From the NCBI GenBank assembly GCA_026005055.1, contig BPKI01000001.1:2188214-2252213 (forward strand): a stretch of DNA of 64,000 nt, read 5' to 3'. The position numbers and the translations under genes are program-made. The notes under the pieces are model-generated. The model was not told where the DNA came from, did no database searches, and saw only the letters and a list, made by a program, of their open reading frames with translations. Source of the stretch: Lysobacterales bacterium (GTDB lineage: Bacteria; Pseudomonadota; Gammaproteobacteria; Xanthomonadales; BPKI01). Positions 1-64,000 of this stretch are shown here, in pieces. Position 1 is the stretch's first letter, and the number at the start of each line of letters is the position of its first letter.

Positions 1-563
1 CGCAGGAGGGCGAGCCGGGGCGGGACGTCTATCGGGTCGAACTGGTGCTGATCGCGCACGGAGACGCCGAAGCGGCGGGAGCCGTACCGGCGCTTGATCC
101 CACGGTCACACCGCGCACGGCGCGGCCGCTGCCTCCTGCGGATCCGACCCGAGCCGATCGCCTGCCGCGGCGTCTGCCGTCACGCGAGCTTCGACTCGAG
201 GCCTTGCTCGAGTCGCGCGCAGCCGCACTTCCCGATCAGCGTCCGATCGGCGCCCTCGGCTGGCAGCTCGGCGCTCGCGCTTTGCGAGCCGGCCGCACGG
301 TGAGCCTGGATGGCGAGTTTCCGGGCTTGCTCGGCTTCGTGCGCCTGCGGCTGAGCACTCGTCTCGTGGTCGAACTCGACTTGCGTTGGGCGCCCGCGTC
401 GCGCTCAGAGGGCGAGCCCCTCGTGTTCAGGCTGAGGGAGCGCCGGGCGATCCGGCTCAACGAGGTGCATTACTTCGATCATCCAGCCTTCGGCGTGTTG
501 CTCAGGATCGAGCGCGAACCCAGTCTGCCCGCCGTCGCCGGCATCGCCGAAGCCTCTCCTTGA
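1..563 (+). CDS. CsiV-like (DUF2803-type) periplasmic protein, 3' part; 5' end lies left of the window
   Basis: Frame 3 is open from the window edge (..VYRVELVLIAHGD..) to TGA 561-563. The C-terminal VHYFDHPAFGVLLRIE resembles the motif I associate with CsiV/DUF2803. Family call is from memory only. Confidence 0.45.
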   Translation, partial: QEGEPGRDVYRVELVLIAHGDAEAAGAVPALDPTVTPRTARPLPPADPTRADRLPRRLPSRELRLEALLESRAAALPDQRPIGALGWQLGARALRAGRTVSLDGEFPGLLGFVRLRLSTRLVVELDLRWAPASRSEGEPLVFRLRERRAIRLNEVHYFDHPAFGVLLRIEREPSLPAVAGIAEASP

Positions 564-584
564 TCGCCGTGCCGCGCCCGGAAC

Positions 585-1073
585 TCAGGGTGGCGCTTGG
601 GCCTCCTCGCTCTCCGCTTCGAGCTCGAGAAGGAAGCTGCCATCGGCCAGCCGCTTCGCTCTCTGCCCCGGGTCGAGCAACGTCCGCGCCCCTTCGACTC
701 GGATCGAGCGGACTCGACTCCAGTCGGCGACCGGGATCGCGACGCTCGCATCCCGACCCGCTTTCAGTTCGAGCGCGCGGCTCGCCTCGGGACAGGGCGC
801 CTTCACGCAGCGAACGCCCGTGTCCACCTCCACATGGACTCGACGAAGCCTAGCGGGAAAGCGCCGTTCACCGTCTTCGATCCGGAGTCGGACCGTGAGC
901 TCCCCCGGCTTGAGCGCAGGGGCGAAGGGCGCTGGCGCGGCCTCACCCGGCTCGGGAACGGTGACGAGCAGAATCGCGAGAAACGCGACTCTACCGATGA
1001 TCGAGCGAAGCCGACGTGCATGCGAGAGCGGCGCCGCCGGCTCGCGGCGGCCGAGCAGCCGAAGCGGGGACAC
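585..1073 (-). CDS. hypothetical exported protein (start uncertain)
   Basis: Minus-frame ORF 585-1199 has protein-like composition and a signal-peptide-like RRLRSIIGRVAFLAILLVTVPEPGEA. ATG 1199 would overlap the upstream methyltransferase by 125 nt. GTG 1071-1073, 1 nt after that gene's stop, is therefore preferred. No strong SD. Confidence 0.4.
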   Translation of the reverse strand: MSPLRLLGRREPAAPLSHARRLRSIIGRVAFLAILLVTVPEPGEAAPAPFAPALKPGELTVRLRIEDGERRFPARLRRVHVEVDTGVRCVKAPCPEASRALELKAGRDASVAIPVADWSRVRSIRVEGARTLLDPGQRAKRLADGSFLLELEAESEEAQAPP

Positions 1074-1074
1074 C

Positions 1075-1680
1075 TCAGCGCTCACGATCGAAGACGAAAA
1101 CTCGCGCGGGCGGGAGGTTGCGCCAGACGACCGCTCCCCTGTGGACCCTGAGGCCGAGCTCACGCCGCACCGAGCGGCGCAGGGGAGAAAAAGGCGCATA
1201 GCTGAACTGGATCACGCGCCCCGAGGGCCTGAGCACCGAAAGCAGCGAGGCGAAAAGGCGCCTCTGATCCTCTCGCGGCATCCCGAGCAGCCCGAGCCCG
1301 CTGATCACGGCGTCGAAGGGACCGCACTCGGGATGGGCCGCGAGCAAGGATGGAAGCTCCCGTGCATCGCCCCGAAGCACGCGCACCCTGGGGAACCGAC
1401 GTTCCAGGAGGTCGGCGAAGGCCTCGTTGAGTTCGATCAGGAACAGATTCTCCGGAGCGATCCCCCGTTCGAGGATCGCGCGGGTGAAGACCCCCGTCCC
1501 CGGACCGAGTTCGAGCACCCGAGCCGCATCCGCCGGCAGCGCGTCGATCATGAGCGCCGCGAGGCGCCTGCCGGAAGGCGCGATCGCAGCCGTGGATTTC
1601 GGTCGGCGCCACCATTGGCGAACGAAACACCACCAGTCGGCGAACTGCTGGCGGCGGAGAGTATCCTCTGGATGAACCAT
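1075..1680 (-). CDS. class I SAM-dependent methyltransferase (COG3963-like)
   Basis: Internal ATG 1678-1680 of ORF 1075-1836 gives a 201-aa protein. It has motif I VLELGPGTGVFT preceded by AIAPSGRRLAALM. The upstream part of the ORF is Arg-rich junk. Confidence 0.7.
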   Translation of the reverse strand: MVHPEDTLRRQQFADWWCFVRQWWRRPKSTAAIAPSGRRLAALMIDALPADAARVLELGPGTGVFTRAILERGIAPENLFLIELNEAFADLLERRFPRVRVLRGDARELPSLLAAHPECGPFDAVISGLGLLGMPREDQRRLFASLLSVLRPSGRVIQFSYAPFSPLRRSVRRELGLRVHRGAVVWRNLPPARVFVFDRER

Positions 1681-1847
1681 GCGAAGCCGCTCCCGGAGCG
1701 GAGGCGGCAGAAGCTTATCACGATCATCCCTTCGCGTCGGCGACCGCGAGCGTTTTCTGGCCTTCGGCGCGCTCCATCGGCTATGATTTCGGGTTTCCCG
1801 CCCATCGTCCGGCAAACCGCGCCGGACTGCTTGCAACGGAGGTGGTC

Positions 1848-3353
1848 ATGGACCGTCTGCTCTCGCTCCTCAACGAGATGCGCGCGGCCGGCGGCGCGAT
1901 CCGCACCCGCGGCCTCGACGATGCAGTGATCCGGCGCTTCGCGGCCTCGCGCCCGGCCCTGCGTACCGCGATCGAGGAGGCGCACGCGCGCTTCCGCGAG
2001 CTCTCACGGGTCATGCCCGATTTCATCGCCCTCGACGAGGCTGAGCAGGTACGTCGCGCGCAGGAGGGGATCCTCAACTTCTATCCCGAGGACGCGGTCA
2101 ACCCCTACGTCGCGCTCGCCGCCCGCGGAGCGTGGATCGTGACACTAAAGGGCGCGGTGGTGCTCGACATGGGTGGCTATGGGATGCTCGGCTTCGGCCA
2201 TGCGCCCGAACCGGTGCTCGCCGCCCTCAACGGCACCCAAGTCATGGCCAACGTGATGACGCCGAGCCTGAGCCAAATGCGGGCCGTGGCGGCGCTGCGC
2301 GGCGAAATCGGCCATCGGCGGGGCGGCTGTCCCTACGCGAAGTTCTTTTTCCTCAACTCTGGCTCGGAGGCCGTCACCCTGGCCGGCCGGCTGGCGGACG
2401 TCAACGTGAAGCGGATGACCGATCCCGGTGCCCCGCGCGCCGGCGCCAAGGTGCGGCGCATCTCGGTCAAAGGCAGCTTCCACGGCCGCACCGAGCATCC
2501 CGCGCTCTATTCCGATTCGACCCGCCGCGCGTATCAACAGCACCTCGGCAGCGCCAAGCATCACGATCACCTGATCGCGATCGAACCCTACGACGTCGCG
2601 GCCTTGGAGCAGGCCTTCGCCGAGGCCGAGCGAAACGGCTGGTTCATCGAGGCGGTCTTCCTCGAGCCGGTCATGGGCGAGGGCAACCCCGGCAAGGCGC
2701 TCACGCCCGAGTTCTACGCCGCGGCCCGTGAACTGACGGCGCGCCACGGGACGCTCCTCCTGATCGACTCGATCCAAGCCGGCCTTCGCGCTCAAGGCGT
2801 GCTCTCGATCGTCGATTATCCCGGCTTCGAGGGTCTTCCCCCGCCGGACATGGAGACCTTCTCCAAAGCCCTCAATGCCGGCCAGTTCCCGCTCTCGGTG
2901 TTGGCAGTGAACGAACGCGCGGCCGGGCTCTACCGGAAAGGCATCTACGGCAACACCATGACCGCCAACCCGCGGGCCTTGGACTGCGCGACCGCCGTGC
3001 TCGCCGCCCTCACCCCCGAACTCCGGCGCAACATCGTCGAGCGCGGTCGCGAGTTCGTCGAGCGCCTGAAGCGTCTGCGCGAGGAGCTCGACGGCCGTAT
3101 CTGCGCCGTCCAGGGCACCGGTCTGCTCGTCTCCTGCGAGCTCGCGCCCGATTACAAGTGCTACGGCGCGGACAGCATCGAGGATTTCCTGCGCACTCAA
3201 GGACTCGGGGTCATCCACGGCGGTCAGAACAGCCTGCGCTTCACCCCGACCTTCGACATCGGCAGCGAGGAGCTTGAGTTGGCGGTCAACGCGGTGCGCC
3301 ACGCGCTGCTCCACGGGCCCAAGCAGCAGGCGGAGCGCGCCGCCGCCGCGTGA
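1848..3353 (+). CDS. class-III (acetylornithine/GABA-type fold) PLP-dependent aminotransferase
   Basis: GGAGG at 1838-1842 sits 5 nt before ATG 1848. Motifs FFLNSGSEAVTLAGR, LLIDSIQAGLRAQG and FSKALNAGQFPLS (candidate PLP lysine). 501 aa with an N-terminal extension of about 70 aa. Confidence 0.8.
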   Translation: MDRLLSLLNEMRAAGGAIRTRGLDDAVIRRFAASRPALRTAIEEAHARFRELSRVMPDFIALDEAEQVRRAQEGILNFYPEDAVNPYVALAARGAWIVTLKGAVVLDMGGYGMLGFGHAPEPVLAALNGTQVMANVMTPSLSQMRAVAALRGEIGHRRGGCPYAKFFFLNSGSEAVTLAGRLADVNVKRMTDPGAPRAGAKVRRISVKGSFHGRTEHPALYSDSTRRAYQQHLGSAKHHDHLIAIEPYDVAALEQAFAEAERNGWFIEAVFLEPVMGEGNPGKALTPEFYAAARELTARHGTLLLIDSIQAGLRAQGVLSIVDYPGFEGLPPPDMETFSKALNAGQFPLSVLAVNERAAGLYRKGIYGNTMTANPRALDCATAVLAALTPELRRNIVERGREFVERLKRLREELDGRICAVQGTGLLVSCELAPDYKCYGADSIEDFLRTQGLGVIHGGQNSLRFTPTFDIGSEELELAVNAVRHALLHGPKQQAERAAAA

Positions 3354-3376
3354 TCGCGGGCGTGGGGGCGGAGCAC

Positions 3377-5280
<1,904 letters not shown>

Positions 5281-5637
5281 TCAGCGGCGGAGCAGCTGAG
5301 CGATTTCCTCGAGTTCGAGCCGGAGCTGATGCGCGAGCTGCTGCGAGAGCTGCGCCTCGCGCTTGCCCTGCTCCCCCTCGAGGCGTTGTCGCGCGCCGCC
5401 GATGGTGAAACCCTGATCATACAGCAAGCTACGGATCTGCCGCACGAGCAGGACGTCCTGCCGCTGGTAATAGCGCCGGTTGCCGCGCCGCTTCACCGGC
5501 TTGAGACCCGGAAACTCCTGTTCCCAATAGCGCAGGACGTGCGGCTTGACGTCGCACAGCTCGCTCACTTCGCCGATGGTGAAGTAGCGTTTGGCCGGAA
5601 TCGGCGGGAGTTCGTCATTGCTTCGCGGGTCCAGCAT
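5281..5637 (-). CDS. MerR-family transcriptional regulator
   Basis: [26 protein letters not shown] helix-turn-helix. 118 aa. Overlaps the ihfA 3' end by 23 nt. Confidence 0.8.
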
Positions 5638-5917
5638 AAGCCTCCACCCTGCTCTTCAGCTTTTGCCCGGAGCGAAAGGTCACGACCCTACGCGCCGAGA
5701 TCGGGATTTCCTCTCCAGTCTTGGGATTGCGCCCGGGACGCCTCCGCTTGTCGCGCAGCTCGAAGGCCCCGAAGCCCGAGAGCTTCACTGGCCGCCCACG
5801 TTCGAGCGTCTCGACGATCGCCGCGAAGAAGGCATCGACGAACTCCTTGCCCTCCCTTTTGTTCAACCCCACCTCGGCATGGAGTCGTTCGGCCAGCTCG
5901 GCTTTGGTGAGCGCCAT
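5615..5917 (-). CDS. ihfA: integration host factor subunit alpha
   Basis: [12 protein letters not shown].., [26 protein letters not shown]. 100 aa, directly downstream of pheT. Confidence 0.9.
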
Positions 5918-5920
5918 CGA

Positions 5921-8293
5921 TCAAGCCCTCAAGCGTGCCGAGGCCTTTTGCTGCATGGCCGCCACGACGCGCGCCACCAGGCCGTCGACCTCGTCGTCGG
6001 TTAGAGTGCGGGAAGAATCCTGCAAAATCAAGCCGATGGCGAGGCTACGCCGCCCCTCGCCAAGCCCTCCGCCGCGGTATTCGTCGAACAGGAACAGATC
6101 GACCAGGAGCGATCCGACCGCTTCCCGCACGATCTGCTCGACCTCGGCGAAAGGAATACGCTCCTCGAGCTCGAAGGCGAGGTCCCGCCGCACCGACGGG
6201 AAACGCGGCGGCATCACCGCTCTGGGTAGCGGCCTCTCGGCGAACACGGCGAGCTCGATTTCGCAGGCGAGCGTCGCCTCGGGGAGGTCGAGGCGGGCGG
6301 CGAGCTTCGGGTCGAGTTGCCCCATCCAGCCGCATTCGATTCCCTGGACCTTGATCACCGCCGAACGCCCCGGGTGGAGCCAGGGCTTCGCCGCGGCTTC
6401 GAAGCTCGACGGCCGACCGAGGAGCGCAAGCAAGCTCTCCAGATCGCCCTTGAGATCGTAGAAATCGTGCTCCCCGCCCGGCTCGCACCAGTGGCCGGCA
6501 TGGCGCGGACCGCAGAGGAGCAGCGCGAGGCGCTCGATCTCGCGCGGCGCGCCCTCCGCCTGGGGATGGAAGCTGCGTCCGAGCTCGAAGAGGCGGATCC
6601 GCTCACGCTGCCGGTAGCGGTTGAAGCGCGCCGCCTCGGCGAGCCCGGGAATGAGCGAGGGCCGCATCACCGCGAGCTCGGCGGAGAGAGGATTGGCGAG
6701 CCGCACCACCGCCTCATCCATCCCCCACTGCGCGAGCAGGGCATCGCCCACGAAGGCGAAGCAGATCGCCTCCGAATAGCCCCGCGCGGCCAGCCACTCC
6801 CGCAGCCGTTCCGGCGCGATTTGCCCCTCGGGCCGACGGGCCGGGGGTGTCACGCCGGCAAGAGGCATCGCTGGCAGGCGCTCGTAACCGTGGATGCGGA
6901 TGAGCTCCTCGATGAGGTCCTCCTCGCGCTCGAGATCGAAGCGCGCGCTCGGCGGAATCACCCACCAGCCCTCGCCATGGGGGCGAAGCGCAAGCCCCAA
7001 CGCGCCGAGAATGCGCTCGACTTCGGCATCGGGGATCACCAAGCCCAGCACCCGCGCCAGCCGCTCTCGCCGAAGCAGGATCGGCTCGCGCTTCGGCAGC
7101 TCCTCCGGCAGCACCGCCTCGACGATGGGACCCGGACGGCCGCCGGCGAGCGCGAGAAGCAACGCGGTGGCTCGCTCGATCGCTACGCGCGGCAATTCGG
7201 GATCGACGCCGCGCTCGAAGCGATGGGCGGCGTCGGTGGCGAGTCCGAGCCGACGCGCCCTGCCCATGACCGCCTGCGGGGCGAAGAAGGCGCTCTCGAT
7301 GAACACCGCGTTCGTGTCCTCGCGCACTCGGCTCTCCTCCCCGCCCATGATCCCGGCGAGCGCCACGGGTCCGCGCCCATCGGCAATGACGAGGAACTCG
7401 GGGTCGAGCCTCACTTCGCGCCCATCGAGCAACACCAGCCGCTCGCCGGACCTTGCCCTTCGCACGTCGATCCCGCCGGAGAGAGCCGCGAGCGCAAAGG
7501 CGTGCAGCGGCTGGCCGAGCTCCAGCATGACGTAGTTGGTCACGTCGACCACGACATGGAGCGGCCGAAGACCGGCGCGACGCAGACGCTCGCGCATCCA
7601 TCCGGGCGTCACGGCACGGGGATCGAGGCCCTCGATGATTCTGCCCAGGTAGCGGGCGCAGCCGGCTCCGCGCTCGAGCGAAACCGCCAGGCGGCGGTCG
7701 CTGCGCGCCTCGACCGCTTCGATCGCAGGCCCCTGCATCGCCTGACCGAAGAGGGTGGCGAGTTCTCGCGCGAGCCCGCGCACGCTCAGGCAGTCGCCGC
7801 GATTCGGGGTCAGCTTGAGCTCGAGGAGATGATCCGGAAGACCGAGCGCCTGCGCGAGCGGGATGCCCGCAGGCGTTGCGGGATCGAGCTCGAGCAGAGC
7901 GCCACGCTCCTCCCCCAGGCCGAGCTCCGCCGCCGAGCACAGCATCCCCTCGGAGCGCACGCCGCGCAGCACCGTCGTCTCGATTCGGCGACCATCGGGG
8001 AGGACCGCGCCGGGCAAGGCGAGCGGCGTCCTGAGACCAGGCCGCACGTTGCCGGCTCCGCAAACGATCGAACGATCCCGCTCGCCATCGAACACCACGC
8101 AGGCCCTCAGGCGCTCGGCCGCGGGGTGAGGCGAGACCTCGCGGACTTCGGCGACGATCACCCCTTCGAGGCCCTCGCCGATGGGGATGATCTGCTCGAC
8201 CTCGATCCCCGCCATGGTCAGGCGCTCGGCGATCTCCGGCACCGCAACCGGCAGATCGCACCATTCGCGAAGCCAGCTCAAGGGAAGGCGCAT
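5921..8293 (-). CDS. pheT: phenylalanine--tRNA ligase beta subunit
   Basis: MRLPLSWLREWCDLP N-terminus at ATG 8291-8293, 790 aa. Follows pheS with a 7-nt spacer. Confidence 0.9.
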   Translation of the reverse strand: MRLPLSWLREWCDLPVAVPEIAERLTMAGIEVEQIIPIGEGLEGVIVAEVREVSPHPAAERLRACVVFDGERDRSIVCGAGNVRPGLRTPLALPGAVLPDGRRIETTVLRGVRSEGMLCSAAELGLGEERGALLELDPATPAGIPLAQALGLPDHLLELKLTPNRGDCLSVRGLARELATLFGQAMQGPAIEAVEARSDRRLAVSLERGAGCARYLGRIIEGLDPRAVTPGWMRERLRRAGLRPLHVVVDVTNYVMLELGQPLHAFALAALSGGIDVRRARSGERLVLLDGREVRLDPEFLVIADGRGPVALAGIMGGEESRVREDTNAVFIESAFFAPQAVMGRARRLGLATDAAHRFERGVDPELPRVAIERATALLLALAGGRPGPIVEAVLPEELPKREPILLRRERLARVLGLVIPDAEVERILGALGLALRPHGEGWWVIPPSARFDLEREEDLIEELIRIHGYERLPAMPLAGVTPPARRPEGQIAPERLREWLAARGYSEAICFAFVGDALLAQWGMDEAVVRLANPLSAELAVMRPSLIPGLAEAARFNRYRQRERIRLFELGRSFHPQAEGAPREIERLALLLCGPRHAGHWCEPGGEHDFYDLKGDLESLLALLGRPSSFEAAAKPWLHPGRSAVIKVQGIECGWMGQLDPKLAARLDLPEATLACEIELAVFAERPLPRAVMPPRFPSVRRDLAFELEERIPFAEVEQIVREAVGSLLVDLFLFDEYRGGGLGEGRRSLAIGLILQDSSRTLTDDEVDGLVARVVAAMQQKASARLRA

Positions 8294-8300
8294 CGGGCGC

Positions 8301-9314
8301 TCAGACGAAGGGGGCGAGGAAACGCAGATCGTTGTCGAAGAAGGCGCGGAGATCGCTGACGCCATAGCGCAACATGGCGAAGCGTTCCACGCCGAGACCG
8401 AAGGCGAAGCCGGTGTAGCGCTCAGGATCGATGCCGCCGTTCTTTAGGACGCGCGGATGCACCATGCCGCAGCCGAGCACCTCGAGCCAGCGCGGCGCCG
8501 AGCCATCGCCCGGCTCCCAGAGCAAATCGACTTCCGCCGAGGGCTCGGTGAAAGGAAAGTAGCTCGGCCGGAAACGCATCCGGAAACCGCGCTCGAAGAA
8601 GGCCGCGACGAAGTCCGAGAGGGTGCCTTTGAGCTGCGCGAAGCTCACGCCCTCGTCGACGACGAGACCCTCGACCTGGTGGAACATGGGCGAGTGGGTC
8701 TGATCCGAATCGCTGCGATAGACCTTGCCGGCGGCGATCACGCGCAAGGGCGGACGGTGCTCGCGCATCGCTCGCAATTGCACGGGCGAGGTATGGGTTC
8801 GCAGCAGCCGGCCGTCGGGGAGGTAGAAGGTGTCGTGCATCGCCCGCGCGGGGTGATGCGGTGGAAAGTTGAGGGCCTCGAAGTTGTGCCAGTCATCCTC
8901 GATCTCGGGACCGTCGGCGAGGCGGAACCCCATCTGTTCAAGGATCGCCACGATCCTGTTCAGGGTGATCGTGAGCGGATGCAGGCTACCGCGGAGGCGA
9001 TCGCGTCCGGGCATGGTGACGTCGATCCGCTCCGCGGCGAGCCGTTCCCGATAGAGCGCATCCTCGAGGATCCGTCGGCGCGCGGCGATGCGCGCTTCGG
9101 CCTCGTCTCGCAGACGGTTGAGCACCTGGCCGCGTTGCCGGCGCAGCTCGGGCGGCAAAGTCCCGAGGCTCTTCAGGGCCTCGCTGATCGAGCCGTGACG
9201 ACCGAGCAATGCGACGCGCACTCGCTCGAGCTCCTCGAGTGAGGCGGCGCGCTCGATGCTCTCCAGCGTGAACTCGACCTCTTCCGGCGCCTGGACGCCC
9301 TCACCCGGGCACAT
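8301..9314 (-). CDS. pheS: phenylalanine--tRNA ligase alpha subunit
   Basis: Class II motifs ([26 protein letters not shown]). ATG 9312-9314 is preceded by GGGGGAA. A GTG at 9335 is an alternative start. Confidence 0.9.
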
Positions 9315-9353
9315 GCGTTCCCCCGAGGCAGACACGGCGGCGACTCGCCGCCT

Positions 9354-9716
9354 TCAGGCCGGGGCCAGGGCCGCCTTGGCGCGTTCGGCGAGCGCCGCGA
9401 AGGCCTGCGGATCGTGAACCGCGAGATCGGCGAGCGACTTGCGGTCCACGGCGATCGCCGCCTTCTGCAAACCGGCGATGAATCGGCTATAGCTCATCCC
9501 GAGCTGGCGAGCGGCGGCATTGATGCGCACGATCCAGAGGGCGCGAAACTCCCGCTTCTTCGCCCGGCGGTCGCGATAGGCATACTGTTCGGCCTTGATC
9601 ACCGCCTGTTTGGCGACCCGATAGACCTTGCGTCGCGCGTTGTAGTAGCCCTTGGCCAGGGCGAGCACTTTCTTGTGCCGCGCACGCGCCGTCACACCAC
9701 GCTTCACTCGAGCCAT
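9354..9716 (-). CDS. rplT: 50S ribosomal protein L20
   Basis: [18 protein letters not shown].., 120 aa. Confidence 0.95.
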
Positions 9717-9728
9717 CTCAGGACCTCC

Positions 9729-9926
9729 TCAGGCGTAGGGGAGCATGCGCTCGACCGACTTCTGGTCGCACGCAGCGACATAGTTGACCCCACGCAGATT
9801 GCGCTTACGTTTGCTCGGCTTCTTCGTGAGGATGTGGCTATGGTTGGCGTGACCGCACTTGAAACGTCCGGTCGCCGTCTTGCGGAAGCGCTTGGCTGCC
9901 GCGCGGTTGGTCTTGATCTTCGGCAT
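9729..9926 (-). CDS. rpmI: 50S ribosomal protein L35
   Basis: [20 protein letters not shown].., 65 aa. ATG 9924-9926 with GGAGA SD. Confidence 0.95.
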
Positions 9927-10087
9927 GAGTGGTCTCCCGGATCCGAGGAGGAAATCATGGTCGGCCTCAGGGCGGCCCCAGCGAGCGCTTGCCATCCTGC
10001 CCGTTCGGCCTTCTTCGCCCATCGTTGAGCGAGCCTGCGATTATAGCGCAGCGCTCGGCCACCGCGAAAGAACTCACCCTGGGCCAA

Positions 10088-10633
10088 TCAGCGCTTGCGC
10101 GGCGCGATCAGCATCACCATCTGGCGGCCTTCGAGACGCGGACGTTGCTCGATGATCGCCTCGTCGCCGAGATCTTTCTCAATGCGCTCGGTCATGGCCA
10201 GACCGAGATCGCTGTGCATGACCTCTCGCCCGCGGAAGCGGACCGTCACCTTGACCTTGTCGCCTTCGCCGAGGAAAGCGCGCAAGTCGCGCAGCTTTCG
10301 CTGGTAATCCCCCTCGTCGGTGGTAGGACGAAACTTGAGCTCCTTGACCTCGATCTGCTTCTGCTTCTTCTTCGCCGCCTGCGCCTTCTTCTGCTGTTCG
10401 AAGCGGAACTTGCCGAAGTCCATGATTCGGCATACCGGCGGTTCGGCGTTGGGTTGGATCTCGACCAGGTCGAGGCCCTGCTCCCGGGCCAGTTCGAGCG
10501 CTTCGTTGCGCGAGAGGATGCCGATCTGCTTTCCTTCGGCGTCGATCACCCGCACTTTCCAAGCGCGGATTTCCTCGTTGCGGCGAATCGGTTTTTCGGT
10601 GGCGATGGGTCGAACCTCCGGGGTCTTCAGCAA
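10088..10633 (-). CDS. infC: translation initiation factor IF-3 (start probably AUC at 10606)
   Basis: [34 protein letters not shown]. The ORF opens at TTG 10633 without an SD. ATC 10604-10606 has GGAGG 8 nt upstream. Confidence 0.9.
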
Positions 10634-12570
10634 CTGCGCCCGGAACGGCCCGGGCGCGCCTCCTCGCGCAGCCGAGCCGCGAACTCGTCCGGCGTCATGG
10701 TGCCGAGATTCTCCCCGCTGCGCGCGCGCACCGCGACGAGCCCCGCCTCCCGCTCCCGATCCCCCACGACCAGCAGGTAAGGCACGCGCTGCACGGTGTG
10801 CTCGCGAATCTTATAGCCGATCTTTTCGTTCCTCAAGTCGGGCTGCACGCGCAGACCTCGGTCCTGCAAGGCTCGCACGACCGAGGCCGCATACTCCGCT
10901 TGTGCATCGGTGATGTTCATGACCACCGCCTGCACCGGCGCGAGCCAAGGCGGAAAAGCGCCCGCGTAGTGCTCGATCAAGATGCCGATGAAACGCTCGA
11001 AGGAGCCGATGATCGCGCGATGCAGCATCACCGGGGTGCGTCGGCTGGAATCTTCGGCCACGTACTCGGCGCCGAGGCGCTGAGGCATCGAGAAATCGAC
11101 CTGAATGGTCCCGCACTGCCAGGTCCGACCGAGGGAATCCTTCAGCACGAACTCGATCTTGGGACCATAAAAGGCGCCTTCTCCGGGCTGAACCTGGTAT
11201 TGAAGGCCGTGCGCCTCGAGCGCCGCCTCGAGCGCCTTCTCCGCCTTGTCCCAGATCTCGTCCGATCCGATGCGCTTGGCGGGACGCGTCGAGAGCTTGT
11301 AGAGGATATCCTCGAAGCCGAAGTCGGCGTAGACCTGACGGAGCACCTCGATGAAATCGTGCACCTCGCCTTCGATTTGCTCCTCGGTGCAGAAAATGTG
11401 CCCGTCGTCCTGAGTGAAGGCACGCACCCGCATCAGTCCGTGGAGCGCGCCCGAGGGCTCGTTGCGGTGACAGGACCCGAACTCGCCGTAGCGGATCGGG
11501 AGCTCGCGGTAGCTATGCAAGCCCTGCCGGAAGACCTGGACGTGCCCCGGGCAGTTCATCGGCTTGACCGCGTAGTCGCGGTTCTCCGAGCTCGTGGTGA
11601 ACATGTTTTCCTTGAAGTTCTCCCAGTGCCCGGAGCGCTCCCATAGGCTCCTGTCGAGGATCATCGGACAGCGGATCTCCTGATATCCCGCCCGGCGATA
11701 GACCCCGCGCATGTAGTCCTCGACGATGCGATAGAGCGTCCAGCCCTTGGGATGCCAGAACACCATCCCGGGCGCTTCCTCCTGAAGGTGGAACAGGCCG
11801 AGCTGCCGTCCGAGCCGTCGGTGATCTCGCTTCTCGGCCTCCTCGAGACGCTTCAAATACGCCTCGAGGTCCTCGCGGCGAAGCCAAGCAGTGCCATAAA
11901 TGCGCTGCAGCATCTCGTTGCGCGGATCGCCCCGCCAATAGGCCCCGGCCACCTTCATCAACTTGAAGTGCCTGAGCTTGCCGGTGTCGGGCACATGCGG
12001 GCCGCGGCAGAGATCCACGAACTCGCCCTGACGGTAGAGGGAGATCGTCTCCTCGGGCGGAATGCTCTCGATGATCTGCGCTTTGTACTCCTCGCCCATC
12101 CGCCGGAAGAATGCAATCGCCTCCTCGCGCGGCATCTCGGTACGCTCGACCACGAGCGCTTCGGCGGCGATCCGGCGCATTTCCGCCTCGATTTTCTCGA
12201 GATCTTCGGGCGTGAAGGCTTCCTCTCGGGCGAAGTCGTAGTAGAAGCCGTCCTCGATCACCGGCCCGATCGTCACCTGGGTGCCCGGGTAGAGGCGCTG
12301 CACTGCCTGCGCCAGCAGATGGGCAGTGGAGTGGCGGATGATTTCGAGCGCTTCAGGATCGCGCTCGGTCAGGATCTCCACCCGCGCATCGCGCTCGATG
12401 CGAAACGAGAGATCGACGATTCGCCCATCCACCCGCGCGGCGATGGCGGCCTCGGCCAAGCGGGAGCTGATCGATTCCGCCACCGCGCGCGCCGTGAGCG
12501 GCTGGGGATAGCTTCTTTCAGAGCCGTCTTTGAGGGTGATCCGAATCATGAACGAGAACGACCGATGCAC
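10627..12570 (-). CDS. thrS: threonine--tRNA ligase
   Basis: [13 protein letters not shown]-domain start and class II core. GTG 12570 has GAGGG 8 nt upstream; ATG 12549 is the alternative start. Confidence 0.9.
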
Positions 12571-12983
12571 GCTCGATGCCCTCGGCGCGAAGGCGACGCG
12601 AAGGCGCTCAGGAGCAGGCGGGCCCCAAAGTGTAGCAGCCGTCGAGCCGGTCTTCGCAGAACGGGTGCGCCTCGAGCCCCCAATTCAGCCGAGCGCTCGC
12701 GCGCTCGCGCGCTCGGCCCACGCGCGAAGAGGGGCTCGGCGACTCGACAAGCGCCCATCTCTCGATCCCTCTTCCTTCGCGTGCGCCTCCGTGTGCTTCG
12801 GAAATCCGCATCCAGCGGGCAACGCTTGTCCCGGCTCCGTCCCTAATCGCGACCCACCGACCAAACAGCAGCCTCCGTTCGCCGCAACGGCTTCCTTCCC
12901 GCCGCAAATGGGAGGGTGGCGAGCATGCGCGCTTGAGGGAGGCCGTCGAGCATGGCAGAATCGCAAGCTCGCGCGATTCAGGC

Positions 12984-13058
12984 GGGCGCGTAGCTCAGCG
13001 GTAGAGCACTACCTTGACATGGTAGGGGTCACAGGTTCGATCCCTGTCGCGCCCACCA
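12984..13058 (+). tRNA. tRNA-Val (anticodon GAC)
   Basis: Hand-folded. Acceptor GGGCGCG/CGCGCCC, D arm GCTC-AGCGGTA-GAGC, anticodon stem CTACC/GGTAG with loop TTGACAT, T arm ACAGG-TTCGATC-CCTGT, encoded CCA. Confidence 0.9.
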
Positions 13059-13356
13059 ACGAACCAGCGCTCGATGCTTGGGCGGCCATCGCTTCTGCCT
13101 CATCCCGCGGAACGAATGGGGTGACGGAGGTCGGATCGTGGCGTCGGCCCGAAAACCCTCAGGCCGGGTCGAAGGCGGAAGCATCCCATTGCTCGAACCG
13201 CGAGCGCGGCGCCGTAGCCGTGAAACATTGGGCTCGCGGCCCCGGCCTCTCACCACCCCCATCCACGCGGGAGAAGGGGTGAGCCGCCTGCCTGGACCAC
13301 CCCCTTAGGCTTCCGCCGCCCTTGGACCGAAAGCTGGAAACGCCGCGACGAGGTTT

Positions 13357-13806
13357 TCACCAACAGTCGCGCGGCGTCCCCGAGCCGCTCACCGTCCGCT
13401 GGCCTGCCTGGTTGATGCGAAAAGTCCCGCACAGCGTATCGCGAGCCGCTTGCTGACCTTGCGGCACGGCCTCGACCGTGAAGGCGGTCTGAGTGCGCTG
13501 TGGGATACGCACTTGATAGGCCCGCGAGGGCGTCATCATCGGCATCGCCGGGAGCGTGCAGCTCGCATGGTCGTATCGGTTGAAACGCGTGAAGCAGCGC
13601 TCCAGCGTTTGCGAGAGCTCGAGCAGCGCCGCCCTGGCCTCCGACCGGTTCGATCGCACCACGTAGTCCCGATAGGAGGGAATCGCGACACCGACCAGCA
13701 CCCCGAGCACGATGAGCACGATCATCAGTTCGACCAGGGTGAAGCCATGCACCCGGCTGAAAACCGCCGGCGCGGTACCGCACTTATTGCAAACATTCAT
13801 CTTCAT
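13357..13806 (-). CDS. pilE: type IV pilin-like protein PilE (minor pilin)
   Basis: Class III signal ..RVHG/FTLVELMIVLIVLGVL followed by IPSYRDYVVRSNRSEA. Last gene of the minor pilin operon. Confidence 0.8.
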   Translation of the reverse strand: MKMNVCNKCGTAPAVFSRVHGFTLVELMIVLIVLGVLVGVAIPSYRDYVVRSNRSEARAALLELSQTLERCFTRFNRYDHASCTLPAMPMMTPSRAYQVRIPQRTQTAFTVEAVPQGQQAARDTLCGTFRINQAGQRTVSGSGTPRDCW

Positions 13807-13818
13807 GGCATTCCCCTG

Positions 13819-14268
13819 TCATCGGCACCGCGTCATCAGCGAGCCCTGCTCGTCCACCAGCGGCAGCACGCCGACCGCCGTGTCGGCTCCCAACCGACTC
13901 AAATGTTTCGGGACGAACTGAACGATGACACACAAACCCGAGGGGTACCGCTTCAAAGCCTGATCCAAAGGTTCAGGCCGAGCCAGGGTATCGACGGTCG
14001 ATTTCGGATCGAAGGCGATGAGGAAACGTCTCCCTCCGGCCTCGAGTGAGTCTTCACCGAGCGCGGTGAGGAGGAGCGTTGCCCCGTGCAGTTCCTCACC
14101 GTCGACTTTCACCTTTTCCCAGATCACGACGGAAGCAAGGGGCCGACCCCCATCGACCGGAGTCGGGGTGAGGGCGCCCGTTTTGCTATCCGCCATCACT
14201 GGGGAGGCCATTCCTGCTCCCAGGACGAGGGCTGTCGCCCATGAAATTCGTCTATGCCGCCATGACAT
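13819..14268 (-). CDS. hypothetical exported protein in the pilY2 position
   Basis: GGGAGG sits 7 nt upstream of ATG 14266-14268. Signal peptide MSWRHRRISWATALVLGAGMASPVMA. No prepilin motif. Confidence 0.55.
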   Translation of the reverse strand: MSWRHRRISWATALVLGAGMASPVMADSKTGALTPTPVDGGRPLASVVIWEKVKVDGEELHGATLLLTALGEDSLEAGGRRFLIAFDPKSTVDTLARPEPLDQALKRYPSGLCVIVQFVPKHLSRLGADTAVGVLPLVDEQGSLMTRCR

Positions 14269-14287
14269 CGCAAATCCTCCCAAAGTC

Positions 14288-17200
14288 TCAACGGATCTGC
14301 CGCCAGATCTGCCGTCCGTCACAGATCTCACCGAGCGGCTGGAAGCTCACATTACCCGTCGCCGGATCGACCACCGAGAGCGCGATCTGCCGGCACCAAT
14401 CACGGCGACCACCTGGCGACGGCGACGGAGGAACCGGCGCTGGGGTCCCTTCATCCGGGCGCAGGTCAGGCGAAGGATTGACCGGCGGCGGAGGCAGGAT
14501 CGCCACGCCCGGCGTACCGGGCGTGCCGGGCACCGGCTCGGTCGACGCGCAGTTCGGGCAGCTAGGCAAGGCGCCGATTCCGTTCGTCGCGCCAAGCACG
14601 TAGGTGCGGCGAGTACCCTCGCCGAAGCAGGGGTCCACGGCCGGCTCATAGGTGGTGAAGAACACGCGGCCCGCCACGACTACCGGGCTGTTGAGCACCC
14701 GCTCGCCACGATGCCCAGAGTTGTCGTTGGGCACCCGCAGGTTGACGTACCAACCGCCTTGGCGAGTACCCGAAACGCTCGCACTACGCTGACCCGAAGA
14801 GCCGACATTGGCGAGCGTGACCTGCTCGAGCTGGGCGATGTCCGTGACCCGGGCATTCCGGTCGCGGATCGCGAAGAACCGCTCGAGAGGATACGGAGTG
14901 GCGAGGCGGTCGCTCGCCTCGATCAGCTTGCCCGTACCGAAGAAGACAAGCAGCCCACCGTTGGGATCGGCCGCGATCTCGGGTGCCGCCGTGATCGGCC
15001 GGCCATTCGGATCGGTGAACAGCGGCTGCCCGCCGAAGGCCACTGAGGGCACCCCGGCATCGCTGATGTCGATCCGCCACATGTTGCCGCGCAGATCGCC
15101 GGCGTAAACCCGACGCGCCACCTGCTGCTGCGGATCGCGATAGACCGTCACTCCGGAGAGACCATTGCTGCTTCCCGCCGGGGTTGCGCCGCCCACCGCC
15201 AGCTTGTGCAGGATCTGACCATCACTCAGGCGGACGATGTAGAGATAGGGGCGATTCGACGCCGAGTTGTAGCCGTTGCCGAAGATCACCACCCAGGTGC
15301 CGTTCGGCAACCTTGTCACGGCCGCGCGACCGAAGACATGCCCGATGTCCGAATCGTGGAGTTGATTGCGCTCCCAGAGCACATTGCTCACGCCGAAACT
15401 CTGCGGCTGGCTCACGTCCAAGGCGAAGATTCCTCGACCGCCAGCGCCGAGACCGGAGACAAGCACCGAGCGCCAAGTCCCGCCGATCTGGGCGTCGTTC
15501 ACCGTGATCTTGCCGTCCACGTAGAACCGATGCTGGTAATTCGGGTCGACGAAAAGATTCAGGCGCCCGAGAACGGCCGAGGGAACGTAAGCGAACAACG
15601 GATTCCCCGTCTCCGCGTCGAAAGCACGGAGCATGCCGTCGTTGGTCCCCACATAGACGGCGTTACGTCGGAAGGGCGGGCGCTTGCGATCGTCGAGGTA
15701 ACTCAGATAGCTCCCTGACCCGGTCAGCGGCGGCACCGCCGTCCAACCCTCGTTCTTGGGACCGGCGAAGACCGGCTCGGAGTTGATGATCGTGCCCATC
15801 AAGGCCTCCCTGCGCCGGAAGGGGCCTGTCGGCTGTTCGCAGCTCCGGTCCCCGCGAATGTAGTTGATGATCGCCGCCGGCGTCGCGCACGCGCCCGCCG
15901 GCAGTCCGGTCGGAACGGTGATCTGCGAAAGCAGCCAGGTTCCGGCGCTGGGCAGGAACAAGCCACCCGTACCCGCCACATTGTTCCAAGTGAAGACCGG
16001 CAGATTGTTCACCCCGTTGGCCGCGAGCCACGCGTTCAGACGGCTGTTCCCTTGCCAACGAAGCGCGTTCGTACGCGGATCACGGGCGGTCAACTCACCC
16101 GTCCAGTTGTCGCTGTTGAAATCGGCGATGTAGAAATCCCCGCCCTCCTCGAGGCGCGCGCTCGAGGAGGCGCCGCCGGTCGCCGCACGGGTGCGATTGA
16201 CGATATCGCGAAGCACGTTACGAAGCTCCCGCGAGAAGGTGTCGGGATCGGCCGCGCTGAAGAATCCGCCGCGGCTGTTCACCGACGCATGGAGCAAATC
16301 GTCGATGTTCGGCGCTCTCGCGCCCGCGCTGGGCAAGGGCCAGGCGATCGGCGCCCCGGTCGAAATCGCATCGAAGGCCGTCGCCGGATCAATCGTCCCT
16401 GACACACCCAAACCCACCCCATAAGTCACCATGTGCTGCCAGAAAGCCGGATTCCGGGAGGACGTCGGAACTAAATTCGGCACCGAGGGCAGCAAATCGC
16501 GGTACCAGTAATACATTGCGACGTCAGCCAAGATATTCGAATAATTGTCTCGAAACGGATGCGAAGGCACATACTGATAAGAAGCACCGCTGGGACTGGT
16601 AATCAGAGGACCTGGCCCACCACCATCCACATTCGCCCGTGCCGCTGCGGTGCTAGCTGCCGCGCCATTCCAGTAACCGTCCGTCATCAGGATCGTGAAA
16701 CTTTGCCGACACGCATAAATCTCACCCCCGGGCGATCCGGGCGTCGTGCTCCATGGACCGCGATCATCCGTACGCGAAAAGTAGATGCCAGCGTCGTTGA
16801 GAGCATACCTTAGCGGCGTGCCCGCATACGGGATGTCTCGATTGTAGAGCAAATTATAAAAAGCTTCGCGAGTCGACGAATCGAAAACTCGAACGCCTCT
16901 CACCACCGTCTTATGGTTGACGTTATCGACGACGGAATTCGACGCATTGATCGTCCCATAGCCCACCCGAAGCGACTCGGGCTGATCCGCAAAGGCCCGG
17001 CCGATACCACCCCGAGCCGCGAGAATACGCGAACGATAGTAAGTGAACCAATTTGCGAAATTCTGAGCCTCTTCCTGGATGGTGCGGGTGATCGTTTGAG
17101 ATCCGACCGTCCACGTGAACTGGGTAATCGGCGTTTCCACGCCGGACGGTAGCACCCGCCTGAACGCAAGGGAGCCACGAATTTGGTATTTCACATAACT

Positions 17201-17821
17201 TGCGGGAGAGGTGACATTGCTCCCTTCAACGACATAAAACGTGATCGGCCAGTAGCTCAGGCTACTATTGTTGTTACCGCTCGGCCCCCACCATTGATTG
17301 AACGTTTGCTGAGCGGTGAGATTGATTGTCCCTAAGGAGACGTTCGTCGGTAAATAGGGTGCAGCCGTAGGGTTTGCATTCGGAAACGAGGAACCGTCCG
17401 CACGAACCCAAGGCCTATAGGTCGACCGGGGGTTGTAGAAGATGGAATTGTTCTGAGGATGATTCGAGCGAAAACGCAAATTCCAGATGTAATCATCCCG
17501 AAACTCTATCATCCGCCGGGACGGCGAGGTTCCCGGCCCGTACAGGCTTGCCGTACTCGGGCGAGGCATCACCATGTAACATACATTGTGCGTTGTATTG
17601 TTCAGCGTGCACCCAGCCGCCACCATCAAGTCATCCGGCATCACCTCCCAGTGCATCGAACCGGAATCGTCCAGGATGAATAGGATGTTCGGCTCGACCG
17701 GCGCCGAGATGAACAGCGGCGCATCTGAAATCGCCAGAGTCGCCCGAGCCGGCCCGCTCCAACCCCCGAAGACCACCAGCGTGAGGCCGGCGAGAAAAGC
17801 TCCGAAATCACGTCTCGTCAT
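14288..17821 (-). CDS. pilY1: type IV pilus tip adhesin/biogenesis factor PilY1 (PilC family)
   Basis: 1177 aa. Signal peptide, then a vWA-like MIDAS ILFILDDSGSM. C-terminal propeller motifs VYVGTNDGMLRAFDAETG and VYAGDLRGNMWRIDI. Confidence 0.85.
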   Translation of the reverse strand: MTRRDFGAFLAGLTLVVFGGWSGPARATLAISDAPLFISAPVEPNILFILDDSGSMHWEVMPDDLMVAAGCTLNNTTHNVCYMVMPRPSTASLYGPGTSPSRRMIEFRDDYIWNLRFRSNHPQNNSIFYNPRSTYRPWVRADGSSFPNANPTAAPYLPTNVSLGTINLTAQQTFNQWWGPSGNNNSSLSYWPITFYVVEGSNVTSPASYVKYQIRGSLAFRRVLPSGVETPITQFTWTVGSQTITRTIQEEAQNFANWFTYYRSRILAARGGIGRAFADQPESLRVGYGTINASNSVVDNVNHKTVVRGVRVFDSSTREAFYNLLYNRDIPYAGTPLRYALNDAGIYFSRTDDRGPWSTTPGSPGGEIYACRQSFTILMTDGYWNGAAASTAAARANVDGGGPGPLITSPSGASYQYVPSHPFRDNYSNILADVAMYYWYRDLLPSVPNLVPTSSRNPAFWQHMVTYGVGLGVSGTIDPATAFDAISTGAPIAWPLPSAGARAPNIDDLLHASVNSRGGFFSAADPDTFSRELRNVLRDIVNRTRAATGGASSSARLEEGGDFYIADFNSDNWTGELTARDPRTNALRWQGNSRLNAWLAANGVNNLPVFTWNNVAGTGGLFLPSAGTWLLSQITVPTGLPAGACATPAAIINYIRGDRSCEQPTGPFRRREALMGTIINSEPVFAGPKNEGWTAVPPLTGSGSYLSYLDDRKRPPFRRNAVYVGTNDGMLRAFDAETGNPLFAYVPSAVLGRLNLFVDPNYQHRFYVDGKITVNDAQIGGTWRSVLVSGLGAGGRGIFALDVSQPQSFGVSNVLWERNQLHDSDIGHVFGRAAVTRLPNGTWVVIFGNGYNSASNRPYLYIVRLSDGQILHKLAVGGATPAGSSNGLSGVTVYRDPQQQVARRVYAGDLRGNMWRIDISDAGVPSVAFGGQPLFTDPNGRPITAAPEIAADPNGGLLVFFGTGKLIEASDRLATPYPLERFFAIRDRNARVTDIAQLEQVTLANVGSSGQRSASVSGTRQGGWYVNLRVPNDNSGHRGERVLNSPVVVAGRVFFTTYEPAVDPCFGEGTRRTYVLGATNGIGALPSCPNCASTEPVPGTPGTPGVAILPPPPVNPSPDLRPDEGTPAPVPPSPSPGGRRDWCRQIALSVVDPATGNVSFQPLGEICDGRQIWRQIR

Positions 17822-17842
17822 GGCGAGAATCTCCCGTTTGTC

Positions 17843-18424
17843 TCACATCGGCCAATAGAAAATCGTCTGTAGGATCACATCGCCCGCCTGCTGCGGACCG
17901 CTGGCGCGAGCGAGGATCATGTATTTCCAGCCGGTCACCACCGCACGCGCGGGGTCGTTGCTGTCGATGAAGGCGCAGGGCGCCCCGCGCGGCAGGCCGG
18001 TCGCCGCATCGACCGTCTCATCCAAGGCGATCAGCATGTAGCGATTCTGAGTCTGCGGCGCGACCGACCATGGGGCCAGATCCCAGTTCGCCGACCAAGG
18101 CGCGTTCTGCAAGGCACAATCGCCTTCGGCCAGACCCAAGCCCCGCCAGGAAAGCTGCACCACCCCGCCGGAACCCCCTTGGGCGATCACTCTCACCGCC
18201 TGCTCGATCTCGCGGATGGTTGCCTCCGCACTCTGAAAGGCTTCGTTCTCCTCACGAACGTTGCCGGCCATACGTTCCTGCATGACCGCCATGTTCATCA
18301 CCGTGAGCCCGAGAACGGTGAGCACGATCAGGATCATCAGACTCACCGCGAGCGCCGCGCCGCGCGCGCGCGCCGGCGAGAAGCGAGAAGGGCGACGAAT
18401 GATTTTTCGTGGACTCATGCGCAC
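17843..18424 (-). CDS. pilX: type IV pilus minor pilin PilX
   Basis: RGAALAVSLMILIVLTVLGLTVMNMAVMQERMAGN N-terminal PilX-type helix. Lies between pilW and pilY1. Confidence 0.75.
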   Translation of the reverse strand: MRMSPRKIIRRPSRFSPARARGAALAVSLMILIVLTVLGLTVMNMAVMQERMAGNVREENEAFQSAEATIREIEQAVRVIAQGGSGGVVQLSWRGLGLAEGDCALQNAPWSANWDLAPWSVAPQTQNRYMLIALDETVDAATGLPRGAPCAFIDSNDPARAVVTGWKYMILARASGPQQAGDVILQTIFYWPM

Positions 18425-19624
18425 TCACTCCACGATGGCCACGTTACGGATCTGGATGGTGGCAGTGAACGGCTTTCGCAGGCGCCGATCCGGCTGATGC
18501 GAGAGCGTCGTTCCGGCCAAGTTGTATTGACCCGGAAGCAGGCGGCTGTCCGAGTTCTCCGCGGAGCGGGCCAGCAACGCGACCCGAACCGCGATCACCG
18601 AGCTCCAGTCGTTGACCTGGTTGGCGGGGTACCAGGCGTCGACCGCGCGCCCGCTGCTCGAGGCCGGCGCGCCTGGACCGAAACTGACCCCGTAGCGAAC
18701 CTGCATGCTCTCGATGCCGTCGGCGAGCGGCTGGATGTGTTCAGGCGCTCCGCCGCTGCCACCACCCGGAGGGCTCGGATCCGGCAGGCGCATCCGGAAC
18801 AGCGCCGGCTCACCGCTCAGCGCGTCACGACCGATGTAGAAAACCTCGATCTCGTGGCTGAAGATCGCGGTGGAGGCCACGATCGGCTCGGGCTGGAACG
18901 GATTGGGGCCGGGAGGCCGGTTGCCGGGGCCGGGGTTGTTGCAGTTGCCAACGGGGCGGGTGAGCACGACCGCGTTGGCGTTGCTGGTGTTCTGGAAGAC
19001 ATGAGTGACGTTACAGTCGCTCATGATCACGACCGAGTTGTCCGGCAGCCCGTGCGGACCGCTGAGCTGTACCGTGGTGCCTGCGAAGCCTGTCACTCTT
19101 ACTGGGACTGGCACGGTCCGCCGAACCACGAGGACGTCGCTGCCCGGAACCACACGCCCTTGGAGCATCGCCGGAAGCGGCCAGAGCGAGGTCCCTTCAC
19201 GGGCTTGCCAGTTGGTCGCCGGTTGCCCGGCGGGGTCGAGGGCTTCCGGACTGTAGGTGTAGGTCTGGCCCGGACCCGTACCCACCGCCTCCCAGCCGAG
19301 CACCGCGAACTCCGGATTGAACAGCAGGTTGACGCCCCCGCCGCAGCCGTTCCGGGTGTGCTCGACGAGGAGCGGCCTGCCGGTGCAGATCTGACCCAAG
19401 CCGGCCATGCGAACCGATGGCTTCATCAGCTCAAGGGCGAAACGCCCGCTCTCTTGCACCCGCGCGAGGGCGAGGGAGGCCTGGGTGGACAGGCGGCTGG
19501 AACCGAAGATCTGCATGATCGCGATCAGCAGCATCGCGCCGATCAGAGTCGCGATCATCAGTTCCACGAGGCTGAAGCCTCGCGCAACCGGCCGGCTTCG
19601 GAAGAGGGCAATCGTTCGCTTCAT
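18425..19624 (-). CDS. pilW: type IV pilus minor pilin PilW
   Basis: ..ARG/FSLVELMIATLIG prepilin motif. 399 aa. Abuts the pilX start. Confidence 0.8.
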   Translation of the reverse strand: MKRTIALFRSRPVARGFSLVELMIATLIGAMLLIAIMQIFGSSRLSTQASLALARVQESGRFALELMKPSVRMAGLGQICTGRPLLVEHTRNGCGGGVNLLFNPEFAVLGWEAVGTGPGQTYTYSPEALDPAGQPATNWQAREGTSLWPLPAMLQGRVVPGSDVLVVRRTVPVPVRVTGFAGTTVQLSGPHGLPDNSVVIMSDCNVTHVFQNTSNANAVVLTRPVGNCNNPGPGNRPPGPNPFQPEPIVASTAIFSHEIEVFYIGRDALSGEPALFRMRLPDPSPPGGGSGGAPEHIQPLADGIESMQVRYGVSFGPGAPASSSGRAVDAWYPANQVNDWSSVIAVRVALLARSAENSDSRLLPGQYNLAGTTLSHQPDRRLRKPFTATIQIRNVAIVE

Positions 19625-19633
19625 CGCCTTCCC

Positions 19634-20080
19634 TCAGATGCGCGTGACCAAAACGAACTCCTGCCGGCCACCGGTCGGGCCGGTGGCCTGTTTCTCGTCG
19701 AGCCAGCTCACCGCGATGCGCACCTCGCTGCGGGCAGGATTGACCACGGCCACTTGCAGATCGCCGTCGGGAAGGAGATTGCGGACGTGATCCCGCCACG
19801 CCGCCACCGCCGGCATCAGCGCGCTCGGGCTCATGCCGAGCACCCCGCCGCGGCTGGCGCGCAAAAGATCCGCCATCTCATAGGCGGCATAGGTGGCCTG
19901 AGTGACGTAGTAGGCGCCTTGATTGCCACGCAGGCCGACCAGCTGGGTCGCGGCGATCCCGACCAGCGCGATGGCGACGATCGCCACGGTGACCAAGACC
20001 TCGACCAGCGAAAAGCCTGCTGACCGTCGTCTCAAGGGATCGACGGAGGGAATCGTCTTCGACATCGGTCTCCGAAGCAT
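19634..20080 (-). CDS. pilV: type IV pilus modification protein PilV
   Basis: ..SAG/FSLVEVLVTVAIVAIALVG prepilin motif, about 143-148 aa. Confidence 0.8.
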   Translation of the reverse strand: MLRRPMSKTIPSVDPLRRRSAGFSLVEVLVTVAIVAIALVGIAATQLVGLRGNQGAYYVTQATYAAYEMADLLRASRGGVLGMSPSALMPAVAAWRDHVRNLLPDGDLQVAVVNPARSEVRIAVSWLDEKQATGPTGGRQEFVLVTRI

Positions 20081-20092
20081 GAGGAGGCTCCT

Positions 20093-20626
20093 TCAGCAGT
20101 TCACTCGCCGCACGCCCACCCGTCCGCTGCGCGCGATTTCCACGTTTCGGCCGAAGGGACCGCGGCACTGATGCAACCGCAGGCTAAGCGTTACTGGGAA
20201 GTTCTGATTCCCGATCCGATCGGCCGCGCCGTTGCCCAGGAAACGCACGAAAGGATTGGCGGGTAGATTGGAGGCGGTGACCGTGGTGCCGTGGCCGAGG
20301 CCCTGCCAGACCCGCAGCACCTCGTTCACCGCGACGTTCGGGGAGCCCGGTGCGTTCCCGTCCAGGACCACGATCCAGCCCTCGGCCCAATCGGTCCCGC
20401 AGCTCGCGCCATCACGGCTCGGGCAGACCGAAACCGGACGCTTGCGCTTAAGCGCCTCCATCCGGGCGTACTGAAGACCCGTGAGGAGCTCGTTGGCCTG
20501 GGCCGTGGCCCGGTTGTTCTGGATGAGGGTTCGCAGGTTCGGCACGCCGATGCTGACGAGCACCGCCAACACGACGAGCACGACGAGCAACTCGATGAGC
20601 GTGAAACCGGAGGATGGCGTTTTCAT
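20093..20626 (-). CDS. fimU: GspH/FimT-family minor pilin (FimU-like), first gene of operon
   Basis: ATG 20624-20626 gives MKTPSSG/FTLIELLVVLVVLAVL..NNRATAQANEL. The upstream part of ORF 20093-20842 lacks protein character. Confidence 0.75.
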   Translation of the reverse strand: MKTPSSGFTLIELLVVLVVLAVLVSIGVPNLRTLIQNNRATAQANELLTGLQYARMEALKRKRPVSVCPSRDGASCGTDWAEGWIVVLDGNAPGSPNVAVNEVLRVWQGLGHGTTVTASNLPANPFVRFLGNGAADRIGNQNFPVTLSLRLHQCRGPFGRNVEIARSGRVGVRRVNC

Positions 20627-20827
20627 GGCGTTGAGAAGCCTAGTTCCAAGGAAGCGGAAACACACCCCCACGAAGATGAACGGAAAGCGCGCGACGATCA
20701 ACGGAATGTCGGGATCCACCGACACGCCGCCGAGCCCTCGCCTGACACCGCTCATCGCCCGAGTCGGCTTCCTCGCCCGCCCGAGGACCTCCATCCTCAT
20801 GCAGCCGTTCCCCCAAGGACCCTGCCC

Positions 20828-21367
20828 ATGAGAAAGCACCATGGATGGACCATGATCGAGATCGTGCTCGTCATCACGATCCTCGCCCTGCTGCTCGCAG
20901 CCGCCCTGCCCGGCTTCTCACGCGCCCGCGAACGAGCCGATCTTCGGCTCAGCGCCGTGAGCTTCGGGGAGGATCTCCGCCGCGCCTTCGTCCTCGCCAT
21001 CGCCCGCGACCAGCGCGTGGTCTTCTGCCCGTTGGCCGACCCTGGCGCCGAGCATTGCGGCTCCGGAAGCGCATTCGATCACGGTTGGCTTGCTTTCTAC
21101 GACGAGGATGGTGACCGCGAGCGCTCTCCTTCCGAGCCCATCCTTCTCCGAAACGCGCCGTCGTCCCCGCATCTGCGCATCCGAAGCAGCGAGGGTCGGC
21201 CGAGGGTGGTCATCCAGCCCGATGGCGGCAACCGCGGCACCAATGCGACGTTCCTCGTCTGCGGCCGGCTCGGCGTGGCCACCGCGACCAGCGTCGTGCT
21301 CAGCAACGACGGCCGGATCCGCTACGCCCAACCGAGTCCGGTGCAGGTCGCGGAGCGTTGCCGCTAA
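20828..21367 (+). CDS. fimT: GspH/FimT-family pseudopilin-like protein, divergent from fimU
   Basis: ATG 20828 gives MRKHHG/WTMIEIVLVITILALLLAAALPGF with Glu at +5. 179 aa. Only the last half of ORF 20291-21367 is credible. Confidence 0.65.
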   Translation: MRKHHGWTMIEIVLVITILALLLAAALPGFSRARERADLRLSAVSFGEDLRRAFVLAIARDQRVVFCPLADPGAEHCGSGSAFDHGWLAFYDEDGDRERSPSEPILLRNAPSSPHLRIRSSEGRPRVVIQPDGGNRGTNATFLVCGRLGVATATSVVLSNDGRIRYAQPSPVQVAERCR

Positions 21368-21433
21368 GCCCCTCATAGGAGGGAGGATCGAGTGAGCGCG
21401 CCGCCGATCCGGCTCTCCTGCCGAGGGGATCCA

Positions 21434-23071
21434 TCAGGGATGGCGAAGGTCCTGAAGAACGCGCCGCGCGGCGAACTCGGCCGCATCATGCCAGGGCAAG
21501 AACACATGGTCGGCGCCTGCCTCGCGGAGCGCTTCGGCCTCGCGGCCGTCCACGGCAGTGAGCAGGACCTTGCCTTTGAAGCCGTGACGGCGCAGAGCCG
21601 CGATCAGCGCTTGATCGACATCGCGGTTGCGAAGGGTGCTGATCGCCACCCGTGCCTTCGCAAGCGGCAGATGGCCGATGAACTCCTCGTCCTCGACCGC
21701 ACCGAAGACGACCTCGACCGACGGCGGACGCGGCGCGGCCAAGGCCTCAGGGTCGAAGTCGATGGCCAAAACGCGCGCGCCCGCCTGGCTCAAACACTCT
21801 GCGAAGCGCCGGCCGTAGCGGCCGAATCCGAACAGGAGCACCTCCGGATCGAGCACCCGCTCCTCCGGCTGATCCTCGCGGAACGGCTGGCGGCGCTCGA
21901 AGATCCCGAGAAAGGGCTCGAACCAGGCGAAGAGCTGCTGCGAGTAAAGGATCATGTAGGTGCTCAAGGTGATCGTGATCAGCCCGACCAAGGTCACGAG
22001 TCCGAGCGCGGCCTGATCCACGTGGCCGACGGCCACCCCCATGGCCATGAACAGGATCGAGAACTCGCTGATCTGGGCCACGGTGAGTCCAGCGAGGAAT
22101 CCCGTGCGCTTGCGATAGCCCATATAGCCCATGATCGCCATCACGATCAGCGGATTGCCGATCAGCACGAACAGGGAAAACAGCAGGGCCGCGCCGATCT
22201 CGTCACCAAGCAGGCGAAGATCGAGCTGGGTGCCGAGGTGGACAAAGAAGAACAGCAGCAAGAAATCGCGCAGGCTGGCCAGGCGGGCGTGGATCGCCTC
22301 GCGGAAGGGCAGCGAGGCGAGCGAGAAGCCGGCGAGAAAAGCCCCCACCTCCTTGCTGAAGCCCAGCCATTCGCCGGCAGCGGCGAGCGCCGTCCCCCAG
22401 GCGACGGCGAAGACCAAGAGCAACTCCTGCGACTCGGCGGCGAGCGTCATCAGCTTCGGAAGAACGAAGCGCATGAGCGCGCCGACGAGGAGGGTCAACC
22501 CGCCCAGCTTGAGCAGCACCTCGAGCGCCCGCGCCCCGGCATCGCCCTCCCCGCCTGCCCCCTGGGTGCCGATGATCATCATCGCCACCACCACCGCGAT
22601 GTCCTGCACGATCAGGAAGCCCATCGCGATCCGGCCATGCAGCGAATCGAGCTCGCGCTTGTCCGAAAGCAGCTTGACGATGATGATGGTCGAGGAGAAG
22701 GTGAGCGCGATTGCGATATAAAGCGCTCGCACCCAGCCCATGCCGAGGGCAAGGCCGATGAGAAAGCCGATGACGATGGTGAAGCCGAGCTGGCCCAAGC
22801 CGGTGGCGAGGGCCACTTTGCCAAGCCGTCGGATCAGATGAAGATCGAGTTTGAGGCCCACCACGAACAAGAGCACCGTCACCCCGATCTCGGCGAAGAG
22901 CTCGACCGGCGCGCTCGCCGTGATCCACCCCAATACCGAGGGCCCGACCGCCAGACCCACCAGCATGTAGGCGATGATCAGGGGCTGTTTGAGGCGCAAA
23001 AGGAGCGCGCCCACCGCAGCGGCGGCAAGGAGAAGCAGGGCGATTTCCTGAAAGACGTCGTGCCCGGACAT
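21434..23071 (-). CDS. CPA2-family cation:proton antiporter with C-terminal RCK/TrkA-N domain (Kef-like)
   Basis: A membrane domain of about 12 TM segments (LVGLAVGPSVLGW..) followed by VLLFGFGRYGRRFAECL Rossmann-like RCK. 545 aa. Confidence 0.8.
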   Translation of the reverse strand: MSGHDVFQEIALLLLAAAAVGALLLRLKQPLIIAYMLVGLAVGPSVLGWITASAPVELFAEIGVTVLLFVVGLKLDLHLIRRLGKVALATGLGQLGFTIVIGFLIGLALGMGWVRALYIAIALTFSSTIIIVKLLSDKRELDSLHGRIAMGFLIVQDIAVVVAMMIIGTQGAGGEGDAGARALEVLLKLGGLTLLVGALMRFVLPKLMTLAAESQELLLVFAVAWGTALAAAGEWLGFSKEVGAFLAGFSLASLPFREAIHARLASLRDFLLLFFFVHLGTQLDLRLLGDEIGAALLFSLFVLIGNPLIVMAIMGYMGYRKRTGFLAGLTVAQISEFSILFMAMGVAVGHVDQAALGLVTLVGLITITLSTYMILYSQQLFAWFEPFLGIFERRQPFREDQPEERVLDPEVLLFGFGRYGRRFAECLSQAGARVLAIDFDPEALAAPRPPSVEVVFGAVEDEEFIGHLPLAKARVAISTLRNRDVDQALIAALRRHGFKGKVLLTAVDGREAEALREAGADHVFLPWHDAAEFAARRVLQDLRHP

Positions 23072-23145
23072 GGACGCTGAAGATCGACGCGAGGCGCCAG
23101 GATCGGCCTAAGCGACGTCCTCTGTCGAGTGCGAAGCCTGCTGCT

Positions 23146-25731
23146 TCAAGGCATTGAGCGTCGCCTTCGCGCGCTGCGAAGCGCCCATTTCTCAAGCTCC
23201 CCGAGGGCAAAGATCAACAAGGCAGCTAGTGCGGCGAGCCACCACCCGGAAAGACCGATCGAAGCGGTCGCGAAGAGCGCCTGCATCGGCGGGAGTTCGG
23301 TGATCGCAAGCTGAAGCAGGATCAGCACCACGGTCGCGATCAGGGCCATGCGGTTGGCCAAAAGGTTGCTCGCCAAAAAGCTCGGCTCCAGCCAACGCCG
23401 AGCCGCGAACAAATAACCGATCTCGCCGAAGACCAGCAGATTGAGCGCAAGGCTTCGCGCCTGCGCAAGCTCGAGCCCCGCGGCCATCGCCCACAGGAAA
23501 CCGCCCACGGTGAGGCCGGTCAACAGCACGCCCACCCAAAGGATGCGCGCGAGCATGAAAGGCGTGATCAGATCGCGCCGGCGCTCGACCGGCCGGCGCA
23601 TGACCCCGCGTTCGAGCGGCTCCACCGCGAGCGCGAGGGCGAGGGTCACGGTCGTGACCATGTTCACCCAAAGGATCTGCACCGGCGAGAGCGGAAGCGT
23701 GAAGGCGAAGAGGATCGCCACCGCGACCACCGCTGCCTGGGCGGCATTCGTCGGGAGCACGAAGGCCAGCGATTTGCGGATGTTGTCCTCCACCCCGCGC
23801 CCTTCCTCGATGCCGGCAACGATCGTTGCGAAGTGATCATCGGCGAGGACGATTTCCGCCGCCTCGCGCGCCGCCTCGGCGCCGCGCCGGCCCATCGCCA
23901 CGCCGATATCGGCGCGCTTGAGCGCAGGCGCATCATTCACGCCATCGCCGGTCATCGCCACGCAATGGCCCACCGCCTGCGCCGCCTCGACCAGCCTGAG
24001 CTTGTCCTCCGGCGTGGCGCGCGCGAAGACCTCGACCTCGCCGAGACGCTTCGCGAGTGCCTTGCCATCGAGGGCCGAGTATTCGCTGCCGGAAAGCGCC
24101 TTGGGCTGCGCTGCGAGACCGATTTGACGGGCGATCGCCGCAGCGGTCGCCGCATGATCGCCGGTGACGATGCGCACCCCGATTCCGGCCTCCCGACAGC
24201 GCGCGATCGCCTCCGGCACTTCCGGGCGGGGAGGATCGGAAAAGCCAATGAGACCGATGAGCTCAAGCTCTCCGAGCTGCTCAGGGCGAAGCGTTCCGCT
24301 TTCGCCCCGCGCCGGCCGCCGGCCGAGCGCGATCACCCGAAGCCCCTCGCCGAGCAGGGCATTCAGGGACCGCTGCCAGGAAGCCCTCTCCTCAGGATCG
24401 GCAAAGCGCGCCCGGGTGAGCAGCACTTCCGGCGCGCCCTTGGCGAAGACCCATCCTGCCCTCACCAGCGCGCTCATCTTGGTGCTCGAGGAGAAGGGCA
24501 GGCGCGCCTCGGGCGGCGCTCGTGCGCTGAGATCCCGGCCCTCCTGCTCGAGCAGCGAGGCGAGCGCCCGTTCCAGAGGATCGCGCTCATAGTCTTCGGC
24601 GAGAGCGCCGGCGATCGCCTCAAGGATCAGCGCAAACGCCGGGGTACCGCGCCAGCGATCGAGCAGCGCCGCTTCCCCGGGGAACCCGAGATGGGTCACC
24701 GCCAGGCGGTTTTCGGTGAGCGTGCCGGTCTTGTCGGTGAGGATGAGCGAGACCCGGCCGAGGGTCTCCACCGCCGGCAGGCGCCGCACCAGGGCATTGC
24801 GCCTCGCCATTCGCTCCACGCCGACCGCGAGCACGATGGTGAGAATCGCCGGCAAGCCCTCGGGGATCGCCGCCACCGCAAAGGCCACGGCGGCAAGCGT
24901 CGCTTCGGCGACCGGCAGGCCGGCGATGAACACGCCAAGCGGAAAGAGCATCAGCGCCGCGATGAGGATGAATTGGCTGAGCCTCATCCCGAAACGAGCG
25001 AGCTCGCGGGTGAGCGGGGTTTGCACCCGCTCGACCTCGCGAAGCATTCCCGAGATGCGGCCGATTTCGGTCGCGGCGCCGGTGGCGACGACGAGGCCGA
25101 TCCCCTCGCCGCGGACCGCGAGCGTCCCCGAATAGGCCATCGAGCGGCGCTCCGCGAGCGGGGCCTGCTCGGCCTGGGGGGAGGTGTTCTTGGCGACCGG
25201 CAGTGATTCCCCCGTCAGAATGGATTCATCGATCTCGAGATCATCCACGGCCACGAGCCTGAGATCGGCCGGTACCCGATCGCCTGCGACCAGGCGCACC
25301 CGATCCCCAGGGACCAACTGCTCGGCGGGAAGCTCTCGCCAGCGCCCTCCTCGCAGCGCCCGCGCGCGCGGGGCGAGCAGCCGACCCACCGCCGCGATCG
25401 CCCGCTCCGCCTTGCTCTCGCGCACGAACCCGACGATTGCATTGATCAGCACCACGCCGAAGATCGCGGCGCTATCGAGAGAATGGCCGAGCGCCAGGGT
25501 CAGCACCCCCGAGGCGAGGAGCACGTAGATCAGGACATCGTGGAACTGGCGAAGGAAGCGCAGAAGCGCGCTCGGCGGAGGTGGTGCCGGCAGTCGGTTC
25601 TCGCCAAAGCGCGCGCGCCGCCGTGCGGCCTCCTCCTCGCTCAGACCCTCGCTCGAGCTCTCGAGAAGGCGCTCGATCTCCGCGGTGGAAAGCGCGTGCC
25701 AGGGGATTTCGCTCGAGGGTCGGTCGCGCAT
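23146..25731 (-). CDS. P-type (P2-like) cation-transporting ATPase
   Basis: LILTDKTGTLTEN phosphorylation site, TGDHAATA, MTGDGVNDAPALKRADIGVAMG hinge, and an N-terminal Cation_ATPase_N-like GLSEEEAARRRARFGENRLP. Confidence 0.85.
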   Translation of the reverse strand: MRDRPSSEIPWHALSTAEIERLLESSSEGLSEEEAARRRARFGENRLPAPPPPSALLRFLRQFHDVLIYVLLASGVLTLALGHSLDSAAIFGVVLINAIVGFVRESKAERAIAAVGRLLAPRARALRGGRWRELPAEQLVPGDRVRLVAGDRVPADLRLVAVDDLEIDESILTGESLPVAKNTSPQAEQAPLAERRSMAYSGTLAVRGEGIGLVVATGAATEIGRISGMLREVERVQTPLTRELARFGMRLSQFILIAALMLFPLGVFIAGLPVAEATLAAVAFAVAAIPEGLPAILTIVLAVGVERMARRNALVRRLPAVETLGRVSLILTDKTGTLTENRLAVTHLGFPGEAALLDRWRGTPAFALILEAIAGALAEDYERDPLERALASLLEQEGRDLSARAPPEARLPFSSSTKMSALVRAGWVFAKGAPEVLLTRARFADPEERASWQRSLNALLGEGLRVIALGRRPARGESGTLRPEQLGELELIGLIGFSDPPRPEVPEAIARCREAGIGVRIVTGDHAATAAAIARQIGLAAQPKALSGSEYSALDGKALAKRLGEVEVFARATPEDKLRLVEAAQAVGHCVAMTGDGVNDAPALKRADIGVAMGRRGAEAAREAAEIVLADDHFATIVAGIEEGRGVEDNIRKSLAFVLPTNAAQAAVVAVAILFAFTLPLSPVQILWVNMVTTVTLALALAVEPLERGVMRRPVERRRDLITPFMLARILWVGVLLTGLTVGGFLWAMAAGLELAQARSLALNLLVFGEIGYLFAARRWLEPSFLASNLLANRMALIATVVLILLQLAITELPPMQALFATASIGLSGWWLAALAALLIFALGELEKWALRSARRRRSMP

Positions 25732-26036
25732 GCCTGCCAGAGCTTATCGAAGCCATACGCCTCGCACTTGATTTCCCTCAAGAACGCCGTGTTTCTCGCG
25801 GCGATCCGAGGCGATGCCCCGAAGCGAGCGCAGACCCGCCCGTCCGCCGAGGAGCCGCAATCCCCGCCGATTCAAGCCGCGCTCTCGTTTCGCCGGGCAG
25901 CGTGGAGGTCGCAGCGCTTGCGCCGAGAAGAGGGCGCACTCGCAACGACTGACCGGGCGTCGACGCCGCATCCACGCGCCATGCGGCGAGCACCCTCGCC
26001 GCGCTAAACTGAAAGGTTCTCCGGAGTCAACGCCCC

Positions 26037-27860
26037 ATGCCCGTCGAGCGCATCCGCAACATCGCGATCGTGGCGCACGTCGATCACGGCAAGACCACCC
26101 TGATCGATCAGATGTTGCGGCAATCGGAGACGCTCGGCGAGCGCGAGCAGCTGCCGGAGCGAGCGCTCGACTCCAATCCGCTCGAACGCGAACGCGGCAT
26201 CACCATCCTCGCCAAGAACACCGCCATTCTGTGGAATGGTTTTCGCATCAACGTCGTGGACACGCCGGGGCACGCCGATTTCGGCGGCGAGGTGGAAAGG
26301 ATTCTGTCGATGGTCGATTCCGTCCTCTTGCTCGTGGATGCCTTCGACGGGCCGATGCCGCAGACCCGCTTCGTGACCGAAAAAGCGCTCGCCCGCGGCT
26401 TCAGGCCGATCGTGGTGATCAACAAGATCGACCGGCCTGGAGCGCGGCCGGAGTGGGTGCTGAATGCCACGTTCGAGCTCTTCGACCGCCTCGGAGCGAA
26501 TGAGGCGCAGCTCGATTTTCCCGTGCTCTACTGCTCGGCGCTCCATGGCTACGCCGGCACCGATCCGACGATTCGCGAGGGCGATCTCACGCCCCTGTTC
26601 GATGCGATCCTCACGCACGTTCCGCCCCCTTCCGCCGACCCGAAAGGCCCACTCGCGTTCCAGGTGAGCGCCTTGGATCACTCGAGCTATTTGGGGCTCA
26701 TCGGCATCGGAAGAGTCCAAAGCGGAAGCCTCGAGCGCGGTCAACACGTGCTGCTGATCGGCCGCGACGGGCAAGAGACGCAGGGGCGGGTGAGCGAACT
26801 GCTCTCCTTCACCGGTTTGAAGCGCCATCCCGTCGAGCGGGCCGAGGCGGGTGACATCGCCGCCGTGGCGGGGCTCGAGGCCCTCGAGATCGGTGCCACG
26901 CTGTGCGACCCGCAGCGTCCGCTGAGACTGCCGCCGATCGCGGTCGAGGAGCCCACGGTCGTGGTCGATTTCCTGGTCAACGATTCTCCCTTCGCGGGCA
27001 GGGAGGGCAAGTTCCTCACCAGCCGTCAGCTGCGCGATCGTCTCTTCCGGGAAGCCCGATACAACGTCGCGTTACGCGTGGAGGAAACCGAGGACCCCAA
27101 CCGCTTCCGGGTCGCGGGGCGCGGCGAACTCCACCTTGGCGTGCTGATCGAGACGATGCGCCGCGAGGGCTACGAACTGGCCGTTTCCCGTCCGGAGGTC
27201 ATCCTGCGTGAAAGCGAGGAAGGTCGGCTCGAGCCGTGGGAGAACGTGGTGCTCGACCTCGAAGAAATGCACCAAGGCGCCGTGATGGAGCGGCTGGGAG
27301 CGCGCCGAGCCGAGCTCATCGATCTGCGGCCAGGAACCGCCGGACGCGTCCGCCTCGAATACCGTTGTCCGGCTCGCGGGCTCATCGGCTTCCAGGCAGA
27401 GTTCCGCACGCTCACCGCCGGCAGCGGGCTCATGTTTCGCAGCTTCGAACGCTATGCGCGTTTCGTCGGCGCCCTTCCCCGGCGCCCGAACGGGGTGCTG
27501 ATCGCCAATGCCGGAGGCGTGGCGCCCGCCTACGCCCTCTTCCACCTCCAGGAGCGGGGACGCTTATTCATCGGCCCCGGCGAAACGATCTACGAGGGTC
27601 AGATCATCGGCCTTCACAGCCGTGAAAACGACCTCACGGTCAACGCCCTCCGCGCCAAGCAATTGACCAACTTCCGTGCTGCCGGCAAGGACGACAACCT
27701 CCTGCTGACGCCGCCGCTGCGCATGAGCCTCGAGCAGGCGCTTGAGTTCATCGAGGACGACGAGCTCGTGGAGGTCACTCCGCGCGCGATTCGCCTTCGC
27801 AAGCGCCTTCTGAGCGAATCCGCTCGGCGCCAAGCGGCGCGGCGAGCGGGCGCGGCCTGA
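26037..27860 (+). CDS. typA: translational GTPase TypA/BipA
   Basis: [46 protein letters not shown]. 607 aa. Confidence 0.95.
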
Positions 27861-27895
27861 ACCCGGCGAGCCTGGGCGGTTCCTCAAGTTTTTGA

Positions 27896-27925
27896 TTGTA
27901 AAAGGATTCATCGAAGGGTTATAAT
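27896..27925 (+). promoter_or_regulatory. sigma70-type promoter, candidate leaderless transcript
   Basis: TTGTAA (27896-27901), 18-nt spacer, perfect TATAAT (27920-27925), all in an AT-rich island. The ATG is 7 nt after the -10 and there is no SD. Confidence 0.45.
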
Positions 27926-27932
27926 CGCGGTC

Positions 27933-28844
27933 ATGAGCTCTTCGAACTCTTCCCCTCGCTCCAAGACGAAGCGCGAATCCCTCAAGCGCGAGACCCGGAG
28001 TATCGCGCAGGAGGCGCGTTCCCCCAAGCCGACGGCCAAGAGAGTCGCCGCCCCCACCCGGTCCGAGAAACCGGCGTCCGTACGCGCTCGGGCTCGCGGG
28101 ACGGGCGAAGTCGCCGCTGCCCGTCCCAAGGGCAAAGTGGCCGCCCGAAGCGCCCGCCCCTCCTCGACGCGGCGCGGTTCATCCGCGGGCAAGACCGCGG
28201 CCAGCGCGACTCGCACGCGACGCAAGACGATCATCGCCTCGGCTTCGCGAACGACTGGCCGCGCCCCGGCGACGGACACAGCGGCGATTTCGGCGTCTTC
28301 GCCGTCGTCGGTGCCGGCGGCTCCCGTCAATCCGGCACCTGTGGCGAATCCCGAGCCCGCGTCGGCCGCCTCCCGAAAGGCTTCCGCAGAGCGCCAAATG
28401 GGCCGACCCCTTCCGGCGCCGCAGCCGGAGGTGCGACGGCCGCGCTACCGGCTCGGAACATTCGATGATTTGATCGCGCCCTTTCCGACTCAGGTCCAGA
28501 CCTTGTGCCTCGCTCTTCGGGGTTTGATCTCCCGGGTGATTCCGGGAGCGCGCGAAACCATCATCACCGGCGTGCAGCTGGCCCTCTTCGAGCAGGACGG
28601 GCCGATCGGCCTGCTCTCACCGCAGCGCGACCACGCCCGCCTTTACTTCGTGCGCGGCAACGAACTGAAGGATCATTCGCGGCTGCTGCAGGGAGGCAGC
28701 GGCCTGCCCTTCGTGAAACTCTGGCATCTCGACACTCTGCAGGTGCCGGCGCTGCGAAGCCTCCTTCAGGAAGCGGTCACGCTCAACCGCGAAAAGCCAG
28801 ACCCGAATCTGACCGCCCGGATCTTCGCCGACCTCGCTCACTGA
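27933..28844 (+). CDS. basic low-complexity N-terminal region fused to a DUF1801 (YdhG-like) domain
   Basis: About 165 aa are rich in K/R/S/A/T/P. Then FDDLIAPFPTQVQTLCLALRGLI..ARLYFVRG..FVKLWHLDTLQVPALRSLLQEA resembles DUF1801 (from memory). Confidence 0.6.
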   Translation: MSSSNSSPRSKTKRESLKRETRSIAQEARSPKPTAKRVAAPTRSEKPASVRARARGTGEVAAARPKGKVAARSARPSSTRRGSSAGKTAASATRTRRKTIIASASRTTGRAPATDTAAISASSPSSVPAAPVNPAPVANPEPASAASRKASAERQMGRPLPAPQPEVRRPRYRLGTFDDLIAPFPTQVQTLCLALRGLISRVIPGARETIITGVQLALFEQDGPIGLLSPQRDHARLYFVRGNELKDHSRLLQGGSGLPFVKLWHLDTLQVPALRSLLQEAVTLNREKPDPNLTARIFADLAH

Positions 28845-28879
28845 CGCCTGCAGCGAGCGCCAACGCCGATGGTGCGCGT

Positions 28880-30205
28880 TCAGGCCCCCTCGCGGCGGTG
28901 GGCTGACCGGCGCTGCTTCTCCAGATACTTCTCGTAGAAGCGGCGGTGGCGATCGTCGAGCTGGATGGGTCGCCCGGCGATCCACGCGGCATGGATGCGC
29001 GAGCGAATCTCCAGAGGATCGCCCTCGACCAGGATGAAGCTCGCCTCTTTTCCGGGATCGAGGCTGCCGAGACGGTCGGCAACCCCGAGGATTTCTGCGG
29101 GATAGAGCGTGATCGCCTTGAGCGCCTCCTCGCGCGGCAAGCCCCAGGCCACGGCGGTGGCGGCATCGAAAGGAAGGTTGCGTTCGTTCGTGGAATCGCG
29201 CCCCGAGGAGGCGATGGCGAAGCGAATGCCGGCCTCGTAAAGCCGTCGCGGCAGCTCGAAAGGAGCGCTCACCGCATCGCCGCGACGCCGCGGAAGCCAA
29301 TGGGTCCCGTTGAGGATCACCGGCACATCGAGTGCGCGCAGGCGCTCGAGGATCTCGCCGGCGTCCTGAGCGCCGACCAAGACCACCCTTAGCTTCTCGC
29401 GCTCGGCGAAATCGAGGGCGGCGACCAGATCGGCGCGCTCATCGGCGTGGATGAACAAGGGAATCTCACGAGCGATCACCGGCCGCAACGCTTCCCAGCG
29501 CAGATCGCGAGCCGGCGGCTCGGTGAAATCGGCGTAGCGGCGAGCGGCGGCGAAGGCTTCCCCGAGGGCGCTTCGGCGCTCGCGTGCGCGCTCCTCCGCT
29601 TGCCGCCGGATCGGCTCTGGCAGCCACGGCGGAAGCTCTCCGCTCGGCCAGAAGAGATGCATCGCGACGGGCGCGCGCACCAGCATGTCCTGCGTGCTCC
29701 AGCCATCGAGACGGATCAGTGCGGAGGTCCCGACGAGCACCCCCAGTTCGCCTGCCTGCGGCACCGAGAGGGCATAGAGCACCCCCCCCGATCGCGCCAC
29801 CGGGATGAGCTCGCTGTCGGGGTTGATCGCGCTTTCGGCGCGGGCATTGGGATTGATCGGGCCGGTCTCGGCGGTGTCCACGGTCGCGCGTACCGCGCCG
29901 ATTTCCACGAGCCCCAGCGTGGTGTGGGCGGAGAGAAAGCCCGGATAGAGGGCGAGGCCCTCGGCATCGACGCGCAACACGCCGTCCTCCGTCGGCGCCT
30001 CGCCGGCTCCCAGACCGGTGATCCTTCCGGCCTCGAAGCGTAGCCAGCCGCGCGCGATCGGCGGCGCGCTGACCGGATGGAGAACGACGTTTTCGATCAC
30101 GACCGGCCCCTCGGGCGCCGGCAGCGGGCGGGTGACGTGGTTCTGGGCCGATGCGAGCGCCATCGCGGCGAGCATCGGTAGAGCCGAGACGAGACGAAGC
30201 TTCAT
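28880..30205 (-). CDS. exported amidohydrolase-family protein, degenerate metal motif
   Basis: ATG 30203-30205 overlaps the upstream stop (ATGA). Signal peptide MKLRLVSALPMLAAMALASA. YPGFLSAHTTLG replaces the DxHxH motif. C-terminal GSLDPGKEASFILVEGDP. Confidence 0.75.
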   Translation of the reverse strand: MKLRLVSALPMLAAMALASAQNHVTRPLPAPEGPVVIENVVLHPVSAPPIARGWLRFEAGRITGLGAGEAPTEDGVLRVDAEGLALYPGFLSAHTTLGLVEIGAVRATVDTAETGPINPNARAESAINPDSELIPVARSGGVLYALSVPQAGELGVLVGTSALIRLDGWSTQDMLVRAPVAMHLFWPSGELPPWLPEPIRRQAEERARERRSALGEAFAAARRYADFTEPPARDLRWEALRPVIAREIPLFIHADERADLVAALDFAEREKLRVVLVGAQDAGEILERLRALDVPVILNGTHWLPRRRGDAVSAPFELPRRLYEAGIRFAIASSGRDSTNERNLPFDAATAVAWGLPREEALKAITLYPAEILGVADRLGSLDPGKEASFILVEGDPLEIRSRIHAAWIAGRPIQLDDRHRRFYEKYLEKQRRSAHRREGA

Positions 30206-33200
30206 GGCCAGAGCGTGCGGTGGCGATGTTCCTGCAGCGAGCAGGTGTCGAGATCCCATCCCTCGTGGTAAATCCCGCGCAATGCGGCGAGGTGGACGGC
30301 GATGTCGGGCAGGAGCCGCGGCCTGAAGCTGCGCGGCCGTTCTGGCGAAGAAGCGCCGGTCTCCCCCTCCTCGGCGGCACCCTCGCCCCGCGCCAGCGCC
30401 TCGCGCGCCAGCGCGAGCAGCCGCTGCCTTTCGGCGGCATCGCGAGTGCGCCATTGCGCGTCCTCCTCGCGGTCGAAATAGCGCCGACCATCGATCCAGG
30501 TCTGCTCGGCGATGCTGAAGGTCGAAAGCGGGTGCCCGCTCCAGACCACGAAGTCGGCGTCCCACCCGGGCGCGAGCCTGCCGATGCGCTGGCCGAGGCC
30601 GAGCTGCTCGGCGGGATTGCGCGTGACCAGGGCGAGAGCTTCGACCTCGCTCAAGCCCCCGTAGCGCACCGCCTTGGCCGCCTCGGTATTGAGCCGCCGC
30701 GCATGCTCGTTCGAATCCGAGTTGATCGAGGTGAGCACCCCGGCGCGGGTGAGCATCGCCGCATTGTGCGGAATCGCATCATAGACCTCGAACTTGAAGG
30801 CCCACCAGTCGGCGAAACTGGAGGCACCCGCACCGATCCTTCGGATCTCCTCGCTCACTTTGTAGCCTTCGAGCACGTGCTGGAAGGTCGCCACGCGGAT
30901 GCCCCAGCGCTCGGCCAGGCGCGCGAACATCGCGATCTCGCTTTGCACGTAGCTGTGGATGTGCACCAGCCGTTTGCCTTCGAGGATCTCGGCCAGGGCC
31001 TCGAGGCGAAGATCGCGGCGAAGCGGCGGATCGCCCTTGCGCTGGCGCCTTCTCGCTTCCAGGTACTCGCGCGCGGCGCTGAAGCGGTCCTCGAAGATCT
31101 GCTCCACTCCCATCCGCGTCTGTGGATAGCGCACCCTGAAGGCATCGCCCCAGTTCGACTGCTTGACGTTTTCGCCGAGGGCGAACTTGATTCCCGGTGG
31201 CGCATCCGCGAGCAACAGACCCTCGGCCGACTCTCCCCAGCGCAGCTTGATCACCGCGCTCTGGCCGCCGATGGGATTGGCCGAACCATGCAGCAGAAGC
31301 GCCGCCGTCACTCCCCCTGCGAGCTGCCGGTAGAGATTGATGTCGGTGGGGTCGATGACGTCGGCGATGCGAACTTCACTCGTCACCGCGTGGCTGGCTT
31401 CGTTCAAGCCACCGGCGATCGCGGTATGCGAATGGGCATCGACGATCCCCGGCGTGAGGTGCTTGCCCGTGACATCGAGCACCAGCGCGCGCGGCGGCAC
31501 CTGTAGCCCGCGCCCCACGGCACGGATGCGCCCGCGCTCCACGAGCAGATCCCCTCCTTCGATCCGTCCGAGCGCATCATCCATCGTCCAGATCGTCGCC
31601 CCGCGCAAGAGCAGGACCTCCGGCTGCGGCGGGGGCCCTTCCCGCCCGTACTCGCCCGCCGGGTACCGAGGAGAGGGGCTCAGCGAGCGCACTTCGACGG
31701 GCTTCGCCTCACGCGTGCGCGCAGCCACGCGCGCGCCGGTCACGCCCAACTTTGGCGTTGCGGCAAGCGCGAGTTCGCCGATGAGACGGCCCGCGATGAT
31801 TGCGAAACCGAAACTCGCCTGACCCTCGCCGAGGCCGAGACGAGCCGCCGGAAGGACGGCGGCGAAGCGTCCCTCGCTGCGCTCGAGGCGGATGGGCCTT
31901 CCGGTTTCGCCCTCGGTGGGAAGGATCTCGGGTCGCTCGGCGCTGCCGCCGATCGCGACCTCGACGGGCTTTGCGACTTCCCCCGCGAACTCGAGCCGCC
32001 AACGGCCGCGCGGATCATCCTCCGGCGCCAGCGCAAAACGCTCTCCCTCGATCCAAAGCTCGATCAACCGCGCCTCTTGGTCGAGGAAGGGGTCACCCTC
32101 GGCGATGAGGAGATCGGCGCGGTAACCGGGCGCAATCCTGCCCATGCGGTCGCCGAGTCCAAGCCAAGCCGCGGGGGTCGTGGTCAGGGCGGCGAGCGCG
32201 GCCTCGGGCGGCAGGCCCGCGGCAATGGCACGCCGCAGATTGGGCCAGAATCGCCGCTCGGGCTGACGAAGCCCGCGGGCGCTGAGCGCGAAGCGAAGAC
32301 CGCTCGCATGCAGGCGGGCCGGATTCGCCGGTGCCTCCTCCCAATGGCTGAGCTCTGCCAGGCTCACCCGCTGCTCCCGCTCCGGATGAGCGACGGCGGG
32401 GACATCCGGAAAAGCCAAGGGCAGGATCAGCCGCGGGCGCTCGCGGATCAGGCGCGGCAGCAGGCGGTATTCAAAGCCGCTGCCCAAGTACCAGGCCTCG
32501 ATGCCCGCCTCTTCCGCGATGCGCGTGGCCCGGGCGTAATCCAGCTCATCGCGGAGCACGAAGAGCGCCGGCTGGCGACCCGCGAGAAGAGGGGCGAGGG
32601 CCTCGAGGGCGAGATTGGCCTCGGGCCGCGCGCTGCCCGGATGCGCGCGCCAATGGGCCAATCGCTCGCCGTGCCACCGCCCATCGAACAGCGTCTGGCG
32701 GATGAGCGCGATCGCACCCATCAAGGCATTGGGATACTCGCCGCTGCCGAACGGCGCGAAATCGAAGCCGATCACCTGAAGCGCATCCGGCTTCAGGAGC
32801 TGCCTGCGCCAGCCGCCTTCGCCGAGCCCCACGAAAGCCGCCTGACCGCGGAAGATGCCGGCCTCGGGGAGGCTGAGCGCGGCGGTGAAACCGAGCCCGC
32901 GCAAGCTCTTGGCCTTTTCCCCATCGGCCACGAGCTGGGCGGCAAGGGAAAACTCTGGTCGCACCCGACGCGACCAATGCCGCGCGCCAGGCTCAGCCTG
33001 CTGCTGATCGATCGGCGGCGGCGGCGTGAGCGGCGTCAAGGCGCTCGCGCGCGCCGCGGCGGGCAAGCCCACATCGGAGGCGAGATCGATGAGGCCGGGG
33101 AAGACCATCAGGCCCGAGACATCGCGGAGGCTGAACCCCGGGCGGGCATGGCGACCGCGCTCGACCGCCACGATTCGCCCCTCCTCGATGAAGATCGTTC

Positions 33201-33369
33201 CCTCCTCGATCACGCGCCCGGGTTCAGTGACGATTCGAGCGCCAGTAAGCGCGAAGCGGCGCGGAGTGGCATCGCGAAGACCCTCGAGGGGCAGGATCGT
33301 TTCCCCCGCGGCGGGGACGGCGGCGAAGGCCCAAAGCATCGAGAGCACGAAGGCACGCGACCGGAACAT
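30202..33369 (-). CDS. exported tandem amidohydrolase-family protein (degenerate N-terminal repeat plus canonical C-terminal domain)
   Basis: ATG 33367-33369; signal peptide MFRSRAFVLSMLWAFAAVPAAG. First half has FPGLIDLASDVG and GRIAPGYRADLLIAEGDP. Second half has TPGIVDAHSHTAIAGG, VHIHSY, SINSDSNE and GRLAPGWDADFVVWSGHP. Confidence 0.75.
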   Translation of the reverse strand: MFRSRAFVLSMLWAFAAVPAAGETILPLEGLRDATPRRFALTGARIVTEPGRVIEEGTIFIEEGRIVAVERGRHARPGFSLRDVSGLMVFPGLIDLASDVGLPAAARASALTPLTPPPPIDQQQAEPGARHWSRRVRPEFSLAAQLVADGEKAKSLRGLGFTAALSLPEAGIFRGQAAFVGLGEGGWRRQLLKPDALQVIGFDFAPFGSGEYPNALMGAIALIRQTLFDGRWHGERLAHWRAHPGSARPEANLALEALAPLLAGRQPALFVLRDELDYARATRIAEEAGIEAWYLGSGFEYRLLPRLIRERPRLILPLAFPDVPAVAHPEREQRVSLAELSHWEEAPANPARLHASGLRFALSARGLRQPERRFWPNLRRAIAAGLPPEAALAALTTTPAAWLGLGDRMGRIAPGYRADLLIAEGDPFLDQEARLIELWIEGERFALAPEDDPRGRWRLEFAGEVAKPVEVAIGGSAERPEILPTEGETGRPIRLERSEGRFAAVLPAARLGLGEGQASFGFAIIAGRLIGELALAATPKLGVTGARVAARTREAKPVEVRSLSPSPRYPAGEYGREGPPPQPEVLLLRGATIWTMDDALGRIEGGDLLVERGRIRAVGRGLQVPPRALVLDVTGKHLTPGIVDAHSHTAIAGGLNEASHAVTSEVRIADVIDPTDINLYRQLAGGVTAALLLHGSANPIGGQSAVIKLRWGESAEGLLLADAPPGIKFALGENVKQSNWGDAFRVRYPQTRMGVEQIFEDRFSAAREYLEARRRQRKGDPPLRRDLRLEALAEILEGKRLVHIHSYVQSEIAMFARLAERWGIRVATFQHVLEGYKVSEEIRRIGAGASSFADWWAFKFEVYDAIPHNAAMLTRAGVLTSINSDSNEHARRLNTEAAKAVRYGGLSEVEALALVTRNPAEQLGLGQRIGRLAPGWDADFVVWSGHPLSTFSIAEQTWIDGRRYFDREEDAQWRTRDAAERQRLLALAREALARGEGAAEEGETGASSPERPRSFRPRLLPDIAVHLAALRGIYHEGWDLDTCSLQEHRHRTLWP

Positions 33370-33425
33370 CCCGATCTCCTCGCTGAAACTGGCCAAGAAT
33401 CGGGGAGAGCCCCGCGCTTGCGCAA

Positions 33426-34844
33426 CTAGGCCTGGCGTGACCGCGCCTGGCACTTGCGCACGATCAACATCGCAAGCTCGAGCGACTGCTCGTAGTTGAG
33501 GCGCGGATCGACCGTGGACTTGTAGGCGCGTTCGAGATCGGCCTCCTCGAGCTCGCGGGCACCGCCGAGACACTCGGTCACATTCTCGCCGGTCAGCTCG
33601 AGGTGGATGCCCGCAAGCCTGGTGCCTAAGTCCGCGTGAATATCGAAGGCGAGCTCGAGCTCTCGGCGGATGCGATCGAAACGGCGGGTCTTGATGCCGT
33701 TGGGCAACACCTCGGTATTGCCGTGCATCGGATCACACACCCACAGCACCCGCGCACCGCTGTCGCGCACCGCCGCCAGGATCGGTGGCAGAAGCTTTTC
33801 GATGCGGTCCACCCCCATGCGGTGGATGAGCGCGAGGCGGCCGCGCTCGTTGTGCGGATTGAGCACTCGCACCAAATCGAGGACCGTTTCCGGCGTCGCC
33901 GTCGGCCCGATCTTGACCCCGATCGGATTGCGGATGCCGCGCATGTATTCGACGTGCGCGCCATCGACCTGCGCAGTGCGCATGCCCACCCAAGGGAAAT
34001 GCGTCGAAAGGTTGAACCAGCCCCACTGATGGGGAACCTGGCGGGTGAGCGCCTCCTCGTAGACGAGGAGCAGCGCCTCGTGGGAGGTGTAGAAGTCCAC
34101 CCGATTGAAGCTGCTGATTCTCCGTCCGGCGAGCGTCTCCATGAAGCGCAGCGCCTCGCCGATCGACTCGACCATGCGCTGATACTCGGCAGCGAGCGGC
34201 GAATGGCGAACCCAGTCGAGGTCCCAGTACTCCGGGTGATGCAGATCGGCGAAGCCGCCATCGACCAGGGCGCGCACGAAGTTCATGGTCATGGCCGAGC
34301 GGGCGTGCGCCTCGAGCAGCCTCGCCGGGTCCGGCCGGCGCGCCTCGGCGGTGAATTCCGGCCCATTGATGATGTCGCCGCGGTAGCTCGGCAAAGTGAT
34401 GCCGTCTCGGGTCTCGTACTCGGCCGAGCGCGGCTTGGCGTACTGTCCGGCGAAGCGCCCGACGCGCACCACCGGCATCCGCAGCCCATGCACCAGCACG
34501 AGCGACATCTGAAGCAGCACCTTCAGGCGCGCGGCGATGGTGGATGAATCGCAGTCCGCGAAACTCTCCGCACAGTCGCCCCCTTGGAGCAGGAAGCAGC
34601 GCCCCTCCTCGGCCTCGGCGAGGCGCTCGCGAAGGGCGAGGATCTCCCAGGAGGTGACCAGGGGCGCCAAGCGCCGAAGCCGAGCGAGCGCCTCGTTCAA
34701 AGCCTCCGGATCGGGATAGACCGGCTGCTGTTCGGCGCGACGATGACGCCAGGAATCGGGCCGCCATTCCTTGGCCTCGGCAATGGTGGCGAATTGACGC
34801 TCAGGACTCACGGCCGCGTTTGCGAAGAAAGGGAGCTCAGGCAC
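33426..34844 (-). CDS. class II 3-deoxy-7-phosphoheptulonate (DAHP) synthase
   Basis: WRPDSWRHRRAEQQPVYPD, FLLQGGDCAESF, GRFAGQYAKPRS. 472 aa, GTG start. Confidence 0.9.
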   Translation of the reverse strand: MPELPFFANAAVSPERQFATIAEAKEWRPDSWRHRRAEQQPVYPDPEALNEALARLRRLAPLVTSWEILALRERLAEAEEGRCFLLQGGDCAESFADCDSSTIAARLKVLLQMSLVLVHGLRMPVVRVGRFAGQYAKPRSAEYETRDGITLPSYRGDIINGPEFTAEARRPDPARLLEAHARSAMTMNFVRALVDGGFADLHHPEYWDLDWVRHSPLAAEYQRMVESIGEALRFMETLAGRRISSFNRVDFYTSHEALLLVYEEALTRQVPHQWGWFNLSTHFPWVGMRTAQVDGAHVEYMRGIRNPIGVKIGPTATPETVLDLVRVLNPHNERGRLALIHRMGVDRIEKLLPPILAAVRDSGARVLWVCDPMHGNTEVLPNGIKTRRFDRIRRELELAFDIHADLGTRLAGIHLELTGENVTECLGGARELEEADLERAYKSTVDPRLNYEQSLELAMLIVRKCQARSRQA

Positions 34845-34886
34845 GATAGCACGAGCCGCGCCTCGATGTGCACTCGCAGCATGAGC

Positions 34887-35387
34887 CTATCGCGCGGCAA
34901 AGCCGGCGCGCAAGGAAAGCAAGCCGAGGAACACGAACCAGATCAAAGTCCAAGCCGGCATCGATAGGCCAAGGAAGGTCCAATCGACCTTGGCGCACTC
35001 TCCCGAGCCGGTGAACACCATCTCCACCACCTTCCGGAGCGGGAAGGCCTCGAGCATGTAAGCGAGCCCAGGGCCGCATTCGGGGACCCGATCGGGCGGC
35101 AGGCTCTGGAGGTAGACATGCCTGCCGGCGGTGAGCGCACCGCCGACCGAGAAGAGAAAAGCGAGCAGGCCGTAGAGGCCCCGCATCAGCCGCCCTGCGC
35201 GGTGCATGGCCGCGAGAAGAAACACCGCCCCCATGAGGATGAAGAACAGGCGCTGGACGATGCACAAGGGACAGGGGTCCAGACCCAGCAGGTGGTCCGC
35301 GTAGAGCGCGTAGGCGAGCAAGCTGAAGCAGGCCAGAAAGCCGAGGAAGAAAAGCAGCCGGGGTGGCCAGCGCCACGGGTTCAGCAT
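34887..35387 (-). CDS. dsbB: disulfide bond formation protein B
   Basis: Four TM segments, LDPCPLCIVQR CxxC motif, 166 aa. Confidence 0.85.
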   Translation of the reverse strand: MLNPWRWPPRLLFFLGFLACFSLLAYALYADHLLGLDPCPLCIVQRLFFILMGAVFLLAAMHRAGRLMRGLYGLLAFLFSVGGALTAGRHVYLQSLPPDRVPECGPGLAYMLEAFPLRKVVEMVFTGSGECAKVDWTFLGLSMPAWTLIWFVFLGLLSLRAGFAAR

Positions 35388-35392
35388 AGGAA

Positions 35393-35415
35393 TGCTCCAA
35401 GCGATCTTTGGAGCA
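35393..35415 (-). promoter_or_regulatory. 8-bp hairpin sequestering the dsbB Shine-Dalgarno (also the only structure downstream of rplQ)
   Basis: Minus-strand RNA UGCUCCAA-AGAUCGC-UUGGAGCA followed by UUCCU-AUG. The GGAG of the 3' arm is 7 nt from the dsbB ATG. Confidence 0.4.
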
Positions 35416-35472
35416 CCTTAGCGCATCCGCCCCGACACAGGAAAACGTCCCCGCGATCGGAGCACGACGCGC

Positions 35473-35862
35473 TCAGCCCTTGGCTTCGGGCTCGGTCTGC
35501 GGGCGCGGCCGATCGACGAGTTCGACGTAAGCCATCGGCGCATTGTCGCCCGGCCGGAAGCCGCACTTGAGGATTCTCAGGTATCCCCCCGGACGGGTGC
35601 GATAGCGCGGACCGAGCTCGACGAACAGCTTGCCCACCGCCTCCTTGTCGCGCAGCCGCGCGAAGGCGAGGCGGCGATTCGCCACGCCATCGGTTTTGGC
35701 GAGAGTGATGATCGGTTCGGCGACCCTTCTCAGCTCCTTGGCCTTGGGCAGGGTGGTGCGGATCAGCTCGTGCTTGATCAGCGACACCGTCATGTTGCGG
35801 AACATCGCCTCACGATGGGCGCTCGTGCGATTGAGCTTGCGTCCGGACTTGAGGTGGCGCAT
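35473..35862 (-). CDS. rplQ: 50S ribosomal protein L17
   Basis: [24 protein letters not shown].., 129 aa. Confidence 0.95.
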
Positions 35863-35884
35863 GAGGGACTCTCCGATGCGAGGC

Positions 35885-36883
35885 TCAGCCGATCTGCATG
35901 CCGTGCGAGGCCAGACCCGGCGGCGGCCAATTTTCGAGCTTCATCCCGAGTTCGAGGTTGTAGCGCTTGAGCGCGTCCTTGATCTCGGTCAACGACTTGC
36001 GCCCGAGATTGGGCGTCTTGAGCAGCTCGACCTCGGTACGCTGCACCAGATCACCGACGTAATAAATGCTCTCGGCCTTGAGACAGTTGGCGGAGCGCAC
36101 CGTGAGTTCGAGTTCGTCGATCGGGCGCATCAAGATCGGATCGAAAGCGGCTTGGGCCTGCTTGACCGCAGCCTCCTCACGCCGGCTAAAGGTGCCGAAG
36201 ACCTCGAGCTGCTTGCTCAGAATCTCCGCCGCCTCGCGAACCGCATCCTGGATGTCGATGGCCCCGTTGGTCTCGATCTCGAGCACCAGCCGATCGAGGT
36301 CGGTACGCTGTTCGACGCGGGCGTTCTCGACGTGATAGGCAACCCGACGCACGGGGCAGAAGCTCGCATCGAGCAAGAGGCGACCGAGGGGACGGGCGTC
36401 CTCGCCACTGCGTACGCGCTGGCTCGCAGGCTGATAGCCCATCCCGCGCTCGACCTTCATCTGCATCACGAGCTTGGTGTCCTTGGTCAGGGTGCAGAGG
36501 ATGTGGTCGGGATTCACGATCTCGACATTGTGGTCGGCGGAGATGTCGCCCGCCCGCACCACGCCTTTGCCCTCGCGCCTCAGCGTCAGCGTCCCCGAGT
36601 CGGCGTTGCTCATCTTGACCGCGACCTCCTTGAGATTGAGCAGAAGCTCGAGAACATCCTCCTGCATTCCCTCGATGGTCGTGTATTCGTGCAGGACTCC
36701 TTCGATCTCGACCTCGGTGATCGCCGCTCCGGGAAGGGAGGACAGCAGCACGCGCCTTAGCGCGTTGCCGAGCGTGTGGCCGAAGCCACGCTCGAGCGGC
36801 TCGAGGATGACGCGTCCGCGATTGGGGGCTACGCGATCGACGTGCACCGACGTCGGTCGCAGCAAGGTGAGCGAGGCAGCCAT
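35885..36883 (-). CDS. rpoA: DNA-directed RNA polymerase subunit alpha
   Basis: [26 protein letters not shown], 332 aa. Confidence 0.95.
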
Positions 36884-36910
36884 GTGGTGACGGCTCTCCG
36901 TGAGGGTGGA

Positions 36911-37537
36911 TTACTTGGAATACAGCTCGACGATCAGGTTCTCGTTGATGTCGGCGGGCAGGTCGGAGCGTTCGGGCAGCGCCTTGAGGAAGCCGCTCGC
37001 CTTGGCGTGATCGACCTCGATCCAGGGGGGGACCGAATCACGCTCCTGCGCGAGCTGTATCGCCTCCTTCACCCGAAGCTGCTCCCGCGCCCGTTCGGTG
37101 AGGCTGATCAGTTCGCCGGGCTTGACCTGATAGGACGGCAGATTGACCTTACGACCGTTGACGCGCACCGCACCATGCGACACGAGCTGTCGTGCCTGCG
37201 CCCGGGTGAGGGCGAAACCCATGCGGTAGACCACGTTGTCCAGCCGCGCCTCGAGCAGACGCAACAGCGTCTCCCCGGTGTTCCCCTTCTTCGCCGAAGC
37301 CTTGCGGTAATAGTTGCGGAACTGACGCTCAAGGACACCGTAGATGCGCTTGACCTTCTGCTTCTCGCGCAGCTGTACGGCGTAATCGGAAAGCTTGCCG
37401 CGCCGCGCCGGACCATGCTGACCCGGCTTCTGATCGAGCTTGCACTTGGTGCTGAGGTCCCGACGCGGACTCTTGAGACCGAGATCGACGCCTTCGCGAC
37501 GGGCGAGCTTGCAGGTGGACCCGAGATAGCGTGCCAT
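36911..37537 (-). CDS. rpsD: 30S ribosomal protein S4
   Basis: [19 protein letters not shown].., 208 aa. Confidence 0.95.
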
Positions 37538-37556
37538 GAGGGCCTCCTCGACTCAC

Positions 37557-37943
37557 TCAGACTCGGCGCCGCTTCGGCGGCCGGCAGCCGTTGTGCGGGA
37601 TGGGAGTCACGTCGACGATGCTGGTGACGCGGTAGCCCAGCGCATGCAGCGAGCGCACCGCCGATTCACGGCCCGGACCAGGGCCCTTGATCCGCACCTC
37701 GATGTTCTTCACGCCATACTCGAGCGCCGCCCTTCCGGCCTTCTCCGCCGCCACCTGCGCGGCGAAGGGGGTGGACTTGCGCGAGCCGCGGAATCCCGAG
37801 GAACCCGCGGTGGCCCAGGCAAGGGCGTTGCCCTGGCGATCGGTGATGGTCACCACGGTGTTGTTGAACGAAGCCTGGATGTGAGCGATCGCATCGCTCA
37901 CCAGGCGCTTCACCTTCTTTTTGGCTTTGGGCGTCTTGCTCAT
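37557..37943 (-). CDS. rpsK: 30S ribosomal protein S11
   Basis: ATG 37941-37943. ..[22 protein letters not shown].., 128 aa. Confidence 0.95.
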
Positions 37944-37959
37944 GAGGCTTGCGCTCGCT

Positions 37960-38316
37960 TCACTTCTTGATCTGCCGACGCGGCCCCTTGCGGGTGCGGG
38001 CATTGGTGCGGGTGCGCTGCCCGCGCACCGGCAGGCCGCGACGGTGACGCATGCCGCGATAACAACCAAGGTCCATGAGCCGCTTGATGCTCATCGCGAC
38101 CTCGCGGCGAAGATCGCCTTCGACCGTGTACTTGCCCACCTCGGCGCGGATTCGCTCGAGCTCCGCCTCGGTGAGGTCCTTGATCTTGGTCGTCTCCGCC
38201 ACGCCGGCGGCCTTGCAAATCTCGCGTGCCCGCGAGCGGCCGATCCCGTAAATCGCGGTGAGACCCACCCATGCGTGCTTGTGAATCGGAATGTTGACGC
38301 CTGCGATGCGCGCCAT
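37960..38316 (-). CDS. rpsM: 30S ribosomal protein S13
   Basis: [26 protein letters not shown].., 118 aa. Confidence 0.95.
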
Positions 38317-38361
38317 ATTGGTGTTTCTCCGGTCGCTCGAGCCGTGAAGAGGGAACCCGCT

Positions 38362-38390
38362 ATTCTAGCCTTGCATCATCGCCCTGCCAA
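38362..38390 (-). promoter_or_regulatory. sigma70-type promoter for the alpha operon (rpsM-rpsK-rpsD-rpoA-rplQ)
   Basis: On the minus strand: TTGGCA (38385-38390), 17-nt spacer, TAGAAT (38362-38367). About 45 nt upstream of the rpsM ATG. Confidence 0.5.
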
Positions 38391-38395
38391 GCCCT

Positions 38396-39739
38396 TCAGG
38401 AGCGGATGAGCCCGGAACGGCCGTAGCCCTTGAGGTTGGCCTTCTTGAGCAGGCTCTCGTACTGGTGGGACATCAGATGCGCCTGGATCTGTGCGGTGAA
38501 ATCCATCACCACCACCACCACGATGAGCAACGAGGTGCCGCCGAAGTAGAAGGGAACGCTCCAGGCGATGCGCAGGAAATCAGGAATCAGGCACACGGCG
38601 GCGAGGTAGAGCGAACCCCAGAAGGTCAACCGGGTGAGGACGCCGTCGATGTACTCTCCCGTCGCCTTACCCGGCCGAATGCCCGGGATGAGGGCGCCGG
38701 AGCGCTTGAGATTGTCCGCCGTCTCCTGGGAATTGAAGATCAGCGCGGTGTAGAAGAACGCGAACAGGATGATCAGGCCGCCGAACAGCACGATGTAGAG
38801 CGGCTCGCCCGGGGTCAACATCGCCGCCACCCGCTGCAGCCACCGCGAACCCTCTCCCGCGGTCCCGAACCAACCGGCGGCGGTGGCCGGGAACATGATG
38901 ATGCTCGAGGCGAAGATCGCCGGGATCACCCCCGACATGTTGAGCTTCAGCGGCAGATGCGAACTCTGCTGAGCATACTGCCCGCGACCCACTTGACGGC
39001 GCGCGTAGTTCACCGGAATCCGCCGCTGGGCGCGCTCGACGAAGACCACGAAGGCGGTGATGAGCGCCACCACCACGAAGATGAAGAGCACCCGCAAAGG
39101 ACCGAGCTGTCCAGTGCGCGCAAGTTCGATCACCGCACCCACGGCGCCGGGCAAACCGGAGACGATGCCGGCGAAGATGATCAGCGAGATGCCATTGCCC
39201 ACGCCGCGCTCGGTGATCTGCTCACCCAACCACATGAGGAACAAGGTCCCCGCGGTGAGGCCGACCACCGCCGAGAACACGAAGGCCGGGCCGGTGATGT
39301 ACACGATCCCACCCTGGGCCTGGAGCGCCACCGCCACGCCCGCTGCCTGGAAGGCGGCGAGGAAAACCGTTCCGTAACGGGTGTATTCGGTCAGCTTGCG
39401 CCGCCCCGACTCGCCCTCCTTTTTCAGCGCCTGCAGCGAGGGCAAGACCGCGGAAAGCAGCTGCACGATGATCGAGGCGGAGATGTAGGGGATAACGTTG
39501 AGCGCGAAGATCGAGAAGCGCTCCAGCGCTCCGCCAGAGAACATGTTGAACAGGTCGATGATCCCGCCCTGCTGGTTCATGAAGCGGGTCATCGCCTCCG
39601 GATCCACGCCCGGAACGGGAATGAAGGTACCGAGGCGATAGACGATGAGCGCGCCCAGCACGAAGAGCAGACGCTGCCGAAGTTCGACGAGCTTGCCCAT
39701 TCCGGCAAGGGCGCGGGCTGCGCCGGGCTGGCTGACCAC
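38396..39739 (-). CDS. secY: preprotein translocase subunit SecY
   Basis: [25 protein letters not shown], 10-TM architecture, 447 aa. Confidence 0.95.
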
Positions 39740-39745
39740 GTTCGC

Positions 39746-40177
39746 TTACTCCACTCGGCCGCCGGCCGCCTCGATCGCCGCCCGGGCCCCGGCGGTGACG
39801 GCCACCCCGCGCAGCACGAGCGGACGATGGATTTCGCCCTTGAGCACGATCTTGGCGCGCTTGGCCGAAGCGGGCACCAGCCCCGCCCGGCGCAGCGTGT
39901 CGAGGTCGATGTCGTTTCCTTCGACCGCCGCCAGGCGGTAGAGCAGCACCTCGGCGGTATCCGCCGCCTTCGGGGAGCGGAAACCGATCTTCGGAAGACG
40001 CCGCTGCAACGGCATCTGACCGCCCTCGAAGCCGACCTTGTGATAGCCTCCTGCGCGCGCGTGCTGGCCCTTGTGCCCCCGGCCCGAGGTCTTGCCGAGG
40101 CCCGATCCGATGCCGCGGCCGAGGCGCTTGCGCGCAGTCTTGCTTCCCGCAGCGGGTTTCAACTCGTTCAGTCGCAT
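39746..40177 (-). CDS. rplO: 50S ribosomal protein L15
   Basis: [30 protein letters not shown].., 143 aa. Confidence 0.95.
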
Positions 40178-40205
40178 CTTGTCGCTTCCTCTTCGGTGTC
40201 GGGGA

Positions 40206-40406
40206 TCAGTCCTCGACCCGGACGAGATAATCCACCTGCCGAATCAGACCGCGCACCACCGGTGTATCCGGTAGCTCCCGGAGCTGATTCAGCCGACGCA
40301 AACCAAGGCCGCGGACCGCCTGACGGTGAACGGAACGGCAGCCGATCGGGCTCTTCACCAGGCGCACTTTGAGCGTGCGCGCCTTCTCGGGATCACTTTG
40401 CGCCAT
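40206..40406 (-). CDS. rpmD: 50S ribosomal protein L30
   Basis: ATG 40404-40406. ..[21 protein letters not shown].., 66 aa. Overlaps the rpsE end by 14 nt. Confidence 0.9.
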
Positions 40407-40905
40407 GACCGAGGATCTCCTCAACCGTCTTCCCGCGCTTGGCGGCGATGTATTCTGGCGAGACGATCTGCTTCAGGCCGCGGACCGTGGCCCGCGCGAG
40501 ATTGATCGGGTTGCGCGATCCGAAGGCCTTGGCGAGCACGTTGCGCACGCCCACTGCCTCGAAGACGGCGCGCATGGCGCCACCCGCGATCACGCCCGTG
40601 CCTTCGGAGGCCGGCTGCATGTAGACCTTCGCCGCACCATGGCGCGCGGTCACGGCGTGCCACAGGGTGCCGCCGTTGAGATGGATCGCGACCATGTTGC
40701 GGCGCGCCTTCTCCATCGCCTTTTGGATCGCGACCGGGACCTCGCGCGCCTTGCCGTAGCCGATGCCGACTCGGCCGGCGCCGTCTCCGACCACGGTGAG
40801 GGCGGTGAAGCTCATTTGCCGTCCGCCCTTGACCGTCTTCGCCACTCGATTCACGGCCACCAGCTTTTCGATCAGACCGTCGCTGTTTTCGCGTTCGACG
40901 TTCAT
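40393..40905 (-). CDS. rpsE: 30S ribosomal protein S5
   Basis: [32 protein letters not shown], 170 aa. Confidence 0.95.
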
Positions 40906-40923
40906 AACGGGATTCCAGAGAGA

Positions 40924-41289
40924 TCAGAACTCAAGGCCCGCTGCCCGCGCGGCTTCGGCCAGCGCGGCGATGCGCCCGTGATATTTGAAACCCGAGCGGT
41001 CGAAGGCCACCTTGCTCACACCCTTGGCGCGCGCACGCTCGGCGATGATCCGGCCGACCACGGCGGCCGCCGCCTTGTTCTTGGTTCCGCCCGCGATGCC
41101 TTCGCGAACGGAGGGCTGCACGGTGGAGGCGGCCGCGATCACGCTCCGCCCATCGGCGGCGATGACCTGCGCGTAGAGGTGCTGATTGCTCCGGTGCACG
41201 GTCAGGCGAGGCACTCCGAGCTCGCGGATGTGCAGTCTCGTCGCACGCGCGCGCCGCAGGCGGGCCAGCTTCTTCTCCTGGGGATTCAT
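40924..41289 (-). CDS. rplR: 50S ribosomal protein L18
   Basis: ATG 41287-41289. ..[16 protein letters not shown].., 121 aa. Confidence 0.95.
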
Positions 41290-41305
41290 CGCGAATTCCT
41301 CCGCA

Positions 41306-41836
41306 TCAGGTCTTCTTCGCTTGTTTGAGCACGATCTTCTCGCCGGCATAACGCACGCCCTTGCCCTTGTAGGGCTCGGGCGGGCGGAACGCCCGGATCT
41401 TGGCCGCGACCTCGCCCACCCGCTGGCGATCCGCTCCGCGAATCACGATCTCCGTCTGGCTCGGGGTCTCGATGGTGATTCCCTCAGGTGCGACGAAGGT
41501 GACCGGATGGGAGAACCCCAGAGTCAGGCTCAGGGTCTTGCCCTGCATCGAGGCGCGGTAACCCACGCCAACGAGCTCGAGCTTCTTCTCGAAGCCGGAG
41601 GATACGCCCTTCACCATGTTCCCGAGGATCGCGCGATAAGTCCCGGCGAGGGCGATCGCCTCCTCGTCGGTGGTTTCGACCCGCAGGGCACCTCCGTCGA
41701 GCCGAACGCGCACCGCCGGGTTCGTGATGGAAAGCGACAAGGCGCCCTTCGGCCCCTTCACCTGGACCGCGCCCTCGCTGACCTGGCACTCCACCCCTTT
41801 CGGCAGGGGAAGCGGCTTCTTCGCAACTCGCGACAT
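41306..41836 (-). CDS. rplF: 50S ribosomal protein L6
   Basis: ATG 41834-41836. [16 protein letters not shown].., 176 aa. Confidence 0.95.
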
Positions 41837-41847
41837 GGCACGACTCC

Positions 41848-42243
41848 TCAAGCGACCAAGGCGATGATCTCGCCGCCCACACCCAGCTCGCGCGCCTTGC
41901 GGTCGGTCATCAATCCCTTGGAGGTCGAGACGATGGCGATACCGAGCCCGCCCAGGACCTTCGGCAATGCGTCCTTCCCGCGGTACTGTCGAAGCCCCGG
42001 ACGAGAGACGCGATCGATTCGTTCGATCACCGGCCGACCACGGTAATACTTGAGGACGAGTTCGAGCGAGGCTTTCGCGCCCTCGCGACGGACCTTGACG
42101 TCCGCCAGATAGCCCTCCTCCTTGAGCAGCTCGGCGATGGCAAGCTTCAGTTTCGATGCCGGCATGCTCACGGTCTCATGCCCGACCGCCTGCGCGTTGC
42201 GGATGCGGGTGAACATGTCGGCAATGGGATCAGTCATGCTCAT
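41848..42243 (-). CDS. rpsH: 30S ribosomal protein S8
   Basis: ATG 42241-42243. [17 protein letters not shown].., 131 aa. Confidence 0.95.
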
Positions 42244-42282
42244 GGGGAATCCTCTCGTTCGCAAGCACCGATATCCGCGCTC

Positions 42283-42588
42283 TCACCAGCTCGCCTTGCG
42301 CACGCCCGGGACGTCGCCGCGCATGGCCGCCTCGCGCAGCTTGTTGCGCCCGAGGTTGAACTTGCGATAGACGGCGCGAGGACGCCCGGACAAGGCACAG
42401 CGGGTCCGCAGCCGAACCGGGCTCGAATCGCGGGGAAGCTTCTGCAGGGCGACCTGCGCGGCCATGCGTTCCTCGAGACTGCTCGCCGGATCGTGGATGA
42501 TTTTCTTGAGCGCCTCGCGCTTCTTCGCGTAGCGCTCGATCAGGCGGGCGCGCTTGAGATCGCGGTTGACCATGCTCTTCTTGGCCAT
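42283..42588 (-). CDS. rpsN: 30S ribosomal protein S14
   Basis: [24 protein letters not shown].., 101 aa. Confidence 0.95.
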
Positions 42589-42603
42589 CGGCGGGCTCCC
42601 TCG

Positions 42604-43143
42604 TCAGTTCCGGAAGGGGAAATTGAACGCTTCGAGCAGGGCCTTCGCCTCCGCATCGCTTCTCGCGTTGGTGGTGATGGCGATGTCCAGGCCGCGCACC
42701 GCGTCGATCTGGTCGAAATCGATCTCCGGGAAGATGATCTGCTCCTTGATTCCCAGGTTGTAGTTGCCGCGACCGTCGAAGGCGCGGGCGCTCAAGCCGC
42801 GGAAATCGCGCACGCGCGGGAGCGCGATGTTGATCAGCCGGTCGAGGAATTCATACATCCGGGCGCGGCGCAAAGTCACCTTGCAGCCGATCGGCCAGCC
42901 ATCGCGGATCTTGAAGCTCGCCACCGACTTGCGCGCCTTGGTCGCTACCGGCTTCTGGCCGGCGATGCGGGCGAGATCGGCCATCGCGTTCTCGAGGATC
43001 TTCTTGTTGCCGACGGCCTCGCCCACGCCCATGTTGAGGGTGATCTTGACCAAGCGCGGTACCTGCATCGGATTGCGGTAACCGAAGCGCTGCATCAGCT
43101 TCGGCACCACCTCCTCCCGATAAATCTTTTCCAGACGGGTCAT
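42604..43143 (-). CDS. rplE: 50S ribosomal protein L5
   Basis: [22 protein letters not shown].., 179 aa. Confidence 0.95.
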
Positions 43144-43154
43144 CGTCGCTCACC

Positions 43155-43469
43155 TCAGACGTCGACGACCTCGCCGGTGGAGCGAAACACTCGCACCTTG
43201 CGGCCGTCCTCGAGAATCTTGAAGCCAACCCGGTCGCCCTTCTTGGTGGCCGGATTGAACAGCATGACGTTGGAGATATGGATGGGCGCCTCGCGTTCGA
43301 TGATGCCCCCGGGCTGGTTCGCCGCCGGGTTGGGCTTCTGATGACGCTTCACCAGATTGACGTTCTGCACGATGACATGCTCATCGAGCACGCGCAGCAC
43401 CTCGCCGCGTTGCCCCTTGTTCTTGCCGGCGATCACCACGACCTGATCGCCTTTGCGGATCCTCTTCAT
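43155..43469 (-). CDS. rplX: 50S ribosomal protein L24
   Basis: ATG 43467-43469 is preceded by [27 protein letters not shown].. The ORF-track start 43475 is a TTG. Confidence 0.92.
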
Positions 43470-43488
43470 CGCCAAGCCTCCTCCTCGC

Positions 43489-43857
43489 TCACAGCACTTC
43501 CGGAGCGAGCGAGACGATCTTCATGAAACGCTCGCTGCGCAGCTCGCGCGTGACCGGCCCGAAGATGCGGGTGCCGATCGGCTCGAGCTTGTTGTTGAGC
43601 AACACGGCGGCATTGCCGTCGAAACGGATCACCGAGCCATCGGCGCGGCGCACGCCGCGCTTGGTGCGCACGACCACCGCGTTGTAAACCTCGCCCTTCT
43701 TGACCTTGGCGCGAGGTATGGCGTCGCGGACGCTCACCTTGATCACATCGCCGATGTGCGCATAGCGTCGCTTGGATCCACCTAACACCTTGATGCACAT
43801 CAACTCGCGAGCGCCGCTGTTGTCGGCCACCTCGAGGATCGTCTGCATCTGGATCAT
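43489..43857 (-). CDS. rplN: 50S ribosomal protein L14
   Basis: [28 protein letters not shown].., 122 aa. Confidence 0.95.
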
Positions 43858-43881
43858 GGCTCGAACCTCCGAATCGACTGA

Positions 43882-44166
43882 TCAGGCACCGACCCGCGTC
43901 ACCACCTCGACCACGCGGTGGTGCTTGGTCTTGGAGATCGGCCGGCATTCCGCGATCCTCACCACGTCGCCCTCCTGGCAGCCGAACTCGTCGTGCGCAT
44001 GGAGCTTGGTGGTGCGGGTGACGTACTTGCCGTAGAGCGGGTGCTTGACCCGGCGCTCGATCACGACCGTCACCGTCTTCTGCATCTTATTGCTCACCAC
44101 CCGCCCTTCCAGGGTGCGGACCGCCTTCTTCGCCCCGGCGCTGGGCTTCACCTCGACTTCAGTCAC
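43882..44166 (-). CDS. rpsQ: 30S ribosomal protein S17
   Basis: ..[31 protein letters not shown].. GTG start overlapping the rpmC stop. Confidence 0.92.
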
Positions 44167-44360
44167 GACCGACCTCCCGCCTTCTCCGCGAGCACCGTCT
44201 TGACGCGCGCGATGTCTCGGCGCACCCGCCTGAGCTCGTGCGTCTGCTTGAGCTGCCCGGATGCCTTTTGCATGCGCAGGGAGAACTGCTCCTTGCGCAA
44301 GTCGAGCAACTCGGCCTCGAGCTCGCTCTTGGACTTGTTGCGAAGATCTTTCGCTTCCAT
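44163..44360 (-). CDS. rpmC: 50S ribosomal protein L29
   Basis: [26 protein letters not shown].. ATG 44358-44360 overlaps the rplP TGA by 1 nt (GTG 44363 is the alternative). Confidence 0.92.
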
Positions 44361-44773
44361 CACATCACCCTCCGGCTCACGAAGGCGGTCTTCACGGACA
44401 GCTTCGCCGCCGCCAAACGGAAGGCCTCGCGCGCCTGCTCCTCGCTGACGCCCTCGATCTCGTAAAGAACCCGTCCCGGCTGCACCGGGCAGGCGTAGAA
44501 CTCGACGTTGCCCTTGCCGGAACCCATGCGGACCTCGATCGGCTTACGGGTAATCGGCTTGTCCGGGAAGATCCGAATCCAGAGCTTGCCGCCGCGCTTG
44601 ACGAAGCGGGTGATGGCGCGCCGAGCGGCCTCGATCTGGCGCGCCGAGAGCAGGCCATGGCTCATCGCCTTCAGCCCGAACTCGCCGAAGCTGACCTCGT
44701 TGCCGGCCTGGGCATAACCTCGGTTTCGGCCTTTCTGCACTTTCCGGTATTTGGTTCGCTTGGGTTGCAGCAT
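44360..44773 (-). CDS. rplP: 50S ribosomal protein L16
   Basis: [19 protein letters not shown].., 137 aa. Confidence 0.95.
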
Positions 44774-44784
44774 GTGCGGTCACC

Positions 44785-45465
44785 TCACTTCGCCTGGGCC
44801 CGCTCGACTTTGGAAGCCTCCTCCGTGGAACCGGGGAAGCCGAAGACGTCGCCTTTGTAGATCCACACCTTGACACCGATGACGCCATAGGTGGTCTTGG
44901 CCTCGGCGAAGCCGTAGTCGATGTCGGCGCGGAAGGTGTGCAAGGGAACGCGGCCTTCGCGGTACCACTCCGAACGCGCGATCTCGGCGCCATTGAGCCG
45001 GCCGGCGACGTTGACCTTGATGCCGAGCGCTCCGAGCCGCATCGCATTGCCGACCGCGCGCTTCATCGCGCGGCGGAACATGATCCGTCGCTCGAGCTGC
45101 TGCGCGATCGATTCCGCCACGAGTTGGGCCTCGAGCTCGGGCTTCTTGATCTCCACCACGTTGAGGTGGGTGGGAACCCCGAGCAGCGCCGAGATTTCGC
45201 TACGCAGACGCTCGATTTCCTCGCCCTTCTTGCCGATGACCACCCCGGGGCGCGCGGCATGGATGGTCACGCGGGCGTTCTTCGCCGGCCGCTCGATCAC
45301 GATCCGGCTCACCCCCGCGCCGGCGAGCTTCTCCTGCAGAATCCGCCTCACCTGCAGATCCGCTTTCAGGTAGCGGGCGTACTGCGCCTTTTCAGCATAC
45401 CAGATCGAATTCCAGTCCTTGGAGATGCCGAGTCGGATTCCGGTCGGGTGGACTTTCTGACCCAT
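44785..45465 (-). CDS. rpsC: 30S ribosomal protein S3
   Basis: [20 protein letters not shown].., 226 aa. Confidence 0.95.
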
Positions 45466-45481
45466 AACGCTCTGGCTCCCG

Positions 45482-45817
45482 TCAGTGGCCGTTCGACACC
45501 ACCACCGTGATGTGGCTGGTGCGCTTGAGGATGCGCGTGCCGCGCCCCTTGGCGCGCGGTTGCATCCGCTTCAGGCGCGGACCCTCGTCGACGAAGATGC
45601 GCGCGACCTTGAGTTCGTCGACGTCGAGACCATGGTTGTTCTCGGCATTGCTGATCGCCGAGAACAGCACCTTGTAGATGATCGCCGCAGCCTTCTTATC
45701 GCTGAACTTGAGCAACTGCAGCGCCTTGCCCGTGGGCAACCCGCGCACTTGGTCGGCGACCAGACGGGCCTTCTGCGGCGAGATGCGGGCCTGGCGGAGA
45801 ACGGCTCTGCTTTCCAC
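45482..45817 (-). CDS. rplV: 50S ribosomal protein L22
   Basis: GTG 45815-45817 with GAGGAG 7 nt upstream gives (M)[25 protein letters not shown]. This is colinear with the E. coli L22 N-terminus as I recall it. The ORF-track start is 45832. Confidence 0.92.
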
Positions 45818-45828
45818 GTTTCGGCTCC

Positions 45829-46101
45829 TCACTTCGTCTTCTTGTCGCCAGCGTGGCCCTTGAAGGTCCGGGTCGCCGCGAACTCGCCGAGCTTATGACC
45901 CACCATGTTCTCGTTGATCAGCACCGGTACGTGTGCGCGGCCGTTGTGGACGGCGATGGTCAGACCGACCATTTCCGGAACGATCATCGAACGCCGCGAC
46001 CACGTCTTGATCGGACGCTTGCTGTTCGAGGCGATCGCGGCCTCGACCTTGGCCATCAGATGGTGGTCCACGAACGGACCCTTCTTGAGTGAACGAGGCA
46101 T
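45829..46101 (-). CDS. rpsS: 30S ribosomal protein S19
   Basis: [20 protein letters not shown].., 90 aa. Confidence 0.95.
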
Positions 46102-46116
46102 CTCAGGATCCTCCCA

Positions 46117-46941
46117 TCACTTACGCCGGCGCACGATGAGGTGAGCAGTGCGCTTATTGCGCCGGGTCTTGTAGCCCTTCGTCGGCTGCCCCCAAGGCGA
46201 CACCGGATGGGGGTTGCCCTGACCCGCCTTGCCCTCTCCGCCGCCGTGCGGATGATCGACCGGATTCATCGCCGCGCCGCGCACCGTCGGACGGATGCCG
46301 ATCCAGCGCTTCGCCCCGGCCTTGCCGAACTTGCGCAGGTTGTGCTCCTCGTTGCCGACCTCGCCGATGGTCGCGCGGCATTCCGCAGGAACCTTGCGCA
46401 TCTCGCCCGAGCGCAAGCGCAGCGTAGCCCAGGCGCCATCACGCGCGACGAGCTGGCAGGAGGCCCCGGCGCTGCGCGCAAGCTGCGCCCCGCGGCCCGG
46501 CTTGAGCTCGACGCAGTGCACCGTGGTACCGATCGGCACGTTGCGAAGCGGCAGGGCATTGCCGACGCGAATGGGCGCATCGCGGCCCGACATCAACTGA
46601 TCCCCGACGGCGACACCCTTGGGCGCGATGATGTACCGCCGCTCACCATCGGCATAGAGCAGCAGGGCGATGTGGGCGGTACGGTTGGGGTCGTACTCGA
46701 GCCGCTCGACACGCGCCGGGATGCCGTCCTTGTCGCGCTTGAAATCGATGATCCGGTAGTGCTGCTTGTGACCACCCCCGCGATGGCGGGTCGTGATCCG
46801 GCCATAGTGGTTGCGCCCACCGGTCTTCTTCTGAGGCTCGATGAGCGCCTCATGGGGCCGGCCTCGATGCAGGCCCGGCGTGACCACCCGCACCACCGCG
46901 CGGCGTCCGGGCGAAGTCGGCTTTAACTTGATCACTGGCAT
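46117..46941 (-). CDS. rplB: 50S ribosomal protein L2
   Basis: [20 protein letters not shown].., 274 aa. Confidence 0.95.
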
Positions 46942-46957
46942 GGCGGATCACTCCCGA

Positions 46958-47257
46958 TCAGGCTCGCTGAGCCGTGACGTCGATGGTCTGTCCCTCGCGC
47001 AGCCGCACGTAAGCCTTGCGGATACCGGAACGCTCCCCGGCGCGGAAACGGAAATTCTTGCGCTTGCCGCGGATGTTGACCACGTTGACCTTCAGCACTT
47101 CCACGCCGAAGAGCTGCTCGACCGCCGCCTTGACCTCGGCCTTGGTGGCATCCGGCGCGACCTCGAAGACGTATTGATTGGACAGCTCCTGCAGACGCGC
47201 GGTCTTCTCGGACAAGCGCGGCGCGCGCAGGACCTGATAGAGACGTTCGTTGCTCAT
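46958..47257 (-). CDS. rplW: 50S ribosomal protein L23
   Basis: ATG 47255-47257 forms an ATGA overlap with the rplD stop. [18 protein letters not shown].., 99 aa. Confidence 0.92.
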
Positions 47258-47859
47258 GCGAGCCAACCCTCGAGCTTCTTCACCGCCCCAACCGTCATGA
47301 CCACACGCTCGGCCCCGACGAGGCTCACCGGATCGAGCGCATCGCTGTCGAGCACCAAGACGTCGGGAACATTGCGCGATGCGAGATAGAGCGCCTCGCT
47401 ACATTGATCGGTGACGACCAGCGTGCGTCCGTGCCGCAGTTCGCCGAGGGTCTCCAAGAACAGCTTGGTCTTCGGCTCGGGCACGTCGATCTCCGGGACC
47501 ACAGTGAGCCGGCCCTGCCGAAGCAGCTCGGAAACGATCGCGCGCATCGCGCCGCGATACATCTTCCGGTTGACCTTCTGCGCGTGGTCCCGCGGACGCG
47601 CGGCGAACGTGACGCCGCCACCGCGCCAGAGCGGCGAACGGATGCTTCCGGCACGAGCCCGTCCCGTGCCCTTCTGGCGCCACGGTTTCCTGCCGCCGCC
47701 GCGAACGTCACCCCGATTCTTCTGGGCCTTGGTGCCCGCGCGCGCACCCGCCAGATAAGCGGTCACGACCTGATGGACCAGTGCCTCGCTGAACTCGCGG
47801 CCGAAGACGGCCTCGGAGACCTCGATCGCGCCCGACCCGCCGATGACTGGGAGTTCCAT
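47254..47859 (-). CDS. rplD: 50S ribosomal protein L4
   Basis: ATG 47857-47859 is preceded by [32 protein letters not shown].., 201 aa. Confidence 0.92.
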
Positions 47860-47869
47860 CGTCTTCACC

Positions 47870-48523
47870 TCAGCTCTTCGCCGAACCGTACTTCGCCGAC
47901 GGGCGCACGATCACATCGCCTCCGTTCGCGCCCGGCACCGCACCCTTCACAGCGATCAAGCCGCGCTCGGCATCGACGCGGACGACTTCGAGGTTGAGCG
48001 CCGAGCAGCGAACGGCGCCCATGTGGCCCGCCATCCTCTTACCCTTGAAGACGCGCCCCGGCGTCTGGCGCTGACCGATCGAGCCGGGGGCGCGATGCGA
48101 AAGGGAGTTACCGTGGCTGGCATCGCCCATCGTGAAGCCATGCCGTTTCACCGTGCCCTGAAAGCCCTTTCCCTTGCTGATGCCCGCGACGTCCACGCGC
48201 TGTCCCACGGAAAAGATGTCGGCGCGGATTTCTCCGCCCACTTGGAAGCGCGCCAGCTCCTCGGGCGTCACCCGGAACTCCCAAAGCCCCCGACCCGGCT
48301 CCACGCGCGCCTTAGCGAAATGGCCGGCCTCGGGCCGGGTGAGCAAGCTGGCCCGACGCGAACCCGCGGTCACCTGGACCGCCGCGTAGCCATCGCGCTC
48401 CGGCGTCTTGATCTGGGTCACGCGATTGGGCGTGGCCTCGATCAGGGTCACGGGGATACTGCGCCCATCCTCGGTGAAAACCCGGGTCATGCCCCGCTTG
48501 CGACCGACGATTCCGATACTCAT
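47870..48523 (-). CDS. rplC: 50S ribosomal protein L3
   Basis: [20 protein letters not shown].. ATG 48521-48523 (GTG 48526 is the alternative). Confidence 0.92.
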
Positions 48524-48551
48524 CACTGCAATCTCCCGCTGAATCCACCGG

Positions 48552-48863
48552 TCAGTGCAGCTTGATCTGCACGTCGACGCCCGCCGGCAGCTCGAGCTTC
48601 ATGAGCGCATCGACCGTCTTCTCGTTCGGATCGACGATGTCGAGGACCCGCTTGTGGGTCCGAATCTCGTACTGGTCGCGCGCATCTTTGTCGATGTGCG
48701 GCGAGATGAGCACGGTGTAGCGCTCGATCCGCGTCGGCAACGGGATCGGCCCGCGGACTTGCGCGCCGGTGCGCTTGGCGGTCTCCGCGATCTCGCCCGC
48801 CGAACGATCGATCAGACGATGATCGAAGGATTTGAGCCGGATGCGGATCTTCTGCTGTGCCAT
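48552..48863 (-). CDS. rpsJ: 30S ribosomal protein S10
   Basis: ATG 48861-48863. [19 protein letters not shown].., 103 aa. Confidence 0.95.
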
Positions 48864-48887
48864 GGGGCTTGACTCCGACGACTTCAC

Positions 48888-48923
48888 AAAGAACGACGAG
48901 CGGGCGATCTCGGGGCCGCCCGC
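48888..48923 (-). terminator. attenuator-like GC hairpin plus U-rich tract in the tuf-rpsJ spacer (S10-leader-like)
   Basis: Minus-strand RNA GCGGGCG-GCCCCGAGAU-CGCCCGC followed by UCGUCGUUCUUU. Ends about 25 nt before the rpsJ ATG. Confidence 0.35.
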
Positions 48924-48936
48924 CCCACCGAAAGCC

Positions 48937-50127
48937 TCACTCGATGATCTTGGTCACGACGCCGGCGCCCACGGTGCGACCGCCCTCGCGGATCGCGAAG
49001 CGCAGACCCTCCTCCATCGCCACCGGCGCAATCAAACTGATCGTCAGCTTCACGTTGTCCCCAGGCATCACCATCTCCACACCCGAGGGCAACACCACCG
49101 AACCCGTCACATCCGTCGTCCGAAAATAAAACTGCGGACGATAACCATTGAAAAACGGCGTGTGCCGACCCCCCTCCTCCTTGCTCAACACATACACCTC
49201 CGCCTCAAACTTCACATGCGGCGTGATCGACCCAGGCTTGCACAACACCTGACCACGCTCCACCTCATCCCGCTTCGTCCCACGCAACAACACCCCAATA
49301 TTGTCCCCCGCACGCCCCTCATCCAATAACTTCCGAAACATCTCCACACCCGTACAGGTCGTCTTCTGCGTCGGACGCAATCCCACAATCTCCACCTCAT
49401 CCCCCACCTTGATCACCCCACGCTCCACTCGACCCGTCACCACCGTCCCTCGACCCGAAATCGAAAACACATCCTCAATCGGCATCAAAAACGGCTTGTC
49501 CACCTCCCGCACCGGCTCCGGAATATACGCATCCAACGCCTCCACCAACTTCACCAACGAAGGCATCCCCACCTCCGACTGGTCCCCCTCCAACGCCTTC
49601 AGCGCCGACCCACGAATCACCGGCACCTCATCCCCAGGAAAACCATACTTGCTCAACAACTCCCGAACCTCCATCTCCACCAAATCCAACAACTCCGGAT
49701 CATCCACCTGATCCACCTTGTTCATAAACACCACAATGTACGGCACCCCCACCTGACGCGCCAACAAAATATGCTCACGCGTCTGCGGCATCGGACCATC
49801 CGCCGCCGATACCACCAAAATCGCACCATCCATCTGCGCCGCACCCGTAATCATGTTCTTCACATAGTCCGCATGACCCGGACAATCCACATGCGCATAG
49901 TGCCGCTTCGCCGACTCATACTCCACATGCGCCGTCGCAATCGTAATCCCACGCGCACGCTCCTCCGGCGCCGCATCAATCTGATCATACGCCTTAAACT
50001 CACCCCCAAAACGCTCCGCACCCAACTTCGTCAACGCCGCCGTCAACGTCGTCTTCCCATGATCCACATGACCAATCGTCCCAACATTCACATGCGGCTT
50101 CGTGCGTACAAACTTCTCTTTGGCCAT
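48937..50127 (-). CDS. tuf: elongation factor Tu (compositionally mosaic, see findings)
   Basis: [33 protein letters not shown].., [12 protein letters not shown]. 396 aa. Confidence 0.97.
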
Positions 50128-50177
50128 GGCTCAATTTCCTCGATGGATGGTGTTCTCGACGTGGGGATTCTTGGAAA

Positions 50178-52274
50178 TCAGGACTTCTTGTTGTTGATGA
50201 CCGCATCCGCGATGTTCGCGGGCGCCTCTGCGTAATGGTCGAATTCCATGGTGAAGGTCGCTCGGCCTTGGGTCATGGAACGCAGGGCGGTCGCATAACC
50301 GAACATTTCGCCGAGCGGAACCATTGCGTTGATGATCTTGCCCGAAGGGCTGTCATCGGAACCCTGCAGGATACCCCGGCGCCGCGACAGATCGCCCATC
50401 ACGTCGCCCATGTAGTCCTCCGGCGTCACGACTTCGACCTTCATGATCGGCTCGAGGAGCACGGGATTGGCCTTCGTCACCGCCTCCTTGAAGGCCATCG
50501 ACCCGGCGATCTTGAAGGCCATTTCGGAAGAGTCCACCTCGTGAAATGAGCCGTCGACGAGCCGGACCTTGAAATCGACCACGGGATAGCCAGCGATCAC
50601 GCCGTTGGCCATCTGCTCCTGGATGCCCTTGTCCACCGCCGGAATGTATTCCTTCGGAATCACGCCGCCGACGATGGCGTTTTCGAAGATGTAGCCCTTA
50701 CCGCGCTCGAGCGGCTCGAGCTCGATGACCACGTGCCCGTACTGACCGCGACCGCCGCTCTGACGTACGAACTTTCCTTCCTGCCGGACGGGACGACGGA
50801 TGGTTTCTCGATACGCGACCTGCGGTTTGCCGACATTGGCCTCGACGCCGAATTCGCGCTTCATGCGGTCGACGATGATTTCGAGGTGCAGCTCTCCCAT
50901 CCCGGCGATGATCGTCTGACCCGACTCCTCGTCGGTCCGCACCCGGAAGGAGGGATCTTCCTGGGCGAGACGAGACAGCGCCACGCCCATCTTTTCCTGA
51001 TCGGCCTTGGTCTTGGGCTCGATCGCCATGGCGATCACGGGCTCGGGGAAGCTCATCCGCTCGAGAGTGATCGGATGACTCGGATCGCAGAGGGTGTCGC
51101 CCGTGGTGACATCCTTGAGCCCCACGGCGGCGGCGATGTCACCCGCGCGCACCTCCTTGATCTCGTCGCGCTGGTTCGCATGCATCTGCAAGAGGCGGCC
51201 GATCCGCTCTTTCTTGCCCTTCACCGAATTGAGCACGGTGTCGCCGGAGGTGACGACCCCGGAATAGACGCGGAAGAAGGTGAGCGAGCCGACGTAGGGG
51301 TCGGTCATGATCTTGAAGGCGAGACCGGCGAAGGGCGCGTCGTCGCTCGCCATCCGCGTGACCGGCCTCTCCTGATCGTCCACGCCGGCCACCGGCGGGA
51401 TGTCCACGGGGGAGGGTAGATATTGGATGACGCCGTCGAGAAGCGCCTGGACCCCCTTGTTCTTGAAGGCCGAGCCGCAGAACACGGGGATGATGCTATT
51501 GGCGATCGTCGCCTGGCGAATGCCGCGAACGATTTCCTCCTCCGCGAGCTCTCCCTCCTCGAGGTACTTGTTCATCAGCTCTTCGCTGGACTCGGCCGCG
51601 CTCTCGACGAGATGGGCGCGGGCGGCACGGCATGCCTCCAGCATCTCGGAGGGGATCTCCCGGTACTCGAAGCGCATGCCTTGCGTCTCCGGATCCCAGA
51701 TGATGGCCTTCATCTTCACGAGGTCCACCACCCCCTGGAACCCATCCTCGGCGCCGATCGGCAGCTGCATGGGAACCGGATGCGCCCCCAAGCGTTCGCG
51801 GAGCTGGCGCACGACCTTTTGAAAGTCGGCGCCGGTGCGATCCATCTTGTTGACGAAGGCCACGCGCGGAACGCGGTACTTGTTGGCCTGACGCCAGACC
51901 GTCTCCGACTGCGGTTGCACCCCACCGACCGCGCAGAGCACGAAAACCGCTCCATCGAGCACCCGCAGCGAGCGCTCGACCTCGATCGTGAAGTCGACGT
52001 GGCCGGGGGTGTCGATGATGTTGAAACGATGCTCGGGGAAGGAATGGTCCATCCCCTTCCAGAAACAGGTGGTCGCCGCCGAGGTGATGGTGATGCCCCT
52101 CTCCTGCTCCTGCTCCATCCAGTCCATGATCGCCGTTCCGTCATGGACTTCGCCGAGCTTGTGGGAGACGCCGGTATAGAACAGGATGCGCTCGGTGGTC
52201 GTGGTCTTTCCGGCATCAATGTGGGCCATGATGCCGAAGTTCCGGTAACGCTCGATGGGGGTCTTGCGCGACAC
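50178..52274 (-). CDS. fusA: elongation factor G
   Basis: [26 protein letters not shown].., 698 aa. Confidence 0.97.
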
Positions 52275-52300
52275 GGTCCGCTCCTACTCTTCGTCCACGC

Positions 52301-52786
<486 letters not shown>

Positions 52787-53161
52787 TCAGCTCTTCGGAC
52801 GCTTGGCGCCGTACTTGGACCGACCCTGGCGACGCTTGCTCACACCGGAGGCGTCCAATGCGCCGCGCACCGTGTGGTAGCGCACTCCGGGCAGGTCCTT
52901 GACGCGGCCGCCGCGGATCAGCACCACCGAGTGCTCCTGGAGGTTGTGACCCTCGCCGCCGATGTAGCTGGTGACCTCGTAGCCGTTGGTCAGGCGCACG
53001 CGGCAGACCTTGCGCAGCGCGGAGTTGGGTTTCTTCGGGGTCGTCGTGTAGACGCGCGTGCACACGCCGCGACGCTGCGGGCTCCCCTGCAGCGCCGGCA
53101 CCTTGCTCTTCTCGACCTTCGGCCGCCTGGGCTTGCGGACCAACTGGTTGATCGTCGCCAT
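52787..53161 (-). CDS. rpsL: 30S ribosomal protein S12
   Basis: ATG 53159-53161. [24 protein letters not shown].., 124 aa. Confidence 0.95.
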
Positions 53162-53216
53162 GTCGTCACCTGGAACGGAAAAAGCAAGCCGACATGCGGC
53201 CTGCAAAGACCATCAA

Positions 53217-53245
53217 ATCTAACCTGCGCCCTCTCTCGCTGTCAA
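53217..53245 (-). promoter_or_regulatory. sigma70-type promoter of the str operon (rpsL-rpsG-fusA-tuf)
   Basis: On the minus strand: perfect TTGACA (53240-53245), 17-nt spacer, TTAGAT (53217-53222). About 55 nt upstream of the rpsL ATG. Confidence 0.5.
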
Positions 53246-53326
53246 GGCGGCGCACCCCCTCCATCGGGCCGAACACGAGGCGCCTCCCTGCGCCTCATTT
53301 CGTTGTTGCCGTCGCTCGACTCAGGT

Positions 53327-57616
<4,290 letters not shown>

Positions 57617-57628
57617 GGCCTTACCTCC

Positions 57629-61780
<4,152 letters not shown>

Positions 61781-61836
61781 GGATGGGGTAGCCTCGGGAA
61801 TGAGGGTCGGCCGACGAAATCGGCCATGGAAAGCCG

Positions 61837-61876
61837 AAAAGGGGACAGCCCGGGGGCGCATGAGGCCCCCAGGCTG
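61837..61876 (-). terminator. rplL-rpoB intergenic attenuator-like hairpin
   Basis: Minus-strand RNA CAGCCUGGGGGC-CUCAUGC-GCCCCCGGGCUG (12 bp including one G-U) followed by UCCCCUUUUCGGCUUU. Confidence 0.45.
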
Positions 61877-61906
61877 CCGCCCGCTGGTGAGCGCTTCGGC
61901 GGTCCC

Positions 61907-62287
61907 TTACTTGATCTCGACCTTGGCACCAGCCTCTTCGAGCTCCTTCTTGAACTTCTCGGCATCGGCCTTGCTCACCCCTTCCTTGACGGTGGCGGGG
62001 GCCGACTCCACCAGGTCCTTCGCCTCCTTCAGGCCAAGCCCGGTGATCGCGCGTACCGCCTTGATCACGTTCACCTTGTTCGCGCCGGCATTGGCGAGCA
62101 CCACGGTGAACTCGGTCTTCTCCTCGACCGGAGCGGCGGCCGCAGCCGCGGCCGGCGCGGCAGCAACCGCCACCGGGGCGGCGGCAGAGACGCCGAACTT
62201 CTCCTCCATCATCTTCACCAGCTCGGTGATTTCGAGGAGGGTCATGTTGGCGATGGATTCGAGGATCTCTTCTTTGGAAACGGCCAT
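61907..62287 (-). CDS. rplL: 50S ribosomal protein L7/L12
   Basis: [33 protein letters not shown].., Ala-rich hinge, 126 aa. Confidence 0.95.
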
Positions 62288-62340
62288 GGGGATTACCTCT
62301 CTTGTCGAACGTGTGGATCGAACGGCTGGACGGAGAAGGA

Positions 62341-62868
62341 TCAGGCGGCCTTGCGGTCACGCACTGCCGCGGTCGCGCGCGCAAGGCGCGCGGCCGGTTC
62401 GGCGAGCGTACGCGCGAGCTTCTCGATCGGCGCTTTGAGCAGGCCCATCAGCATCGCGATCGCCTGCTCGCGGGTGGGCAGGCTCGCCACCCTTTCGATG
62501 TCGGCAGGCGGATACATCCGGCCGCCGAGTGCGACGAATCGCGGCTTGACCACCTCCTGGTTCGCCTTCACGAGATCGCGAATGAGCCGCGCCGCGGCAC
62601 CCGGGTCTTCCTTCGAGAAGGCGAAGAGCAAGGGCCCGCTCAACGCCTGCTCGACACAGGCGTAGTCGGTGCCCTCGAGCGCGCGTCGCATCAGGGTGTT
62701 CTTCGCCACCTTGACGAAGACCCCGCTCTCGCGCGCCTTTCGACGCAGCTCCGTGATCTTCTCGACGGTGAGTCCGGCATATTCGACCGCGACCAGCGAC
62801 TGGGCGCTCCTCGCCACTGCCGCCAGCTCCGCGACCAGCGCCTTCTTTTGCTCGAGATTGAGCGACAT
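62341..62868 (-). CDS. rplJ: 50S ribosomal protein L10
   Basis: [35 protein letters not shown].., 175 aa. Confidence 0.95.
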
Positions 62869-63175
62869 GCTTCACCACTCCGAGTTTTCGATGCCGCACC
62901 GGCGGGTTGCGCCGGCACGGGGATCCCTCCGAGTTGCAGCGCCGCATCCTTCGCGACGCCGGCGGCGGCCGTTCCGAGCTCGCGCCCGGGTGACGGCACC
63001 ATCTACGCAGGCCCGATTGCCGGCTTAGAAGCGCCGCCGCGAGGCCATCGCTCGAGGGAGCCGGAACGATCGCCGCGCCACGAACGCTCACCTGCGGTCT
63101 CGGACGGTCCCGCCGCTCCGGGCGGCCAAGACCCTCCGCATCTCCGCGCGGGACGCCTTCCCCCGCGGAGAAAAA
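62869..63175 (-). promoter_or_regulatory. long structured rplJ leader (candidate L10 autoregulatory leader plus rplJ promoter)
   Basis: 307-nt GC-rich non-coding spacer between the rplA stop and the rplJ ATG. No credible ORF. A hairpin CUCCGCG..CGCGGAG lies just after rplA. Position matches the known L10 leader. Confidence 0.45.
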
Positions 63176-63877
63176 TCACTTCACCTCCAGACTTGCCTGA
63201 TCGACGGGGATCCCGATGCCCATCGTGGTCGACAGGGAAATCTTGCGCAGATACTGCCCTTTCGCCGCGGCAGGCTTGGCCTTGATGAGATCCGCGAGCA
63301 GCGCGTGCAGATTCTGCTTCAGCGCCTCGATCTCGAAGTTCACCTTGCCGATCGTGCAATGGACATTGCCGCCCTTGTCGGCGCGGTAACGAACCTGCCC
63401 CGCCTTGGCGTTGCGCACCGCATCCGCCGGGTTGGGGCTCACGGTCCCGACCTTGGGGTTGGGCATCAGCCCGCGCGGACCGAGCAGGGGACCGAGCTTG
63501 CCCACCACGCGCATCGCATCGGGTGTCGCGATGACCACGTCGAAATCAAGCTCACCGCCCTGCATCCGCTCCGCAAGGTCCTCCATGCCGACCGCATCGG
63601 CGCCTGCGGCGCGCGCTTGCTCGGCCTTCTCCCCCGGAGGACAGAACACCGCAACCCGCACCCGCTTGCCGGTACCGGCTGGAAGCACGGTCGCGCCACG
63701 CACCTGCTGGTCGGACTTCTTCGGATCGATACCCAGCCGGACCGCCACATCCACGGACTCGACAAACTTGACCTTGCTCGATTCCTTGAGGATGCGCAGC
63801 GCCTCCTCCAGCGGATAGAGCTTGCCGGGCTGAACCAGAGCGCGCAGCGCCATGTAACGCTTGCCCTTCTTTGCCAT
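63176..63877 (-). CDS. rplA: 50S ribosomal protein L1
   Basis: [27 protein letters not shown].., 233 aa. Confidence 0.95.
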
Positions 63878-63880
63878 CGC

Positions 63881-64000
63881 TCAATCCTCCACCACCAAGC
63901 CCATGCTCCGCGCGCTGCCCGCAATGGTGCGGACCGCCGCCTCGAGCGTTGCCGCGGTCAGATCGGGCTGCTTGATGCGCGCGATCTCCTCGAGCTGCTT
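63881..64000 (-). CDS. rplK: 50S ribosomal protein L11, 3' end only (continues right of window)
   Basis: Reverse translation of 63884-64000 gives [39 protein letters not shown], then stop 63881-63883. Confidence 0.85.

What the first reader, a model, noticed from the sequence alone, without database searches (positions are those of the whole stretch)
48937..50177. tuf is a compositional mosaic: about 1.1 kb of nearly C-free wobble positions with an abrupt junction near 49030
Seen in sequence (I read tuf codon by codon on the minus strand; all counts are by hand):
- About 22 of the first 366 codons end in C and about 7 end in A. Roughly 92% therefore end in G or T (GTG, TTG, ACG, GCG, GAT, ATT, TAT, CAT, TTT, GGT, CGT).
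- In contrast, 14 of the last 30 codons (48940-49029) end in C.
- The adjacent rpsJ has about 45 of 103 C-ending codons.
- Leu switches from CTG/CTC to TTG, and Ile from ATC to ATT.
- Lines I counted inside the block are about 53-58% GC, against high-60s in the flanks.
- The plus strand is so G-poor that three long stop-free antisense ORFs appear.
- The downstream junction lies inside the conserved C-terminal domain. The upstream edge is at or just beyond the start codon and the fusA-tuf spacer. fusA itself uses the host pattern.

Established knowledge: tuf normally shows the strongest host-optimal codon bias. Gammaproteobacteria often carry two tuf copies kept alike by gene conversion.

Inference, with three possibilities:
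- most of this tuf was replaced by a foreign or separately evolving allele, through transfer followed by conversion that stopped about 90 nt short of the stop codon;
- the mRNA is under an unusual C-avoiding constraint;
- the assembly is chimeric across a conserved multi-copy gene.
Basis: partly seen in the sequence, partly recalled or inferred. Interest (0 to 1): 0.7.

Follow-up and report, generated by a model that had tools for sequence, protein, structure and literature searches.

The report
tuf recoded to G/T-ending codons
The gene for the cell's most abundant protein (EF-Tu) is written almost entirely in G- or T-ending codons except for its last 21 codons; this is not foreign DNA or an assembly error, because both gene copies, sister genomes and unrelated bacteria from about ten phyla show the same pattern, and I found no published description or explanation of it.

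Summary
Observation confirmed exactly. tuf (48937-50127, minus strand) has 22 C-ending and 7 A-ending codons among its first 366. Fourteen of the last 30 codons end in C. No other gene in the 64 kb window resembles it.

- It is not an assembly chimera. Five independent assemblies carry it.
- The second tuf copy of the same strain is 99.5% identical, including the C-ending tail.
- It is not a transferred allele. Xanthomonadales relatives form a graded series, so the recoding arose in place.
- Synonymous divergence in tuf is 4-6 times lower than in 12 neighbouring genes.

The same architecture recurs in at least 10 phyla, including the cultured Inmirania thermothiophila, and only in tuf. The rule is: G wherever a synonymous G exists, TTG for Leu, otherwise T, with C kept mainly before A. 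A C-ending 3' tail follows, about 20 codons long in many lineages.

It therefore looks like a gene-specific force on nucleotide composition rather than on decoding.

My best mechanistic guess (about 0.35) is that it removes Rho-loading sequence from the tuf transcript. Such sites are C>G-biased, A/C-rich and 60-90 nt long. The main rival is strand-biased gene conversion between the two copies, filtered by mismatch repair. I found no published description.

The parts
48937..50127 (-). tuf (EF-Tu) coding sequence, 396 codons plus TGA. This is the str-operon copy (fusA-tuf-rpsJ).
   Evidence: ORF and translation with [14 protein letters not shown] and NKVD motifs. Pfam PF00009, PF03144 and PF03143 are on record for the identical protein.
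49003..50127 (-). Keto-wobble body, codons 1-375. Composition is G 42%, T 25%, A 18%, C 15%, with GC skew +0.47. Third positions are 65% G, 27% T, 6% C and 2% A. Codons 2-8 are the least strict.
   Evidence: No 78-nt window in it has C>G. It has 5.6 YC dinucleotides per 100 nt, against 14-17 in flanking genes.
48940..49002 (-). C-ending 3' tail, codons 376-396 ([21 protein letters not shown]). Third positions are 67% C, 29% G, 5% T and 0% A.
   Evidence: Change-point analysis, likelihood-ratio statistic 41 and composition. The same tail occurs in the paralogue and in sister genomes. A tail of 18-24 codons recurs in at least 12 sequences from at least six higher taxa.
50128..50177 (-). fusA-tuf spacer and tuf leader. 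It is C/A-rich and G-poor (GC skew -0.28), the opposite of the tuf body. It is not shared with the tufB leader.
50178..52274 (-). fusA (EF-G), the upstream control gene with host codon usage (C3 0.47).
48552..48863 (-). rpsJ (S10), the downstream control gene with host codon usage.
48898..48925 (-). Intrinsic-terminator-like hairpin followed by a T-rich run, between tuf and rpsJ.
   Evidence: This is a consensus scan only; the number of such sites is no higher than in shuffled sequence.
48832..50235 (+). Three antisense ORFs (48832-49329, 49301-49711, 49771-50235). They are by-products of the wobble composition, not genes.
   Evidence: They follow from the near absence of A-ending sense codons.

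Best explanation
SHOWN (about 0.9 confidence).
- The tuf gene is native, not mosaic.
- From the start codon to 21 codons before the stop, its synonymous sites follow a nearly deterministic 'keto-wobble' rule. G is used wherever a synonymous G exists, even GGG and CGG. Leu is TTG rather than CTG. T is used for the pyrimidine-ending two-fold codons. C is retained mainly when the next codon starts with A.
- The last 21 codons keep C-ending, host-optimal codons.
- Both tuf copies of the genome carry the same sequence. Their identity starts a few bases before the ATG and ends at the stop codon, which indicates gene conversion.
- The trait arose in place within this Xanthomonadales lineage and is still progressing.
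- The same body-plus-tail architecture has arisen in at least 10 other phyla, and only in tuf.
- Synonymous sites in tuf change 4-6 times more slowly than in neighbouring translation genes. A strong directional force on nucleotide composition therefore holds them. It is not tRNA-based translational selection, because fusA and the ribosomal-protein genes use the opposite codons.

INFERRED (about 0.35 confidence).
- The force is selection on the nascent tuf transcript to remove Rho-utilisation (Rut) features. These are C>G bias, A/C-rich segments that Rho's primary binding site prefers, and YC dinucleotides.
- This would let tuf be transcribed to full length even when ribosomes lag behind RNA polymerase, for example when EF-Tu itself is limiting or when tuf translation is autoregulated.
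- The last 60 nt or so would be exempt. A Rut needs 60-90 nt, so one placed there cannot act before the polymerase has finished the gene. Ordinary translational selection for C-ending codons would therefore show through in the tail.
For: Exact counts and uniqueness within the window.

Same strain and sister genomes:
- The second copy in the same strain is 99.5% identical from -7 to the stop.
- Sister genomes have both copies of this type, with 0 and 6 differences between copies.
- Paralogue identity is confined to the CDS in 10 genomes.
- Independent assemblies agree.

Evolution in place:
- dS in tuf is 0.09 and 0.205, against 0.37-0.93 in 12 neighbouring genes, while dN is comparable.
- Graded series in Xanthomonadales: Vulcaniibacterium G3 0.57, T3 0.04, C3 0.38; L140 intermediate.
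- Polarised synonymous changes: C>T 7 against T>C 3, although there are about four times more T sites.

Recurrence elsewhere:
- 37 distinct full-length tufs of this type come from Deinococcota, Gemmatimonadota, Actinobacteria, Chloroflexota, Thermodesulfobacteriota, Aminicenantes, Alpha- and Gammaproteobacteria and others.
- Flanking ORFs in those loci are ordinary, and no other ORF of at least 150 aa shares the pattern.
- The cultured isolate Inmirania thermothiophila has it in both copies.
- G+T content at codon positions 1 and 2 rises with the trait (correlation with the fraction of C- or A-ending codons r = -0.76). The force therefore seems to act on nucleotides, not on wobble decoding.

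Fit to a Rho-based explanation:
- The body has no 78-nt window with C>G, against 12-43% of windows in neighbouring genes.
- It has one third of their YC density.
- The profile of C- or A-ending codons is flat along the gene, with a one-sided step about 20 codons (60 nt) before the stop.
- The review PMC12360218 states that Rut sites lie in C>G-biased, weakly structured regions, are optimally 60-90 nt long, and that A and C are preferred in the consensus for Rho's primary binding site. It also lists Salmonella tufB as regulated by EF-Tu-dependent, Rho-dependent termination.
- PMC6735719 says the same of tufB.
Against: - No experiment supports the mechanism. I did not check whether these genomes encode Rho.
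- It does not fully explain why only tuf is recoded, and not fusA, rpoBC or the ribosomal-protein genes, which face the same polarity risk.
- The 60-nt leaders upstream of tuf have ordinary composition (G about equal to C). In this window the leader is strongly C/A-rich. That is odd if Rho loading had to be avoided at such cost.
- In Trueperaceae the tail is only 4-9 codons (31 and 72 in two low-contrast cases).
- The recent G>T changes (8, against 0 for T>G) show that G is not always the preferred state; from the sites listed they are mostly in Gly and Arg codons.
- Every genome with this trait that I could check has two identical tuf copies. The Rho idea does not need this, but the conversion-drive rival predicts it.
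Confidence: 0.4

Rival explanations
1. Strand-asymmetric biased gene conversion between the two tuf copies, filtered by mismatch repair.
- Suppose the heteroduplex always pairs the donor's template strand with the recipient's coding strand. Ectopic repair of lagging-strand gaps in a gene co-oriented with replication would do this.
- A donor with coding G then gives a C:C mismatch, which MutS does not see. A donor with coding C gives G:G, which is seen and rejected.
- T against C gives A:C against G:T. G against A gives C:A against T:G.
- Alleles with G or T on the coding strand would therefore convert the other copy more often. This drives the coding strand towards G and T without any benefit to the cell.
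For: - tuf is the only gene seen duplicated in the regions examined, and the two copies are kept identical exactly over the CDS.
- Every genome with the trait that I could check has two copies. From my own knowledge, Actinobacteria usually have a single tuf and I believe Dehalococcoidia do too; here Nitriliruptoraceae (A and B contexts in different MAGs) and Dehalococcoidia (both in one MAG) show both gene contexts.
- The trait starts at the 5' border of homology.
- The predicted order of strength is G over C strongest, then T over C and G over A. This matches the partial stages, where four-fold codons are all G but two-fold pyrimidine codons are still C (L008, L120, Vulcaniibacterium).
- The mismatch hierarchy of MutS and NucS is from my own knowledge, not tested here.
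Against: - The tail is inside the converted, identical region but is not recoded.
- Conversion in Salmonella tuf starts uniformly and runs both ways to the gene borders (abstract of PMC5485169). That predicts a symmetric decline at both ends. The observed profile is flat with a one-sided step.
- The tail's very high C3 (0.6-0.9) suggests strong translational selection on tuf, which a rare conversion bias would have to overcome.
- Pelagibius has identical copies without the trait.
- The required strand bias is assumed, not shown.
Confidence: 0.2
2. Selection on another property of the tuf mRNA. Candidates are weaker secondary structure for faster translation, resistance to an endoribonuclease, or stability of an untranslated stored message.
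For: - Predicted folding of the native gene is weaker: -35.0 kcal per 120 nt. The same protein recoded with host codons gives -44.9 +/- 1.3, and neighbouring genes give -44 to -50.
- T is avoided before A, which is UpA avoidance. This is a context effect of the kind usually seen with selection on RNA.
- With a keto base at every third position, no run of three or more A/C bases is possible. This removes motifs such as ACA.
Against: - The rule is far from the least-structured solution. A-ending designs reach -10.6 and a C>A design reaches -29.4. Yet A is avoided even in genomes of 45-50% GC.
- No trend of this kind is seen in the ribosomal-protein genes or fusA.
- The cleavable or structured C-ending tail would defeat resistance to a ribosome-dependent nuclease.
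Confidence: 0.15
3. Mutational bias. Cytosine and adenine on the exposed non-template strand of a very heavily transcribed gene are deaminated (C>T, A>G), perhaps more so in thermophiles.
For: - The amino bases C and A are the ones lost, and the keto bases G and T are gained. CTG>TTG is a synonymous C>T change.
- C>T is the commonest polarised transition.
- From my own knowledge of their sources, several of these lineages are thermophilic (Inmirania, Methylocaldum, Thermomicrobium, hot-spring bins).
Against: - The tail, the leader and the trailer belong to the same transcript but are not affected.
- In the partial stages, four-fold sites change C to G while two-fold C is untouched. This is the reverse of what deamination predicts.
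- Four-fold sites are 72-88% G, not T.
- Retention of C depends on the next base.
- fusA lies directly upstream in the str gene order (rpsL-rpsG-fusA-tuf), so is presumably co-transcribed, yet it is normal.
Confidence: 0.05
4. One reading: most of tuf was replaced by a horizontally acquired allele, and the conversion tract ended about 60-90 nt before the stop codon.
For: - The junction is abrupt.
- The best named EF-Tu matches outside the clade are Methylococcales and Inmirania (87-89%), whereas EF-G matches Xanthomonadales.
Against: - Xanthomonadales EF-Tu sequences are equally close: Vulcaniibacterium 87%, Rudaea 87%.
- The best-matching 'foreign' EF-Tus are themselves of this type or partly so. 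The resemblance can therefore come from shared composition.
- Relatives show graded intermediates.
- The same junction position recurs in unrelated phyla.
- No donor genome with this codon usage exists among the loci examined.
Confidence: 0.03
5. Assembly chimera across a conserved multi-copy gene.
For: - tuf is a 1.2-kb exact repeat, and contigs break at it (L002, L137, L140).
- Some MAGs of other lineages join fusA-tuf directly to nusG.
Against: - The body-tail junction is identical in a 532-kb long-read contig, in the window, and in two JGI contigs from another assembly.
- It is in both copies on single contigs of 157 kb and 2.3 Mb in sister genomes.
- It is in isolate genomes.
Confidence: 0.01

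Closest known systems
Gene conversion between tufA and tufB (Salmonella/E. coli model; PMC5485169)
   Same: There are two tuf copies in the canonical contexts: fusA-tuf-rpsJ, and tRNA(Tyr-Gly-Thr)-tuf-tRNA(Trp)-secE-nusG. They are kept identical exactly over the coding sequence.
   Different: From my own knowledge, the copies in enterobacteria use ordinary optimal codons. Here the homogenised sequence carries an extreme G/T wobble code and a separate C-ending tail.
Translational codon bias of highly expressed genes
   Same: It is a strong, gene-specific codon bias in the most highly expressed protein gene. Synonymous divergence is low.
   Different: The preferred codons are the opposite of those in fusA, rpoBC and the ribosomal-protein genes of the same operons. 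They include GGG, CGG, TTG and T-ending two-fold codons, which are normally poor. Only the last 21 codons look like classical optimal usage.
Rho-dependent autoregulation of tufB in Salmonella (Brandis et al. 2016, as summarised in PMC6735719 and PMC12360218)
   Same: It is a documented, tuf-specific link between EF-Tu level, ribosome progress on tuf mRNA and Rho-dependent termination.
   Different: There, a leader structure exposes a Rut and Rho terminates transcription inside tufB. Here the coding sequence appears stripped of Rut-like composition, which would abolish such termination. None of this was tested here.
Replication- or transcription-associated G+T (keto) strand skew
   Same: The direction of skew is the same: G>C and T>A on the coding, leading strand.
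   Different: The magnitude is far larger (GC skew +0.47). The skew is confined to one CDS minus its last 63 nt. Adjacent genes and the untranslated regions of the same transcript lack it.
Mosaic genes made by homologous recombination with foreign alleles
   Same: There is an abrupt compositional junction inside a conserved gene.
   Different: The junction is shared by the paralogue and by relatives, and recurs at the same place in unrelated phyla. No donor is evident.

Membership tests
EF-Tu (tuf), translational GTPase | Domains GTP_EFTU, GTP_EFTU_D2 and GTP_EFTU_D3 | tested here: met
   PF00009, PF03144 and PF03143 are on record for the identical protein.
EF-Tu (tuf), translational GTPase | G-motifs ([18 protein letters not shown]) and a length of about 394-397 aa | tested here: met
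   Translation. Identity to named EF-Tu proteins is 85-89%.
EF-Tu (tuf), translational GTPase | str-operon context rpsL-rpsG-fusA-tuf-rpsJ | tested here: met
Conversion-homogenised tufA/tufB pair | A second copy in the tRNA-tuf-secE-nusG context in the same genome | tested here: met
   L136 from the same strain. L003 and L006 in sister genomes, with tRNA-Tyr, -Gly and -Thr upstream and tRNA-Trp downstream.
Conversion-homogenised tufA/tufB pair | Near-identity confined to the coding sequence, with unrelated flanks | tested here: met
   0-6 differences within the CDS. Identity ends 3-12 nt upstream of the ATG and 0-15 nt after the stop. In the same strain it is 99.5% from -7 to the stop.
Horizontally acquired or mosaic allele | Pattern absent from close relatives and from the paralogue | tested here: not met
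   It is present in the paralogue, in three sister genomes, and in graded form in other Xanthomonadales.
Horizontally acquired or mosaic allele | A donor lineage whose genome-wide codon usage matches the block | tested here: not met
   In about 60 loci with a tuf of this type, the flanking ORFs have C3 0.25-0.50. No other ORF shares the pattern.
Horizontally acquired or mosaic allele | tuf phylogeny incongruent with fusA and rpoB | tested here: inconclusive
   I compared hit lists only, not trees. EF-G points to Xanthomonadales. EF-Tu is 87-89% identical to several gammaproteobacterial orders, Xanthomonadales included. Composition-driven convergence is likely.
Classical translational (tRNA-adapted) codon bias | The same preferred codons in other highly expressed genes of the genome | tested here: not met
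   Ribosomal-protein genes, fusA and rpoBC have C3 0.40-0.50, against 0.06 in the tuf body.
Transcription- or replication-associated strand skew | Skew extends over the whole transcription unit, including untranslated parts and co-transcribed genes | tested here: not met
   The tail, leader, trailer, fusA and rpsJ are all unskewed.
Rho-resistant (Rut-depleted) transcript | No C>G-biased window of Rut length, and low YC and A/C-run content | tested here: met
   0% of 78-nt windows have C>G, against 12-43% in neighbouring genes. YC density is 5.6 per 100 nt, against 14-17. Criteria are from PMC12360218.
Rho-resistant (Rut-depleted) transcript | Reduced Rho binding and termination, and a rho gene present in the genome | not testable with these tools
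   This needs biochemical or genetic assays and a scan of the whole genome.

The most novel reading that the evidence does not exclude
The keto-wobble tuf is an undescribed, convergent trait of bacteria from many phyla. A specific nucleic-acid-level force rewrites about 250 synonymous sites of the most expressed gene, against translational optimality. The force would be one of two things: selection that makes the tuf transcript immune to Rho-dependent polarity (a fail-safe for EF-Tu synthesis), or a selfish drive from strand-biased gene conversion filtered by mismatch repair. Either would be a new determinant of codon usage. Cultured organisms are available for testing.
Probability: 0.5. Interest if true: 0.9.

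Novelty: new variant of a known kind. Interest (0 to 1): 0.8.

Why it matters
tuf is the textbook reference for optimal codon usage. It is also a standard phylogenetic and codon-adaptation marker.

If its synonymous sites in many phyla are set by a separate force, several things follow:
- Codon-adaptation indices trained on tuf will be wrong in these lineages.
- tuf-based trees and HGT detectors will be misled by compositional convergence. Amino-acid composition shifts too.
- MAG assemblies will often break or misjoin at tuf.

Mechanistically it gives a natural experiment, repeated many times. It bears on what limits expression of the most abundant protein: Rho polarity and transcription-translation coupling, or biased gene conversion in bacteria. 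Cultured carriers exist for direct tests, namely Inmirania thermothiophila, and in partial form Methylocaldum szegediense and Vulcaniibacterium gelatinicum.

Tried and rejected
- **Assembly chimera.** Rejected by independent assemblies and by both copies lying on single long contigs.
- **Recent HGT.** Rejected by the shared pattern in the paralogue and relatives, by the graded series, and by the lack of any donor.
- **Simple C>T deamination.** Rejected because the partial stages change four-fold C to G first, and because the tail and UTRs escape.
- **Minimal mRNA structure.** Folding is weaker than with host codons, but the rule is far from the least-structured code.
- **Matching tRNAs co-transcribed with tufB.** The cluster is the canonical Tyr-Gly-Thr. 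Only Trueperaceae have Gly(CCC).
- **Known RNA element in or near the tail.** There is no Rfam hit at E <= 1.
- **Internal promoters.** Nothing above chance.
- **Resistance to a HigB-like nuclease that needs an amino base at the wobble position.** Considered, then dropped, because the C-ending tail would remain cleavable.
- **Tail length against spacing to rpsJ.** There is no consistent relation. L081 and L016 have long tails with short spacers.
- **Gradient along the gene.** There is none. The profile is flat with one step.
- **Literature.** Eight full-text searches found no description of this tuf codon pattern.
- **Not used.** The metagenome scan, structure prediction, and the PDB and fold searches were not relevant to a synonymous-site question.
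Full report
**1. What is in the window**

The ORF at 48937-50127 on the minus strand encodes a 396-residue EF-Tu with all the canonical motifs. It lies between fusA (50178-52274) and rpsJ (48552-48863).

- Third positions of codons 1-366 are G 236, T 101, C 22 and A 7.
- The last 30 codons have C 14, G 14 and T 2.

The codon table of the block is close to deterministic:

| Amino acid | Codon use |
|---|---|
| Ala | GCG 26/26 |
| Glu | GAG 32/32 |
| Lys | AAG 19/19 |
| Gln | CAG 9/9 |
| Thr | ACG 22/23 |
| Val | GTG 42/45 |
| Leu | TTG 24/27 |
| Gly | GGG 19, GGT 17 |
| Arg | CGT 12, CGG 7 |
| Two-fold pyrimidine codons | mostly T |

None of about 70 other ORFs in the 64 kb window comes near it. 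Their C3 is 0.23-0.54, against 0.09 in tuf. The only 300-nt stretches with GC skew above 0.25 on either strand lie inside tuf.

A likelihood change-point places the 3' junction between codons 375 and 376, at 49002/49003. The tail [21 protein letters not shown] is 67% C-ending. The finding's right edge, 50177, is the end of the fusA-tuf spacer; the start codon is at 50127.

**2. Not an artefact**

- A public long-read assembly of essentially the same strain (GCA_017880035.1) is 99.99% identical over 21 kb.
- A 1195-bp JGI contig is 100% identical from -4 to the stop codon (L002). This is the typical appearance of a collapsed exact repeat.
- A second JGI contig starts inside the tail and continues into tRNA-Trp-secE-nusG (L137).
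- On the same 532-kb contig, about 16 kb upstream, the second tuf copy is 99.5% identical to the window's copy from -7 to the stop. The three indels are long-read errors that also split rpoB, rpsG and rplJ in that assembly.

**3. Shared by relatives, and evolving in place**

Two sister genomes (EF-Tu 97-98% identical) each carry both copies on one contig, with the same body and the same tail:
- In one genome the copies are identical.
- In the other they differ at 6 sites.

In ten genomes examined, paralogue identity begins 0-12 nt before the start codon and ends 0-15 nt after the stop. Gene conversion therefore homogenises exactly the coding sequence, tail included.

Synonymous divergence between the window and its sisters is much lower in tuf than in neighbouring genes, while dN is similar:

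| Comparison | dS in tuf | dS in 12 neighbouring translation genes |
|---|---|---|
| Window vs L005 | 0.09 | 0.37-0.82 |
| Window vs L004 | 0.205 | 0.43-0.93 |

EF-G places the organism in Xanthomonadales: Mizugakiibacter, Rehaibacterium, Tahibacter and Vulcaniibacterium at 82-84%.

Within that order there is a graded series:

| Genome | tuf wobble composition | Comparison |
|---|---|---|
| Vulcaniibacterium gelatinicum | G3 0.57, T3 0.04, C3 0.38 | its fusA has C3 0.57 |
| L140, closest outgroup contig | G 0.52, T 0.12, C 0.31 | first 42 codons only |
| Sister genome L003/L004 | C3 0.12 | |
| Window and L005 | C3 0.09-0.10 | |

Parsimony-polarised synonymous changes in the two youngest branches are C>T 7, T>C 3, G>T 8, T>G 0, T>A 3 and G>A 1. 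Loss of C is therefore still going on.

This is progressive recoding in place, not a single replacement event.

**4. A recurrent phenomenon**

I searched one genome per GTDB species for the invariant motif [12 protein letters not shown] written in G/T-ending codons. The hits include:
- Trueperaceae and other Deinococcota
- Gemmatimonadota
- Nitriliruptoraceae
- Thermomicrobium and Dehalococcoidia
- Thermodesulfobacteriota
- Aminicenantes
- Poriferihabitaceae
- Alpha- and Gammaproteobacteria
- others

I recovered tuf in these loci:
- Thirty-seven distinct full-length genes have C3 of at most 0.15 and G3 of at least 0.5.
- The most extreme are Trueperaceae, with C3 0.01 and A3 0.01.
- Several come from genomes of only 45-51% GC and still have G3 of 0.61-0.69.
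- Their proteins are 71-86% identical to the window's, in line with taxonomy.
- A Xanthomonadales EF-Tu that is only at stage 1 is 87% identical. The trait therefore arose repeatedly.

Flanking ORFs in the same loci are ordinary, and no other ORF of at least 150 aa in about 0.7 Mb shares the pattern.

The 'nearest normal' EF-Tus turned out not to be normal:
- The isolate Inmirania thermothiophila has body G 0.62, T 0.25, C 0.12, A 0, with tail C 0.62 and fusA C 0.56.
- Methylocaldum szegediense and a Rudaea MAG are partial.

**5. The rule**

Across lineages:
- Four-fold boxes are 72-88% G, and even GGG and CGG are used.
- Two-fold purine codons are almost all G.
- Leu is TTG.
- Two-fold pyrimidine codons and Ile are T. 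The exception is before a codon that starts with A, where C is kept in 58% of cases, against 9-17% otherwise.

Partial stages have every four-fold codon on G while the two-fold pyrimidine codons are still C (L008, L120, Vulcaniibacterium). G over C therefore comes first, and T over C second.

G+T content at codon positions 1 and 2 also rises with the trait (r = -0.76 with the fraction of C- or A-ending codons). This is confounded by phylogeny. It suggests a force on nucleotide composition rather than on wobble decoding.

**6. The tail**

- A C-ending tail of 18-24 codons, starting at about L|RFAIREGG..., recurs in the window clade, another gammaproteobacterium, an alphaproteobacterium, several Gemmatimonadota, Chloroflexota (Dehalococcoidia and Thermomicrobium) and delta-type lineages.
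- Tails of 8-16 codons occur in others.
- In Trueperaceae the tail is mostly only 4-9 codons.
- The tail uses 'C if possible', for example GGC GGC CGC ACC GTC GGC GCC GGC GTC GTC. This is what a highly expressed gene of a high-GC genome is expected to look like.
- Pooled over 40 genes, the fraction of C- or A-ending codons is flat at about 0.1 from the first codons on. It steps up only in the last 20 codons, to 0.35 and then 0.54.
- The 60-nt leaders and trailers have ordinary composition.
- In this window the leader is C/A-rich.

**7. Mechanism**

*What is excluded.* Translational selection through tRNA supply is excluded, because fusA, rpoBC and the ribosomal-protein genes use the opposite codons. 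Transcription-linked deamination is unlikely for three reasons:
- the tail and untranslated parts of the same transcript escape;
- four-fold sites go to G, not T;
- the partial stages leave two-fold C untouched.

Minimising mRNA structure is not the target. The native gene folds less strongly than a host-recoded version (-35.0 against -44.9 +/- 1.3 kcal per 120 nt). A-ending designs, however, reach -10.6.

*The idea I favour: Rho-proofing.*
- Published work states that Rut sites lie in C>G-biased, weakly structured RNA.
- It states that they are optimally 60-90 nt long.
- It states that A and C are preferred in the consensus for Rho's primary binding site.
- It states that Salmonella tufB is regulated by EF-Tu-dependent, Rho-dependent termination (PMC12360218; PMC6735719).
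- The tuf body has no 78-nt window with C>G, against 12-43% of windows in neighbouring genes.
- The tuf body has one third of their YC density.
- It avoids exactly A and C at every free position.
- The exempt tail is about 60 nt long, the length below which a Rut could not act before the gene is finished.

This is an inference, at about 0.35. It does not explain why only tuf is recoded, or why the leaders are not recoded.

*The main rival: a conversion drive filtered by mismatch repair (about 0.2).* It explains why tuf is special:
- it is the only gene seen duplicated in the regions examined, and its copies are kept identical;
- every carrier I could check has two copies.

It also explains the order of the stages. 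It fits poorly with the flat, one-sided profile and with the unrecoded tail inside the converted region.

**8. Known or new**

Eight full-text searches found no description of this pattern.

The components are known:
- tuf duplication and conversion;
- codon bias;
- Rho attenuation of tufB.

The following appear to be new:
- the keto-wobble body with a C-ending tail;
- its restriction to tuf;
- its convergence across phyla.

**9. Verdict**

- The HGT and chimera readings are wrong.
- The 'C-avoiding constraint' reading points the right way, but the phenomenon is broader and general.
- The mechanism is open, with two testable candidates.

Noticed in passing
L001 and L136 (GCA_017880035.1) against window 38937-64000: The public assembly of the same strain differs from the window by single-base indels. 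They split rpoB, rpsG, rplJ and the second tuf copy into two ORFs each. These look like long-read errors, because the window's versions are intact.
   Followed up: partly
window 50128-50177 (-): The fusA-tuf spacer is C/A-rich and G-poor (GC skew -0.28, 24 YC per 100 nt). This is the opposite of the tuf body it precedes. The tufB leaders of the sister genomes are also C-rich.
   Followed up: partly
window 48898-48925 (-): There is a terminator-like GC hairpin plus a T-rich run between tuf and rpsJ. It comes from a consensus scan only.
   Followed up: no
L051, L070, L092, L096: These MAG contigs join fusA-tuf directly to secE/nusG-rplK. They are probably misjoins through the identical 1.2-kb tuf repeat. 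Many other contigs simply end at tuf (L002, L137, L140, L141).
   Followed up: partly
L076 4928-5003, L035 6026-6101: In Trueperaceae the tRNA cluster upstream of tufB carries tRNA-Gly(CCC), where the other lineages have tRNA-Gly(UCC). This matches their heavy use of GGG in tuf.
   Followed up: no
(EF-Tu and EF-G hit lists): The best named EF-Tu matches are Methylococcales and Inmirania, while EF-G matches Xanthomonadales. The EF-Tu matches that I checked are themselves G/T-wobble types. Compositional convergence may therefore distort EF-Tu similarity rankings and trees.
   Followed up: partly
window 5180-5256 (-) and 12984-13058 (+): tRNA-Pro(GGG) and tRNA-Val(GAC) lie inside two mechanically called ORFs (4189-5277 minus strand, 12530-13282 plus strand). 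Those ORF calls are too long or spurious.
   Followed up: no
K-type loci; hit names: Many carriers or near relatives come from hot or extreme habitats: Inmirania, Methylocaldum, Vulcaniibacterium, Rehaibacterium, Thermomicrobium, hot-spring bins, and soda-lake and salar samples. That these are hot or extreme habitats is my own knowledge of the organisms and of the sample names, not a tool result. A link with temperature or salt was not tested.
   Followed up: no
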